From an uncultured Methanosarcinales archaeon (GTDB lineage Archaea; Halobacteriota; Methanosarcinia; Methanotrichales; Methanotrichaceae), in NCBI GenBank assembly GCA_963843555.1, contig CAWJKV010000016.1:32001-96000 (forward strand): 64,000 nt of DNA, read 5' to 3'. The translations under genes and the position numbers were made by a program. The notes beneath the pieces were generated by a model. That model made no database searches and was not told the origin of the DNA. It was given only the letters and a program-made list of their open reading frames with translations. This document shows positions 1 through 64,000 of the stretch, one piece after another (the first letter of the stretch is position 1; each line of letters opens with the position of its first letter).

Positions 1-334
1 GAACTTCGCCCACAAGTTCACCTTCCCGCCCCCTGGCAAGACCTCGGGCGAGGTGCATGACCGGCTCTGCCAGAAGTATGCCGGAAAGCCTGTGGTCACC
101 ATCGGCTACGGCCCGGACTTTGCCGTGCTGCGCAGTCGCGCTGTCAGGATGAATATCCCCCAAATGGTCAAGGAGCTCATGGAGGAGATTCCCAATGGCG
201 GCGTCTCCGGCGGAGGCCACCTGGTCGTCGGGTCGATCAAGTTCGTGGGCGGAATGCGAAAAGATGTGCTGGCGAAGCTCGCCGAGAAGATTGCCGCCTG
301 CGGAGTGGATGAGGTTCCCGTTAAAGCGGGCTGA
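1..334 (+). CDS. Archaeal RecJ-like DHH-family exonuclease, C-terminal part (5' truncated by window edge)
   Basis: C-terminal DHHA1-like motif GGVSGGGHLVVGSIKFV; frame is open from the window start. Confidence 0.7.
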   Translation, partial: NFAHKFTFPPPGKTSGEVHDRLCQKYAGKPVVTIGYGPDFAVLRSRAVRMNIPQMVKELMEEIPNGGVSGGGHLVVGSIKFVGGMRKDVLAKLAEKIAACGVDEVPVKAG

Positions 335-444
335 GACGACTGGATAATAAATCTCTGTCGTCTTCTCTTTTAACTCACAACAAAATTTTAAATATTAAAT
401 GTGGAGCATAATTGATTAAAGACTAATTGGAGGTGAGAATCTCT

Positions 445-534
445 ATGGCCATGAAATTCAAACTGATTGGCCTGTTGCTGGCAGCAATGGCAACGACCAC
501 AACAGTTCTTGCCGTAGTTGTAGTCAAGAGATAA
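445..534 (+). CDS. Putative 29-aa membrane peptide MAMKFKLIGLLLAAMATTTTVLAVVVVKR (not in ORF track)
   Basis: GGAGGTGA ribosome-binding site just upstream of ATG, AT-rich promoter-like region before it, single hydrophobic segment. Confidence 0.5.
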   Translation: MAMKFKLIGLLLAAMATTTTVLAVVVVKR

Positions 535-581
535 GCCGCTGAAAGATAAATTACCTGATGATCTGGAAAACAGGCATTCTA

Positions 582-791
582 TCAATCGGTCGCAATCATC
601 ACATTGGTGGCTTTTATTACTACATAGACATCTTTTCCCTCTGACAGACCCAGGGTTTCGGCTGAGGTCCTGGTGATTACTGAGACTATTGTGTCGCCTC
701 CGGGCAACCGGACGGCGACTTCAGTGCTAACCGGACCCGTGACAATGCCGTGTATTGTTCCTTTCAGGATATTGCGCGCGCTGATCTTCAT
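582..791 (-). CDS. TOBE-domain molybdate/tungstate-binding protein (Mop/molbindin)
   Basis: MKISARNILKG...SVIT..SAETLGL..GKDVYVVIKATNVMIA, classic Mop signature. Confidence 0.9.
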   Translation of the reverse strand: MKISARNILKGTIHGIVTGPVSTEVAVRLPGGDTIVSVITRTSAETLGLSEGKDVYVVIKATNVMIATD

Positions 792-928
792 AGCTATGGC
801 CTCTCAATTTATGTAAGAATGCATATATGTAAGAATGCATAATACAAGAATGTATGCGATGATTTGCAGGGATAAATGCCCGAGGATCTCCAACTGCAAA
901 ATTCTCGCCGGAATAGATGTGCCAGGCT

Positions 929-1584
929 TTACATCTGCACTTTATCCGGAGAAGTTGTGCCGGCTTTCAGGAGGCCCAGGAGCATCTCTACATTCTTCTG
1001 AAAATCATCCAGGCTGCCGTCATTTACAAGCTTCATGTCCGCGGCTTTTATGGCTTCACACATGCCCCATCCCATCTCCCGGCATTCCCGCTGCTCGATA
1101 GCAGCTGCCGCAATGGCTGTCCGGCTCAAAACAGGAGGAGATGATCTTGGCATCCTCATCTGTACCCCATGCAATCGTTTGCCGTGCCCTTGCCCGGATC
1201 GTCGGGACGGCCCCGCGCAGCCAGCCATCTCATTCGCGCTGTCCACTGGTGCGCGAGACCTCTACCAGATGAAACTCATCGGCATGATTGCGAAAGAAGT
1301 CCGCTTCAACCCTTGAGCGCAGACCATCTACCACTACCACATCCTTTCCCGTGGCCATGATGCTCTCCAATGTCCTTTTGGCAATAGCATCAGGGCCCTC
1401 ATGTGGCCCGCAGGGCATTGCCGATGCGCCCCAAATTCTGGTCGGTAGGCTCCAGGTTCTGTCTGGCTGCTTCCTGGCGGATGACGTCTCCCATGACCAC
1501 CACCGCAAGACCATGACGCCTGGCAATCTGCGAGGCTTCCCCTTTGCCTGAGCCCGGCAGGCCCACAAAACCGATGATCTTCAT
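929..1584 (-). CDS. P-loop nucleoside monophosphate kinase / dephospho-CoA kinase-like protein (UPF0200 type), frameshifted
   Basis: IIGFVGLPGSGKG Walker A, MGDVIR, VVVDGLRS..E, ADMKLVNDGSLDDF spread over three frames. Confidence 0.8.
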
Positions 1585-1624
1585 CTTTATTCACCGATTC
1601 CTGTCATACAGCGCATTTGATTAT

Positions 1625-2467
1625 CTAGTTTTTCCAGGTTATCTTGGGAGCGGCTCGAATCCGAACCATCAGTTGGATCCCTGTCCCGATCTCGCAAGCT
1701 TTGGCCATCTCCTGCAAGGCCTCTAGTCGAGACCGGCTCAAATCTGGGCTCCCCCTCTCGCGCCAATCCCTGTTGCAGTATCAGGCTTTCCAGGCGATTT
1801 TCCGGATACTTGCCAGCACTTCAGCAGAGCATCGCGGCAATCTTCTACCAACTGGGAGCAGGATGGCATCTCTGGAAAGATGGTGCTGCTTCGTCCAGTG
1901 CCACTCCCCATTTGCAGCAGATCTCAAGGCTCTCCCGCACCCGCGCGGCCACTGCCGCTCTGCCGGTAGCCTTTTCGTAATCCGGCTCCAGAAGAGCTGT
2001 CTTGAGATCGAGGAATACCTTATCCACCAGATCCTTTTGCCAGCAAGCGTCTCCAGCCGGCCGGGAAAGCAGCCCGAGGTCTCCAGGCCCGTGGCCAGAT
2101 GCAGGCTTCTGGCCAGACGAAAGAGTCTGGCTACAGGCCTCCAGTCTGGTGCAGCGGCTCGCCTCCGGATAGTACAAAGGCATCGACGAAGGGCTTGCTG
2201 CTTGCCCGCTGTGATGCATCATCAAGGTTGATCTGGGAGTGGAGAGATGTGCCGGGATCCCGGCAGCCAATCGCTACCCCTTTGACCTCAGATACAATGC
2301 GAGACGCGATAACATGAAGATGCGACAATGCTTTCTCCCGTCTGTAGCTTCTGGTTGTGGCAGTGGGGACAGCGCAGAGGGCAGCCTCGCAAGAAGACCA
2401 CCAGAGCGGCTCGTCCCAGCCAGTCCACCGTGGATAGAGGAACAATCCCGCCGAAGTTGACCTTCAA
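1625..2467 (-). CDS. Anaerobic ribonucleotide reductase activating protein-like radical SAM enzyme, frameshifted
   Basis: [15 protein letters not shown]...[16 protein letters not shown] (CxxxCxxC), [14 protein letters not shown] motifs in successive frames. Confidence 0.8.
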
Positions 2468-2493
2468 CCTTTCCTCATTTTCCCCGGGAAAGA

Positions 2494-3758
2494 TCAAGTA
2501 TTTATCGGCCTTCCGGCAATCCTGGCCAGCCTCTCTTTCAGCTCCAGACTCGTCTGATGCTGCCTTTTCCTCTAATGAGGCCAGATCTTTTTTGGCTTGA
2601 TCCAAGGCCGCCTCCAGGCTCCTCATGCTTTTTCTGGCCTGGCTCATCTCCTCTTTCAGACGCACGGCCTCCCGGCTGCTTTCCGTGAGCTGCTGATCGA
2701 AGATCTCTGATCTCTCCTTCCAGAGCTTGCATGCCTGGCCCTGGCATTTTCCAGCGATCTTCTCTTGATGAGCAGATCGATATGATCGAGAATCTTTTCC
2801 TTCTTTTTGTCCTTCAATCCAAGTGCTGCCAGATGGGTCCGAAGCTCCTCTAGAGAGCCGGCAATATCTTTGTCCGAAACCAGGGAGGGTGACGATAAGA
2901 GCTGCTCAAAGACGTTTTTATGCTGCAGATTGATTCTATCGCTTGATCCTTGCTTCATAATTCTGGCCAGCGCCTTGGTCAGAGGTGCAATAAGATCAAT
3001 CAGTTCATCTTCCGCCAGAGATTGATCTTGCTTCTTTTTCTCCAGATTCTCTTCAGATCTTCCGCCTTTTTCCCTTCATCGCTTGCCGCCAGCCTTTTCG
3101 CTTCCTCTTCCAGACCGGATAACTGGGATTTTATCCCGGACAGCGTCTCTTCATTTTGCTGTATGTTCTTTTTCAGGTCATCGATGCCGGATAGCTCTTC
3201 CTGCAGCCTTGCCGCAAGCTCTCTGGAGTACCAGCTCTCCTCTTGCACCTTTCTTTTCTTGCCGATCTCTCTCTCCAGATCGACCAGGAGACGGCTGATC
3301 TGTGTCAGGTCGGAGTTGATGCTCTCGATGTTTCTGGGAAAGAGTGCGGCAACATACCTCTGCGCTCTGCCGAAGGTGGTCACCGTCCTCTCCAGCCCTT
3401 TGACGAGAGCCCAATGATGCTGAAAAGCAGAATCGAGATCCTTTTTCTGGGAGGCATCAGCTTCTCGGACAGCGTTTCAAGCTGCTTTGACGACCTCGCC
3501 GCGCGCCGCCAAGCCCTGCCCGCAGAAGCTTGGGCGGCGTGGCATCCATCCGCGCTCGGCCGATACCAGGGCCGATATGTCTTTAGAGAGGGCCTTGGCC
3601 ACATCTTCGATGCGGCCATAGATCTCTCGGCAAGCGCATTGCAAATCCGGATTCCTTCCCTCTCTCCTCCAGCCAGGAATTAATTTCGTTGAGAGCTGCA
3701 GGCTAACGGCCTCTTCCCCGGGCTTTTTTCCCTCAAAAATATTCTTGAGCCACTTCAA
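2494..3758 (-). CDS. Hypothetical coiled-coil protein, frameshifted (end approximate)
   Basis: Chain of E/K/L-rich ORF fragments at 3477-3758, 3000-3383, 2656-2958 and 2288-2665. Confidence 0.55.
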
Positions 3759-3794
3759 GGCTGTCTCTCCTGATCCACGGGACTCTCCTCTTTT

Positions 3795-5925
3795 TTAAGC
3801 TGAGAGATGACTTTCTCGGCAATCTTGGGACCGAGGAGGCGGGCGACCTCGATCTGGATCGGCTGCCTTCAGCTTTTCTATGCTGGTTATGCCCGACAAA
3901 TAGAGCTTCCTGGCCCGGACGCGGCCTATTCCCTTCAGGTTAAGCAGGGCAAGAAGATCCTGGCCGGCACCGTAGTGAATGCGCTCTGCCAGTTGCTCTG
4001 CTTTGAAGGTTATGCCCAGTTCAAGATGCTTGGACAGTTCCGCTAAGGAGTGCATGAGCCATTCTGCCGTCTCAGCCGAGCGGCGGATGTCTCCCGGTCC
4101 GATGTGGTATCTGCTCGCAATCTGCTCCTCATGCACCTCGCCGATCCAGTCCATGAGCATAGCCGAGGTCTTGGCCTCGCGGAGCAGATAGTCGTAGTTG
4201 TCCTCATCATATAGCTCCAACTGATGCTGATCGATGAACTCCTCCACCCATACGTCCGCGGCCTGGATATAGAGCAGATTCATATCCGGAGTCATGGTTA
4301 TGAGGTGAATGAGGCCGAGATCGGAGGGTCTTTTTCTCGGCCTGGCCCGGTCTCTTGCGCTCATGAATGTCAATACTATCATTTCCCTTCTTATCCTCCA
4401 GGTTTTCCAGCATGATGACGGCGCTCAAGAGGATCGATGTAGAGCTTGGAGACCAGAGAGCCGAGCCTGGTTGGCAGGAGATCGCCCTCATCGCTGCCCT
4501 GGATCATGCCGTTATCCGTCAGAAAGTCAAGGACCTTCTCCAGAGTGACATCCAGATGCCAGGGATCCTGCTGCTGGGCATAAAATGTGGTGGCGATGAA
4601 GTCTTTTAGCTCCGGCTCATTTTTGGCGAAACCGGCGGCAGATGTGGAGAGCAGATGGGTGCGAAGAGCGCTCTCGCTGGCCAGCTTCGACCAGATCTCT
4701 TCCGGGGTGCCGTTGATGTAGTGCTCCATCAGATCCTGCATCTCGGAGTCATTCTTGGCCATCAGAAAGGATTCGCCATAAGGATCGAGCCCCGGCCGTC
4801 CGGCGCGCCCTGCCATCTGGCGGTACTCGATGACGGGAATGGGCATCATGCCCGAGCCGTACTCATATCGTCTGTAGCTCTTGATGAGCACTCTTCGGGC
4901 AGGCAGGTTCAGGCCCGCGGCCAGGGTGGGAGTGCTGGCTATGACCTTGATCTTGTTGTCCCGGAAGCCCTGCTCCACCAGCCTCCGCTGCTCTGACAAG
5001 AGGCCGGCGTGGTGAAAGGCTATGCCGCGGGAGACGCAGGAGGCCAGGCGGTGGCAGGTCTCGCTCTCGCCTGTGGCCAGAATGCTCTCCGAAAGTGCCG
5101 CGGTCGCCGCATCAGCCGGGATCAGGTCGCAGAGCTTCGTGGCGGCAGCTTCGGCATTTTTGCGGGAGTTCTCGAAGATGAGGATCTGGGCTGCCTGGGA
5201 GAGAGTATCCTTGACCAGAGCCAGGGCTTCATCCTTCTTGGCCTCCAGCGCCGTCTCGCCATCGGAGAAGACCAGCTTTCCATTGCAGATGATGCCCTCT
5301 CGCAGGCTTATGGGCCGCCAGTCGCTGCTTACCAGCTCCGCATCCAGCCAGGCGGCGAGCTCTTTGGCATTGGCCACGGTGGCGGATAGGCCGATGACCT
5401 GCAAATCGGGATTGCAGTGGCGCAGCTTGGTGATGGTCATCTCCAGAGTGGGGCCGCGGCCCACATCATTGAGCAGATGAATCTCATCGACCACCAGAAC
5501 GCTCAGGTCTCGCACCCAGGAGGCACCGTTTCTCATAAGCGAGTCGGCCTTCTCGGAGGTGGCGATTATTATCTGATTCTTGCCCAGGCGCTCGTCTCTC
5601 TTGTCGAAGTCGCCGGTGCTGATGCCGACAGAGACGCCCAGAGCCCTGAACTTTTTAAAAGAATCGTACTTCTCTGTGGCCAGGGCGCGCAGAGGAACGA
5701 TGTAAAGGGAACGCGGCCTTGCAGGGCAGCTTTGAGCATGGCCAGCTCTGCCAGGAGGGTCTTGCCGGAGGCGGTGGGCATGGCCAGCAGCATGCTCTTG
5801 CCATCCAGCAGGCCCCTTTCCAGCGCCTCGGCCTGGGGCGGATAGAGCTCTTTATAGCCACGCTCTTCGTAAAGCTTGATGGCCTCCGGGGAGAGCCAGC
5901 GGGATAAATCTTTTATCTCCAGCAT
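3795..5925 (-). CDS. hel308: Ski2-like ATP-dependent DNA helicase Hel308, frameshifted
   Basis: [53 protein letters not shown] motifs and C-terminal Hh[12 protein letters not shown]. Confidence 0.92.
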
Positions 5926-6141
5926 CGATCTCCTAGAAACTCAATCTTGTCCTTTAATCTTGTCTTCAATTTTGTCTTCAATCTTGAATTGGATAAATTC
6001 TGATCTCTTATCTTAAATCAACCGGGCTCCTCTAATCTTAAATACTACGTGAAAGTAGTACCTGCGGGATAACATCCTCTATAGGAACCAAAAAAAGAAT
6101 GACCGTCATCATATAAATGCATCTTCCATGGAGAGAAACTA

Positions 6142-7293
6142 ATGTATGCCGATCGGATAAAGAATCTCCCGCCGTATCTCTTTGCCGCCATCGATAAAGC
6201 AAAGCAGGAAGCAAGGGCAAGAGGCGTGGATGTAATTGACCTGAGCGTGGGCGATCCCGATTTGCCGACGCCTGAGCACATCGTCAAGGCCCTGAGGGAG
6301 GCGGCCAGGGACCCGTCCAATCACCAGTATCCTTCCTATGAGGGCAAGCTGACCTTTCGGACGGCGGTAGCGGACTGGTACAAGAGGACATTCAACGTCG
6401 ACCTGGATCCCGAAGAAGGAGGTGCTCACTCTGATCGGCTCCAAGGAGGGCATTGCTCATGCGCCCCTGGCCTTCATCAATCCCGGAGACGCGGCCTTGG
6501 TGCCCGATCCCGCCTATCCGGTTTACCGGACGGCCACCGCCTTTGCCGGAGGCGAGCCTGTGATCATGCCGCTTCTCCGGGAGAACAAGTTCCTGCCTGA
6601 CCTGGATGCCATTCCGGCCAGCGTGGCCCGCCGGGCCAAGATCATGTTTCTCAACTACCCCAACAATCCCATCGGCGCCTCGGCAGACAGGAGCTTCTTC
6701 CGGAAAGTGATCGACTTCGCCAGGGACTACGATATCATCGTCATGCACGACAATCCCTACTCTGAGATCTACTACGATGGCCAAAGGTCGCTCAGCCTTC
6801 TGGAGATGGATGGGGCGAGGGATGTGGCAGTGGAGTTTCATTCGCTCTCCAAGACCTACAACATGACCGGCTGGAGGATCGGCTCGGTGGTCGGCAACGC
6901 GAGGTCGTGGCCGGAATCGGCAAGATCAAGAGCAACATCGACTCCGGCACCTTTGGGGCGGTGCAGGATGCCGGAATTGTGGCCCTGCAGAGCCCGAAGG
7001 AGGTTGTGGACGATATCCGCAAGATCTACCAGCACCGAATTGAGATTCTCTACCAGGCCCTGCAGGATCTGGGCCTGCATCTGGAAAAGCCGCGGGCGAC
7101 GCTCTACCTCTGGGCCTGGGTGGGAGGAAGCTCCATCGAGTACGCAGGCAGGCTCTTGGAAAAGACGGGCATCGTGGCCACGCCCGGTGTGGGCTTCGGA
7201 AAGTACGGCGAGGGCTACATCAGATTCTCCATCACCCAGCCGACGGCGCGGATAGAAGAGGCTGTGGTGCGGCTGGAGAAGATGGGCAAGTGA
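6142..7293 (+). CDS. dapL: LL-diaminopimelate aminotransferase (class I/II PLP enzyme), frameshifted
   Basis: [54 protein letters not shown]. Confidence 0.88.
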
Positions 7294-7331
7294 TAGATTT
7301 GGGTCCGCTCAAAATTCGGAGGGAGTTCAAA

Positions 7332-10189
7332 TTGCTGGAAAGTTATTCTGCAAAGGAGATCGAGGCCAAGTGGCAGAAGACCTGGGAGGAGATAGCGGTC
7401 TTCCAGCCCGAGCCAGACGAGCGCCAGAAGTTCTTCTTAACCATACCTTACCCTTATCTCAATGGAAATTTGCATGCCGGCCATACGCGCACTTTCACCA
7501 TTGGCGATGCCGTGGCTCGCTACCGGCGCATGCGCGGAGAGAATGTTCTCTTTCCCATGGCTTTTCACGCCACGGGAACGCCAATCGTCGGTCTCTCCGA
7601 ACTCATCGCCCAAAAGGACCCACTCATCTGGGAAGTTTACACCAAGCTGCACGGCATTCCTGAGGAGGAGCTGTCCGAGCTCAACACGCCGGAGAAGATC
7701 GTGCTCTACTTCCGCCGCCAGGCCAAGGCGGCCATGCAGTGCATCGGCTACTCCATCGATTGGAGGCGGGAGTTCACCACCACCGATCCCGCTTACAGCA
7801 AGTTCATCGAGTGGCAGTACGGCATTCTGCGGCGTCTGGATTATGTGGTCAAGGGCAGCCATCCCGTGCGCTGGTGCCCGCATGACCGGAATCCGGTGGA
7901 GGATCACGACATTCTCAAGGGCGAGGATGCCACCATCATGGACTTTTCCCTGATCAAGTTCCGAATGGGCGATACCATCCTGCCCTGCGCCACTCTGCGG
8001 CCGGAGACGGTCTTTGGAGTGGTCAACCTCTGGCTCAACCCGGATGTGACTTATGTCCTGGCCAGAGTGAACGATGAGACCTGGGTCGTCTCCAAGGAGG
8101 CATACGAGAAGCTGACCTTCACCGACCGGCAAGTGGCCTTTGGATCGGAGATCTCCGGGAAGGAGCTGATCGGCAAGACGGTCACGAATCCGCTCACAGG
8201 CACTGAGGTTCTCATTCTGCCCGCCGCTTTCGTGGACCCGGACAACGGCTCGGGGATCGTCATGTCCGTTCCGGCTCATGCGCCTTACGATTATCTGGCG
8301 CTGAAGGATCTGTACGACAAAGATCTATCCGAGTATGGCATCACTGCGGACCTGCGCGAGATCAAGTTCATCTCTCTGATCGAGTCGCCCGGATATGGAG
8401 AGTTTCCGGCGGTGGAAGCTGTAAACGAGCTGAAGGTGATGGACCAGAACGATCCCAAGGCAGAGGAGGCCACCAAGATCGTCTACCGGCGCGAGTTTCA
8501 TAACGGCGTTCTCAAGGCCAACACCGGCCGCTACGCCGGAATGGCCGTCTCCAAGATCAAGGATGTCCTGCTGGCCGACCTGATTGAGAAGGGCATCGCC
8601 GAGATCTTCTACGAGTTCTCAGAGAAGCCTGTCATCTGCCGCTGCGGCACGAGATGCGTCATCATGCTGGTGCGGGACCAGTGGTTCCTGGAGTACTCCG
8701 ATACCGAGTGGAAGGCCAATGTGCTCCGCTGCCTGGCAGAGATGCGCATCATCCCGCCGGAGTTCCGGGTGGAGTTCGAGAACAAGATCGACTGGCTGAA
8801 GGACAAGGCCTGCGCCCGGCGGAAGGGTCTGGGCACTCATCTGCCCTGGGATAAGGAGTGGCTCATCGAGTCTCTGGGAGACAGCACCATCTACATGGCC
8901 TACTACATTCTGGCCAAGTACGTGAACGCGGGCATGAAGATCGACAATCTGCCGCCTGAGTTCTTCGAGTACATATTCATGAATAACGGAGACGCCTGCC
9001 GCTGTGGCGGCGCCAGACGGGCCTGCCGCAGCAGACGGTGCAGCAGATCCACGACGACTTCGCCTACTGGTATCCTGTAGACCTGCGCACCTCGGGCAAG
9101 GATCTCGTCGCAAATCACCTGCTCTTCTTCCTCTACCATCACGTGGCCATATTCCCAGAAAGGCTCTGGCCCAAAGCCATTGCCGTGAACGGATTCGTCT
9201 CTCTGGAGGGCCAGAAGATGTCCAAGTCCAAGGGGCCGTTGCTCACGCTGCGCCAGGCCGTGGCCGAGAACGGGGCGGATGTGACGCGGCTGTATATCCT
9301 GGGCAATGCCGAGGGAACGGCGGATGTGGACTGGAGAAACGACGGAGTCGAGTCCACTCACGCCCATATGGAGAGGTTCTACAATCTGGCCAGGGAGATT
9401 CTGGCAGACAACAGTATCGATGAGAAGGCGGAGAAGACGCTGATCGATCGCTGGATGCTCTCCCGGTTGCAGAGGCGCATCGCAGGAGGCCACGACTGCC
9501 ATGGAGAACATCCAGACGCGGCGGGCGCTGCAGAGTGCCTTCTACCTGCTCTTCAACGATCTGCGCTGGTATCAGCGGCGGGGAGGCAAGAACCAGCTGC
9601 GTGCGGTCCTCTCGGCCTGGGTGCGGATGATGTCGCCCTTCACGCCGCATGTCTGCGAGGAGCTGTGGGCGGCGGGGTTGGGCGAGGGCTATGCATCGCT
9701 GGCTGACTGGCCGGTCGCGGATGAGACGCTCATCGACGAGAAGGCAGAGAAGGCCGAGGACCTCCTGGAGCGCACTCTGAACGATGTGCAGGAGATCGTG
9801 AATGTCACCAAGGCCAAGCCCGGCAAGATCACGCTCTACACCACGCCTGCCTGGAAGCGGGAGATGCTGCGGCTCGCCGTTGAGGCGGCAGCGGGCGGCA
9901 AGCTGGACATGGGCGCGCTCATGAAGGAGGCCATGGCCTCGCCCGCTATTGCGGAGCACAAGAAGGATGCGCCCAAGTATGCCCAGAAGCTGGCCAAGGC
10001 GGCCCACTCGCTCTCCGCGGAGGCGCTGGGGCTGGACGAGTTCGAGACGCTTGACACGGGAGAAGGCTGTACCTGCAGGCGGCGCTGGGCGTGCCGGTGG
10101 AGGTCTACTCGGCGGACGAGGCGGGAGAGGACCCCAAGGGCAAGAGCAAGCAGGCGGAACCGGGGAGGCCGGCGATATATATTGAATAG
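7332..10189 (+). CDS. leuS: Leucine--tRNA ligase (archaeal type), frameshifted
   Basis: PYPYLNGNLHAGH (HIGH), ATLRPET editing domain, KMSKSKG, C-terminal AEPGRPAIYIE. Confidence 0.96.
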
Positions 10190-10238
10190 GACTGCTCTGT
10201 TGATACCGGAATGAAATCAATCCATAGACGAGAAAGAG

Positions 10239-10541
10239 TTGAGGGCAATGAAGGGGGAAAAGCCATTCGCCTTGATTATCAGCAGAGGAGCCAACAAATC
10301 CCTGGATAAATTAGGAACAAGGACCGCGAAGAAGGTAATAGAAGCCCTGCGAGAGATTCAAAAGGATCCATTTAGGTCGCGATCAGGCGCTGACATAATG
10401 AAGATTAGAGGGAGAAAGGAACCACCGGCTTATAGACTGAAGTTTGGCCAGATACGAATTGAGTATGTCGTCTATGAGGAGGAGTCTTTGATCCAAGTGG
10501 TGCAGATCTTCAAGAGAAAGGGCGACTCCGATTACAGGTGA
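10239..10541 (+). CDS. RelE/ParE-family toxin
   Basis: ~100 aa basic protein, A.KSLDKL....KKVIEALREIQKDP, YRLKFGQIRIEYVV. Confidence 0.8.
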   Translation: MRAMKGEKPFALIISRGANKSLDKLGTRTAKKVIEALREIQKDPFRSRSGADIMKIRGRKEPPAYRLKFGQIRIEYVVYEEESLIQVVQIFKRKGDSDYR

Positions 10542-10578
10542 AACCATAAATAGTAGCGGATTTAATTAGAGGTTAACG

Positions 10579-10755
10579 ATGAAAAGCGAATTGCTGCCTG
10601 CAAAAAATGAGCCTTTCACAGAGGAGGAACTTGCGGATCTGGAAGAAGGCGAGGAGTCGGAATGCTCCGATCCACTGTGGGAAAGCGCCAGGAAGCACAG
10701 GAAGGAAGCCATAAGCCTGGAGGAGTACTGCCGCAAGCGAGGAATTGATATCTAG
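10579..10755 (+). CDS. Putative acidic antitoxin, 58 aa (not in ORF track)
   Basis: GAGGT RBS; MKSELLPAKNEPFTEEELADLEEGEESECSDPLWESARKHRKEAISLEEYCRKRGIDI with the ISLEEY tail typical of RelE partners; lies next to the toxin. Confidence 0.65.
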   Translation: MKSELLPAKNEPFTEEELADLEEGEESECSDPLWESARKHRKEAISLEEYCRKRGIDI

Positions 10756-10779
10756 GCGACTCCAGCGTGCAGGAACAGA

Positions 10780-10978
10780 CTGGCCAAGGCGGATCTACTC
10801 ACCCTCTGCGGAGGCGCTGGGGCTGGACGAGTTCGAGACGCTTGTCGAGGGAGAAGGCTTACCTGGCGGCGGCCTGGGCGTGCCTGTGGAAGTCTTTTCG
10901 GCGGACGAGGCTGGGGAGGACCCCAAGGGCAAGAGCCGACAGGCGGAACCGGGGAGGCCGGCGATTTATATCGAGTGA
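10780..10978 (+). repeat. Diverged duplicate of the leuS 3' end (first copy 9990-10189)
   Basis: Direct alignment of about 200 bp; encodes SAEALGLDEFETL...DPKGKSRQAEPGRPAIYIE*. Confidence 0.95.
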
Positions 10979-11501
10979 AGCCTCCTGTTCCTTTTTTTCA
11001 ATGTAGATATCAAAGGAGTCCGCTTACGCACCTTTTCAATTGGTTTGCAGCTTGGCCGCCGTCGCTCGGCCGGGCCGCGACCATAAGCCTCGCCCCTCAC
11101 CACAGCGCTGGAGGGCCGCAGGCCGAACTCGCGGCACCCCAGAAGATGTGCGAACATTGTCCCGGCAAGCATCAGATAGATCCCATCTGCATTAAATGAC
11201 CTCTAATTTGTCGCAAAAAAATTATCCCACAACTTCTTCCCGGGTTCCGCGCGGTGAAACGCGCTGGGGTGACGGGGCCCACTCCAGGCCGTGGCGGCCC
11301 CCCTAACCCCGCGTCCGCGGGGAACAATCAATGAAGCTCTGCCCTTCAGGTTTGGACGTTTTTGAGAAGGTCCCAGGCAGAGTGCCCTATCCGAACGGCT
11401 CACATGCCGTTATTGATGGAGAACGAAATAGATGCTCTGAGCGTCGAAGTATCTGGGGCACAGACATAGGCGCATACCAATGGGAGTGTGCAAGCGATGA
11501 T

Positions 11502-11728
11502 TCAAATGGGACTCTCGTCGAGCATTTCGACTTCCAGGATTTCTCCCTCATCGGTCACAATTAGCCTGAACTTCTTGCCTTCTTCTTCGAATAGATCCTG
11601 GACAAGGCAGATGACCACCCAGCGTTCAGCGTCTCTTTTTGCAGAAACCGTCTCAAAGATGAATTTGGTTAAGGTCTTGGTGTCCTGGAAATATCTTTTG
11701 CGGCGATTGTGGCTTCTCTGGCGTCCAT
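11502..11728 (-). CDS. Small hypothetical protein (~75 aa), one homopolymer frameshift
   Basis: Restoring one A gives MDAREATIAAKRYFQDTKTLTKFIFETVSAKRDAERWVVICLVQDLFEEEGKKFRLIVTDEGEILEVEMLDESPI. Confidence 0.5.
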
Positions 11729-12119
11729 ATCATCACTCGAAGTTCAAGATGATCAACACATTTATCAATTTTCCCAGGGACATGCAAAGCGAGATGAATT
11801 CGTGCCATTCTGCGCATGAGCCTGCCGAGGAAAAGCATCCCTGAGCGCGGAGACGCTGGAGCTGCACGGATTCGAGGTGATTTCCAGCTAGCGCGCACCC
11901 ACAGGCGCGGGACGGGAGGGTGGGCCAATGAGCAATATATATATATATATATTAATGAATTGATCTAAGATCTGCTATTTCCATATCTATATCAGTGTAT
12001 CGTTCATCATCTTAAACCTAATATATATTTTAAATACCTGATCACGATATTTTTAGTTGAGCTTTTGCACATCTCATCGGCTTTACTCTTAGAAACTGTT
12101 AAGATGTTGTTTAGCTAGA

Positions 12120-15100
12120 ATGCTCATTGATATGTCACGTGTGATGAATTCCCTTAAGGATCTAAAGGATACTACTCTATGGAAAAAATTAGATACAGCT
12201 TCCAAAGAGAATGAAGATGCGGAGTTTTTGGCGACAAATTTGCCGAAAATTTGTGAAGGAGCTAGCGAGCGTATGAAAGAGATGCCGTCATTGCATGGCC
12301 AATACACTCTCCACGACGAGACACATCTCCTACGCGTTACGGAATTAATGGCAAATATAATACCTGAAAAGGTACTTGATAAATTGAATCCAATTGAAAT
12401 TGCTTTGCTTATCTTATCAGCATTTTTCCATGATCAAGGAATGGTCTTAAGCAAAGAAGAATTAGTGTCTATGAATTCCGAATCAAAATTTAAAATATTT
12501 CGCGACAATTGGTGCATAAATCATCCGAATATAAGAGAGATTCAGATAATATTGCAGGACAAATCCATGAGCCAACCTGAAAAGGATAGAATTAGGCATA
12601 TGGAAAGGGAATTGTTTGACGGATTATTGACGGACTATATTAGGCAAAGCCATGCTCGTAGATCCAGAGATTTTGTTGTATCAACTTGTCATGATGATAG
12701 CTTATGGAAAATCGCAGGAACAAGTCTTACTTCATACGTTGGAAAGCTTTGTGAATCTCATTCATTATCAGCAACTGATTTAATACCCGAAAAGGGTTTT
12801 AACTATGATGAATCAATCGGACAATATAATATTAATCTATCATACCTTGCACTTGTTTTGAGATTGGCTGATATTCTTGACTTTGATCGTGATAGAACTC
12901 CTGATTCGTTATATAAAACGATAAATTTCACAAATGACGTTAGTTTAACTGAGTGGGAAAAGCATCGATCTGTTGAAGGTTGGAATATTGATCAAAAGAG
13001 TATCAGGTTCTCATTGCTTTGCGAAAGGCCAGAATATCAGAAAGCAGCCCTAGATTTCATGGATTTAATCGATAATGAACTAAAAGCTGCGATAAATTTA
13101 ACAAAATCTTATCCAAAAAATTTTGAGATATACTACTTCGACCTTCCTACATCTGTTGATCGAAAGCGTATTGTTGCCAAAGATGATGCGTATATCTATC
13201 ATGATCTAGAGTTTTCATTATCTCGCAACGAAATTGTTAAACTATTATTAACTGATAAATTATATAATTCTCCTGCAATTTGTGTCCGTGAATTACTGCA
13301 AAATTCACTAGACGCCTTAAGATATAGGCGATCACTTAAAAAATTTGATGGATCTGAATGGGCTGACGGCAAAGTGATTTTGGAGCATTTTGTGGATGAA
13401 TATGGGCATGAAGTTCTTAGATGTACCGACAATGGTGCGGGCATGGATGAGGACATAATAGAGAGATTCTTAACCAGAGTGGGCAGAAGTTATTATAGGT
13501 CTCCTGAATTTGAACAAGAAAGAATTATATTTTCCCAAAAAGGTGCGGATTTTGATCCTTGTTCTCAATTCGGAATCGGCTTCATGTCCTGTTTTATGAT
13601 TGGTGATCGAATTATAATAAAAACGCGTCGTGATTATGGTCCAGAAAAGGGTTGGGGTGAGCCCCTTCAGGTCGAAATAAATGGGCTAGGAGGCATGGTT
13701 GTGATTCGAAAAGGCTCTCCGAATCAATCACCAGGAACGATTGTGGAAATAACTGGAAGGAAGAAACCAAGACTATTTGATGAGTACGTAGACAAGATAA
13801 ATTTAATTGATGTCGTCGATGCCTACGCATTGGCCTGCGAATTCCCAATAGAAGCCCATTGCCTGATTGATGAAATAGGGAATGACATTTCGATTCCTTG
13901 CACAATTGTAATCCCAAAAACGGAAATTGAAATAGCTGGAATTAAGAATCAATTGAGCTTTGAGCAAGAATTTTTTGAGATCGATTCTAATTTGAGGGGA
14001 TACGTTCGAGCTAGCTTCCTCCTAAATAATTTGGGCAAAATTGATTTAGCTAATTCTGAAGCACATTGGGATATAGGTAACTTTGGACCTTGTCTTGTGC
14101 TGTCAAATGGCTTAAAAATAAAAGAATCATCAAGAAAGGGCGCAATTTGTTTGGATGGAATTTATGTGTGTGGCAATCCAGAGTATCGCAGCGAAAGACA
14201 TTTCATGAACTTCACAATTTGGAGCAATAATTATATCCCTCTCGAAGGAGATTATTATTTACTGGATGTAAGGGGCATTCTCAAACCACCCTTAACCACT
14301 TCGAGGGATCCTCCAAGAGATCCTCCTGAAGGGTCTCGTTGGGATCGACTTGCATGTATGGCAAATCTAGCAAGAGCCAGATTATGGGAGAAGGTAGCTC
14401 AAACCATCGGAGATAGATTGGATATTGATACATTCTGGAAATTAGCTTTGATACATAGAGCCCCTATCCCATGGTTGCCCGCAAATACAGTATGGTCAAA
14501 ATTATCTGTTCCCATTGTCAAGAATAATGAATTTATAGAATGGAGAGAGGTCTCATCCCTAGGGAATTTATATGTGAGAAAAGATACATCATCAGAAAAA
14601 GCAATATGCAGAGGGTTGTATCAAATTTTTACTGAAAACGGCTTGGAAATCAAAGCTTCGAAGGATTTAGCCAAATGGGAACACAAAGTCCGAATTCGTT
14701 ATGGGTGCCTAAATGAACAATTATTCAATCTAATTATTAGCTTTTCCATAGTTAAAATACTGCAAGGAGATGCCTGCATTTATCTGTCTGAGCCGTTACT
14801 AAATGAATCTCTGATTGTATATCGCATCAACTCAGTATTTTTGCTGCAATATGCAGGTGAGCTGGCCGAAGTTTTCACGGTTCAATTACCTTTTAAAAAT
14901 GCTAACCGCAATCATGCACTCGTTCGAACCGCATTCGATGCTAATTATGTAGAACATCTATCCGATATTCAAACATTTGCTCGTTCTTTGGTCCGATTCC
15001 TTGGTGATACGGATAATTTGAAAGCTCTAATGGATCCTGATGCATATAGCCACCCTGGGATTAATCGATGGATGCGTCATCTCGGCTACCAATACAATTC

Positions 15101-15218
15101 GATAGATTGGGAAAATTATGCTCCAGATCTTTCTCCTCCCTACAAGATTTGGCTGGGAGACCGAGGCATCTTTGAAATAACACATGATCATTTCGAAGCA
15201 TGGGCGTCTCTAAAATAA
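12120..15218 (+). CDS. HD-superfamily phosphohydrolase (HD-CE-like) fused to an Hsp90/GHKL ATPase, 1032 aa
   Basis: YTLHDETH..RV, FFHDQGM, HARRS, CESH, LRLADILD; then LYN....VRELLQNSLDA, DNGAGM, VGRSYY, FGIGFMSCF; AT-rich compared with the backbone. Confidence 0.85.
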   Translation: MLIDMSRVMNSLKDLKDTTLWKKLDTASKENEDAEFLATNLPKICEGASERMKEMPSLHGQYTLHDETHLLRVTELMANIIPEKVLDKLNPIEIALLILSAFFHDQGMVLSKEELVSMNSESKFKIFRDNWCINHPNIREIQIILQDKSMSQPEKDRIRHMERELFDGLLTDYIRQSHARRSRDFVVSTCHDDSLWKIAGTSLTSYVGKLCESHSLSATDLIPEKGFNYDESIGQYNINLSYLALVLRLADILDFDRDRTPDSLYKTINFTNDVSLTEWEKHRSVEGWNIDQKSIRFSLLCERPEYQKAALDFMDLIDNELKAAINLTKSYPKNFEIYYFDLPTSVDRKRIVAKDDAYIYHDLEFSLSRNEIVKLLLTDKLYNSPAICVRELLQNSLDALRYRRSLKKFDGSEWADGKVILEHFVDEYGHEVLRCTDNGAGMDEDIIERFLTRVGRSYYRSPEFEQERIIFSQKGADFDPCSQFGIGFMSCFMIGDRIIIKTRRDYGPEKGWGEPLQVEINGLGGMVVIRKGSPNQSPGTIVEITGRKKPRLFDEYVDKINLIDVVDAYALACEFPIEAHCLIDEIGNDISIPCTIVIPKTEIEIAGIKNQLSFEQEFFEIDSNLRGYVRASFLLNNLGKIDLANSEAHWDIGNFGPCLVLSNGLKIKESSRKGAICLDGIYVCGNPEYRSERHFMNFTIWSNNYIPLEGDYYLLDVRGILKPPLTTSRDPPRDPPEGSRWDRLACMANLARARLWEKVAQTIGDRLDIDTFWKLALIHRAPIPWLPANTVWSKLSVPIVKNNEFIEWREVSSLGNLYVRKDTSSEKAICRGLYQIFTENGLEIKASKDLAKWEHKVRIRYGCLNEQLFNLIISFSIVKILQGDACIYLSEPLLNESLIVYRINSVFLLQYAGELAEVFTVQLPFKNANRNHALVRTAFDANYVEHLSDIQTFARSLVRFLGDTDNLKALMDPDAYSHPGINRWMRHLGYQYNSIDWENYAPDLSPPYKIWLGDRGIFEITHDHFEAWASLK

Positions 15219-15379
15219 TATCAAATTTTATTTGGCATATCTTACCTTCTACTCCCAGAATGTGCGAATATTTGTGGCGCGGGCAGTCGTCCCGACTCCA
15301 GATGAGCATGATACGCCACGACTGCGTCCTCCTGCGGCCTCGGCCCAAAGGCAGCCATCCCTGCCAAGCGCCATCGGTG

Positions 15380-15556
15380 ATATGCTCCCCGCGCGTATGC
15401 CCGTCCATACATGCACGCGGCCCGCCTGATTGCCCATCGACATGAGCCCGGACGACCCGGACCACAGGCGTCAGCAACGAGCGCAGCCCGGGGCAACGGC
15501 CGCAACCACTGTCGATGGCTGCCTGGGAGACTAACCATGCTCGCTGGATCGCAAAA
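15380..15556 (+). repeat. GC-rich inter-cassette repeat, copy 1
   Basis: Core AGCAACGAGCGCAGCC at 15473-15488; GGATCGCAAA end at 15546-15555. Confidence 0.85.
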
Positions 15557-15624
15557 CTGGAGAATGCTTATGAATTGTCTCCAAAAAAATCTCAGCACAT
15601 CTGGATCACAAGATTTCATTTTGC

Positions 15625-15972
15625 CTATTTTGCAACCTGAGATCGGACAAATTCCATGAATTGACGCAAGCTTATGCCGGGATTATCATCCATATAGCTC
15701 TCCTCAACTGCATCCTGAGAACCGTTATGAAAGTGCTTGGGATAAGTCGATACACTCTGCCAGTTTGAATCTGGAAAATTGTCGTGACGTTACATGGAGC
15801 CATCGATGTGTCTTCTCTCCCAATGATAGGAAAACCGACCTGAGATTTTTAAGGAGAATCATATATCGATAAATGAGCCATCATCCACAAATGCTCTGAG
15901 CTTGCCGCGAGAAATGATGGAATCAGTCGAAATATCTGCATATTCTGTATCGATGATTCTCTTCAGCATCAT
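15625..15972 (-). pseudogene. DUF6516/TumE-like toxin, copy 1, with two in-frame stops
   Basis: LRAFVDDGSFIDI*FS...FSYHWER...M*RHDNFPD...STYPKHFH; stops at 15859-15861 and 15790-15792. Confidence 0.7.
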
Positions 15973-15980
15973 TAGATCTG

Positions 15981-16265
15981 CTACTGTTGAGGAAGGTTCT
16001 TCATCGCGGCTAATAGCTCATCTCTTCTGGATTCCAGGTAGTCGAGCTCCTGAAAATCGTCCAGAGCATCCTCCCCCCTAACTTCTCCCTTTTTCAGCTT
16101 ATCATCCAGCTCAAATATGGATCTCACACCATGCTTTGTCCTGATCTCGAATACCTCTGCTTCAATGCATCTCAGTTCTTTCTCCAAGAAGGCCTTGATG
16201 CTAGCCCGAGCAAGAACGTCACGATCCATCTTCAGGGCACTTGCAACCTCATCGATAACTTCCAT
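15981..16265 (-). CDS. Putative antitoxin, copy 1 (partner of DUF6516-like toxin)
   Basis: 94 aa acidic helical protein MEVIDEVASALKMDRD...KHGVRSIFELD, directly upstream of the toxin. Confidence 0.65.
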   Translation of the reverse strand: MEVIDEVASALKMDRDVLARASIKAFLEKELRCIEAEVFEIRTKHGVRSIFELDDKLKKGEVRGEDALDDFQELDYLESRRDELLAAMKNLPQQ

Positions 16266-16379
16266 GATCGAATACCATCCAATAAGACTGTCATTAAGAT
16301 ATTTCAATCCTACCGTTTCTAAAATATGCGTGTATAGAGAAGGATGCCAGATTCCTACTCTCTGAAAGAGATGAACAAT

Positions 16380-16500
16380 TGGCCTCCAGCGCGCCCGAGC
16401 ACGAGCGCCTTCCAGGCAAGCCAGTCCGCCCAAATGACATCGCAGCAAGCCCGGACGTTCCCGGACCACAGGCGGCGGCCACGAGCGCAGCCGGGCCGGA
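16380..16500 (+). repeat. GC-rich inter-cassette repeat, copy 2 (3' truncated)
   Basis: Core GGCCACGAGCGCAGCC at 16477-16492. Confidence 0.85.
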
Positions 16501-16582
16501 GGCAAGGCAAGTGGAGGTTCGGTGTTTCTGTAACAGAAAAGATTTATTGATAGGACGACAAATAGTCAAATGAAGGCTGTCC

Positions 16583-16867
16583 ATGAGTTACGAAAAAATC
16601 ACTTACCGCCTTCATGCGGTTCAGAGGATGTTCGAGCGCAAGATCAGTGCAGAAGAGGTTCGGTACGTGCTGGAGACGGGAGAGGCGATTGAAGAATATC
16701 CTGACGATACTCCATACCCAAGTTGCCTGATCCTTGGAAGCTACAAAGGTCGCCTCATCCATGTAGTAGCGGCAAATAATTTAATCGACGAGGAGAAGAT
16801 CGTAATCACAGTCTACGAGCCAGATCCTTCTGAATGGGACCCGGATTGTAGGGAGAGGATTTCATGA
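16583..16867 (+). CDS. DUF4258-family protein (RelE-like toxin candidate)
   Basis: HAVQRMFERKIS.EEV..VLETGE.IEEYPDDTPYPSCLILG...IHVV...VITVYEPDP..W. Confidence 0.85.
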   Translation: MSYEKITYRLHAVQRMFERKISAEEVRYVLETGEAIEEYPDDTPYPSCLILGSYKGRLIHVVAANNLIDEEKIVITVYEPDPSEWDPDCRERIS

Positions 16868-17091
16868 AATGCGTTATTTGCAGAAAAGCATCTACGAAGC
16901 CCGGCACAACAACAGTTACTTTTGAGCGTGGTTGCCTGACAATGGTGGTGAAATGCGTGCCCGCTCAAGTTTGCCCCAATTGTGGCGAAGCATACATAAG
17001 CGAGTTGGTTACGGCCGAGTTGCTCGATGATGCAGAAGAGCGAGCCAAGACTGGTGCCCAAGTGGAAATTCGACAATATGTGGCGGCCTGA
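16864..17091 (+). CDS. YgiT/MqsA-type zinc-finger protein (antitoxin candidate)
   Basis: MKCVIC...VPAQVCPNCGEAY; ATGA overlap with the DUF4258 gene. Confidence 0.85.
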   Translation: MKCVICRKASTKPGTTTVTFERGCLTMVVKCVPAQVCPNCGEAYISELVTAELLDDAEERAKTGAQVEIRQYVAA

Positions 17092-17139
17092 TTTACTTTT
17101 ATCGGACGGGCTGCCTGACGGCCCAATTGGTAACCGCCC

Positions 17140-17300
17140 ACCTCATGGCAAGCTCCTGCGCGTGTATGTGCCAACCTTACGTGCATGGGTCCGCGCGCAG
17201 ACCGACTTCACAGAAGCCCGGACAGCCCGGCCTCAGGCGACAGGCCACGAGTGCAGCCGCACCACCAACGGTCGATGGGCTGCCTGGCGCTGCTGCCAGT
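17140..17300 (+). repeat. GC-rich inter-cassette repeat, copy 3
   Basis: Core GGCCACGAGTGCAGCC at 17243-17258, followed by CAACGGTCGATGGGCTGCC. Confidence 0.85.
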
Positions 17301-17342
17301 AATCGACAAGTATTGCTCAGTCGGAGATTCTTCTGAATGATT

Positions 17343-17786
17343 TTATTCCCGCCCATCAGTCCTTGAGGCGTTTTCCAACCATTTTTCAGGGCTTATCGCT
17401 AGCACTGATTTCGGACAGCGCTCTAACATCTCTTCATCCCACGAAATCAAAACGGCATCAAAATCCAGAGCAACAGCTGCATAAACAGCATCTGCACCAC
17501 GAAGGCGATTTTCAATAGCAATCTCTGCCGCACGAAGAGCGAGAGTCAGATCCAGAGGAACCTGTGTCATTCCAGGAAAATGCTTTATGAGATTGACCAG
17601 CCTCCCGGATAAAAGCGAGTCTCCGGTCGGCCTGGCAATAGCGGCCCCACACTCGGCAAGCACAAGAGTAGGGCAGAATATTTTTGCTCCTTTTACGCTA
17701 TGCAGGAAACGGTAGCTCCGAGGATATTGTTTTTCAGAAGGTCGGGCTGCAGATACAAAGACGCTGGCATCAATTGTCAGGTTCAT
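17343..17786 (-). CDS. vapC: VapC-family PIN-domain toxin
   Basis: LTIDASVFV, PTLVLAEC, LRGADAVYAAVA, LISWD. Confidence 0.88.
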   Translation of the reverse strand: MNLTIDASVFVSAARPSEKQYPRSYRFLHSVKGAKIFCPTLVLAECGAAIARPTGDSLLSGRLVNLIKHFPGMTQVPLDLTLALRAAEIAIENRLRGADAVYAAVALDFDAVLISWDEEMLERCPKSVLAISPEKWLENASRTDGRE

Positions 17787-18040
17787 CTCCTCATCTCGGC
17801 AAGAATCTCCAAAGCGCTCTTCTTGCTCTTCCATGCCGAATCGATTTCATGGGCCAAAGCCAGCCACTCTGCATCCCAGTCAATTTCCTTTACCACATCC
17901 TCAGAGGATCTTAGTGGAACCAGTACAGCCATGGGTCTGCCCTCTGGGCCGATCAGAGTAGCTGTCTCACCTGGAGATAGTTTCGCTAGAATATCTTCAA
18001 GATTCTTTTTGGCCGAGTCTACAGAAACCTCTACCGACAT
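17783..18040 (-). CDS. Antitoxin (Phd/YefM-like) paired with VapC
   Basis: VSVDSAKKNLEDIL....GE...LI...GRPMAVLVP; ATGA overlap with vapC. Confidence 0.75.
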   Translation of the reverse strand: MSVEVSVDSAKKNLEDILAKLSPGETATLIGPEGRPMAVLVPLRSSEDVVKEIDWDAEWLALAHEIDSAWKSKKSALEILAEMRR

Positions 18041-18164
18041 GATTGACTCCTTCGTAATAATAATTTCATTTTCTTTGATTTATGTACAGCATGCTATTAA
18101 AAGTTAACCAAAAGCAAATCATCGTAGTCTGAGATCAATTGCATCGAAAGTCGCCAGGCCAAAA

Positions 18165-18322
18165 CGGACTCCCCCTGCTCTAGCACCTGTCAGGCAATCC
18201 AGCCCGCCGTGACGACTGTGCCGCTGGCCCGGCCCATAGGCGGTGGCCACGAGCGCAGCCGCACCACCAACGGTCGATGGGCTGCCCGACGCTGCTGCCA
18301 GCGGCCCGCAAGGATCGCAAAA
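18165..18322 (+). repeat. GC-rich inter-cassette repeat, copy 4 (a partial extra copy lies at about 18500-18580)
   Basis: Core at 18245-18260; GGATCGCAAA at 18312-18321. Confidence 0.85.
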
Positions 18323-18632
18323 GCTGTAGCTTGCAACAGATCGCTCTGCTAAAAAGTCTCTGTGAGTCCTCTGTGCGCTCTGTGTCTTTGTGGTGAAATT
18401 GTTAGTTGTTAAGTCATAATTATCGGCTAATATTAATAACAAACCAAATGCATTGCTTTACCAATCCTGCACCAGGATAACTGCTTTTTCAGTAGCAAGC
18501 ACCACCTGGCCTCAGGCCCGACCGGCCTCCTGCCCGCCCGGACAGCAGCACAGCAAGCCAGGACGCCCCGGCCAACGGTTGGGGACAGAAAACCAGGACA
18601 CTCTTGCGGGAACTGTCGACAGGCATTATTGT

Positions 18633-19139
18633 TCAATCCTCATTCTCGCTCGAAGTATGCAATGCCTTTTTGTATATTTCTTCGCCTATCCAGAAACCAG
18701 CGTCATTTCTCAACCTGTCGAGCTCCTCTTTGAGCGATGCTATTCTTCCCTCTCGCTTGGCCCTAATCAAGATACCTATCACGCCGGATATGTTCAATCC
18801 ATACACTCCAGCCGTCTTTCTCGCCTCGCTTTCGTCCAAAAATACAACATCCGGATTCAGCTCGACTGCCAGAGCTATAGTCTCAGATTCGCCTTCATGT
18901 AGATCCCTTTGTAGAAAACAGATAAGAGGGCGATTTGCAGGTGCAACGACATCTATCCTTCCCAATTGTCGTCCCTCTTCTACCTCAGAGGAGCCGGGCC
19001 ATTTCCGGCCTTCCTGAACTACCTCTCTCCAAACAGCCGGTGCTATGAGAATCTTTTTATGAAACTCGAAGAGAAGATACAAGCGTCCAATCTTTGCCAG
19101 ATGTATTAGCGTTGAAGAATCACTGATTGCACCCGGCAT
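18633..19139 (-). CDS. DUF3368-type PIN-domain toxin
   Basis: AISDSSTLIHLAKIG.L.LL, LHEGESETIALA, LDESEAR, GVIGIL, GFWI. Confidence 0.85.
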   Translation of the reverse strand: MPGAISDSSTLIHLAKIGRLYLLFEFHKKILIAPAVWREVVQEGRKWPGSSEVEEGRQLGRIDVVAPANRPLICFLQRDLHEGESETIALAVELNPDVVFLDESEARKTAGVYGLNISGVIGILIRAKREGRIASLKEELDRLRNDAGFWIGEEIYKKALHTSSENED

Positions 19140-19389
19140 ATTTTAAATCCTCTTCTAGCTCAGCTTCTCCATAGTGACGGTTAACCTTACGCTGGCCAAG
19201 AAGATCTTCGAACTGCAGACGCGTAAGGCCACTTAGGGCAGAGGCTTTTCCAGAGGATAGCATTCCTCGCTGGTAAAGCGCCAGAGCTAATTCTTTATAG
19301 AGTTCTGCTTCCACATCATCAGGTGGGACCCTAAGAGCATTTATTATCTCTTCAGGGATCTTTAAGGTTCGAGCGCTCATTTGATTCAT
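19120..19389 (-). CDS. UPF0175-family antitoxin
   Basis: ELALALYQRGMLSSGKASALSGLTR..FEDLL. Confidence 0.88.
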   Translation of the reverse strand: MNQMSARTLKIPEEIINALRVPPDDVEAELYKELALALYQRGMLSSGKASALSGLTRLQFEDLLGQRKVNRHYGEAELEEDLKYAGCNQ

Positions 19390-19489
19390 GCTCCATTTCC
19401 ATAATAATAGCAGAGATTATTAATTAAGCTTTGGCAGCAGAAGAGAATTCCGAGTTTTTAGAAGCTCTTGTGATATCTTATGAGCAACC

Positions 19490-19670
19490 CGACCGGCCTT
19501 CTGCTCTCTCACGAGCGCTCATCAGGCAATCCAGCCGCCCAGACGACAACGCCGCAAGCCCAGACACTCGGACCACATGCGGCGGCCACGAGCACAGCCC
19601 GGGGCAACGGCCGCAACCAACGGTCGATGGCTGCCTGGCGAGACTAACCCATGCTCGCTGGATCGCAAAA
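19490..19670 (+). repeat. GC-rich inter-cassette repeat, copy 5
   Basis: Core at 19584-19599; GGATCGCAAA at 19660-19669. Confidence 0.85.
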
Positions 19671-19738
19671 CTGGAGAATGCTTATGAATTGTCTCCAAAA
19701 AAATCTCAGCGCATCTGGATCAACATGATTTCATTTGC

Positions 19739-20087
19739 CTATTTGGCAAGCTGAGATCGGACAAATTCCATGAAATGAACGTAAGCTTATGTCCGGATTA
19801 TCATCCATATAGCTCTCCTCAACTGCATCCTGAGAACCGCTATGGAAGTGCTTGGGATAAGTCGATACACTCTGCCAGTTTGAATCTGGAAAATTGTCGT
19901 GACGGTACATGGAGCCATCGATGTGTCTTCTCTCTCAATGATAGGAAAACCGACCTGAGATTTTTAAGGAGAACCATATATCGATAAATGAGCCATCATC
20001 CACAAATGCTCTGAGCTTGCCGCGAGAAATGATGGAATCAGTCGAAATATCTGCATATTCTGTATCGATGATTCTCTTCAGCATCAT
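19739..20087 (-). pseudogene. DUF6516/TumE-like toxin, copy 2, with one in-frame stop
   Basis: Near-identical to 15625-15972; TGG>TGA at 19935-19937. Confidence 0.7.
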
Positions 20088-20098
20088 TAGATCTGCTA

Positions 20099-20380
20099 CT
20101 ATTGAGGAAGGTTCTTCATCGCAGCTAATAGCTCATCTCTCCTTGATTCCAGGTAGTCGAGCTCCTGAAAATCGTCCAGAACATCCTCCTCCCTAACTTC
20201 TCCCTTTTTCAGCTTATCATCCAGCTCAAATATGGATCTCACACCATGCTTTGTCCTGATCTCGAATATCTCTGCTTCAATGCATCTCAGTTCTTTCTCC
20301 AAGAAGGCCTTGATGCTAGCCCGAGCAAGAACGTCACGATCCATCTTCAGGGCACTTGCAACCTCATCGATAACTTCCAT
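20099..20380 (-). CDS. Putative antitoxin, copy 2
   Basis: Near-identical to 15981-16265, intact frame. Confidence 0.65.
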   Translation of the reverse strand: MEVIDEVASALKMDRDVLARASIKAFLEKELRCIEAEIFEIRTKHGVRSIFELDDKLKKGEVREEDVLDDFQELDYLESRRDELLAAMKNLPQ

Positions 20381-20494
20381 GATCGAATACCATCCAATAA
20401 GACTGTCATTAAGATATTTCAATCCTACCGTTTCTAAAATATGCGTGTATAGAGACGGATGCCAGATTCCTACCCTCTGAAAGAGATGGACATT

Positions 20495-20677
20495 TGGCCT
20501 CCAGCGTGCCCGAGTACGAGCGCCTGCCAGGCAAGCCAGTCCGCCCAAATGACATCGCAGGAAGCCCGGACGGCCCTGCCCGAGGCGGCGGCCACGAGCG
20601 CAGCCCGGGCAACGGCCCAACCAAGGCCAGCGGCTGCCCCGGCGCTGCTGCGCCAGCGGGCCGCAAGGATCGCAAAA
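20495..20677 (+). repeat. GC-rich inter-cassette repeat, copy 6
   Basis: Core at 20590-20605; GGATCGCAAA at 20667-20676. Confidence 0.85.
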
Positions 20678-20715
20678 CATTTGATTTGGCAAAATCGAAA
20701 TATATCATCCAACTT

Positions 20716-20931
20716 TTACACGCTTACCTCTACAGAAGCCGCCGTGGTAGTTGGTTCAGGTATGCTTAGAGACGCTTCCTTTAGCCCTTCCAGGTGGAAC
20801 TCTATTGCCTCTTTCATCAACTCTAGCGTCTCCTTTCTAGTTGGACCGGTTGCTATGACACCTGGCAAATCCGGACAATAGGCGGCGTAATTATTTTCAG
20901 CTTTTTCAATAATGATCAGATACTCAGTCAT
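20716..20931 (-). CDS. hicB: HicB-family antitoxin
   Basis: YLIIIEK...YAAYCPDLPGVIATGPT.KE....MKEAIEFHLEGL....IPEP. Confidence 0.9.
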   Translation of the reverse strand: MTEYLIIIEKAENNYAAYCPDLPGVIATGPTRKETLELMKEAIEFHLEGLKEASLSIPEPTTTAASVEVSV

Positions 20932-21142
20932 CTTTTCCGACCTCCTTGATACCGCTTTGTCTTAAAATGCTATTCAAGGTACCCTTTGGTACTTCATCAT
21001 CCAAATTCCCTGAGATGGTCACCAATCCACTCTTGAAATGATGCTTGTACTGTCTGTGACTGCCTCTGGTTCTATCAAGGAACCATCCATCCTCTTCTAC
21101 TAGCTTGATGACGGCTCGGACTTTCAAATTGTTAGCCCTCAT
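20924..21142 (-). CDS. hicA: HicA-family toxin
   Basis: VIKLVEEDGW...RTRGSHRQYKH....VTI......GTLNSILRQSG. Confidence 0.9.
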   Translation of the reverse strand: MRANNLKVRAVIKLVEEDGWFLDRTRGSHRQYKHHFKSGLVTISGNLDDEVPKGTLNSILRQSGIKEVGKDD

Positions 21143-21259
21143 TGAGATATTTAACCAATCATAATAGCCTCTCTAGACATATAATTGATTTGCCGCGTGG
21201 CAAATCCTGGCGCCCTCGATCTATTGGCAGCCCACGTCCGCGCCGCGTTACCTTCGATG

Positions 21260-21445
21260 GCATGCTCCCGCGCATGGGTACCCGCTCGTGCGCACACGCG
21301 AGCCCGCCCGGATGGCAGCGCAGCAAGCCCGGCTGGCCAGGCCCGCTGGACTGCGGCGGCCACGAGCGCAGCCCGGGGCAACGGCCGCAATCGCAGTCGA
21401 TGGGCTGCCCGGTGCTGCTGCCAGGAGCCCGCAAGGATCGCAAAG
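21260..21445 (+). repeat. GC-rich inter-cassette repeat, copy 7
   Basis: Core at 21358-21373; GGATCGCAAA at 21435-21444. Confidence 0.85.
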
Positions 21446-21673
21446 CCGGAGGCCCCTTGATTGCTCCAAGGAGTCTCAAGTCTCTGCCTCTGTGTTCGGC
21501 CTGTGTTAATTGATATAATTATCTGACAATAATACTAAATCATAATCTCTTTCCAAAATCCGGTCTGCTGAATTGCCTCCCACCAGAGGCTTTCGTCACC
21601 TGGCCCCAGTCCCGACCGAGGAATTGCGAGCTAAAAGCTATATCCCATCACTGACAATAACTTCAAAGCGGCA

Positions 21674-21904
21674 ATGGATAAAGCGGTCTATGAGATCATT
21701 GACGATCCAGAGCCCTTTTATGGCGAGATACCGGAGCTTCAGGGTGTCTGGGCTTCAGGAAAGACATTGGAGGCCTGCCGTGACACCCTCATGAGCGCCC
21801 AGGAAGACTGGATTGCCTTCCGCCTTAGAACGGGACGGTCCATTCCGCCGATAGGTGGAGCTTCAATCGCAGTTTCATTGGAGCCGGTGAGCGTTGTTGA
21901 ATAA
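21674..21904 (+). CDS. HicB-family antitoxin (its partner is reduced to a short stub)
   Basis: FYGEIPELQGVWASGKTLEACRDTL....EDWI....IPPI. Confidence 0.8.
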   Translation: MDKAVYEIIDDPEPFYGEIPELQGVWASGKTLEACRDTLMSAQEDWIAFRLRTGRSIPPIGGASIAVSLEPVSVVE

Positions 21905-21917
21905 GCTCACTCCTGTC

Positions 21918-22400
21918 TTAGTAAAAACCTTTTGATTTTTCTCTACCTCAATAGTACGAGCAGCATAGCTGTTCTCTTTAAAAAAACCAGAGAATAAACT
22001 GTTGCCCGGAACACTCCAGTATCTTCGGCAAGTACTATAGACGGTGATACTTGATTCAATCCGTGCTGGCTAAGATCGTGGCCGACGACCGGAAATCCTG
22101 CCGCCGACACCGCATTGCCCAGAAAGACTATGGCTCGTTGCTCGGCATATTTTCCTTTAGCTTCATCCGCCCCTCAGGCAGCTCTGGATCAGTCCTCCGG
22201 AAATAGCTCACTGCTGCCAGCACAGCAATGATGAGAACCACCCAGTTGAGCCATCCCTGCCAGTAATGAAGTGTACCCGCCCAGAGCATAGACAATAACA
22301 GGAATTATAAGGGCCGCCTGGCCGAACCTGATTATCACAAGCTTCCTCAGCGCATTCAGCCTCTGCTGCTTAAAATTGCATCATCTCCTATTGCATCATC
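21918..22400 (-). pseudogene. Degraded isoprenylcysteine carboxyl methyltransferase-family membrane protein (5' part only)
   Basis: Fragments AGTLHYWQGW, TDPEL..GRM, FKENSYAARTIEVE, with stops and frameshifts; truncated before the GPY..VRHP motif. Confidence 0.55.
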
Positions 22401-22906
22401 ATGCTCTGTTCGAATTTTTCCATTGTCAAATCCCTTAGAATATTTGCTGATCGTCAAGATATTAAAAAAACGTGCACATTTCCAGGGGAAAACCTACAAA
22501 TCATAAGGTAGCGACCTTCATATTAAGAATTCTAATTGTCGATATTGATTTTATTGAATTTGCGGTCATGGCTATGATGGATGGGCCAGTTGATGTTTTC
22601 CGGGTGTCGCTCTGGAGGAAGATCCTGCAAAACATCTAGAAATGATTTGCGCAGAAATATGCAAATCTATCCAGAACCGAGCCGCCTTTCCTGGGGAATG
22701 GGCAGGAACCCTCATGGCAGAGGAACTATTGTATTTGCAAAAAGGCTCCGCAATATGCATATTACATATCTAGTAGAAAATTATCCAAAAAAGAATATTT
22801 CTATATATCTAGATTTTTCAGGCATTAACCACCAGAACGTATAAATATTATCGAGTGTCAATTTAGTCTAACCTGAAAGGGTTAAAGGGGTGAAATTATT
22901 AGACAA

Positions 22907-23329
22907 ATGGGAGTTCTATTGGTATTGGCTATGGCTATTCTATCCGTGCCAGTTATGGCGCAGGGCCAAAGCGGCAGCGGTAGCGTAGACATCCTCGGAA
23001 CCGGCATATATGAGACAACTGGAGCTGCCTTCAAGTTCCCGTATTTTGCGAACACTAACCTCGACCTTCTGTCGGTTGGAAATGATAAAGCTTTGGCCAT
23101 TGGGAGTATCTGGCAAACGACACCCATGACCATTGCCACGAACAACCTGGAGATCAAGAAGAATCAGGATTCTGGAGCGTGCGACTGCTGTACCAGCGGC
23201 GATTTATCCTGCCAGGACTGCTGCCTCAAGGTCAATCTGGAGCAGATCACAGTAGGAAACAGGGAGGCCATGGCGTTCGGAATGGCTGTTGCCACCAACA
23301 ATGTGAAGATCGTCACCAACCAGCAATAG
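22907..23329 (+). CDS. Secreted hypothetical protein with an internal beta-rich repeat and Cys cluster
   Basis: Signal peptide; repeats SVGNDKALAIG..ATNNLEIKKNQ and TVGNREAMAFG..ATNNVKIVTNQ. Confidence 0.75.
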   Translation: MGVLLVLAMAILSVPVMAQGQSGSGSVDILGTGIYETTGAAFKFPYFANTNLDLLSVGNDKALAIGSIWQTTPMTIATNNLEIKKNQDSGACDCCTSGDLSCQDCCLKVNLEQITVGNREAMAFGMAVATNNVKIVTNQQ

Positions 23330-23358
23330 CTCGAGGTCAGAAAGACCCAGGATCATTT

Positions 23359-24012
23359 ATGAATAAAATGCATGGACCCATCGGCCTCGCGCTGATGGGG
23401 GCCGCTTTTGTTTGTTTTTGTATTATGCTCAGCGCCTCGGCAGCCCATATGCCATCAAATCTGCCGGACTTGCAGAACGAGTTAAGGAAATCCAGCTCTG
23501 TTCCTTTTGAACAGATCCCGGACATGCAGCATCGTATTCGAGAACTCATGCCCCAATCATCGCCTTCCAAAGAAGAAGTCGATCTGTTGGGATCATCTCC
23601 AGTGGCCCAGGTTCCGGATCTAAAAGCGATAAATACAATCAAGCAAAGAGATATCGTCTATGATGAGGCCCAGAGTGGGGATCCTGAATCACAGGGTCTT
23701 GTCAATTCCATGGATGTCAGCATCACAGGCCAAGAGCCTGCAAAAAACGATGCTTTCGGCAAGGGTGGAAGTGGGGATGACATAGAAAAAATTGTTGATG
23801 ATGCATTTAACAATCGCATGGAAAATAAAAAGAATGATGGCAGAGCGAAGTCACAGCAGATGGGCAACAATCTGAACATCGATGTGAGCGGAATTTCCGT
23901 CAGCGCCCTGAATACTGTGGAAGGGGGCAGTGCGGTCGCCACCTCTAATATTATCATAAGACCGGTGCAGATCATCATAAGCCCATCCGAGGTTGAAGAG
24001 AAGCTGAAGTGA
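23359..24012 (+). CDS. Secreted hypothetical protein
   Basis: N-terminal hydrophobic signal; C-terminal beta-rich segment ending ATSNIIIRPVQ. Confidence 0.65.
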   Translation: MNKMHGPIGLALMGAAFVCFCIMLSASAAHMPSNLPDLQNELRKSSSVPFEQIPDMQHRIRELMPQSSPSKEEVDLLGSSPVAQVPDLKAINTIKQRDIVYDEAQSGDPESQGLVNSMDVSITGQEPAKNDAFGKGGSGDDIEKIVDDAFNNRMENKKNDGRAKSQQMGNNLNIDVSGISVSALNTVEGGSAVATSNIIIRPVQIIISPSEVEEKLK

Positions 24013-24138
24013 TTTGTGTAAAAATTTGGAAGTGGGCTTTGTACCAATCTTCGTGCAGAGACTCCATTTCCTCCTTTTCTTATTCGATTCTGAGCTATCA
24101 CAAACTATAAGGGTATTTTGTACCATCCTTTTGTCGAC

Positions 24139-25488
24139 ATGACCATTCAAAGACCGAGAGGCACCCGGGACTTTCTTCCTGAGGAGACATGGAAGCGCGG
24201 CAGAGTTCGCCTTGCTATGCAAGATGTGTTAGAGCGGTGGGGATACCAGGAAGTGGCCACACCCACTTTTGAACATCTAGAGCTATTCACCAAAAAATCA
24301 GGCGCATCCGTGATGGAGGAGATCTACAGCTTCCCGGACAAGGGTGGTCGCAACCTCGCCCTCCGGCCGGAGCTGACAGCTCCTGTGATGCGCATGTACG
24401 TCTCCGAGCTGCAGAATTCGCCGAAACCCCAGAGGCTCTACTATTTTGGCAACTGTTTCCGCTACGAGAGGCCCCAGAAAGGACGTTTCAGGGAGTTCTG
24501 GCAGCTAGGTGCGGAGCTGATTGGTGGAGCTAAGCCCGATTCGGAAGCCGAGGCAATATCCCTGGCAGACCAGATTCTGAAGAGCCTGGGTGTGAAGGGA
24601 GACATTCACGTCGGCTACCTGGGACTTATCCGGTCCCTGCTCGGCAAGATCAAGGCAGAAGATCGACCTCTATTGATGAGAATGATCGATAAAAAGGAGC
24701 GCGAGGCCCTGAAGGCCTTCTTGCAGGAGACCGGCCAGGGCCATCTCGGCCTGCTGGAATTGATCGATCTAAAAGGCAAAGAGGCCCTGGACAAGGCCCT
24801 GGAGATCGCCCAGGATCTGGGGCCGCTTGAACCCGCTGCGGCTCCCTCTACGAATATGCAAACGGAGCCTTCCCCGGGGGAGCGCAGTTCGGCTCGCCAG
24901 GGCAGGTCTGTAGGCGCAGAGCTCCGGCTGGATGAGTTTCAAGAGACCGTAGATCTTCTGGAGGCCTATGGGGTCGACTTCCAAATAGACTTTGAGATTG
25001 TGCGCGGCCTGGAGTACTACTCCGGAACGGTCTTTGAGATCTATGCGGAGGGGCTGGGCGCACAGCGCCAGATCTGCGGCGGAGGCACATACGAACTGGC
25101 CAGCCTCTTTGGGGGTAAGGAGACCTCTTCTACGGGCTTTGGCCTGGGATTTGATCGCATAATGGAGATAGTGCAGATAGTCGAGAAGCGAAGGTCGCCC
25201 GTCTTTTTGGTCTATATGCCTGATGTCAAAGTAGAGGCAATTAGGATCGCGAATAAGCTGCGCCAGATGAATCAGAATGTTCCGGTCGTGCTGGATGTCA
25301 TGGGCCGGAGCCTGACGGCACAACTTAAGGCAGCTTCCAGCGCGGGAGCAGAGTTTGTGGTAATAATTGGCAAAGACGAGCTGGATGCCGGATCTCTCAC
25401 CTTGCGGGATATGAAAGGTGGCAAGCAGGAGAGCCTGACGCTGGGGGTTATCGAGGAGCGGCTGAGGGCGCATTTTCGGGTTTCGTAA
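24139..25488 (+). CDS. hisS: Histidine--tRNA ligase
   Basis: RPRGTRDF, LRPELT, FRYERPQKGRFREFWQ, RGLEYYSG, GGGTY, GFGLGFDR. Confidence 0.96.
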   Translation: MTIQRPRGTRDFLPEETWKRGRVRLAMQDVLERWGYQEVATPTFEHLELFTKKSGASVMEEIYSFPDKGGRNLALRPELTAPVMRMYVSELQNSPKPQRLYYFGNCFRYERPQKGRFREFWQLGAELIGGAKPDSEAEAISLADQILKSLGVKGDIHVGYLGLIRSLLGKIKAEDRPLLMRMIDKKEREALKAFLQETGQGHLGLLELIDLKGKEALDKALEIAQDLGPLEPAAAPSTNMQTEPSPGERSSARQGRSVGAELRLDEFQETVDLLEAYGVDFQIDFEIVRGLEYYSGTVFEIYAEGLGAQRQICGGGTYELASLFGGKETSSTGFGLGFDRIMEIVQIVEKRRSPVFLVYMPDVKVEAIRIANKLRQMNQNVPVVLDVMGRSLTAQLKAASSAGAEFVVIIGKDELDAGSLTLRDMKGGKQESLTLGVIEERLRAHFRVS

Positions 25489-25558
25489 GAGCCAGGCTTA
25501 GACGGATGAGGGGCTTCTTCTCGGGAAGGCCTTTTCATTCGTATTACTTTATGCCCAA

Positions 25559-25699
25559 TTAGGTGGATGAGGCGGATAGTATTATCAATAGGAAGAAGGC
25601 CAGGGCCAAAGATAAAATAAGCATAATGTCATGATATTTGTTCTTCAGCAGACCATCCATAACCGTATTACTCCACCGTTGATCCTCAAGATCTGACAT
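25559..25699 (-). CDS. Putative 46-aa single-pass membrane protein (not in ORF track)
   Basis: MSDLEDQRWSNTVMDGLLKNKYHDIMLILSLALAFFLLIILSASST; purine-rich RBS-like sequence upstream. Confidence 0.4.
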   Translation of the reverse strand: MSDLEDQRWSNTVMDGLLKNKYHDIMLILSLALAFFLLIILSASST

Positions 25700-25880
25700 A
25701 ACCATCCCCCTATAATCTCCTGTAATATTATACGGTGTTTAGCTTTAAGTAGTTTTTTATGAATACATCTCAATTAATATGAGTATTACGGACGAGGCTG
25801 TAGGGAAGAGGCTGTAGATACTCTTACTATGACATAACAATTTTTAAAATAAAAATTTAAAAATAGAACATCCAAAAGGA

Positions 25881-26438
25881 TTAAAGCAGCCCCATGTTTT
25901 CGAGCTGCATCCTGACGATCCGCACACCTTCTTCGCACTCCTCAGGAGATTTGCCGCCCGTCACGACCAGTTTGCCGGAGCTGAATATTAGCACGACCAC
26001 CTTGGGAACTTTTATCCTGTAAACGAGTCCCGGAAACTGCTCTGGTTCGTACTCAATATTCTCCAGTCCCAGACCGAGGGCGATAGCGTTCAGATTCAAG
26101 TCAGTCTTCAGATCTGCAGAGGCCACAATGTTTTGAACGTGGATCTCGGGCTCCAGATCGATCTTCTCGAAGCCTATGGATTTGAGCGTCTTGGCCATAT
26201 TGGTTATGACTGTACGAACATCTTCGACGTTCTTGGCTCCGGTGCATACTACCTTGCCGGAAGTGAATATGAGAAAGGCAGCTCTTGGAGCCTTTACCCT
26301 GTAGACGAGGCCGGGGAACTTCTCCTTGTTATATTCAGCGCCCTCCAGCTCGGCCTCGATCTTATGCAGATCAAACTCTTCTGCCAGCTTGGTGGATGCC
26401 ACCACGTTCTCTATATTTATTGTGGACTCCATACTCAA
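25881..26438 (-). CDS. tbp: TATA-box-binding protein
   Basis: Two repeats NVVAS...FPGLVYR...IFTSGK and NIVAS...[11 protein letters not shown]...IFSSGK. Confidence 0.98.
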
Positions 26439-26604
26439 GTATCTCCAGTACTACTCTTATAAACTGGGTGTATATATACATGAGTATTTAAGATTTATAA
26501 ACGGCTTATAAATGGTTTATAAACTGGCCGAAGAACGACATCGCCTTATGGAGAATCTGTTACGATTAGAATCTATTATGATTAAATGATAGAAAAAGCC
26601 AAAA

Positions 26605-26693
26605 AGCCGCCGATGGGATTCGAACCCATGAACTGCTGATCTTTCGGACTATCTTACGAATCAGCCGCTTTAACCGGGCTAAGCCACGGCGGC
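26605..26693 (-). tRNA. tRNA-Thr(CGT) with a 14-nt intron at position 37/38 (26641-26654)
   Basis: Cloverleaf GCCGCCG/CGGCGGC, T-loop TTCGAAT; bulge-helix-bulge GCTGA-TTCG-TAA-GA(TAG)TC-CGAA-AGA-TCAGC. Confidence 0.93.
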
Positions 26694-26728
26694 CCTCAAA
26701 GTCTCTACTAGCAAATGCAGATGCCAAT

Positions 26729-28000
26729 TTAAGATTTGCGATCCTCACACGAGATCAGCTCAGGCACCATCTCTTGCTCAATGATCTCCTCCGCCAGCTG
26801 GGGCAGGAATATCCCGATATCCGTCACGAGGCCGATGGCCTGAGCCGATCCCCGGTCCATGAGCTTGGTTACGGTTGCTGGATTGATATCGACGCAGATG
26901 GTCTTAACAAAGGATGGCAGCAAATTGCCCACTGCAATAGAATGCAACATAGTGCCCAGCATTATGGTCATGTCCACGCCTCGCAGCGCCTTGTCCATAG
27001 CATCCTTGGCTTTTGCCGTGTCCGTGATTACCTCTGGAAGCGGCCCGTCGTCGCGAATGGAACCTGCCAGAATAAAAGTGATCCCTTTCTTCACAGCCTC
27101 ATACATGACCCCGCCTTTGAGCTTACCCTCCAAAATGGCATTGCGGATTGAGCCGCTAGCCATGATCTCGCTGATAGCGTAAAGATGGTTCCTATGGCCT
27201 CCGGAGATGGCATTTCCCGAGCAGTTCATGCCCAGGCTTGTGCCAAAGAGCTGGCGCTCGATATCATGCACCGCTACGGCATTTCCCGCCAGCAACACAT
27301 CCACGTATCCATCTCGAATTAGTTTGGCAAGTGATGGCGCCGCACCGGTGTGGACTACGGCCGGCCCACAGACCACGGCAATCTTCCCCCCCGCCTTCTT
27401 GGTCCTGACGATTTCGCCGGCCAATTGGCGGACGAGCTCACCGCTGGGCCTCTCTGAGGATACTTCATTGGACATGAATCCAAAGAATGTCTTCTCCCTG
27501 GGGCGCTCGGGCGGCACAACCTTGACCCCTGTTGTTCCAATCACTACCCTATCGCCTTTTTTGATATGGCCGATGGGCGTACACGCCGCCTTGCCATCTT
27601 CAAGGACGATGAGGCAATCCATGTGGTTGTAATCAACCTCCACCCACGAGCCCTGGTAGCGCACGTAGGTGGGATGATTGGTGGTAGAATAAAAACCTCT
27701 GGGAACGACCATGTCTCCTGGTGCTATGCCCGTCCGGACGTCCTCCATCTCAACAAGCTGGGCCCCCAGGGCATGCAGCTCCAGGAGCACCCTGTCCAGA
27801 TGAGCGGCATCCTCGCCTGTGACTGTGATCTGCACATAGCTGGTATCGTTCTTCTTCTGGCCTATCTGAAAGCTCTTGATCTCGAACTCGCCACCCATGT
27901 CCATGATCTTATCCAGCACCCGGGTCAACATCTGCGAGTCGATGAGATGGCCTTCCATCTCAATATCTGCAATCTCGGTCATAAGTTCGCTCTTCACCAC
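26729..28000 (-). CDS. TIGR00300-family (LOR/SDH domain) protein, ornithine cyclodeaminase-like
   Basis: EGHLIDS, GFYSTTNHPT, FMSNEVSSER, GPAVVHTG, AGSIRDDGPLP, KLMDRGSAQ. Confidence 0.88.
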   Translation of the reverse strand: MVKSELMTEIADIEMEGHLIDSQMLTRVLDKIMDMGGEFEIKSFQIGQKKNDTSYVQITVTGEDAAHLDRVLLELHALGAQLVEMEDVRTGIAPGDMVVPRGFYSTTNHPTYVRYQGSWVEVDYNHMDCLIVLEDGKAACTPIGHIKKGDRVVIGTTGVKVVPPERPREKTFFGFMSNEVSSERPSGELVRQLAGEIVRTKKAGGKIAVVCGPAVVHTGAAPSLAKLIRDGYVDVLLAGNAVAVHDIERQLFGTSLGMNCSGNAISGGHRNHLYAISEIMASGSIRNAILEGKLKGGVMYEAVKKGITFILAGSIRDDGPLPEVITDTAKAKDAMDKALRGVDMTIMLGTMLHSIAVGNLLPSFVKTICVDINPATVTKLMDRGSAQAIGLVTDIGIFLPQLAEEIIEQEMVPELISCEDRKS

Positions 28001-29115
28001 ATCTCTCCGTCCAGGAGCGCCTGGGTTTTATCGTTTGTGCTCATGATGAGTTTGGTGATCCTTATCAGATAACCGTCATCTTCGGGCACTGGCTGGTCGA
28101 AGATAGCCCGAATTCCACTCCTGCGAAGATGATACTCAAATTCCCTGGCCGTTACCAGGCTTTTCACCCGAATCTGCACCTTCTGAACGATATTTTCTTT
28201 GTCCTGCTTTCTCTGGATGGTGTCAACCAGCGGCAAGAGAATGCTCTCCCCCAGGCGCAGAGCCCTCACTTTCCGCTCCTCTGCCGACTCCATCCACTCC
28301 ATGGACTGAAAGCCTTCACGAACTGCTCGGGATACAAAGAAGTCCAGAGCATAGTCATTATAGTAGCGAAAGGCTATCTTCAGGTCGCCGCAATTGGTCT
28401 CGGAGCTGGTATATTTCAGGGGTGCCACCTTATTTTCCGGGTCCTTCATCACCACGCCTTCTCGCCCCTGCCGCCCAAGCTTAATCACAATCTGTTTGAT
28501 CCTTTCCGGTGCGATCTCTTTACGAAATTCGCCCAGGAAGGCCGCAGTCTTCAGGCCGAATTCCTGGGCAAATTCGTGCGTCCTTTGCACACCAAGAGTG
28601 CCTTTCCGGTTTTTTTGAGCAATGTCGAAGAGATAGAAGTCGATGGTATCCGTGGGATAGATATCCTTGGGTACATAGGGGTTTTCCGGGCCCACCATCT
28701 CGCCGCACATGACCAGGTTGGGGTTCTCTTCGAATACCTCCCCCGGCAGAAGACTGGCCGCCACTTCAGTGGAATAAGGACAGATAAATCCACCTCTAGT
28801 AAGGGCCACCAACTCTCCGTCTATGGATAAGACGCGCACATTGTGGCCGTTCATCTTCTCCTCGACCGCGACATTGTCGGAAAAATGCCTCTTTATCGCC
28901 GCTCCGAGCATGAGGGGACGGCGGATCTTTGGATAGCCATAGACGACCTCGCCACTCTTAAAAACAACTGTACCGGCCTCGATCCCCGAGGTCTCTTTTT
29001 CAAACCTCAGAAGTCGAGGCTCGGGCCAGTTCGACTCTCTGATTATAGTCTCTTGCAGGCCTTGCAGCCGATCTTCACTTATTCCCAGTCTATCTGCAAC
29101 TTTTCCGAGATTCAT
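27994..29115 (-). CDS. ATP-dependent RNA ligase (Rnl3/Pab1020 family)
   Basis: GYPKIRR, EEKMNG.NVR (KxxG), TRGGFICPYS, GEMVGPENPY, REGVVMKD. Confidence 0.9.
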   Translation of the reverse strand: MNLGKVADRLGISEDRLQGLQETIIRESNWPEPRLLRFEKETSGIEAGTVVFKSGEVVYGYPKIRRPLMLGAAIKRHFSDNVAVEEKMNGHNVRVLSIDGELVALTRGGFICPYSTEVAASLLPGEVFEENPNLVMCGEMVGPENPYVPKDIYPTDTIDFYLFDIAQKNRKGTLGVQRTHEFAQEFGLKTAAFLGEFRKEIAPERIKQIVIKLGRQGREGVVMKDPENKVAPLKYTSSETNCGDLKIAFRYYNDYALDFFVSRAVREGFQSMEWMESAEERKVRALRLGESILLPLVDTIQRKQDKENIVQKVQIRVKSLVTAREFEYHLRRSGIRAIFDQPVPEDDGYLIRITKLIMSTNDKTQALLDGEMW

Positions 29116-29900
29116 CTGGTCCTCACCAGATAATCTAAGATAGACCGCCTGGTGATCATGCCCACTACCTCTTCTCGATGGTTGAGAACGGGTAGGCCGC
29201 CTTTGTTCTCGGTGAGAATTATCGACTTTACCTCCTCCAGAGGAGTATCGGCGTAGACGTACCTGACATCATGGGTCATCACATCTGAGACCAGGATGTT
29301 GAAGATGCGGGCGTACTGCTTGCTGGCGGTGTCGTTCAGGTCCCGGAAGGCGCGCATGGATGTGGCCATGTCCTTCTCCGTTATTATGCCCACCAGCCGG
29401 CCTGCCTCCACTACGGGAAGCCTTCCTACGTCTCTGTCCAGCATCATGTGCCGGGCGTGAACCAGCCGGTCATTGGGGTTAGCAGTTAGGGGAAATCTCA
29501 TGGCGTCGGATGCCATGCCGCTCACATTTACGGCCGCCAGGATCTCTCTCGGCCGGACCCAGCCCAGAATCTTGTCGCCATCCACCGCTACCAGCACCGA
29601 GGTCTTCTGCAAGAGGATCATGGCATCGTCCACGCCCATATCCGGCAGGACCTTGATTACGGCATCCATAGTAGCTGACGCTACATGAAGAGAGGAGGCA
29701 GGCATGCCCAGTGATTTTCGGGTGCCAAGAACTCGAGCGATCTGTCTCGTAGTGATTATGCCGCCCATCTTGTCCTTATTGGTCACCAGGAGCCTACGCT
29801 GATCATTTTTCTCCATCAAATCCAGTGCATGGCTAATGCGCTCGGATTTATCGATAGTCATAGGCTCTGTCATGATGTCCTTTACCTGCATTACTTCCAC
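29112..29900 (-). CDS. CBS-domain protein
   Basis: Four CBS motifs. Confidence 0.9.
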   Translation of the reverse strand: MEVMQVKDIMTEPMTIDKSERISHALDLMEKNDQRRLLVTNKDKMGGIITTRQIARVLGTRKSLGMPASSLHVASATMDAVIKVLPDMGVDDAMILLQKTSVLVAVDGDKILGWVRPREILAAVNVSGMASDAMRFPLTANPNDRLVHARHMMLDRDVGRLPVVEAGRLVGIITEKDMATSMRAFRDLNDTASKQYARIFNILVSDVMTHDVRYVYADTPLEEVKSIILTENKGGLPVLNHREEVVGMITRRSILDYLVRTR

Positions 29901-30751
29901 CTCCCGATCTCGGCGATGATCTCATCGGCTGAGAAGAATCCCACAACTTCGTTGTTCTCCGTAACAGGCATGCCGATGATGTGTTTTTCCTCAAGCGTTT
30001 TGCTGGCCTCAACGGCCTTTATCTCCGGGCTGAGAGAGAATATCGGCGAGGTCATGATATCCTCGGCCACGAAAGGCATCTGCTTCACGTACCGATACTG
30101 TTTTCTGCCTGCAGTGCTCTCTTTCCTGGTCATCTTGATGTTCTTGGTCTCCATCTCATCCTTGGGCCCCATCATCTCCGAGAATGTGAGGCCTGACCTG
30201 GTCACTATGCCCACGGGAGTCGTATTGTCCTCATAGACCAGCGCGCGGCTGACGCCTTGCACATTCATCTCCTCCAGTACATGGCCGATGGTATGATGAC
30301 GGTGCACATTCAAGATGTTCTTACTCATCAGGTCGCCCACAGTCGCTTTGATGTCTTGCTCTGAGAAGTACTTCACCATATCACGGGATGTGATCATGCC
30401 CACTATCTCATCATCGCGTTCTACGGGCAAGCCACTGATATCGTTTTCTATCAAGAGCTCTGCTGCCTGGGACATGGTGGCATCGGGGAATATGGTGATG
30501 GGTTTCTCAGTCATAACCACCTGGATGGGGACCTTGTCTATGGGCCGTCTGCGCCACTCCGGAGACGCCTGGCTGAGCCGGTTGGTGATATCGTACTTGG
30601 TAACTATGCCCACCAGCTTGCCGCCGTCCATTACAGGCATTCTGCCAATGCCGTACTTGAACATCAGATTCCTGGCCCTTTGGATGGGCTCGTTTCGCTC
30701 AATGACATATATGGGAGCGCTCATGTAATCTTTGACTTTCTTTATGATCAT
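29891..30751 (-). CDS. CBS-domain protein
   Basis: Four CBS motifs, WRRRPID signature. Confidence 0.9.
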   Translation of the reverse strand: MIIKKVKDYMSAPIYVIERNEPIQRARNLMFKYGIGRMPVMDGGKLVGIVTKYDITNRLSQASPEWRRRPIDKVPIQVVMTEKPITIFPDATMSQAAELLIENDISGLPVERDDEIVGMITSRDMVKYFSEQDIKATVGDLMSKNILNVHRHHTIGHVLEEMNVQGVSRALVYEDNTTPVGIVTRSGLTFSEMMGPKDEMETKNIKMTRKESTAGRKQYRYVKQMPFVAEDIMTSPIFSLSPEIKAVEASKTLEEKHIIGMPVTENNEVVGFFSADEIIAEIGRWK

Positions 30752-31737
30752 GGCAGTATCCCTCTGTTCTCAGCTAACGCCCTCACGTAGTCTCTTTCCG
30801 TCAGAATCCCCACCAAGGAACCCTTGTCCATAACGGGCAGCGATCCAATGTCGTTGTCCATCATCTTCCTGGCCGCCTGGCCCAGGTCGACTTTCTTGTC
30901 TGTAGCCAGCAAGCTTCTCTTGATCAGGCTCTTGATGGGCTGATTCATTACCTCACCGATGTCGCCGGTAACCACTTTTTCAAAGGCGTCGCCGCTGCCC
31001 AGATATTTCATGATATCCGAAGCTGTGACCATGCCCATGAGAACTCCGTCCTGAACGACAGGCATGCGGCGGAAGCCCTTCTGGATGATCATCCTTGTCA
31101 TCTTCTCAATAGTGGTTTGAGCCGGTGCCGTCACCACATTGGGGCTCATGAAGGACTCAACGGAAAGGCCAGTATCCAGGCCTCTGCAAAAGCGCACAAA
31201 GTCCTCTTCTGTTATTATGGCCCGGATGCGGCTGTCCTCGTCCACGATGGGAAGGCCACCCACGTTCTTTTCATACATCAGCTTCAGGACGTCGGTCAGG
31301 GAGGAATTGTCGCTGGCATAAGTGAGTTTATCGCTCATTATCTCCCTGATATCGGCGTTTATGGCTGTGAAGATGTTGCCCCCGTACTTCTCTTGCAGCA
31401 AGTTATGCCGTAGCCCACCGCCCAGAAAGTCTACGATATCCACGGATGTTACGAAGCCAATCAGCCTCTTTGTGCCGGCATCAGCAATAGGAAGCCGGGA
31501 GAAGCCGTAGAAGGTCATGGTCTTTATGGCACCCATGATGGTTGTTGTCGGCGGAACGGTGACTACATCAGGCGATGCTGCCCCAATCAGCTCGCTGATG
31601 TGCTTGGCATGCCTGGAGTCAAATTGCAGAGGTCCTCTATCCCCTGAGCCGGGGGCTCTGGGCATCCGATCGTTCTTTTGCGGTATCCTTGTTATCTCTT
31701 TTCCCGTAGTTGGACCGTTGCTCATCTTATTCACCAA
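30748..31737 (-). CDS. CBS-domain protein
   Basis: Four CBS motifs, DIVDFLGGG. Confidence 0.9.
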   Translation of the reverse strand: MVNKMSNGPTTGKEITRIPQKNDRMPRAPGSGDRGPLQFDSRHAKHISELIGAASPDVVTVPPTTTIMGAIKTMTFYGFSRLPIADAGTKRLIGFVTSVDIVDFLGGGLRHNLLQEKYGGNIFTAINADIREIMSDKLTYASDNSSLTDVLKLMYEKNVGGLPIVDEDSRIRAIITEEDFVRFCRGLDTGLSVESFMSPNVVTAPAQTTIEKMTRMIIQKGFRRMPVVQDGVLMGMVTASDIMKYLGSGDAFEKVVTGDIGEVMNQPIKSLIKRSLLATDKKVDLGQAARKMMDNDIGSLPVMDKGSLVGILTERDYVRALAENRGILP

Positions 31738-32497
31738 GGTAACTCTTGATCAGATCGTTTCTATCCGCTATTCCCGCGAGCTTTCCTTTATCCACAACTG
31801 ATATTCTGCCCACGTCATGCTTGAGCATCAGCTCGATGGCTGCGCGCACGCTTTCTTCCGGCCTTATGCTATATAATGGCGAGCTCATAAATTTCTCTAC
31901 TGGCATCGAATCCGACGGCCTTCTCTCACTCTCCTTGCCAATCCTGGCGGTGCCTTTTAGAAGATCAAATCTGGTGATCATTCCCATTGGCTTGCCGTCC
32001 TTAACCACAGGCAACCCGGTGAAGTCCTTCTCCACCATTTTGCCCCATACCTCAGTCATAGGGTCATCCGGGCTGGCGGTTACAACTTTGGTGGTCATGA
32101 CCTCGCTAATCAACTTATCAGGAACTTTGGATATGTCAATGTGCTTGAATATATCCATGAGGGTGACAACTCCCTTTAGCGTCAGGTTCTCCTGAGAATC
32201 CACCACGGGAAGCAAGGAGCTCTTCTCCTTGAGCATGATCCTCGCCGCTTCTAATACATCCGTTTTTTCAGTTACAGTGGGAACCTGCACCATGAAACCC
32301 GATATAGTAACATTCGATTTTGTAGACGTCACTCGCAGCATATCCTGATTTGTTACGATCCCCAGGACACGGCGTTTGCTATCCACGACCGGCAGTCCAC
32401 GCACATGGTTGTCTCTGATCAACTGACGCGCTTTGGTCAGAAAAGTCGAATCCTCAACGTATAGAGGATCTCTGGATAAAATATCTTCTACTAACAT
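31727..32497 (-). CDS. CBS-domain protein
   Basis: Four CBS motifs. Confidence 0.9.
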   Translation of the reverse strand: MLVEDILSRDPLYVEDSTFLTKARQLIRDNHVRGLPVVDSKRRVLGIVTNQDMLRVTSTKSNVTISGFMVQVPTVTEKTDVLEAARIMLKEKSSLLPVVDSQENLTLKGVVTLMDIFKHIDISKVPDKLISEVMTTKVVTASPDDPMTEVWGKMVEKDFTGLPVVKDGKPMGMITRFDLLKGTARIGKESERRPSDSMPVEKFMSSPLYSIRPEESVRAAIELMLKHDVGRISVVDKGKLAGIADRNDLIKSYLGE

Positions 32498-32527
32498 TAT
32501 TACTCCCCTGCTGTCCCGGAATAATTT

Positions 32528-33082
32528 CTATCTGTTTCCGTCCCTGCAGCTCCAGCAGAGCAACTCGCCATTATGGCTCTCCAGGGTATCCGAAAGCTGG
32601 CCGCAAACTTCGCAGATTCCGCGCACCACTCCACTAGGCTGATCGAAATGGACGCTCTCCCGGTGCATCTCCAGCAGATCGCTCAAGATCTCATTCAAAC
32701 CGAGGGAGGACCCTGAGACCAGATCTGTATCGGTAATTATACCCACGAGCTTTCCTTGGAATATCACGGGCAGTCGTTTGACTCCGGCTCGGAGCATCAA
32801 CGCTGCTGCGTCACGTAGGCTTGCATCGGGTTCTATGGAGTTCATAGGTGAGCTCATGATCTCTCCCACCTTTAAATTTCTGGGATCGATTCCTTGGGCT
32901 ATGACCTTTTTCACCAGGTCTCTTTCCGTCAGAATGCCTGTGGGCTTGTCGCCGCATACTATTATCAGACTTCCCACATTGGCCGAGCCCATCTTCTTGG
33001 CAGCGCTTAGTATGTCCAGGTCGGCATCGGCTGTGATCACTGGCCGTGTCATGATGTCTCGCACTGGGATCTCTGTTTCCAT
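32528..33082 (-). CDS. CBS-domain protein with C-terminal zinc ribbon
   Basis: Two CBS motifs plus GICEVCG...LCWSC. Confidence 0.9.
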   Translation of the reverse strand: METEIPVRDIMTRPVITADADLDILSAAKKMGSANVGSLIIVCGDKPTGILTERDLVKKVIAQGIDPRNLKVGEIMSSPMNSIEPDASLRDAAALMLRAGVKRLPVIFQGKLVGIITDTDLVSGSSLGLNEILSDLLEMHRESVHFDQPSGVVRGICEVCGQLSDTLESHNGELLCWSCRDGNR

Positions 33083-33188
33083 TGGCCAATCTCTCCGTGA
33101 TAGCTCTATGTGCTTATTAGAGTGCTAATGATATAAAAGGCTACTCCGGTTCAATCGGATATGATATGATTAATATTATTTTTTTCTC

Positions 33189-33665
33189 TTATTCCCGGAT
33201 GTGCTTAAGGATGTGTTCTATTTCTGCCATGATAAGCTCCATGCCGAGGCGCGCCGCGCCTGGCGAGCCGGGCAGACAAAAAACAGGCTTTCCACGATGA
33301 ATTCCGGCTGTTGCACGGGTAAGCATGGCACGGGTCCCCACCTCATCCAGGCTTCGCCAGCGGAAGATCTCTCCAAAGCCGGGAAGCGTTTTTTCGAAGA
33401 GCGGCTCCACGGCTTCCAGTGTTAAGTCCAGGTGAGTGAGACCTGTGCCTCCGCAGATAACCACGGCGTCGGCAACGCTCTTTTCCACTGCCTCCCGGAT
33501 AGGCTCAATGCCGTCTGGAAGGAGCCGGTATTGGGCTATATGTCCAGCAGCTTCGATCTTCTCCTGGATCACTTTTCCGGAGAGGTCTTCTGCCCCTTCC
33601 GGGCTCGACACAGGCCCGAACCTGTTGAAACGGGAGGTGCTTGCGACCACTATATCAATGATCAT
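33189..33665 (-). CDS. moaB: Molybdenum cofactor biosynthesis protein MoaB/MogA
   Basis: DLSG, GGTG....D.T.EA, PGFGE.FR, LPGSP. Confidence 0.88.
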   Translation of the reverse strand: MIIDIVVASTSRFNRFGPVSSPEGAEDLSGKVIQEKIEAAGHIAQYRLLPDGIEPIREAVEKSVADAVVICGGTGLTHLDLTLEAVEPLFEKTLPGFGEIFRWRSLDEVGTRAMLTRATAGIHRGKPVFCLPGSPGAARLGMELIMAEIEHILKHIRE

Positions 33666-33748
33666 GCTAATCCCTTTCTGGATAAGGATAAAATTTTTCC
33701 CGTGGGGTTCCTATTTAAGCCAAGAGATGTGGCGAGAAGGAATGATCT

Positions 33749-34789
33749 ATGTCGCTATTAGCTGTTGATGTGGGGGCAGGCACCCAGGACATTCTGCTCT
33801 ATCAGGAGGGGGTGCCTATGGAAGGTTTGACCAAGATGGTTTTGCCTAGTCAGACCATACTGGTGGGAAACAGGATAAGCCGGGCCAGGCTGGAGGGAAA
33901 GGATGTGTTCCTGCGCGGGCCGACCATGGGGGGCGGAGCCTCTACCATAGCAGTCAGATGGCACATCGCTGCAGGCCTGAGGGTTTATGCCACCCCAAAC
34001 GCTGCAGCTTCCATAAACGATAATCTGGAGCGCGTAGCTGCCATGGGCGTCACCATCCAGGAGGATGCGCCGGCATCAGCCGAGATCATTGAGACAGGGG
34101 ATGTCGACATTCCGGCGCTCCGTCGCGCCTTCCTTGCCTTCGACATCGCCCTTCCAAGAGAGATTGCAGTTGCTGTACAGGATCACGGTTACTCCCCGCA
34201 AAAGTCAAATCGCATGGTTCGGTTTGAGCATCTGGCCGAAGCCATCCGCTCTGGTGGGAGCCTGGAGGCCTTTGCCTACCGGCAGCCTCCTCGAGTCGAT
34301 GACCAGGATGCAGCGCCGTTCGGGACACACTGGCGAGAGAGGGATTTGAGCCTCTCCTCATGGACACTGGCCCGGCAGCCATCTTTGGGGCAGCCCTGGA
34401 TTCTCGTATTCAGTGATCCCGCGCTAATCATCAACTTCGGCAACGGCCATACTGTGGCTGCCCTCCTGGATGAGGGCCGGATCACTGCCATCTTCGAGCA
34501 CCACACCTCCGGTCTCGGGCCGGAAAAGCTGCGAGATTTTGCAGAAAAGCTGTGCAACGGAAAATTGTTGAACAGCGAGATATTCGAGGATGGGGGTCAC
34601 GGAGCTTATATCGATAGAGTTCCTGATGTCGTCAGGTCGATTCTCGTCACCGGACCATGCCGGGAGAAGTTTCTATCCTGCGGGGCTTTGAAAGGTGCAG
34701 TGGCGGCATCACCCGCAGGGGATATGATGATCACGGGCTGCCTTGGACTTGTCAGGGCCTGGAAGAAGAAGGAGGTTCTATGGAGATAG
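33749..34789 (+). CDS. DUF1786-family protein (actin-like fold), with internal compensating frameshifts
   Basis: LAVDVGAGTQDIL, AVAVQDHG, NFGNGHT, FEHHT, DGGHG, PAGDMMITGC. Confidence 0.82.
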   Translation: MSLLAVDVGAGTQDILLYQEGVPMEGLTKMVLPSQTILVGNRISRARLEGKDVFLRGPTMGGGASTIAVRWHIAAGLRVYATPNAAASINDNLERVAAMGVTIQEDAPASAEIIETGDVDIPALRRAFLAFDIALPREIAVAVQDHGYSPQKSNRMVRFEHLAEAIRSGGSLEAFAYRQPPRVDDQDAAPFGTHWRERDLSLSSWTLARQPSLGQPWILVFSDPALIINFGNGHTVAALLDEGRITAIFEHHTSGLGPEKLRDFAEKLCNGKLLNSEIFEDGGHGAYIDRVPDVVRSILVTGPCREKFLSCGALKGAVAASPAGDMMITGCLGLVRAWKKKEVLWR

Positions 34790-35352
34790 GCAGAGGCGCA
34801 GAAGCGGTAGTAACTCTGGAGAACGGCGTGGTCAATAAGTTGAGGCTGCCCAAGAGCTACAGGCAGACAGATCTGGACCGGCGCATCCGGCAAGAGCGAA
34901 CTCTGCGGGAGGCCAGGCTCACAAGCGACGCCCGCAGGCATGGAGTTCTTACGCCCATCATCTGCGACGTCTCTCGCTTTGAGCTGAAGATGGAGTATGT
35001 AGAAGGCGAAAAGCTGAAAGATGTCATCAACATTGAACTCTCTACGAAGGTGGGAGAGATGGTGGGAAGGCTGCATGGGGGAGGAATCATTCATGGGGAT
35101 CTGACCACCTCCAATATGATCCTTGTGCGGGGCAAAATCTGCCTGATCGACTTCGGTCTCGCATTTTACGAAAAATCCATTGAAGCGCAGGGTGTTGACG
35201 TTCATGTTTACTTCCAGACCCTGGAGAGCACTCATGACTGTTCAGAAGAGCTGATTGAGGCCTTCCAGATCGGATACACTCGGACCTATCCTGAAGCAAA
35301 GAAGGTCCTGAAGCGGGTGTTGGAGATCAAGGCGCGGGGAAGATACCTTTGA
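34780..35352 (+). CDS. bud32: KEOPS complex kinase Bud32
   Basis: [29 protein letters not shown]-terminal RGRY. Confidence 0.92.
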
Positions 35353-35422
35353 ATTAACAGTAAATCAGCAACTTTATCTAGGTATGATCACAAGTTCAAA
35401 TTTAATTCCAGGTGATAATCCA

Positions 35423-35692
35423 ATGGCTGAAGATGATGTCGTATTCGTCGGCAACAAGCCTGTGATGAACTATGTGCTGGCAGTGGTTACACAGTTCAAC
35501 GGCGGCGCAAAGGATGTCAGGATCATGGCCAGAGGCCGGGCGATCTCCAGAGCGGTGGATGTGGCAGAGGTCTCAAGGTCCCGATTTCTTCCCGATGTAA
35601 CGGTGTTGGGAATTCAGATCTCTACCGAGACCCTCAACACCGACCGGGGAGAGACCAATGTTTCAGCAATTGAAATCACACTTGGGAAGTGA
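35423..35692 (+). CDS. albA: DNA/RNA-binding protein Alba
   Basis: [34 protein letters not shown]. Confidence 0.96.
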
Positions 35693-35702
35693 GCCTTCCA
35701 TT

Positions 35703-36317
35703 TTGACAACCTCGCTTGGCATCATATCCTCGGGGAGAGGAGAAAACCTTCGTTATATTCTGCTAGCAGAGCGCTCCGGTTATCTTCCTGCCCAGGTGAA
35801 GATAGTCCTGACCGATCAGGCGGATGCAGGCGCCCTCGAGATCGCCCGCGAGTTTGGGGTTCCGGGCCTTTGCCTCGATCCCAGAGATAAGACTCGTGAA
35901 GAGTACGACCGGGAGCTCATGGCACATCTGGAGGCATCAGGCGTTGAATTGGTTGTGCTCACGGGTTTCATGAGGATCCTCTCACCCGCTTTTGTCCGGC
36001 GTTACAGGGATAGGATCTTGAATATTCATCCCGCTCTCCTGCCCTCTTTTCGGGGCATGGATGCCTTTGGACAGGCTCTGGACCACGGCGTCAAGTGGAC
36101 AGGTACCACCATCCATATCGTTGATGAGGACGTGGACCATGGTCCCATCGTCTACCAGAGGCCGGTGCCAGTTAAAGAGAACGATACCCATGAGAGCCTG
36201 AAAGCCAGGATTCAGAGGGCGGAGTATAAGGCCTATCCCAAGGCGATAAAGATGTTTATAGAAGGGAAGCCCAAAGTCGTGGGAAGGAAGATCGTCTTCG
36301 AGGAAGAGGCGGAGTAA
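35703..36317 (+). CDS. purN: Phosphoribosylglycinamide formyltransferase
   Basis: SGRGENL, GFMRIL, NIHPALLPSFRG, D.GPI. Confidence 0.93.
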   Translation: MTTSLGIISSGRGENLRYILLAERSGYLPAQVKIVLTDQADAGALEIAREFGVPGLCLDPRDKTREEYDRELMAHLEASGVELVVLTGFMRILSPAFVRRYRDRILNIHPALLPSFRGMDAFGQALDHGVKWTGTTIHIVDEDVDHGPIVYQRPVPVKENDTHESLKARIQRAEYKAYPKAIKMFIEGKPKVVGRKIVFEEEAE

Positions 36318-36318
36318 G

Positions 36319-36810
36319 ATGGAAAAATTATGGGCACCCTGGCGCATCGAATACATCCTCAGCAAGAAGCCTGCTGGCTGCATATTCTGCGACAAGCCCG
36401 GTGAGAACAGGGATGAAGAGAACCTGATTCTCCACCGGGGCAAATACAATTTCATCATCATGAACGCTTTTCCCTACAACAATGGCCATATGATGGTGGT
36501 TCCTTTCCGGCATACGGCCACCCTGGCGGGCTGGGCACCGGAGGAGCAGCAAGAGATGATGCAAATGGCCGATCTTGCTGTGGAGCTGCTGCGCAAAACG
36601 ATGCGCCCGGACGGTTTCAACCTGGGGATCAATATGGGCATTGTGGGTGGAGCAGGGGTTGCGGATCACATCCACTTGCACGTCGTGCCCCGCTGGAACG
36701 GAGACACCAACTTCATGCCGGTGCTCTCAGAGACGCGAGTGATATCGGAGCATCTGCGGGCGACCTTTGAGATGCTGAAAAAGGCTCTTGATGAGATGGA
36801 GTTGGGCTAG
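36319..36810 (+). CDS. HIT-family hydrolase
   Basis: LWAPWR, CIFC, HIHLHVVPRW. Confidence 0.93.
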   Translation: MEKLWAPWRIEYILSKKPAGCIFCDKPGENRDEENLILHRGKYNFIIMNAFPYNNGHMMVVPFRHTATLAGWAPEEQQEMMQMADLAVELLRKTMRPDGFNLGINMGIVGGAGVADHIHLHVVPRWNGDTNFMPVLSETRVISEHLRATFEMLKKALDEMELG

Positions 36811-36953
36811 AGCCGAACTTCTCCGGTTCATAGAGTCGCTTTATTTAACCGTTGCAGAGGTCATGCCTGGCACTTGGTTTTGCTTTTCAGCCACCGGCTT
36901 CGAGCCTCTCCCATGTAAAGCTTTTTTAAGCTCCTCCTATAATTCTCTCGCCC

Positions 36954-37835
36954 ATGTTCTATATCGGAGAATACGATGAAGAAGAGGCCAAGGAGATCCG
37001 GACCTTTCTCTCCAATGCGGGCATCAGAGTCGAGTCGAAGCCTTTTCTGGTGGTGACTGAGGAGGAGACCAGCTCCCTTCATGGCAGGCACAGCCTTCTC
37101 AAGAGTCTGGCAAAAGACATGGATGAGTACGAGCACTCTTTATCAGTGCTGAAGAGCGTCCTATCCCGGAGCACTACAGAAGAGGAATTTGATGAGCTCT
37201 TCATGGAGGAGCTGGATCCCACCATGACAGAAAAGAGGGATAAGATCATGGCGCTCAGCGAGAGCCCGGACAGCCTTTCTGAGGAAGATAAGGAAGCCCT
37301 GGAGTTCAGTTCAGCAGAATGGTTGAGCTTTCTAATAAGGTCGCATAAAGCCAAAATCTTTGCCAAATCCGTCCTTTCTTTGAACGATATAAAGATAGGA
37401 GAGCCGGCAGGAGATAAGCTGGATGACCCTCTGCTGGATATTCCTGCCAATCCAGGAGATTATGACCCAGAACCTGAGCAGTTGAAGACAACCGTCGGAT
37501 TCTATCTGGAGAAGTCAGTTGGAATCTTTGCCGATGAGTTCACAACGCCGCTCTCCAGCGAGCTGGATGAGGAGTTCTGTGATTTATATCCCGACGAGTA
37601 CCAGAGTCTCAGGGTGCTGGGAATGCTTATCGAAAAACTGGCCACATCGCCCACATCCCGGAAGATGGATTTTGAGGAATTTGTAAAGAACTGCACAATG
37701 CAGCTGAAAGTTGAAGACGGGGAAGATATCCTGATCGATGGGAAGAATGTTGCCGAGGAGCTGGCCAAGGTGCTGGAGAAGAGCGATGTGGTGAAGGTCA
37801 AGGGAGATAAAATCAAGTGGAAGGGCGAGAGATAG
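36954..37835 (+). CDS. Acidic hypothetical protein
   Basis: 293-aa ORF with normal coding composition; no motif recognised. Confidence 0.7.
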   Translation: MFYIGEYDEEEAKEIRTFLSNAGIRVESKPFLVVTEEETSSLHGRHSLLKSLAKDMDEYEHSLSVLKSVLSRSTTEEEFDELFMEELDPTMTEKRDKIMALSESPDSLSEEDKEALEFSSAEWLSFLIRSHKAKIFAKSVLSLNDIKIGEPAGDKLDDPLLDIPANPGDYDPEPEQLKTTVGFYLEKSVGIFADEFTTPLSSELDEEFCDLYPDEYQSLRVLGMLIEKLATSPTSRKMDFEEFVKNCTMQLKVEDGEDILIDGKNVAEELAKVLEKSDVVKVKGDKIKWKGER

Positions 37836-38029
37836 CGGGCATATGAGATGGATGTTGAAGCTGTAACAATATCTAGCTGCGACAGAAGCATTTGGGGCGA
37901 AGCGCGAGAGGGAGCCCAGCTTTCGCCTTTTCCAGGGGCAGCATTCATTCCGATTTTTTACGAATCCAATATTGGATCTATGCTGTCGGCATGATTAGCT
38001 ATTTAAGCGAAAATTTCCATTTATAAGCA

Positions 38030-40739
38030 ATGATCTTCCAGATCCTGGACGCTAATTACACCTACGATTCAGATAGAAATCCTCTGGTGCAGCTCTTCGG
38101 CACTACGCCCGAGGGAAGAAGCGTTACCTGCCGTGTGGCTGGCTTTCGGCCCTATTTTTACGCGGGGGTGGAGGAAGGCTCCTGGAAGAGCGCGACCGAG
38201 GATCTTCGGGCATTGGGACTGGAGGTAGAGGTGGTAGAGCGCTTTGAGCCCATCGGCTTTCAGACCATTCACCAAGAAGATGCTCAAGATCACCACCCAC
38301 GACCCCAAAGAGGTGAGACAGTCTCAGGGAAAGGGCAAAAGAGGTGGTCCGGCATCAAAGCCGTTTACGAGACGGATATTCTCTTCAAGAACAGGTTTCT
38401 CATCGACCGATCCCTGGGCGGCATGGGATGGGTGGAAGCGCCCATTCCGGAGTGGACCGTCCGGCCAGCGACGCGTCACATGCGGCCGCCTCTGCCCTAC
38501 CACTGGTAAATGTTGAGTCCCTGCATCCGGTGCAGCATGAGGCCAATGCACCGCTGCGCTTTATGAGCTTTGATATCGAGTGCCTGCCCGATCAGGGGGA
38601 GATGCCCAAGGCGGAAAAGTCGCCGGTCATTTTAATCAGCATGGCCTTCGAGCCGGAGTATCAGGGCCAAAAGGACCTGGTGCTGGTGGGAAAGAATATC
38701 GACTGCCCTCGTCCGGACACAAGAGCCTGCCAGGATGAGTACGATCTCTTGGCCCAGTTTGCTTCCATCTTCAGGGATTACAATCCGGATATCCTGGCCG
38801 GCTACAACTCCAATGAGTTCGATTTTCCCTACCTGCAGGAGAGGGCCAGGCAAAATCGCGTGGAGGCGCGAGTGGGCCGGGACGGCAACTCCTGGTATAT
38901 AAGGAAGATCGTAAACAGAACCGACGTCTCCATTACCGGCCGGGTGGTAGTGGACCTGCTGCCCATCATCCGCTCCTCCTACAGCCTCAAGCAGTACACC
39001 CTCAGAAACGCGGCAGCCGAACTTCTCAAGAATGGAGAAGTACGACGTGGACCCCAAAGAGATCGAGGCCCTCTGGGCGGAAGAGCGGATGGCGAAGGTC
39101 TGCGCCGCTTCATCAGCTACTCTCGACGAGATGCCGTACTGGCTATGCACATGCTCCTCGACCTGCGGCTGATGGACAAGTACATCGCCCTCTCCCGGGC
39201 CAGTGGCTCATTGCTGCAGGACATCGTGAACGGCGGGCAGTCGGGAATGGTAGAGAACCTGCTCATGCGCCGCTTCCGGGAGAGGGGCCGGGTGGTGCCG
39301 CCCAAGCCCGATGCAGACGTCTCGGATGAGCGCTATGTGGAGAACGAGGGCCTGAAAGGGGGAGCCGTCCTGGTGCCGGAGAAGGGGCTGGTGGAGGATG
39401 TGGTCATCCTGGACTACAAGTCCCTTTATCCGACCATTATGATGGCCCATAACCTCTGCTACACGACCGTATTGCCGGTTCACCGGCCGAGACAATGCGG
39501 CAAAGGTGAGCGGAGCGAAGGCATCATAACTGCTCCCTCGGGCGGCAGGTTCGTCTCCCCCCAGGTCTCGCCGGGCATCATGCCTGCCGTCTTGCGGGAG
39601 CTGCTCGATGAGAGGACCGCGACCAAAAATCTGATGAAGAAGGCCGGCGAGGACGAGCGCCGTTTTTTGGATGCCAAGCAGAACGCCATGAAGATTCTGC
39701 TCAACAGCTTTTACGGCTACTCGGGCTACGCCCGGGCCCGGCTCTACAGCCTGGCACTGGCCAATGCCGTCACGTCATTTGGCCGGGAGAACATTCTGCG
39801 CACCAAGAAGATCATTGATGAGATCGGCTCAGGCCTACGTGATAGACGGAGAGGTGGTCTTCAAGGATGCACTGCCTTTCGGAAAGGCGGCAGAGAAATG
39901 CTTTGACCTTTCCGTGGTCTATGGGGACACGGACAGTGTCTTTGTGCGGCTGCGGCCCGCCGGGCCAGGATGGCGGAGCCAGTCTCGCTGCGAAGATGCA
40001 GAGCTGATCGGCAGAAAGATCGCAGAGACTGTCACCTCCATCTCTTCCCGCGCCCATGGAGCTGGTCTTCGAGGCCTTCGCCCGGCGCGGCATCTTTCTG
40101 GCCAAGAAACGCTACGCTCTCTGGGTCTTCGAACCGATGGGCGACGGCTGGAAGGATAGAATCAAGGTGAGAGGCATGGAGACGGTGCGGCGGGACTGGT
40201 GCGGTCTGACCTCGAAGACACTCAAGACCTGCCTGGAGCTGGTGCTCAAAGAGGGCAAGGTGGAGGAGGCGGTAGAGCACGTCCGCTCCGTGGTGCTCCG
40301 GCTGCAGAATCTGGATCTCTCTCTGGACCCGACCTTCCTGGAGGAGCTCACTCTGACGCGCCGCTACACCAAGAGTACCGGCTCCTACAAGAACAAGCAG
40401 CCGCATATCCAACTGGTGGAGAAGATCAGAGAGCGGGGCGGACAGCGTGCCGGGCGTGGGCGACAGGGTGCCCTTTGTCATCATCCAGGGAAAGAGGGGC
40501 AAAAAGAACAAAGAGCTGTTCGTGAACCGGGCGGAGGACCCGGCCTTTGTTTTGGAGAAGAACATGCCACTGGACACAGAGTACTACGTGGAAAAGCAGA
40601 TCTTGCCGCCCGTGCTGCGCATCTTCGAGAGCTTTGGGGTCACCAAGGACCGGCTTTGCTCGGGAAAGGGACAGAGCAATCTGTTCAGCTTCGGAGGCGT
40701 CCCAAAGAGCAGAAGCAGAAGTCGCTGTTTGATTTTTAG
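38030..40739 (+). CDS. polB: Family B DNA polymerase, frameshifted
   Basis: FDIE exonuclease motif, GYNSNEFDFPY, DYKSLYP, KILLNSFYGY, YGDTDS, KKRY. Confidence 0.95.
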
Positions 40740-40811
40740 CAGACAGGATCTGTTGAAATTTTGTACCTATGTTATACACAATCGTCTATATGATTCTCCG
40801 AGTCCTTAGAT

Positions 40812-41099
40812 GTGACTATGGCATGGAAGGAGATAAGTGCAATAGGTATCACTGTGATCGTAATTATGCTGGCATTGCCAACCGCCAGTGCGTCTAATGA
40901 TTCCCTCCTGGATCTGAGGTCCTTGATATCAGGCTTCGAAGATCCTCGCATGAACTCTGAGGATCTTGCATTCTACCTGGTCACTCACGACTTCGATGCC
41001 ACTCCAAAAGGCGGATGTGTTGAGGTCGATCTGGATGGAGATCTCTACACACTCACTCCCAACGGCGTGGCTCCAGGGCTCTGCTGCATAGTATCCTGA
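40812..41099 (+). CDS. Small secreted hypothetical protein
   Basis: Signal peptide, 95 aa. Confidence 0.6.
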   Translation: MTMAWKEISAIGITVIVIMLALPTASASNDSLLDLRSLISGFEDPRMNSEDLAFYLVTHDFDATPKGGCVEVDLDGDLYTLTPNGVAPGLCCIVS

Positions 41100-41437
41100 T
41101 CCCACCAGACGCATATCAGCCAGCCAAGGCCATTTTATCCCCTTCCTTTCTGGGCTTCTCCTAAATCCGATAATCCTCTAACCGAATTGATAATGACCTG
41201 TCAGCTTTTATGATTCTCTCTATCAAGGGATGATCTGTGCCCTTTGGTCTATCCATTCGGACCAAAAGAGGCATCGACAAATCCCTGGCGCAGGCTGTGC
41301 TGGAGAGTTGATCCAGGCTATGGTTCACGGTTACCTTGTTCGTCAGGAAGACTCTCTCGCAAGTTGTGCATTTCTAGGCGCTGGGTGCCCTAAGTCCAGG
41401 CAAAAGAATCATTACTTTTGTCTGAGAAGAAGGGTCC

Positions 41438-42376
41438 ATGATCTATACGATTACACTAAACCCAGCGCTGGACCGCACCTTATGGATTCAAAAGGTGCGC
41501 AACGACGTATCCAACCGCATATTGGAGGAGAAGAGCTTCGCGGGAGGCAAGAGCGTTGATGTCTCCAAGGTGCTCAAGAACATGGGCGTGGACAACATAG
41601 CTCTGGGGTTTGTAGGAGGCTTCGCTGGTCGAGAGCTGGAAGGAAGATTGCTGAACGAAGGCATCGAGACAGACTTTGTGCGTGTCTCAGGCGAGACGCG
41701 CACCAACATCATAATTCATGAGAAGGAGACAGGAAAGCAGCTGGCCTTCAATGCCCGCGGCCCGGAGATAAAACCGGAAGAGCTGATGCAACTTGTGGAG
41801 CAGTTGGAGAAATTGCCTTGCGGCGAAGTGGTTGCCATCGGAGGCAGTATCCCTCTCGGAGTGAGCCCCGAGATCTATCGCAAGATCATAAGCCTTGTGA
41901 AAAGATGCGAGGCCAAAGTGGTGTTGGATGTAGATGGCGAGGCGCTGCGCCAGGGAATCAAGGCCATGCCCAATATCATAAAGCCCAACATCCACGAGCT
42001 ATCTGGGCTTATAGGAAGAGAGCTAAAGGATCTAGAAGAAATCATCAGAGCATCCAGGGATATCAACCGGCAAGGAGTGGAAATCGTTCTTGTATCCATG
42101 GGCGCAAAAGGGATACTTCTGGTCTCCGACGGCCAGCAGTACCTGGCGGTGCCACCCAATGTGAATGTGGAGAGCACAATAGGCGCCGGAGACTCTGCAG
42201 TAGCCGGGTTCATCTTTGGCCTTGTGCAGAAGAAAGACCTTTCTGAGTGTCTGGTCTATGCCGCTGCGGCAGGGACCGCCACCACACTGCATCAGGGAAC
42301 AGCGCTCGGTCAGAAAGATGATTTCGACAGGCTTGTGCCCCTGGTGTCGCTGACCGATCTTTCCGAGAAGGCATGA
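41438..42376 (+). CDS. 1-phosphofructokinase-family (PfkB) sugar kinase
   Basis: TITLNPALD, GGKSVDVS, TRTN, IKPN..E, STIGAGDS. Confidence 0.92.
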   Translation: MIYTITLNPALDRTLWIQKVRNDVSNRILEEKSFAGGKSVDVSKVLKNMGVDNIALGFVGGFAGRELEGRLLNEGIETDFVRVSGETRTNIIIHEKETGKQLAFNARGPEIKPEELMQLVEQLEKLPCGEVVAIGGSIPLGVSPEIYRKIISLVKRCEAKVVLDVDGEALRQGIKAMPNIIKPNIHELSGLIGRELKDLEEIIRASRDINRQGVEIVLVSMGAKGILLVSDGQQYLAVPPNVNVESTIGAGDSAVAGFIFGLVQKKDLSECLVYAAAAGTATTLHQGTALGQKDDFDRLVPLVSLTDLSEKA

Positions 42377-42384
42377 GGTGGAAA

Positions 42385-42546
42385 ATGACAGAGAATATGA
42401 TCGCCCCTCCGGATGTCATTGTCCCTCTGGATGTGCCAATTCAAAATTGCCATAAATACCTGGAGAATTATAGGAATATCACCAAGGGCAGCGACCGGCT
42501 GATGCTCTTTGCCGGAGACCAGAAAGCCGAGCGCCTGGGAGATTAG
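42385..42546 (+). pseudogene. N-terminal fragment of a class I (DhnA-type) fructose-bisphosphate aldolase-like gene
   Basis: GAGGTG RBS; MTENMIAPPDVIVPLDVP...YLENY..ITKGSDRLMLFAGDQK.E.L then TAG. Confidence 0.65.
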
Positions 42547-42549
42547 GCT

Positions 42550-43305
42550 TTGGGGGAGAGATCGGCGAGGCTGGTTCTGCTCAGACACGGAGAGAGCCTC
42601 TGGAACCAGGAAGGCAGGTTCACAGGCTGGATGGATATCGACCTCTCCGAAAAGGGAAGATTGGAGGCGAGAGATGCAGGACGACTCATGCAAAATTCCG
42701 GATTTATTTTCAACAGGGCTTACACCTCCGTCCTGAAACGCGCCATCAGGACTCTCTGGATTGTCCTCGAAGAGATGGATCTGATGTGGATTCCGACATA
42801 TCCTAGCTGGCGGCTCAATGAACGCTTTTATGGTGATTTGCAGGGGCAAAAAAAGCTGGAGATGGATGAGATTTACGGCATAGAGCAGGTCCATCGCTGG
42901 CGCAGGGGCTTTCGAGAGCATCCTCCGGCAATGCCTGTGGGCGACGAGCGCTTCCCGGGAAATGATCCCAGGTACAGTCATCTGGATGTGGGTCAAATAC
43001 CGAGGTCAGAGTCTCTGCAGGAAACGCAAGAGCGCCTCCTGCCCCTCTGGCAGGATCAAATCGCCCCCGAGCTGAAAAGAGGCAAGAACATATTGATGGT
43101 CTCGCACGGCAATACCATCCGCGCCCTGGTCAAGCATATAGAGAACATCTCAGATAAGGATATCGAACTTGTGGAAGTGCCCACGGCAGTCCCGCTGGTC
43201 TATGAGCTGGACGACAGCCTGCGTCCCAGGGCTCGCCGCTGCCTTGGCAGTCCTGATGGCCGGAGACATCTGAGAAATGGATTTGGGCTTGGCAAAACAT
43301 TTTGA
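42550..43305 (+). CDS. gpmA: 2,3-bisphosphoglycerate-dependent phosphoglycerate mutase
   Basis: LVLLRHGES.WN..RFTGW.D, LNER.YG.LQG, SHGN..RAL. Confidence 0.93.
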   Translation: MGERSARLVLLRHGESLWNQEGRFTGWMDIDLSEKGRLEARDAGRLMQNSGFIFNRAYTSVLKRAIRTLWIVLEEMDLMWIPTYPSWRLNERFYGDLQGQKKLEMDEIYGIEQVHRWRRGFREHPPAMPVGDERFPGNDPRYSHLDVGQIPRSESLQETQERLLPLWQDQIAPELKRGKNILMVSHGNTIRALVKHIENISDKDIELVEVPTAVPLVYELDDSLRPRARRCLGSPDGRRHLRNGFGLGKTF

Positions 43306-43329
43306 GAGAAGAATTTGGGAGAGTTGGGG

Positions 43330-44274
43330 ATGACATATACAGTTGAAATCATATCCATGGAGCGAAAAGAGGAGCTGGTCGATCAATATGGCGGCCGGAT
43401 ACGCTATGAGATCAAGTCCGAGATTTATGGATGCTGCATCAAGCTCTTGACAGGCGTCACATCCGTCAAGGACGCCTGGGAAGAGAGCTTCTATTCCGCA
43501 TCTCAGAACATTCGATCCCATGGTCGGCTTTATGTGCTGCAGGATAAGTCCCAGGAAGAAAACCGGGTCTACTACGATCCTCAATCCAAGACCGGATTTT
43601 TGTTTAATATGGACTATTATGGCTGGATAAAGTCTCTGGCTCTGAGCTTGGCTGGCGATATCCTGGAAGATAATCATGGTATCTACTCTGTGCACGGAGC
43701 CTGCCTGGATGCCCGGGGTTTGGGCCTTTGCATCTTAGGAGGATCGGGTGCCGGCAAGACCACGCACACCTATGGTCTCCTGCGCAGCCCGCGAGTGCGC
43801 GTGGTCTCAGACGACTGGTTCTATGCCCGGATTTTTGGGGATGACGTTCTGGCCTATGGCTCAGAGAAGAATTTCTACATTCGTGCCGATCTGGCTGACA
43901 TCTGGAAGGAGTTCTCAGGCCTTGTGGAGAAGGCAGTCTTTGATGAGAAGGGGCGTGCTGTGGTGGACCTGCGCTGGGTGATCGGCAAAGGACGCATACT
44001 TCCCCTTACGACGCTGGAAAATGTGATCCTCCTAAAACGCGACGCATCGGAGGAGGAAACCGTTCGGGAGCTGGGAGGCGAGGAGGCCCTGCAGATCATG
44101 GAAGCGAATGAATACTTCAATCCTCACCTGTTGGTGCATAGCGACTTCAAGCGCCGCCTGCGCAGCCGCTTCTTCCGGTCACTGTTTGCCCGCGCGAGGG
44201 TGCATGAGGTCAATACCAGGGGCACGCCAGAGGAGAGCCAGAGAATAATAAGGGAGATTGTGGGGATCGAGTAA
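43330..44274 (+). CDS. HPr kinase/PEPCK-like P-loop protein
   Basis: VHGAC, GGSGAGKTT, VSDDW. Confidence 0.75.
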   Translation: MTYTVEIISMERKEELVDQYGGRIRYEIKSEIYGCCIKLLTGVTSVKDAWEESFYSASQNIRSHGRLYVLQDKSQEENRVYYDPQSKTGFLFNMDYYGWIKSLALSLAGDILEDNHGIYSVHGACLDARGLGLCILGGSGAGKTTHTYGLLRSPRVRVVSDDWFYARIFGDDVLAYGSEKNFYIRADLADIWKEFSGLVEKAVFDEKGRAVVDLRWVIGKGRILPLTTLENVILLKRDASEEETVRELGGEEALQIMEANEYFNPHLLVHSDFKRRLRSRFFRSLFARARVHEVNTRGTPEESQRIIREIVGIE

Positions 44275-44585
44275 AATAGTTTTAATTTTTGATTTGGAGG
44301 ACCAATGTGTAGGAACAGTCTGGTGGTATTTAGCATCTTCAAATGCCAAACTATTGTTTGAATCCCGCTCTTAACCGCCGACGATGAGAGATTGGCATCC
44401 GGAATTGAGCCAACTTCTGAGATATATATATTTATTTTAGCATTAATTTCAAAAGTTACATAATATTGACTTCTTAGAAGATGTCAGTAATAATATGCAT
44501 TAGAAAATGTTAGGAAATATGCCGATTGCTTAGTTGGATAAAGTATATCACCTACATAAGCTATCTATTATTGGGAAGGTAAAAT

Positions 44586-46481
44586 ATGTCTTCAAAAGGA
44601 GTTATTACAATGATGTTGGTCCTGGTCTTTCTTATTCCAGGCGCCTATAGCGTCAGCGTCAGCATAGCTGGCAGCCAAAGTGGAAGTAGTTTTTCTGATA
44701 CAACGACATTCAGCACTCAGAATAGTGATAGTTTAAGGGTTCATAGTATTGTGGACGGCGCGGCAATGGAGCAGTATGCCAGTGGCAGTGGCAATTTACA
44801 TAAGAGCTTCGGCGCCAGTAACCATCGGGGAGAAAAAGCACAGATAACTGCAGATGTTGTCAATGCAGGCAGCTGGGAATACACTCAGCCCCTCATGGCC
44901 GTGGATGACACAACCGCTTCGGTGACCGGATTTGTCTTGACTGCCAATGATGCATATACGATAAGATGCAATACCATCGCTTCAGACAGGCGAGGTGATA
45001 AAGCCAGTGCATCCGTAGAGGTTTACCGGGGGTCGCTCTACAATTATCATGGAGATGCCTTTGCATCTTCTGGTGGAGTCCTGGCAGTGCAGTCATTTGA
45101 GGATGCAAGAGGTGCCAAGGTCGCAGTAAGGGAAAGAGCTTCGAACCAAATTGGAACTGCAACCACAAACACAGATATACAAAATGGTGGCATCCTCGGT
45201 TACGATAACCTGGACCTTACCTTTGCAGACCCGAAGTCCATGAGGACAGGTGGCCAGTTTGAGAATGCATATGGGAGTATAATCGGGTCCGAGTCATCCG
45301 CTTACCGAACATGTGGATTTAGATCGAATGCAAAGATGGATGTTGTCGGCACAAAAACCCAAAATGGCCAGGTGTCGGGATATGGTAGTGCCGCTGGTGT
45401 CGGTATTACTGATGGAGCCGGTCTTATTTTCGAGACAGGAGCTCAGCAGATTCTGTCTGGAGAGGCACGGGGGAATACGATTGGCCTTTCAGCCTCTTCA
45501 TCAAATTCCGAGAAAGATATGTCGAGCTTGAAGACGGACATCCGGGGTACAAAAACAGAGCCCGGATTCATCAACAGGTACGCGGATCTCACCGAGTCAT
45601 TCCGGGACAGCGTGTTTGCGGACAATCTCTTCCGCCAGACAGAAGGAAATGAGATCTACCTTTCGTCCTCCTCTTCAAACAAGAAGAATGATAGAGCGAA
45701 TGCTAACATGAATGCTGTGGGTGAAGGACAGATCATTAACTATATGGGCTCATCCAGTGCGTTTGCACAGGCAGCATCAGCCAGCAATGACATCGTTGAT
45801 GGAGCTGTCGCGGGAAAGAAAATCGAATTTGATTCAACGGCGTTTGATGCTGCAAGAGATAGAGCTGCCTCAAGCACTAAAGTACTCGATGGATCAATCA
45901 TTGGCACGGTATCGAATAGCGCCGAGTCATTCGGGGAGGGCGTGTCTGCATTCAATTTCTTCAGCCAGGCAGAAGGAAATGAGATCTATCTTTCGTCATC
46001 CTCATCAAATAGAAAGAATGATAGGGCAAACGCCAACATGCATGCTGTCGGCGATGGGCGAATCACCAACTATGTAGGCTCAGCCAGTGCGACTACACAG
46101 ACCGCAACCGCGAGCAATAACATTTTTGACGGAACTTTAGAGGGAAAGAAAATCGGATTTGATGTATCTGCATTCGATGCCGCAAGAAATAGAGCTATCT
46201 TAAACACTGAGGTTCTGGGTGGATATATCTCGGGCACGATATTAAGTAGCTCTGATATAACTGCAGACGAGTTAACTGCATCCAATATCGGCAATGATGT
46301 ATCAGGAAGCTCGATGCGAGTAATATATGATGGCAAAGAGGTGGCAACGGGGGAAACTGCACACGGTACGATCAACATCCCCAATCCTTCAAACCTCCCC
46401 TATTCCATAGTTCTAACCATAAATAGAACATCAACGGGGCAATTCAATAAGTATGGCGGATCTGCAAGCACAAGTAAATGA
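44586..46481 (+). CDS. Secreted Ser/Ala/Gly-rich repeat protein (putative surface protein)
   Basis: Signal peptide; 110-aa tandem duplication with 330-nt period; lower GC. Confidence 0.8.
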   Translation: MSSKGVITMMLVLVFLIPGAYSVSVSIAGSQSGSSFSDTTTFSTQNSDSLRVHSIVDGAAMEQYASGSGNLHKSFGASNHRGEKAQITADVVNAGSWEYTQPLMAVDDTTASVTGFVLTANDAYTIRCNTIASDRRGDKASASVEVYRGSLYNYHGDAFASSGGVLAVQSFEDARGAKVAVRERASNQIGTATTNTDIQNGGILGYDNLDLTFADPKSMRTGGQFENAYGSIIGSESSAYRTCGFRSNAKMDVVGTKTQNGQVSGYGSAAGVGITDGAGLIFETGAQQILSGEARGNTIGLSASSSNSEKDMSSLKTDIRGTKTEPGFINRYADLTESFRDSVFADNLFRQTEGNEIYLSSSSSNKKNDRANANMNAVGEGQIINYMGSSSAFAQAASASNDIVDGAVAGKKIEFDSTAFDAARDRAASSTKVLDGSIIGTVSNSAESFGEGVSAFNFFSQAEGNEIYLSSSSSNRKNDRANANMHAVGDGRITNYVGSASATTQTATASNNIFDGTLEGKKIGFDVSAFDAARNRAILNTEVLGGYISGTILSSSDITADELTASNIGNDVSGSSMRVIYDGKEVATGETAHGTINIPNPSNLPYSIVLTINRTSTGQFNKYGGSASTSK

Positions 46482-46511
46482 TCTCATTTAGGGAAGAAAT
46501 GATCGGTTAGA

Positions 46512-46540
46512 GAGCCTTGAAAGAGGCTCACCTCCTTTTT
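46512..46540 (+). terminator. Hairpin plus pyrimidine/T tract after the surface-protein gene
   Basis: GAGCCT-TGAAAG-AGGCTC followed by ACCTCCTTTTT. Confidence 0.45.
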
Positions 46541-46831
46541 CCATGATCATATGCTGAACCGATCTCTATCCGAGCGGATTGAACTGGAAACATCTGCTCG
46601 AGGCAATGAACTCAAATCCCAATGCTCAATTTTAATATTTGGATTTTTTGAAATCATGCAACAAAGCATGCCAAAGACCTGGGGAAAACGAATAGAAGGG
46701 GGGCAAAAGTCTGAAGGTGTAGGAGGGAGAAAAGAAACCATCGACCTTTGCCTTATATCTACTAGTCATTTGTCGATATTTAAGGTTTTCGCCTATGAAT
46801 ACGAACCAAGCCTTCGTGCAAGATACCGCTC

Positions 46832-47105
46832 AAAAAAAGGGAATGAACGAGCCTCGGGCAGGCCAGCACCCACAGCGCCTTCCTCAGAGGAGACTACCAC
46901 CGCAGTATCGGCGCTTGAACCGCCCAGGACTTCGATCCATCAAAGCCGTGCTACACAGGCTGAAGTACTGCATGCTTCGCTCATATGGCCCGCACTTTCT
47001 GGCCTTGCTGGTGTCAGCTCTATCTGTTTGCTTTGCCTAATGCCCCCTCCCGAGGCAAGCACCTCTTTAGCCCGAAGGATGCGAGTCCCGGTGGGCTCGG
47101 CTTCG
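46832..47105 (-). ncRNA. Candidate structured non-coding RNA (family not recognised)
   Basis: Nested long-range stems plus several local hairpins; T-run at the 3' end; no credible ORF. Confidence 0.35.
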
Positions 47106-47154
47106 AAATTTATGCCATCAGAACTCTTTCGTCGGGGAACCGGTCTGACTTTTC

Positions 47155-49002
47155 TCACAACTCCATTTTCCCCTTGTGTCTCTTCCTCTCCAGACCCCAC
47201 CCACGCACGCTCGCAGGACGCAATGGGATGAGGCATTGCCTTCCCTCGCCCATCAGATCCAGCCTTCCTGCCATCTTCAAGCCCTCCTTGACCAGATCAT
47301 AGTTCTTAGGGTCCCGGTATTGCAGCATAGCCCGCTGAATCCTCTTCTCCCGGCCTCTGGGCACGTGCACAGGCTCGAGCGTGAAAGGATCAATGCCCGT
47401 GTAGTACATGGCAGTGGAGACTGTCATGGGTGTGGGGGTGAAGTCCTGCACCTGCTCAGTGTACATATGATTGTCTCGCAAAAACTCTGCCAGCTCAACC
47501 ATATCCCCAACGGTGCACCCGGGATGGCCGGACATGAGATAGGGCAAGAGGTACTGCTCCTTTCCCACAGCCTTGGAGGCGTCTCGAAAGCGCTCCCGGA
47601 AGGCCTGCAAGACCTCTTGAGGGGGCTTATGCATGCACTCTGTAACACTTCGGGTGATATGCTCCGGGGCTATCTTGAGGTGACCGGAGACGTGATACCG
47701 GCAGAGTTCCTCCAGATAGGGAGAAGAGTCTGCCATCACCAGATCGTGCCTTATCCCCGAGCCGATGAAGACTCTTTTTACTCCCGGAATCTTGCGAAGC
47801 CGGCGCAGCAGCTCTACCTGACGGGAATGATCTTTGTCCAGAGTCGGACACTCTGCTGAGCACAACTTTTCGGGGCATGCGCCCTGCTTCCAGCGTGGGC
47901 AAATAAGGCCGTACATGTTGGCCGTCGGCCCGCCCACATCCTGGATGATGCCTTTGAAGCTTGACATATGAGTCATCCTCACTGCCTCGCGCACGATGGA
48001 GTCCAGACTCCTGCTCTGCACAATTCTGCCCTGGTGGTGTGTCAGGGCACAAAATGAGCAGGATCCGAAACATCCCCTGTGGCTGGTGATGGAAAACTTG
48101 ACCGGCTCCAGGGCAGGAATGGGTTCCCGGTAAGAGGGATGGGCCTCACGAGCGTAAGGCAGCTCGTAGATGTGGTCCAGCTCCTCCGCGGTTAATGGCA
48201 GAGCCGGACGGTTTTGGATGATGACGGTCTTGGGGTGGGGCTGGACGACTGTGCGGCCGCGAAATGGGTCCTGTTCCCCAAAATGCATGGCGAAGGCCTC
48301 AGCATATTTTCTCTTGTCTCTGGAGATATCTATGAAACCGGGAATTACAAGGCAGTCCGAACGCGGCGCATTTCTCCAGCTGCCGATCTCTTCTTTCACC
48401 GTCGTCCCTGCAATATCTCTGATCTCTTCAATTCGCTCCCCTTTTTCCAGGCGCAGGGCCACTTCTCCGAGTGGCTTCTCTCCCATGCCATAGACCAGGA
48501 GATCGGCCGGCGCATCAGCCAGAATGGACTGTCGAACCGAGTCCGACCAGAAGTCGTATTGAGCAAACCTGCGCAAGCTGGCCTCGATTCCGCCTATTAT
48601 GATCGGAACTCCAGGAAAGAGGGCGTGAATCTTGTTTGCATAAACTATCACAGCCCTGTCTGGCCGGCAAAGAGCTCCCGCTGGCGAATAGACATCCGAA
48701 CTGCGGCGTTTGAGATTGGGCGTGAAGTTGTTCACCAGAGAGTCTACGTTCCCAGAGGATACGCCAAAAAAGAGGCGCGGCCAGCCCAGCTTCAGGAAGT
48801 CGTCATCTCTTTTCCAGTCCGGCTGGGCGATTATGCCCACTGTATAGCCCGCATCCCAGAGCACCCGGCCGATTAGAGCCGCCCCAAAAGAGGGATGATC
48901 GACATAAGCGTCTCCGCTTATCAGAATAACATCAAACTGTTCTATCCCCAGGATCTTCGCTTCTTGTAGGGACATGGGAAGTATTCGGGGCTGCTTTATC
49001 AT
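47155..49002 (-). CDS. YgiQ/UPF0313-family radical SAM protein
   Basis: GDAYVDHPSFG, GGIEASLRR, RGCFGSCSFC, DVGGPTANMY, APEH, QVQDFTPTP. Confidence 0.93.
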   Translation of the reverse strand: MIKQPRILPMSLQEAKILGIEQFDVILISGDAYVDHPSFGAALIGRVLWDAGYTVGIIAQPDWKRDDDFLKLGWPRLFFGVSSGNVDSLVNNFTPNLKRRSSDVYSPAGALCRPDRAVIVYANKIHALFPGVPIIIGGIEASLRRFAQYDFWSDSVRQSILADAPADLLVYGMGEKPLGEVALRLEKGERIEEIRDIAGTTVKEEIGSWRNAPRSDCLVIPGFIDISRDKRKYAEAFAMHFGEQDPFRGRTVVQPHPKTVIIQNRPALPLTAEELDHIYELPYAREAHPSYREPIPALEPVKFSITSHRGCFGSCSFCALTHHQGRIVQSRSLDSIVREAVRMTHMSSFKGIIQDVGGPTANMYGLICPRWKQGACPEKLCSAECPTLDKDHSRQVELLRRLRKIPGVKRVFIGSGIRHDLVMADSSPYLEELCRYHVSGHLKIAPEHITRSVTECMHKPPQEVLQAFRERFRDASKAVGKEQYLLPYLMSGHPGCTVGDMVELAEFLRDNHMYTEQVQDFTPTPMTVSTAMYYTGIDPFTLEPVHVPRGREKRIQRAMLQYRDPKNYDLVKEGLKMAGRLDLMGEGRQCLIPLRPASVRGWGLERKRHKGKMEL

Positions 49003-49111
49003 TCACACTTAAGAGGCCTCGTGGCATCATAAACTCTTCCCAATCGGTAACGCTTTTGTTTTTATACTTAATGGTACCTATAATTATAAGATCTAATTCA
49101 GGAGTCGGTGA

Positions 49112-51064
49112 ATGCCCAGAGAGACAGTTATAGGCAATGGCCGCATCGCCATCGCCTTTGACGGCAAAATGAATATCAGAGATTTCTTCTACCCCAGGGT
49201 AGGTCTGGAAAATCACCTCTTGGGACATTTTCTGAGGATGGGCATCTGGGCAGACGGCCAGTTTCGCTGGTCTGACGATGGCTGGGATGTGGAGACGGGC
49301 TACATGCCGCAGACTCTGGTAGGCAGATGTCGAGCAAAGCATGAGGAGCTAGGCCTTCAGCTGGAGACTAATGACGGAGTGCATCACTCCCTGGACGTGC
49401 TTCTGAGAAAGGTTACCATTCGCAACCTTTCAGCTTCGCATAGGAAGATAAGGCTCTTCTTCACCCACGACTTTCACATCTATGGAGACTCCGTGGGCGA
49501 TACTGTGATGTATGAGCCTGTCCTCGATTCCATAATCCATTACAAGCGCAATCGTTATTTTCTCATCAGTGGGTTCGCCCAAAAGAAAGGATTGCACCAG
49601 TTTGCCACGGGCTACAAAGAGCAGCCGGGCAGGGAAGGAACCTGGAGAGATGCCGAAGACGGACTTCTGGAAGGAAATACCATAGCCCAGGGCTCTGTTG
49701 ACTCAGCCGTCTCCTTTGAACTCAATCTACTGCCCAATTCCGTGGGGTCGGTTCATTACTGGATAGCCTGCGCCCGCAGCCTGAAACAGGTTCTGGACCT
49801 AACCCTAAAAGTCAAAGAGATAGGGGTCGAGCAGCTATTAATGGAGACGGAAAACTACTGGGCGGCCTGGCTGAACAAGAAGAGCATCAGTCTTGCCAGA
49901 CTGCCTAGAAACATCCTCACTGCCTACAAAAACTCGCTTCTCATCATGCGATCCCATGCCGACAGCCAGGGAGGGATAATTGCCTCCACTGATTCGAACA
50001 TTCTGCAGTTCAGCCGGGATACCTACTCCTACGTCTGGATGAGAGACGGAAGCATCGCGAGCATGGCCTTCGACATGGCAGGTTTTCCGGAGGTAACCAG
50101 ACGCTTCTTCCGGTTCTGTAATGAAGTGATAACAGAGGATGGCTTCTTTCACCACAAATATTCGCCGGACGGATCTGTGGGAAGCAGCTGGCTGGCAGCT
50201 TCCGGATTTGAGGGCCTTGCCATCGAAGAGGATGAGACAGCCCTGGTCCTTTATGCCCTCTGGAAGCACTTCCAAAAATTTCGTGACATAGAGTTCATAG
50301 AAGAGGTCTACCCCAATCTGGTCTTGAAAACAACCGATTTCCTGCTGAAGTACATCGATCCGAGGACCGGCCTTCCCAGGCCCTCCTTCGATCTCTGGGA
50401 GGAGAAATATGGCGTATTCACATGGACGGCAGCAACAGTCTACGCGGGGTTGTGGGCGGCTGCCAAATTTTCCCGGGTCTTCTACAACCGGGAACGCCAC
50501 GACGTTCTCTGCCAGGCATCCAATGATCTAAAGGCAACCATGCTCGAGCACCTCTACGATGGCGAGAGTCACAGATTCATAAATGCCATCTTCCCAGACG
50601 GATCGAGAGATACGAACGTGGACAGCAGCATATCTGCAGTCTTTCTTTACGGAGGCTTCCAGGCGTCGGACAATGTCGTAGAGGAGACAATGAATTCAAT
50701 CTTCGACCGGCTCTGGATAGGGAAAGGCGTTGGCGGCCTGGCAAGGTATGAGAATGATGAGTACCAGAGAGCATCAAGAGATGCGACTGGAAATCCCTGG
50801 TTTATATCCACACTCTGGCTGGCAAGGTGGCATATTGCGCGAGCAAGATCGATGCTGCAACTAAATGAGGGAATGGAACTCTTGATCTGGGCAGCAAACT
50901 CATCCCTGCCATCGGGAGTGATGGCGGAGCAGATTCACCCCTTCACAGGCGTTCCCGTTTCTGTTTCCCCACTGGTCTGGAGTCATGCCGAATTCGTCAT
51001 CGCCGTCTGCGAGTACCTGGAAAAGCAACAGGAGATCTCTAATAGCCTTTTGGTCCAGGGCTGA
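49112..51064 (+). CDS. Glycoside hydrolase family 15 (glucoamylase-like)
   Basis: YSYVWMRDG, DLWEE, ARYEND.Y, AEQ, PLVWSHA. Confidence 0.9.
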   Translation: MPRETVIGNGRIAIAFDGKMNIRDFFYPRVGLENHLLGHFLRMGIWADGQFRWSDDGWDVETGYMPQTLVGRCRAKHEELGLQLETNDGVHHSLDVLLRKVTIRNLSASHRKIRLFFTHDFHIYGDSVGDTVMYEPVLDSIIHYKRNRYFLISGFAQKKGLHQFATGYKEQPGREGTWRDAEDGLLEGNTIAQGSVDSAVSFELNLLPNSVGSVHYWIACARSLKQVLDLTLKVKEIGVEQLLMETENYWAAWLNKKSISLARLPRNILTAYKNSLLIMRSHADSQGGIIASTDSNILQFSRDTYSYVWMRDGSIASMAFDMAGFPEVTRRFFRFCNEVITEDGFFHHKYSPDGSVGSSWLAASGFEGLAIEEDETALVLYALWKHFQKFRDIEFIEEVYPNLVLKTTDFLLKYIDPRTGLPRPSFDLWEEKYGVFTWTAATVYAGLWAAAKFSRVFYNRERHDVLCQASNDLKATMLEHLYDGESHRFINAIFPDGSRDTNVDSSISAVFLYGGFQASDNVVEETMNSIFDRLWIGKGVGGLARYENDEYQRASRDATGNPWFISTLWLARWHIARARSMLQLNEGMELLIWAANSSLPSGVMAEQIHPFTGVPVSVSPLVWSHAEFVIAVCEYLEKQQEISNSLLVQG

Positions 51065-51079
51065 AAGGGGTGCCAAGAG

Positions 51080-51412
51080 ATGTTCATGAAGCTCTGCGCT
51101 ACCAAGGATGTCTCCCCTGGGGAGATGAAGCAGTTTGATCTGAAAGAGGAAGAGATACTGGTCGTCAACCTATCGGGACAGTTCTATTGCCTGGAGGCGA
51201 GGTGCTCTCATGCGGGTGCGCCCCTGTACGAGGGCTCAATCGAGGATGAAGTTCTCACCTGTCCCTGGCACTATTCTCAATTCAAGATTAAGGATGGATC
51301 GGTTCTGAGAGGGCCGGCTGAAAAACCATTGCGAGTTTACCGGACAGAAATAAAGGATCGCCAGATCTTCGTGGAGACGAATGGGCCAGTGGAGAGAAGG
51401 CCAGACGATTGA
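51080..51412 (+). CDS. Rieske-type [2Fe-2S] ferredoxin
   Basis: CSHAG...CPWH. Confidence 0.92.
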   Translation: MFMKLCATKDVSPGEMKQFDLKEEEILVVNLSGQFYCLEARCSHAGAPLYEGSIEDEVLTCPWHYSQFKIKDGSVLRGPAEKPLRVYRTEIKDRQIFVETNGPVERRPDD

Positions 51413-51538
51413 AAAAATGTTGAATAGGAAAATTTGAGAGATCTTCATCGCATTTTTGGCATCCTGTCCCGACATCGATCCCTTTTACAAAGGCAAGTTT
51501 TAAGATCAGAAAGATCATAGTAGTAGGAGGGAGAGGCA

Positions 51539-52687
51539 ATGAAGAACAGACCAAGATATCTAGCCGTGCTGGCAATCGCTATAATCCTTCTGACATCCAT
51601 AGGTGAGGCCGTCACAATTGACGTCGCCCCCGGACAGAGCATTCAGGCGGCCATAAACAGGGCAAACTCTGGCGATACGGTCTCCGTTCAGAGCGGGGTT
51701 TATCGCGAGAGTTTGAATATAACCAGGCCGATTATCCTGGTGGGAAAAGGCCATCCGCTGCTGGATGGAAGCGCAATCGGCAGCGCGATAACCCTGCGAG
51801 CCGATGGAGCTCGTGTGTCTGGATTCGATATCAGAACCGTGCGCCAGACGGGGATACATGTCCTTTCCCGGAATAATATCATAGAAAATAATACCATAAG
51901 CGGTTGCCTGGATGGCATTCGCCTGGACCATTCCCGCTCGAACTCCATTGCTCGTAATGATATAAACAACAACACCAATGGCATAACCCTGTACGGCTCG
52001 GAAGGAAATACCATTGAGAATAATAATATCAGAGACAACGATATTAATGAAGAGAGCGACTGCGGCATCTTTCTGGTCTATTCCTCAAATAATGTCATCC
52101 GCAAGAACGATCTGATGGACAATGGCGACTGTTCCATATCGCTGCGCTCCAGCAGCAACAATACCATAATCGGCAACAATGTCACCGAGAACGATTGGTA
52201 CGGGATCTCCCTGTCCGAGTCCAGCAACATGAATCTGATTGCCAATAACAATGCCAGCAACAATACCGATGCCGGCATATATCTGGACAGCTCCCGGCAG
52301 AATCTCATCCGGCGCAACACGGCCGCGCATAACGCCAAGGGCATTTACCTCTCTTATGACAGCAATGACAACATCCTGGAAGAGAATAATGTTTCATATA
52401 ACGAAAAGGGATTGAATCTGGCAAATCACAGCAGCAATAACACCGTTGTCGGAAACACAGCCAAGGAGAATGGATACGGCATTTACCTATCCTTCTCCTC
52501 AGGATGGGATCTAGTTTTCGGCAACCACCTCATCAATAATGGCTTTAATGCCTACGACCTGGGCAAGAACAACCGCTGGGACAATGGCAGCGTGGGCAAC
52601 TACTATAGCGATCTGGGCCGGATCTTCTACGTCCCCGGAGGGCCCAGCGTGGATAGGCACCCAATGGCGGAGGTGCCAGGCTCCTGA
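51539..52687 (+). CDS. Secreted NosD/CASH parallel beta-helix protein
   Basis: Signal peptide, SIQAAIN, many GI.L..S.NN.I..N repeats, GNYYSD. Confidence 0.88.
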   Translation: MKNRPRYLAVLAIAIILLTSIGEAVTIDVAPGQSIQAAINRANSGDTVSVQSGVYRESLNITRPIILVGKGHPLLDGSAIGSAITLRADGARVSGFDIRTVRQTGIHVLSRNNIIENNTISGCLDGIRLDHSRSNSIARNDINNNTNGITLYGSEGNTIENNNIRDNDINEESDCGIFLVYSSNNVIRKNDLMDNGDCSISLRSSSNNTIIGNNVTENDWYGISLSESSNMNLIANNNASNNTDAGIYLDSSRQNLIRRNTAAHNAKGIYLSYDSNDNILEENNVSYNEKGLNLANHSSNNTVVGNTAKENGYGIYLSFSSGWDLVFGNHLINNGFNAYDLGKNNRWDNGSVGNYYSDLGRIFYVPGGPSVDRHPMAEVPGS

Positions 52688-52741
52688 AGACTCAAGGAAA
52701 GTTTTTTAGCACATCAGTGACAACATATAATGGGATTCAAT

Positions 52742-53752
52742 ATGTCACTACAAAAATATGGTGTACTGAAAGGAAAGGCAATCGAGACAAAAAAGGGAAC
52801 AGGAAAAACCCCGCATTTCCAGATACTGGTCAGCGATGACGAATTACTTTACCGCATCGCAGTAAATGTTGAGTCTCAGGAGCCGCCATCAGACGTTCTC
52901 TATTATGTGGATGAGAACTTCCATCATCCCATCATAGATCTTCTGGAACCAATGCCAAAAGGCCATCATCTATTGGATAAGAAACCGGGAGGCTCGGCCA
53001 TCGATTTCATCCGGGGCAACCTCTTCGACACATCTTTGATGAAGCCATTGCCATATGATATTCCGGGTGCTGATAACGATCTCAATGAATTGGTTCAAAA
53101 ATACGTAGCCAAAGCAATTTCCATGGAGAGCAGTGCTATCTATGCATTTGGTGAGCGGTGGGGTCCCGAGAATGCGCGAGATGGCTATTTCGGCTTCGCA
53201 CCTGGCAATGGCATCCACGACATCCACATGAACCAGGGAAGCTCCGCCGCATTCATGAAGTACGACGGCGTATGGCAGGATGGCTGCCTTATCATCCACT
53301 TGCCTGACGAAAATAAGTGGATCGGCATCTTCCTGGCGTTTCAATCCCAGTGCTTCCACACGGATGATGTTCAGGGCCATCGTATTCCCGAGGTATGCGA
53401 CAAAGTGCCGGTGCCGCCAAAACCCGGAGCTAAGAGCATATGCATCATTGCGGCTCTGGTAAATCCAGAGGGAGGGGACAAGGGATTGGAAGCGGTTACT
53501 CTGCTCAATACCACTCCCAATGCGATCGACTTGACAGGCTGGTCCCTGGTGGATAAGAATAAGAAGAAAATGGCCTTGGGGGGCAGCATCAAAGCGGGAG
53601 AAGCTCTTCAAGTGGAACTGACGGGCAAGGATATTGAATTATCCAATAAAGGCGGAATTATTACCCTGCTGGATAAAAAAGGTCTGAAGGTCGACGGGGT
53701 GAGCTTTACCAAAGAAGATGCCTCTAAGGAAGGATGGACGATTGTATTCTAA
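52742..53752 (+). CDS. DUF2278 (YukJ-like) protein with C-terminal lamin-tail-like domain
   Basis: YGVLKG, GIHDIHMNQG, WQDG, IIAALVNP.G.D...E.V.LLN. Confidence 0.82.
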   Translation: MSLQKYGVLKGKAIETKKGTGKTPHFQILVSDDELLYRIAVNVESQEPPSDVLYYVDENFHHPIIDLLEPMPKGHHLLDKKPGGSAIDFIRGNLFDTSLMKPLPYDIPGADNDLNELVQKYVAKAISMESSAIYAFGERWGPENARDGYFGFAPGNGIHDIHMNQGSSAAFMKYDGVWQDGCLIIHLPDENKWIGIFLAFQSQCFHTDDVQGHRIPEVCDKVPVPPKPGAKSICIIAALVNPEGGDKGLEAVTLLNTTPNAIDLTGWSLVDKNKKKMALGGSIKAGEALQVELTGKDIELSNKGGIITLLDKKGLKVDGVSFTKEDASKEGWTIVF

Positions 53753-53809
53753 TCCTTCCCCTTTTTGCAATAAAAAGAGAAAAGGCCGGAAGCTCCCGGA
53801 TATCGGCCT

Positions 53810-55676
53810 TCAGATGAACTTTGGCCTCTCCGAGAGCTTCATGGACATGGCCAGTCTGCGATACGGCTTCCCTGCAGTCTCGGCATTGAGCCTTTTCCTC
53901 AAGTATTCAATTGTCATCCTGGACTTGGCGGCATTCTTGGGGGTGGAATCGGCACGGATGGTGACGTTCAGCTGGCCTGACTCCAGCTCCTCATCTCCGA
54001 TCACCGCCACATAGGGTATCCACTCGCGGCCTGCATCGCGGATCTTCTTGCCTACTGTTTCGTCCCGCTCATCAACATCCGTCCGGAATCCAAGCTCTTT
54101 GGCAATCTCAAAAGCCCGGGCCTGGTGGCGCTCTGCCACGGGTATGACCCTGACCTGCGTGGGCGAGAGCCAGGTCTGCAGCATAGGCAATTTACCCTCC
54201 TCCGAAAGACGAGCCGCCTTCTCCAGCAGAGCATACATCACCCGCTCGATGGCGCCGGAGGGAGAGCAGTGGAGCAGTATGGGCCGCTGCCTCTCCCCGG
54301 CTTCATCGATGTAGGTGATATCGTAGCGCTCAGCATTCTCGACATCAATCTGCACAGTCGCGAGGGCGCTGGCCTTGTTCATGGTATCTACAAAGTTGAA
54401 CTCGAATTTGAGGACGAAATAGAAGAACCTCTCATCCCACATCTCGATAAGGACCGGTTTTTTGACGATGTCCACCAGGCCCTCGATGAACTCCCGGTTC
54501 TCGCTGTAGAAATCCTTGGTGAACCTGATAGCCACCTCGTAGTCATCCAGGTCCAGACCCACTTCTTTCAAGAGGGAGATGCTGGCCAGGTACTGCTTTC
54601 TGAACTCCTCTGTGGCGGATGCCATATCGCGGGTCAGGGTATGCATATCGGGCATGGTGAAGGCCCGCAAGCGTCGAATGCCCACCAGTTCGCCACGCTG
54701 CTCGCGCCGGAAGCTGTATCTGGTGATCTCGAACATCTTCAGGGGCATGGACTTGTAGGAGATGGACATGTCGTGGCCCATGAGGAACTGGCCGAAGCAG
54801 GCAGCGAAGCGCAGGAAGAGCTTCTTCTTGTCCGCCTCGATCTGGTACTGCCTGGCCGGGAACCGGTCCAGGTACTTCTTCAGAGTGGGGTGCTCCATGT
54901 CGTACATGATGGGCGTCTCCACCTCCATGGCTCCCATGTCCGTGGCCTTCTCCAGGACCAGGTTCTCCAGCAGAGACTTCACCAGCCTCCCCTTGGGGTA
55001 GTAGCGCATGTTGCCCGGATCGGAGCCAGGCTCGTAGTCGACCAGCTCCAAGCGCCTCATGAGCTCCACGTGGGGCGGAACCTTGTCCACGGCTCTGGCT
55101 TTGGAGATCTCGTAGTTGGCGAACTTCTGCAGGTTGTCATGTCCCTTAAAGTCGAACTTATCTATGTCGACAAGGTTGCCATCCAGGTCCAGAACCTTCC
55201 AGTAGGAGACGGCTTTGGCCTCGGACTTGAGAGCCTCGGAGACCACTTCGCCCTTCGCCCAGCTTGATAGAACGGGAGAGCTCGGAGAGAGGATGGCCTT
55301 TGCAGCTTATGGTGAAGGACTTGTACCAGCCGAAGGGTGCGCGCATGACCTCATAGTCCCCGGAGAGGGTCTCTGCCATTCCTTTGAGGATTTTGACGGC
55401 CGTCGCAGGCGTGGAGAGGTTGGGGCTTAAGTGAGCATAAGGATATATCATGATGCGGCTGGCCTTGACCTGCCCGGCCACATCTGCTACTTGCTTCGCA
55501 CCCTCGGCTATCACCGCCTCCGGATCGTCCTCGTCGAACTTCTCCACAGCGATAAAGGCGCACAATGCCTCTTCGAGACGGCCTTTCTTGGCCGATTCAA
55601 CGACTTCTTCCGCCATCTTCGTGGGCCGCTTGGCCTCGAATTCAATAAAATCTGAGTGGATTAGGAGCAATTGCAA
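53810..55676 (-). CDS. thrS: Threonine--tRNA ligase (archaeal, with N-terminal editing domain), frameshifted
   Basis: [47 protein letters not shown]. Confidence 0.95.
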
Positions 55677-56341
55677 TAGGGGTCACCTGACTGGTCAAAG
55701 GGATAAAAGTGGATGTAATTCAATGTTTCCGTGAAGCTCACGGGATTCCCGTAGTTATGGAGAGAGATGATGCCAGTTTATAAAGAAATTATCCCTGCAT
55801 AATTCTGCCAAATGTGCGAGTAGAGGTCTACTAACTGTACTTTTTCTCGCCCGAGCAAAGTAGGCCGCGAGATTGACTGATGTGTCTCAATAAGAAATCG
55901 GTGCTAAAATTATATTGCCTTTTTCAGGTCTTCATTCATACGCGGGCTCATCTGCCAATAACTGTGAGCAAAAGGGCTGTTATCTCCATCAGGCCCTCTG
56001 CAATCTACTCATCGGTCTTATTTGCGTCAGACTCGTAAGGAATGTCCTGCCCTTCGGTCTTTGCGCTCCAAACCTTGCACATGAATATTATCTCTGGACT
56101 CCTACTTTATACATAGTACCTCATACACCTTTCTCAAATTGGCCTAAATCGTCTTTTGACTAGCAACCCGTTCCAGTTACTATGAGAATTGCAAAGTTTT
56201 CTTGAGCGGTTTCTGATATCGATCAATTAATCCTATAGCTATCGATTCCGAAAATGTGGAACTTGGAGCGTAACATCAGGCAGGTCCATTCAACTCATTA
56301 TTTATAAAACTAATAATTTAAATTTAGGAGCGACCGGGTTT

Positions 56342-56981
56342 TCAGGACTTATCTCCTGCAAGGAATCCGGGCAACTTAGACCGCATATACGCCTCGCGGC
56401 GGTGGTTGGGACTGACTTTGAGGTATATGCTCGTTGTGGCCAGGGACGCATGCCCTAGCTGGTCCTGCACGTCGCCCACAGGTAACGCCGCTATCCAGGC
56501 TCCAGACGGCGAAGCTATGCCTGAGCATGTGATGGTGGACTCGATGTCTGTTCTTGCCTGCCTTGTCCTGACGCTTGACCTCTTGCAGACCAGCTCTGGT
56601 AGCTATGCCATCGAGGATATTCTGGGCCTGTCGGGAAGTGATGTGGCTATCTCGATAGCTCTGGAACAGCCAGCCCTTAGAACGCCCTCCGAGCAGCTTT
56701 GATATGGCCTCGGCGACCTGGGGGAGAAGAACCACCGTGCGCGCCTTTTTGAACTTGGCATTGATGACGGGGACATGCAGATACCCTTTGCTGAAATCTA
56801 CATCTTCGGCTCTGATCTGGGTCATCTCACTCACACGTAGGCCAGCTCCAGCCAGAAGGAGCAGTATACATCGCTCTCTCGTTCGTCCTGGGAGGACTTG
56901 AGCAAGGCGTTGAACTCTGCATGGGTGAGATGAGAAAAGGAAGACCTCATTACTTTTAAGCGTACGTGGTCGTCGTGCCAA
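56342..56981 (-). CDS. Tyrosine recombinase/integrase, catalytic domain only, frameshifted
   Basis: GLRVSE (R), K..K.R, HMLRHSFA (HxxR), and in the next frame LGHASLATTSIY (H, Y). Confidence 0.85.
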
Positions 56982-57162
56982 TGTATATGCAATGTTAGTA
57001 TTATGGCCTAGAACTACTTGCTTCTTTTCAAGCAGAAGTCTAAGATGTTTATAATTGGGTAAAAATTTCAGGCTGTCATCACCACATTATCAACGAGATT
57101 AGCATTAGGTCTCCCAACACCTTTATTAATCAAGTTACCATTTCCAGAAGGAGGCTTGAATT

Positions 57163-57906
57163 ATGGAATTCCTTGACATTATGAGCATCTCACACCGCTA
57201 TATGGAGATATTAAACCCTTCCACGCCTGAAAAAATCATCAAACTTGGCAAATTACTCAAATTGAAAAAGGGAAACCGGGTCATTGACTTCGGTTGTGGT
57301 TGTGCCGGACCCCTTACTCTCTGGGCGGAGGAATTCGGTATCACTGGTATTGGGATAGATATATCCGAGGATTTCTGCGACAGGGCTAGGCAAAAACTGG
57401 CTTCAAAAGGTTTATCTGACCGAATCGAAATCGTTTGCTCCAATGGGGCTGATTACGTATTCGAAGAAGGGGTTTTCGATGCCGCAACATGTATTGGGTC
57501 AACGTTTATTTTTGGCGGCTGCCAGCAGACACTCCAAGTACTGAAGCGAGCTGTTCATCAGAATGGACGCCTTGGTATCGGTGAAACCCACTGGCTTAGC
57601 AATCAGGTACATCCGGTATACGCCCAAAAACAGACAACTACCCATACAGAAACGGAACTAACTCAATTTACCCGGGATGAAGGCTTTGAACTCGAATACA
57701 TCATTCGTGCCAGCTACGACGACTGGGACAGGTACATTTCGGATGGTTGGTATGGACTGATACGTTGGCTCGAAGAAAATCCCACCCACACTGACTATGA
57801 ACAGGTATTCAAGCATTTCCGTACTGACCAGGATGATTATTTACAGTTCCAACGCCAATATATGGGTTGGGCCATGTACTGCCTCGCTCCCATGAAATCT
57901 CGTTGA
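57163..57906 (+). CDS. Class I SAM-dependent methyltransferase
   Basis: VIDFGCGC, GIDIS, FDAATCIG; GGAGG RBS. Confidence 0.88.
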   Translation: MEFLDIMSISHRYMEILNPSTPEKIIKLGKLLKLKKGNRVIDFGCGCAGPLTLWAEEFGITGIGIDISEDFCDRARQKLASKGLSDRIEIVCSNGADYVFEEGVFDAATCIGSTFIFGGCQQTLQVLKRAVHQNGRLGIGETHWLSNQVHPVYAQKQTTTHTETELTQFTRDEGFELEYIIRASYDDWDRYISDGWYGLIRWLEENPTHTDYEQVFKHFRTDQDDYLQFQRQYMGWAMYCLAPMKSR

Positions 57907-58904
57907 CATGTAGTAACCTATGAAAATATTTTTAATTTACACTGCCTAGGCACACTTGTATATGCTACCACCCTAGAGCAGACTGCCTAAAATTTAAGTA
58001 TTTTTATATAATAAATTTCGAATAAAATAATTTCCAGCCAAGTTTATTTGTATTGGTCTTTTAGAATATTATTTCCGCATGCTAACCATGAAACTAGCGC
58101 GTAGAACCGGAGGGCTGCGCGCCGGATTCCATGAGATTTTTTAACTTTAACCGCTGCCGGTTATCCCGGCTGCGATATCCCTTCGGCCATGCCATAAAAT
58201 TTTTGCGAAATCTTCCAGATGGCGTCGATTATCCGCTCATCGCTTTGGGATTCGTCTGAGCGCGGAGATGGCGAGAAATAACCACCATAAGAGCAGGCCG
58301 AACACTGCCACCAATGAAATGATGATGTAAAAGTCCATAATCCTTTCAACTCTTTAGAGGCTCCATCTAGACCTCAAGATGCTCAGATAATTCTTAATAG
58401 CCATTGATGATATAGACGATTATGTTCAAATATACTCCTAAAATTAAGCACATTTCACTGAATCAACCAGCATCAACCAACCGAAATTATCTGCTAAATA
58501 AAGGTTATACACGCTAATTTATACAACATTCAAGGCCCGTTATAAGAGGCCACATAATTTTATAAATATGCTTTTACCCTAGTAGGTCTGACGAGAGATC
58601 GAACGCAAACAGTCATGGACGCTTGCGGCGACGGTGCCAAACAGGATGGAGAGAAAGCGATGGGGCAGTGGTTGCGAGATTGCATGAAATAGGCATCTGG
58701 TCCAATTATAGTCTGCTTTTTCGGCCAAGATCATTGCCGGCATTTTTCTTCTCGTATCGGTTGAGTCAAAGTCCCTGTCAAAGCTCACAAATATTAGATC
58801 ATTATTCTCGCCGCAACGTATTGAGATGCATTATCGAAATCCAGACCATGCTCTTTCATTGGCAATAACAAATCCCTTAGATCGGCAAGGCTCAATGAGG
58901 TAGC

Positions 58905-59129
58905 TCAATCGCCCCCACCAATCCAGGGATTTTTTTTGCAATTCCAGAGAAGTATAACTTTCATTAAAATCGGCCAATCCACCTGCCCAGTCGAGCCGTA
59001 GCTTTTTGCGCTTAGGTTTGCTTTTTTTCCTCCTGGTATTGGGCGAAATCCTGGACCTCTTGCTGATGTTGGGAGGAAAAGTTTGGACATAAGATCGCGA
59101 ATCTGATCCGTAGATATTTTCGGAGGCAT
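58905..59129 (-). pseudogene. DUF2281-like antitoxin, frameshifted; partner toxin not recognisable
   Basis: QQEVQDFAQY and KKLRLDWAGGL....YTSLELQKK.LDWW in different frames. Confidence 0.55.
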
Positions 59130-59498
59130 ATGACGGATATATTTCTATTCGCCTCCCATGAGGCATCTTATGACATGCAACTCCTACTGCCAGAACCGAG
59201 GACTTCCAGCAGTATGGCTTCATCCACATGGACATGGGCCACCTGGGCTGGGCTCGAATTTGCACGAGCGCATCGCGGGCGCGAGCGGCAACTGGCACTG
59301 GCTGCGACCACCAATCACCTTAATGATGGCCTGTTCCGCCCCGAACCCGACTCAATGCCGGGCGGGGACACAAACAAAGCACCGGAATTCACGCAGTGTC
59401 TGTCTTACGGGAACCCGTATCACCGCCAGATGCAGGGCCGTTTGATCGCTCTGCCTTGGCTTTGGACACCTGTACAAGGCCGGACCTTCAGACTTGAC

Positions 59499-60158
59499 TT
59501 ACTTTTTTATTGGCTTTATTGGCGGAGGTCTGCTCACAACACCGGAATCGCTTACCGCTATCGACTTGGTCGCATTGTTGGTCGAATTGGTCTTTATCCT
59601 ATTTATATTACTCTTGGAGAGATTTAAATTGCTTGTCTTGACCGCTACCCTGGGCATCAATACTGTATCAATTACATGGATCACGCCGTTCGTACAAACG
59701 ATGTCTGACTGAACCACTTTAGCATCATTTACCATGACGTCGCCATTGGAAAAACTGATAGTGAGATTATCTCCCTGGACCGTTTTGACCATCATCCCAT
59801 TCTTCATGTCGGTGGACATAACCTCGCCAGGAACTAGGTGGTAGGTAAGAACCGGAGTCAGTTGCATCTTATTTGCCATCAAGGCATTAAGCTGATCCAT
59901 TGGTATTTTTGCAAAGGCCTCATCTGTCGGGGCGAAAACCGTGAAGGGTCCATCTCCCTTTAAGGCATCGACAAGTCCTGCCGTCTGCAATGCAGCCACC
60001 AGGGTATTGAAATTACCCGCCGCAATAGCGGTGTCCATTATGTTCTTTTCGCTGGGTGGCACACTTGGAGCAGCTATTGAATTTGATGCACCCATGCAGA
60101 CCCCAACCAACAGTGAAGCTGAGATTAGTAATGCATATAATACTACTTTTTTATTCAT
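59499..60158 (-). CDS. Fasciclin (FAS1) domain secreted protein
   Basis: FNTLVAAL, GPFTVFAPTDEAF, LTYH, NGVIHVIDTVL. Confidence 0.93.
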   Translation of the reverse strand: MNKKVVLYALLISASLLVGVCMGASNSIAAPSVPPSEKNIMDTAIAAGNFNTLVAALQTAGLVDALKGDGPFTVFAPTDEAFAKIPMDQLNALMANKMQLTPVLTYHLVPGEVMSTDMKNGMMVKTVQGDNLTISFSNGDVMVNDAKVVQSDIVCTNGVIHVIDTVLMPRVAVKTSNLNLSKSNINRIKTNSTNNATKSIAVSDSGVVSRPPPIKPIKK

Positions 60159-60320
60159 ATTATATTTCTCCAATAGGGTAATTCGCTTATCAATTGTTGA
60201 ATGTGAACGAATAAATAGATTTTGAGGTGAAATCGCAATCTTGAGGATGACCAAATATGACTACAATACGATTTAGCATCACCAATACAAGTTTTGAAAA
60301 AATTAGATCCTAGATCGGAG

Positions 60321-60929
60321 CTATGGCGAATTCAGAAATGCAGCTGCACCGTAGTACCAGGCATTTGCATCATATAGTTCGTCGCCGGTCGGATAGAATC
60401 CGTTATAAGGCGTATAGATTCCGTTATAGGGCATATAATAAATTCCGTTATATGACATGCCGTAGGTCCCGTTGTTGTAAACCGCACTGCTGAGCGACCT
60501 GAGATCGACTGAACTACCATCCGGGAATACGCATAGGCTCACATCTCCGTAAGGCGTGTGTACATCTTGAACCTGGCCGCCTCGTGCATTACATGTCTTG
60601 GTCGCATCGGCAAGATCCAGTGCACTGAGTGGTGCATTAGCGTAGTAGGAGCTGGTGCTGCCAGTACAGTTTCCTGTAAAGAAGGCATGTGCATCGCACC
60701 AGGCATTGTCTGCGAACTGGCAGATAGGTTTGCCGTTATTCAATCCTGGAGTCGTCGCATAGAGGTTCCCCGTGCTTACACAATAAGCTTCGTCCGGGCC
60801 CGAAGTATTTAAAACCTGGGCCATAACGTTCAGCGAACAAATACTGAGAAGGACCGCAACACTAAGCCATGCTAACTTGAACCATGATTTTCCGATATTG
60901 AAATTACCTGTCATCTTCTTCCACCCCAT
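60321..60929 (-). CDS. Secreted Cys-containing protein with two DUF333-like repeats
   Basis: AYCVSTG...ICQF.....CD..AFF.G.C and TC..RGG......CVFPDGS. Confidence 0.65.
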   Translation of the reverse strand: MGWKKMTGNFNIGKSWFKLAWLSVAVLLSICSLNVMAQVLNTSGPDEAYCVSTGNLYATTPGLNNGKPICQFADNAWCDAHAFFTGNCTGSTSSYYANAPLSALDLADATKTCNARGGQVQDVHTPYGDVSLCVFPDGSSVDLRSLSSAVYNNGTYGMSYNGIYYMPYNGIYTPYNGFYPTGDELYDANAWYYGAAAFLNSP

Positions 60930-61826
60930 TCAAGGCCTTATCGATCCAAACAGTGCCCATCTCCAGGGCGCTCCAATCATCCGGGATGATGACGCATTTT
61001 GAGCCTCTTTGGGAAGCACGATCTCCACTGGTGAGCCAAAGCTGTTGTAGACCGTGGACTCATTGATAAGGCTCATGATTTTGAATTCCGGTGAGGTGAT
61101 GTTCAAAATCTTCGGTGTAATGGTCAGGCTCGAGTTGATATCCAGTCTTTTCAGGATCGAATCATTCTTGGATATCCAGGCAGTCAGAACTATTCTGCTG
61201 TTGTTCATCAGGCTTGTATTGCTGATATCGAAAGTCCCGTTCTTCAGCTCATCAGGCAGTGCAAAGGGTGATGGGAAGTAAGCTGCCAGGAGCTGCAAGC
61301 CGGTCATTCCTGTATAGATCGACGGAATTGGCGAGCCTGAGATCTTGTAGTAATCCTCGTCCTGCATCTTATCCATGCCCACGATCTTCATGTTGGAGTA
61401 TTTGATGAGATTGACCTGGCCGGGAAGCTCATTGTAAGCCTGCAAGACTTGAGCCGCGTCGGTGACATTTAGCTGGGTCCAGTTCATACCCTCTTTCCAG
61501 TACTCTGAACCATTTATGAAATAGCCTTGCCAGGTGAGTACATCACCAGTCTCTTCATCAGTGAGGTTAGAGCTCCACCATCCACTCTTATTCACCTGGT
61601 CTACCTTACCGTTTGTGGTCTTGGATGCATCATATTCCTTGCGGAGGGAATCATTGGAGTAGATCTGCATACTCTCCGCTGACCTGGAATAGCTATAGCT
61701 GGTCAGATTTTTCGCTGAATTTTCGGCCGTCTGCTTCAATTGCTGGATGTTGACTTCCTGGGCGGTTGCGACCATGGAAGCCGCAAGAATTGCAAGCAGC
61801 ATGATAAGTACTTTGTTAGATTTCAT
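60930..61826 (-). CDS. Secreted hypothetical protein (LolA/LppX-like fold possible)
   Basis: Signal peptide, GGAGG RBS, C-terminal YNSFGSPVEIVLPKEA. Confidence 0.7.
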   Translation of the reverse strand: MKSNKVLIMLLAILAASMVATAQEVNIQQLKQTAENSAKNLTSYSYSRSAESMQIYSNDSLRKEYDASKTTNGKVDQVNKSGWWSSNLTDEETGDVLTWQGYFINGSEYWKEGMNWTQLNVTDAAQVLQAYNELPGQVNLIKYSNMKIVGMDKMQDEDYYKISGSPIPSIYTGMTGLQLLAAYFPSPFALPDELKNGTFDISNTSLMNNSRIVLTAWISKNDSILKRLDINSSLTITPKILNITSPEFKIMSLINESTVYNSFGSPVEIVLPKEAQNASSSRMIGAPWRWALFGSIRP

Positions 61827-62400
61827 GATTTAACCTCCGGGAATATATAGTACGCGAATACTAATAAATTTATGCCTTAGGTTCTGCCAAGATACTGCAT
61901 TTAGAGACTATTGAATCCAGTACCGAAAATTGGTAGCCATTGCAATTGTTGCAGCAATGATGACCTGAATAGTTACTTGTGGCTTTGGGGCCATTTTGCA
62001 GGATTTATTGACTGATGCCAATGCGGCCTTGAGATCGTCACTGTCAAGTTGCTGCTCTCTACCACATTTAGAGCTCGACTGGCCAGGGATTTCAGCCTCT
62101 ACACCCTTTAAAATAATGTTAAATCGCTTACTTGCCTCTATCTCCTTTTAATTCGATGCCTATATCGCGATCTTTTAGGGAAGTCAGAGTTTGGAAAGCT
62201 ATTTCCAAGAGGGAGTCTATGAAAAGCTCCTCTATGAGGCTTAATAGCCGTGAATGCGAAAGTCTCATCTCCCGCACGTTCAGCAGGCAGGCATTTTGGG
62301 CCGGTCAATAGACGATTCGCCTTCAGAATAAAAAGATGTAAAAAGCAGTAGTGCTAATAAATGTCAGCTGAAACCGGAAAATTGTATAAGGACGACGAAG

Positions 62401-62910
62401 GTGATGGAAATTAGAATAATATACATAATATTGTTATTGCTGGTTTACGGATTTATAGACAGTTTGGCAGCTTCTCCGAGTAACTCTGCATGCCCAGCAG
62501 GCACAAACATCTGCAACGGAACTTGTACTGATACCAGCATCGATGAACTAAACTGTGGATCATGTGGAACCATTTGCCCTTTAGGGAAAGCGTGCATAAA
62601 TGGCACATGTGCGTGTTTTTCCGGTCAAACTCTCTGCAATGGGACATGTATTGATACGAGCTTTGATTTACGAAATTGTGGAGCATGTGGAAACGCCTGT
62701 CCCGCTGGGAAGGACTGCATCAATGGAAAGTGCTTATGTCCTGCGGGTCTAGCTTTCTGTAATGGGATATGTATCGATGTTAACAGCGATGAATTTAACT
62801 GCGGCTCATGTGGAAATACCTGTCCATTGGACAATGTTTGCCTCCAAGGAAGATGTATGTCGCCTGTGGTGGTCTGCACCAATGAAGACTGCGAGGTTAT
62901 TTACCAATGA
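62401..62910 (+). CDS. Secreted Cys-rich repeat protein (Stig1-like repeats)
   Basis: Three repeats of CNG.C.D...D..NCG.CG..CP....C.NG.C.C. Confidence 0.85.
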   Translation: MMEIRIIYIILLLLVYGFIDSLAASPSNSACPAGTNICNGTCTDTSIDELNCGSCGTICPLGKACINGTCACFSGQTLCNGTCIDTSFDLRNCGACGNACPAGKDCINGKCLCPAGLAFCNGICIDVNSDEFNCGSCGNTCPLDNVCLQGRCMSPVVVCTNEDCEVIYQ

Positions 62911-63004
62911 TTACTATCCCTCTCGAAATGCTTATCATTGCGCGTGAATGAATTAAATGTATTTCAAGCGGAGTTTTTGAATATCCTAAAAACTCTGGCC
63001 AAGA

Positions 63005-63062
63005 TCTGAACATTCCGGTTCAGCGGCGGCAATATGCCATCCGCTAGAACAGGTTGTTAGCT
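63005..63062 (-). other. attC-like integron cassette recombination site
   Basis: Minus strand AGCTAAC-5nt-GTTCTAGCGG-hairpin-CCGCTGAAC-6nt-GTTCAGA, with one extra base in L''. Confidence 0.7.
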
Positions 63063-63106
63063 GACCATTTTTTTTCGCCCTGTTGAAGCCCTCGAAGACG
63101 TTCATA

Positions 63107-64000
<894 letters not shown>

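Follow-up and report, generated by a model that had tools for sequence, protein, structure and literature searches.

The array of toxin–antitoxin (TA) modules described here, from an uncultured archaeon of the family Methanotrichaceae, raises the question of what separates the modules and whether the separating repeat serves in their exchange. The window, i.e. the whole stretch of DNA that was analysed, is 64,000 nucleotides long (contig CAWJKV010000016.1, positions 32,001 to 96,000), and the genome to which it belongs, G000, is 82% complete.

The repeat unit and its cargo

The preliminary description had placed seven same-strand cores of a ~150–250 bp element in the window, with one copy per gap between lower-GC modules. 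All seven cores were recovered in place on the plus strand, and each gap holds one copy (57–70% GC in the spacers, 42–48% in the cargo). The repeat is real, but the proposed size was not retained, as the seven copies are truncated pieces, 140–470 bp long, of a ~387-bp tandem unit consisting of a GC-rich part, an arm of 7-nt words and an AT-rich dyad. That full unit, together with its probable origin from one arm and the loop of a dispersed palindrome, had been overlooked. In a core motif search of the window, 9 matches at ≤3 mismatches were obtained where 0.67 would be expected; besides the seven cores, these include two with 3 mismatches each, located elsewhere. The window copies are 70–95% alike with longest perfect matches of 10–59 bp, which is a poor substrate for unaided recombination. 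The arm and dyad form the best-conserved section of the unit (about 1.5 bits versus about 1.0), a peak that homology-driven exchange leaves unexplained; within the dyad, two arms are conserved and the centre is the least conserved base. Of the seven copies in the window, just those at 18114 and 21294 extend into this section. The unit was co-oriented at 42 of the 42 loci having at least two GC-part matches, and 38 cargo-free tandem units were counted among 148 spacers. The features of the array are listed below, with repeat copies taken from the nhmmer map (copy 7 from the map and the sequence).

12120..15218, plus strand: HD-CE + HATPase gene at the array head, in a slot behind leuS occupied by other defence genes in relatives
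15418..15593, plus strand: repeat copy 1, unit 103–285, GC-rich part only, core at 15473
15620..15972, minus strand: TumE-like toxin gene, cassette F4 copy a, with two in-frame stops in the assembly; intact relatives match PF20126
15981..16265, minus strand: putative antitoxin partner of F4, no Pfam match, beside TumE in four other genomes too
16346..16507, plus strand: repeat copy 2, unit 28–188
16583..17091, plus strand: cassette F1, DUF4258 + YgiT-type zinc finger (MqsA-like), present in 10 genomes
17203..17343, plus strand: repeat copy 3, unit 116–284
17343..18040, minus strand: cassette F21, PIN (VapC-like) + Phd/YefM (Pfam/NCBIfam)
18114..18581, plus strand: repeat copy 4, unit 15–384 (nearly full), then 2–154 of the next unit
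18357..18438, plus strand: conserved core within copy 4, 7-nt-word arm at about 18357–18394 and AT-rich dyad at 18412–18438
18633..19389, minus strand: cassette F6, DUF3368 (PIN-like, PADLOC PDC-S70) + UPF0175 (Pfam/NCBIfam, PADLOC)
19488..19714, plus strand: repeat copy 5, unit 57–292
19731..20380, minus strand: cassette F4 copy b, again a broken TumE-like gene with its partner, sharing 96% identity with copy a across 1005 bp
20468..20678, plus strand: repeat copy 6, unit 35–250
20716..21142, minus strand: cassette F2, HicA + HicB (Pfam/NCBIfam)
21294..21552, plus strand: repeat copy 7, unit 97–384, with a worn arm and dyad at about 21511–21535
21674..21904, plus strand: UPF0150 (HicB-like) gene 3′ of the last repeat (Pfam)

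The window cargo was identified as TA by Pfam and NCBIfam, several matches falling under the curated cut-off, and comprises the TumE-like module twice, DUF4258 with a YgiT/MqsA-type partner, PIN with Phd, DUF3368 with UPF0175, and HicA with HicB. Both TumE-like toxin genes are interrupted by in-frame stops on translation of this assembly. As leuS upstream of the array is likewise split, across three frames, some of these gene breaks may be assembly errors. The read comparison covered contigs of 4 of 24 listed runs, aligned at 90% likeness. Ten of the 12 read-contig joints listed in the array had both sides in mapped repeats and two had one side ≤30 bp away; such joints often stem from repeats or other organisms and were not counted as evidence. 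A single contig, from a single run, has a go-back joint around cassette F1, for which a tandem copy and a repeat mismatch are equally good explanations. The HD-CE gene had zero coverage in the aligned read contigs.

Several known classes of repeat were compared with the unit. It is not CRISPR, as had been stated, given the 387-bp unit and the median cargo of 712 bp, and Rfam gave no match above threshold. The absence of attC boxes was likewise upheld (of 159 spacers, 1 has attC-like box pairs, versus 2.8 in shuffles). None of the 59 genomes searched matched the integron integrase TIGR02249 at E ≤ 1e-30, a threshold at which the control genomes gave no match either. A protein-coding repeat was rejected, since six-frame translations of the seven copies had no common frame and the alignment contains many 1-bp indels, as was a MITE or IS end, the GC-rich unit being tandem, one-armed, variably truncated and clustered. 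RAYT/IS200 was also discarded: two IS200-type Y1 transposases occur in G000, along with a fragment, and of these three loci only the one situated 1.1 kb from the sole copy on C2 has a unit-HMM match. Other IS genes (IS605 TnpB, IS110, DDE types) adjoin some arrays but vary by locus. The TATA-like word on the minus strand of the dyad could suggest that the unit controls the TA genes as a promoter cassette, or that it is a structured non-coding RNA. Such a role is extremely unlikely, as cargo lies in both directions relative to the repeat, the mean folding z was −0.2 to −0.8 (14 of 49 full units), the RNAalifold consensus was −5.7 kcal/mol with zero covariation bonus, and the single Rfam match was sub-threshold and assigned the unit to no family.

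A cassette pool shared across Methanothrix

Co-oriented TA arrays built on the unit occur at several chromosomal sites across Methanothrix. Among 24 genomes, 89 of 103 cargo segments belong to 22 shared cassette families, and the strand of a cassette relative to the repeat was identical in 332 of 332 family matches. Junctions between cassette and repeat are family-specific (0 of 5000 shuffles equally tight). The order of cassettes is indistinguishable from random: 49 of 53 adjacencies were distinct, compared with 50.0 ± 1.6 after shuffling of labels (P = 0.36). The leuS site, for example, holds differing arrays in G000, G008, G012, G016 and the closed genome G019. Shared cassettes are often closer between species than housekeeping genes, with identities of 91 versus 84% for G000–G012, 89 versus 85% for G000–G008, 93–94 versus 88% for G006–G012, and 92–95 versus 87–88% for G012–G016. 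No cassette excess over the flank was seen between L013 and L044 (flank 96.7%, cassettes 94.8–97.3%) or between G015 and G024 (flank 90–94%, shared segments 92–95%). The shared families, the variable order and the duplication of F4 support the earlier proposal that TA cassettes delimited by the repeat are gained, duplicated and shuffled.

In the genome of the window, 11 of 12 sites of the GC-rich unit are at TA loci, compared with 4% of random positions, which bears out the proposed confinement to TA-rich arrays. With the GC part as query, 16 of 24 same-genus genomes matched, versus 1 of 16 others, marginally (E 0.006). With unit positions 108–386, which include the arm and hence bring arm-only matches into the tally, 45 of 58 same-genus genomes and 2 of 46 from other genera matched. 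Dispersal regardless of cargo had been named as the mark of an ordinary MITE or REP; it was found for the arm, which is scattered as palindromes between housekeeping genes, and not for the TA-confined GC-rich unit.

This distribution bears on whether the repeat has a selected role at all. A selfish tandem repeat may have settled in tolerant intergenic sites where TA modules also landed, making the shuffling incidental. Such a passive origin is quite unlikely. It would suit the dispersed arm palindromes, 15 of 25 palindrome-only sites being away from TA-like genes, the absence of these repeats near 39 of the 60 TA-like modules of G000, the other repeat families that also separate TA modules, and the 13 of 58 same-genus genomes without a match to the 108–386 query. 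Against it, the GC-rich unit is almost never found alone, and the junctions and orientation of cassettes are constant across species, from which it follows that cassettes travel with stubs of the repeat.

Probable exchange points within the repeat

The positions where shared identity ends were mapped for 53 cassette pairs at ≥93% identity, giving 106 ends from pairs that are not independent. Of these ends, 71 fall within the repeat of at least one partner and 35 lie outside any mapped repeat, so that shared identity stops mostly inside the repeat, as had been anticipated. In 48 cases the unit position was the same in both partners, and these ends are dispersed over unit positions 10–378, with two in the arm/dyad region, one of them in the dyad itself. 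Both ends of the F4 duplication are inside repeats, near unit position 140. This dispersal lends no support to a discrete attC-like recombination site. As far as sequence comparison can indicate, the scatter of ends over the GC-rich part, without a single site, favours exchange driven by homology over the action of a site-specific recombinase. The GC-rich part is closer to the cargo than the dyad is, so that identity could also have been shortened by mutation or by gene conversion at a later stage.

On this comparison, host homologous recombination at variable points of the GC-rich part probably excises, duplicates and exchanges cassettes between arrays and species without a dedicated integrase. 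The unit would have arisen when one arm and the loop of a GxxExxY-associated palindrome were joined to GC-rich sequence, and tandem amplification would have followed. Capture of each TA pair within a unit presumably took place a single time, which would account for the family-specific junctions. A captured cassette would travel with a repeat stub on each side, able to pair with any other copy, and be exchanged by pop-out and pop-in or by double crossover, while TA addiction would slow the deletion to which direct repeats otherwise lead.

Use of the AT-rich 10-7-10 dyad by a XerA-like host tyrosine recombinase, which would make the arrays dif modules, is very unlikely. The two conserved arms around a poorly conserved centre are those of such a site, the left arm equals that of Pyrococcus abyssi dif at 9 of 11 positions by hand count (PMC2958812), and there are three tyrosine-recombinase matches in G000, of which one lies at 56376–56981 of the window. 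The right arm, also counted by hand, agrees at just 4 of 11 positions at 6-bp spacing, by which count the dyad fails the two-arm test for an 11-6-11 site. Moreover, the dyad corresponds to the loop of the GxxExxY palindrome, it is missing from five of the seven window spacers, and it held only one of the 48 mapped ends. Arrays that nearly lack it (the window, L019 and L129) are shuffled as well, holding shared cassettes in other orders. No tyrosine recombinase was seen beside the subset of arrays whose ORFs were scanned by eye or Pfam, in agreement with the earlier remark that no cognate recombinase adjoins the array. The pdif sites are 28-bp XerC/D sites in alternating orientation, and their modules often carry TA pairs. 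In the available text on Acinetobacter pdif and dif modules (PMC13141974, PMC6449649), accessory modules are shuffled between conserved boundary elements, as here; the boundary in Methanothrix is instead a long direct repeat whose crossovers avoid the dyad.

Homologous exchange has a closer parallel in T4-type phages. According to the accessible part of the report (PMC2839356), PeSLs are intergenic repeats, each a promoter plus stem-loop, that flank accessory genes and are proposed homologous-recombination sites for excision, insertion and shuffling, with chimeric repeats from crossovers and mini-circles detected by inverse PCR. Both systems have direct repeats flanking accessory genes, exchange inside the repeat and no dedicated integrase. 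Unlike PeSLs, the Methanothrix unit is chromosomal, archaeal, about 387 bp long and unstructured, has cargo both ways, and is known from sequence alone, whereas PeSL circles were detected. Integrons and CALINs, including archaeal ones as far as described in the text available (PMC9668308), share co-oriented, TA-rich arrays of small cassettes whose order varies and which frequently lack a recombinase in the vicinity, but the Methanothrix arrays are without attC boxes, a hairpin or a fixed crossover point.

The GxxExxY nuclease family

Over about 74 bp, the conserved core of the unit has 79–86% identity with a 3′ flank of GxxExxY genes (E down to 1.8e-17), and it aligns to one arm plus the loop of the dispersed palindrome that flanks them, the dyad matching the loop. 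GxxExxY genes lie in related palindrome-delimited arrays with TA-like neighbours. The GC-type and palindrome-type arrays have zero TA cassettes in common above 75% identity. The array units differ from these palindromes in that the arm is single, sits inside a GC-rich tandem unit and spaces TA cassettes instead of bracketing a nuclease gene. GxxExxY (TIGR04256/PF13366, PDDEXK_3) is listed as having unknown function and activity in the part of the source available (PMC3424549). It had zero sequence match in the PDB, an Atlas search recovered PF13366 clusters alone, and an AlphaFold model from 9 sequences had a pLDDT of 37. The exact dyad had 0 matches in IMG/VR, where no viral carrier was found.

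One unlikely reading has GxxExxY, in trans or passing by through gene transfer, cut or nick the arm/dyad, so that break repair drives cassette capture and exchange. The arrays would then be a domesticated GxxExxY-palindrome element, adding a trigger to homologous exchange and keeping the repair step. The arm adjoins the gene at 12 of 17 loci examined (the other five have different short-word arms by eye), the repeat is matched in each of the 7 same-genus genomes whose gene is full-length, G000 retains two promoter-plus-5′ stumps of the gene (C9:80082–80231 and C9:81305–81451), and the position of the genes beside TA-like genes and the high conservation of arm and dyad point the same way. A precedent is SsnA, which cleaves single-stranded DNA close to its own flanking repeat, according to the portion of that paper available (PMC11893778). 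Weighing against a GxxExxY trigger, an intact gene is absent from G000 and from the closed G019, gene matches occur in just 9 of 34 same-genus genomes, and tblastn located 0 genes within 55 GC-type loci. The arm is missing from five of seven window spacers, the one-armed core forms no hairpin (folding z +0.4 to +1.6) whereas 10 of 11 full palindromes elsewhere in G000 have negative z, to −7.8, and the activity of the family is, as noted, listed as unknown. REPIN-RAYT (PMC3116915) and Ssn/NTS (PMC11893778) similarly pair a small nuclease gene with its own flanking repeat and have gene-less copies both dispersed and clustered; their enzymes have HUH and GIY-YIG folds, unlike GxxExxY, and the available portions of those papers do not describe the delimiting of a shuffled TA pool.

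In the literature searched (main texts of freely accessible papers), no description of these TA cassette arrays or of GxxExxY-plus-palindrome elements was found. The broadest proposal, that Methanothrix domesticated an orphan GxxExxY nuclease and its arm as an integron equivalent, with the nuclease cutting the arm and TA and defence cassettes being captured and traded across species as the break is repaired through the GC-rich unit, is tentative and on balance improbable. If true, it would be a cassette platform that works without any site-specific recombinase, and PF13366 would acquire a first function, and the arrays in any case link this family to a candidate substrate, the 74-bp arm plus dyad. 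The repeats account for short-read assembly breaks at the arrays, and array content can be used as strain-level markers. Taken together, the arrays are a genus-wide, multi-locus system of cassette shuffling in Methanothrix, an acetoclastic methanogen, and draw on a defined pool of at least 22 mobile cassettes. If, as is likely, ordinary recombination within the repeat swaps the cassettes, the arrays would be a platform for gene shuffling that resembles an integron but has no integrase, which would explain how Methanothrix collects and trades many TA pairs without integrons.

The repeat unit and its array in the window

The seven core copies placed by the preliminary description in the toxin-antitoxin (TA) array (15380..21445) were all confirmed in position, all on the + strand, and the core pattern with at most 3 mismatches gave 9 matches against 0.67 expected. 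GC content was 57-70% in the spacers and 42-48% in the intervening cargo. The TA nature of the cargo was likewise borne out, comprising two TumE-like genes, both with in-frame stops, and DUF4258 + YgiT/MqsA-type, PIN + Phd, DUF3368 + UPF0175 and HicA + HicB genes. The TumE cassette is duplicated (96% identity over 1005 bp), with both duplication ends inside repeats.

A profile built from the seven copies and searched against the assembly containing the window (G000) detected a second array on contig C11 (47-52 kb) and a single copy on contig C2. Iterated searching of the fetched regions revealed the whole element as a 387-bp tandem unit, comprising a GC-rich part of ~280 bp, a stretch built of successive 7-nt words (the arm), and an AT-rich dyad whose 10-bp arms flank a variable 7-bp centre; the copies in the window are pieces of this unit. 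The dyad was present in 109 of 148 spacers (55 loci), a share inflated because many of these loci were located via the dyad itself, and an additional 38 units carried no cargo.

The arrays resemble integron arrays in appearance, but by the membership tests applied they did not qualify as integrons, pdif modules or MITEs. The absence of attC boxes held on inspection, and an attC identity was rejected, since attC-like box pairs were no commoner than in shuffles (1 of 159 spacers versus 2.8). An integron integrase search of 59 genomes gave no match, and the control genomes were likewise silent. A dif identity of the dyad was rejected, as its resemblance to the P. abyssi site is limited to one arm. 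A structured RNA identity of the unit was also rejected, and that the unit serves as RNA or promoter is scarcely credible. No description of Methanothrix TA repeat arrays was found in the literature searched, which covered few subscription papers.

Cassette order and the location of the proposed exchange

The 103 cargo segments from 24 genomes fell into 22 shared families and 14 singletons. Repeats were co-oriented in all 42 loci having at least two GC-part matches, and orientation relative to the repeat was identical in 332 of 332 within-family matches. Of 53 family-member adjacencies 49 were distinct; as shuffled labels gave 50.0 ± 1.6, cassette order is not inherited in blocks.

Cassettes, by shared family (F), at the site behind leuS in the window and related genomes
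Window (G000): F4-F1-F21-F6-F4-F2
G012: F1-x-F6-F3-F21
G008: F22-F7-F1-F3-F2
G019: x-F4-F12
G016: F2-F18

In several genome pairs, not in every pair, cassettes were closer than the housekeeping flanks (G000-G012, 91 vs 84%; G006-G012, 93-94 vs 88%; G012-G016, 92-95 vs 87-88%), which we read as exchange between species. Junctions with the repeat were specific to each cassette family (0 of 5000 shuffles equally tight), and from this we infer that cassette capture is rare and cassette movement frequent.

Identity ends were mapped for 53 mutually dependent cassette pairs at ≥93% identity, giving 106 ends, of which 71 fall within the repeat in at least one partner. Forty-eight lie at matching unit positions in the two partners; these are spread over unit positions 10-378, and the arm/dyad region accounts for 2 of them, the dyad for 1. 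The arrays of the window and of loci L019 and L129 are almost without the dyad, yet hold the same cassettes in different orders. The scattered ends and this reordering thus point to homology-driven exchange, as proposed for the PeSL elements of T4-type phages (PMC2839356), whose shuffling the arrays would resemble in the way they work. Against this, copies in the window are just 70-95% alike, with perfect stretches of 10-59 bp; mutation or conversion could also cause early identity ends. That the arrays are a passive by-product is rather improbable. Action of XerA at the dyad, where so few ends lie, is very improbable; three tyrosine-recombinase matches were found in G000, the nearest 35 kb from the array. 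The window encodes a short XerA-like tyrosine recombinase at 56376-56981 (-), with the catalytic domain alone and an apparent frameshift near its end.

Distribution and neighbouring genes

By DNA search, the GC-rich part was found in 16 of 24 same-genus genomes, with 1 marginal match among 3 genomes of a second family and none in 13 of a third. The exact degenerate dyad pattern matched 53 stretches in the GTDB collection, all bearing Methanothrix or Methanotrichaceae in their record titles apart from two labelled 'Methanosarcinales' and a single 2-kb contig binned with bacteria, and had no match in IMG/VR. Assignment of the window to Methanothrix is based on these titles together with the 'same genus' labels.

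The suggested confinement of the repeat to TA arrays stood for G000, where 11 of 12 GC-rich-part sites lie at most 700 bp from a TA-like gene, versus 4% of random positions across the whole assembly, a comparison favoured by TA queries derived from these same arrays; the remaining site is the terminus of the C11 array. All four loci found in the closed genome G019 contain TA-like genes (one judged by eye). There are exceptions, as lone repeat pieces adjoin non-TA genes (e.g. L127, L017) and some cargo consists of acylphosphatase-domain genes. Conversely, these repeats are missing from the vicinity of 39 of the 60 TA-like modules in G000.

Proteins of 170-220 aa with an acylphosphatase domain are recurrent cargo in both array types (L028:9196-9735, L030:4343-4927, G000 C9:79502-80023). 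Recurrent two-gene cassettes without a Pfam or PADLOC toxin match, F10, F11 and one further family (L016:9540-10058, L016:14647-15185, L022:5620-6120), make candidates for novel TA or defence pairs.

A defence hot spot lies between leuS and the array (window 9080-15218; L011, L015, L020, L133, L137, L138), holding HD-CE + HATPase in the window, SIR2-STAND in G019, CBASS with QueC/TGT/cyclase/2TM in G016 and a SIR2/ThsA-like gene in G101. Arrays in G012 and G024 are headed by Gabija, as are, judged by eye, those of L137 and L138. In the window, two copies of the leuS 3′ end (9990-10185 and 10780-10974; 88% over 197 bp) enclose a ParE-type TA pair, as is typical of an insertion scar. Dozens of dispersed copies of a second GC-rich repeat, reaching ~300-370 bp (window 11036-11436, C2:246-249 kb, many contigs), occur in G000, several adjoining TA genes, and a third family of 60-140 bp has at least 7 copies among five TA-like modules (C11:20300-29800).

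Palindromes, GxxExxY genes and probable origin of the unit

Across G000 the arm recurs in palindromes of ~100 bp, in which a 45-bp loop separates it from an inverted arm. Some stand singly between housekeeping genes, and others form the spacers of further TA arrays, on C9 and C6; the dyad aligns with the palindrome loop. Folding z-scores of the palindromes were negative in 10 of 11, down to -7.8, and the one-armed array cores do not fold. At C9:77400-85200 and C6:98400-101000, TA arrays have the full palindrome as their delimiter and contain internal duplications.

Short words like the array arm occur beside genes of the GxxExxY nuclease family (PF13366), and this link was tested. PF13366 matches occurred in 17 of 81 genomes of the archaeal family, and of 17 loci inspected, 12 have the array arm adjoining the gene. 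One such gene is followed, beyond its stop-codon region, by 74 bp with 79-86% identity to the array core (E down to 1.8e-17). The genes sit within palindrome-delimited arrays with TA-like neighbours, often surrounded by sugar-pathway genes (by eye). PMC3424549 lists the nuclease family's function as unknown, with many transfers. G000 has no intact GxxExxY gene; C9 carries two stumps, each a promoter + 5′ part, in palindrome-type arrays where the sequence passes directly into the arm. GxxExxY supplied in trans as the trigger is unlikely. Many units (L036:3709, L071:2433, L085:30 and others in alignment A2) start with a variant word that, judged by eye, is similar to another GxxExxY arm type present at L096 and L105, and the unit may thus be a mosaic drawn from two or more arm families.

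Probably, then, a one-armed derivative of the palindrome turned into the tandem unit, TA pairs would have been captured inside units, and captured pairs would travel with repeat stubs via host homologous recombination, each enzymatic step being a deduction. A stabilising role of TA in bacterial integron arrays is cited in PMC9668308, and TA addiction would keep the present arrays stable.
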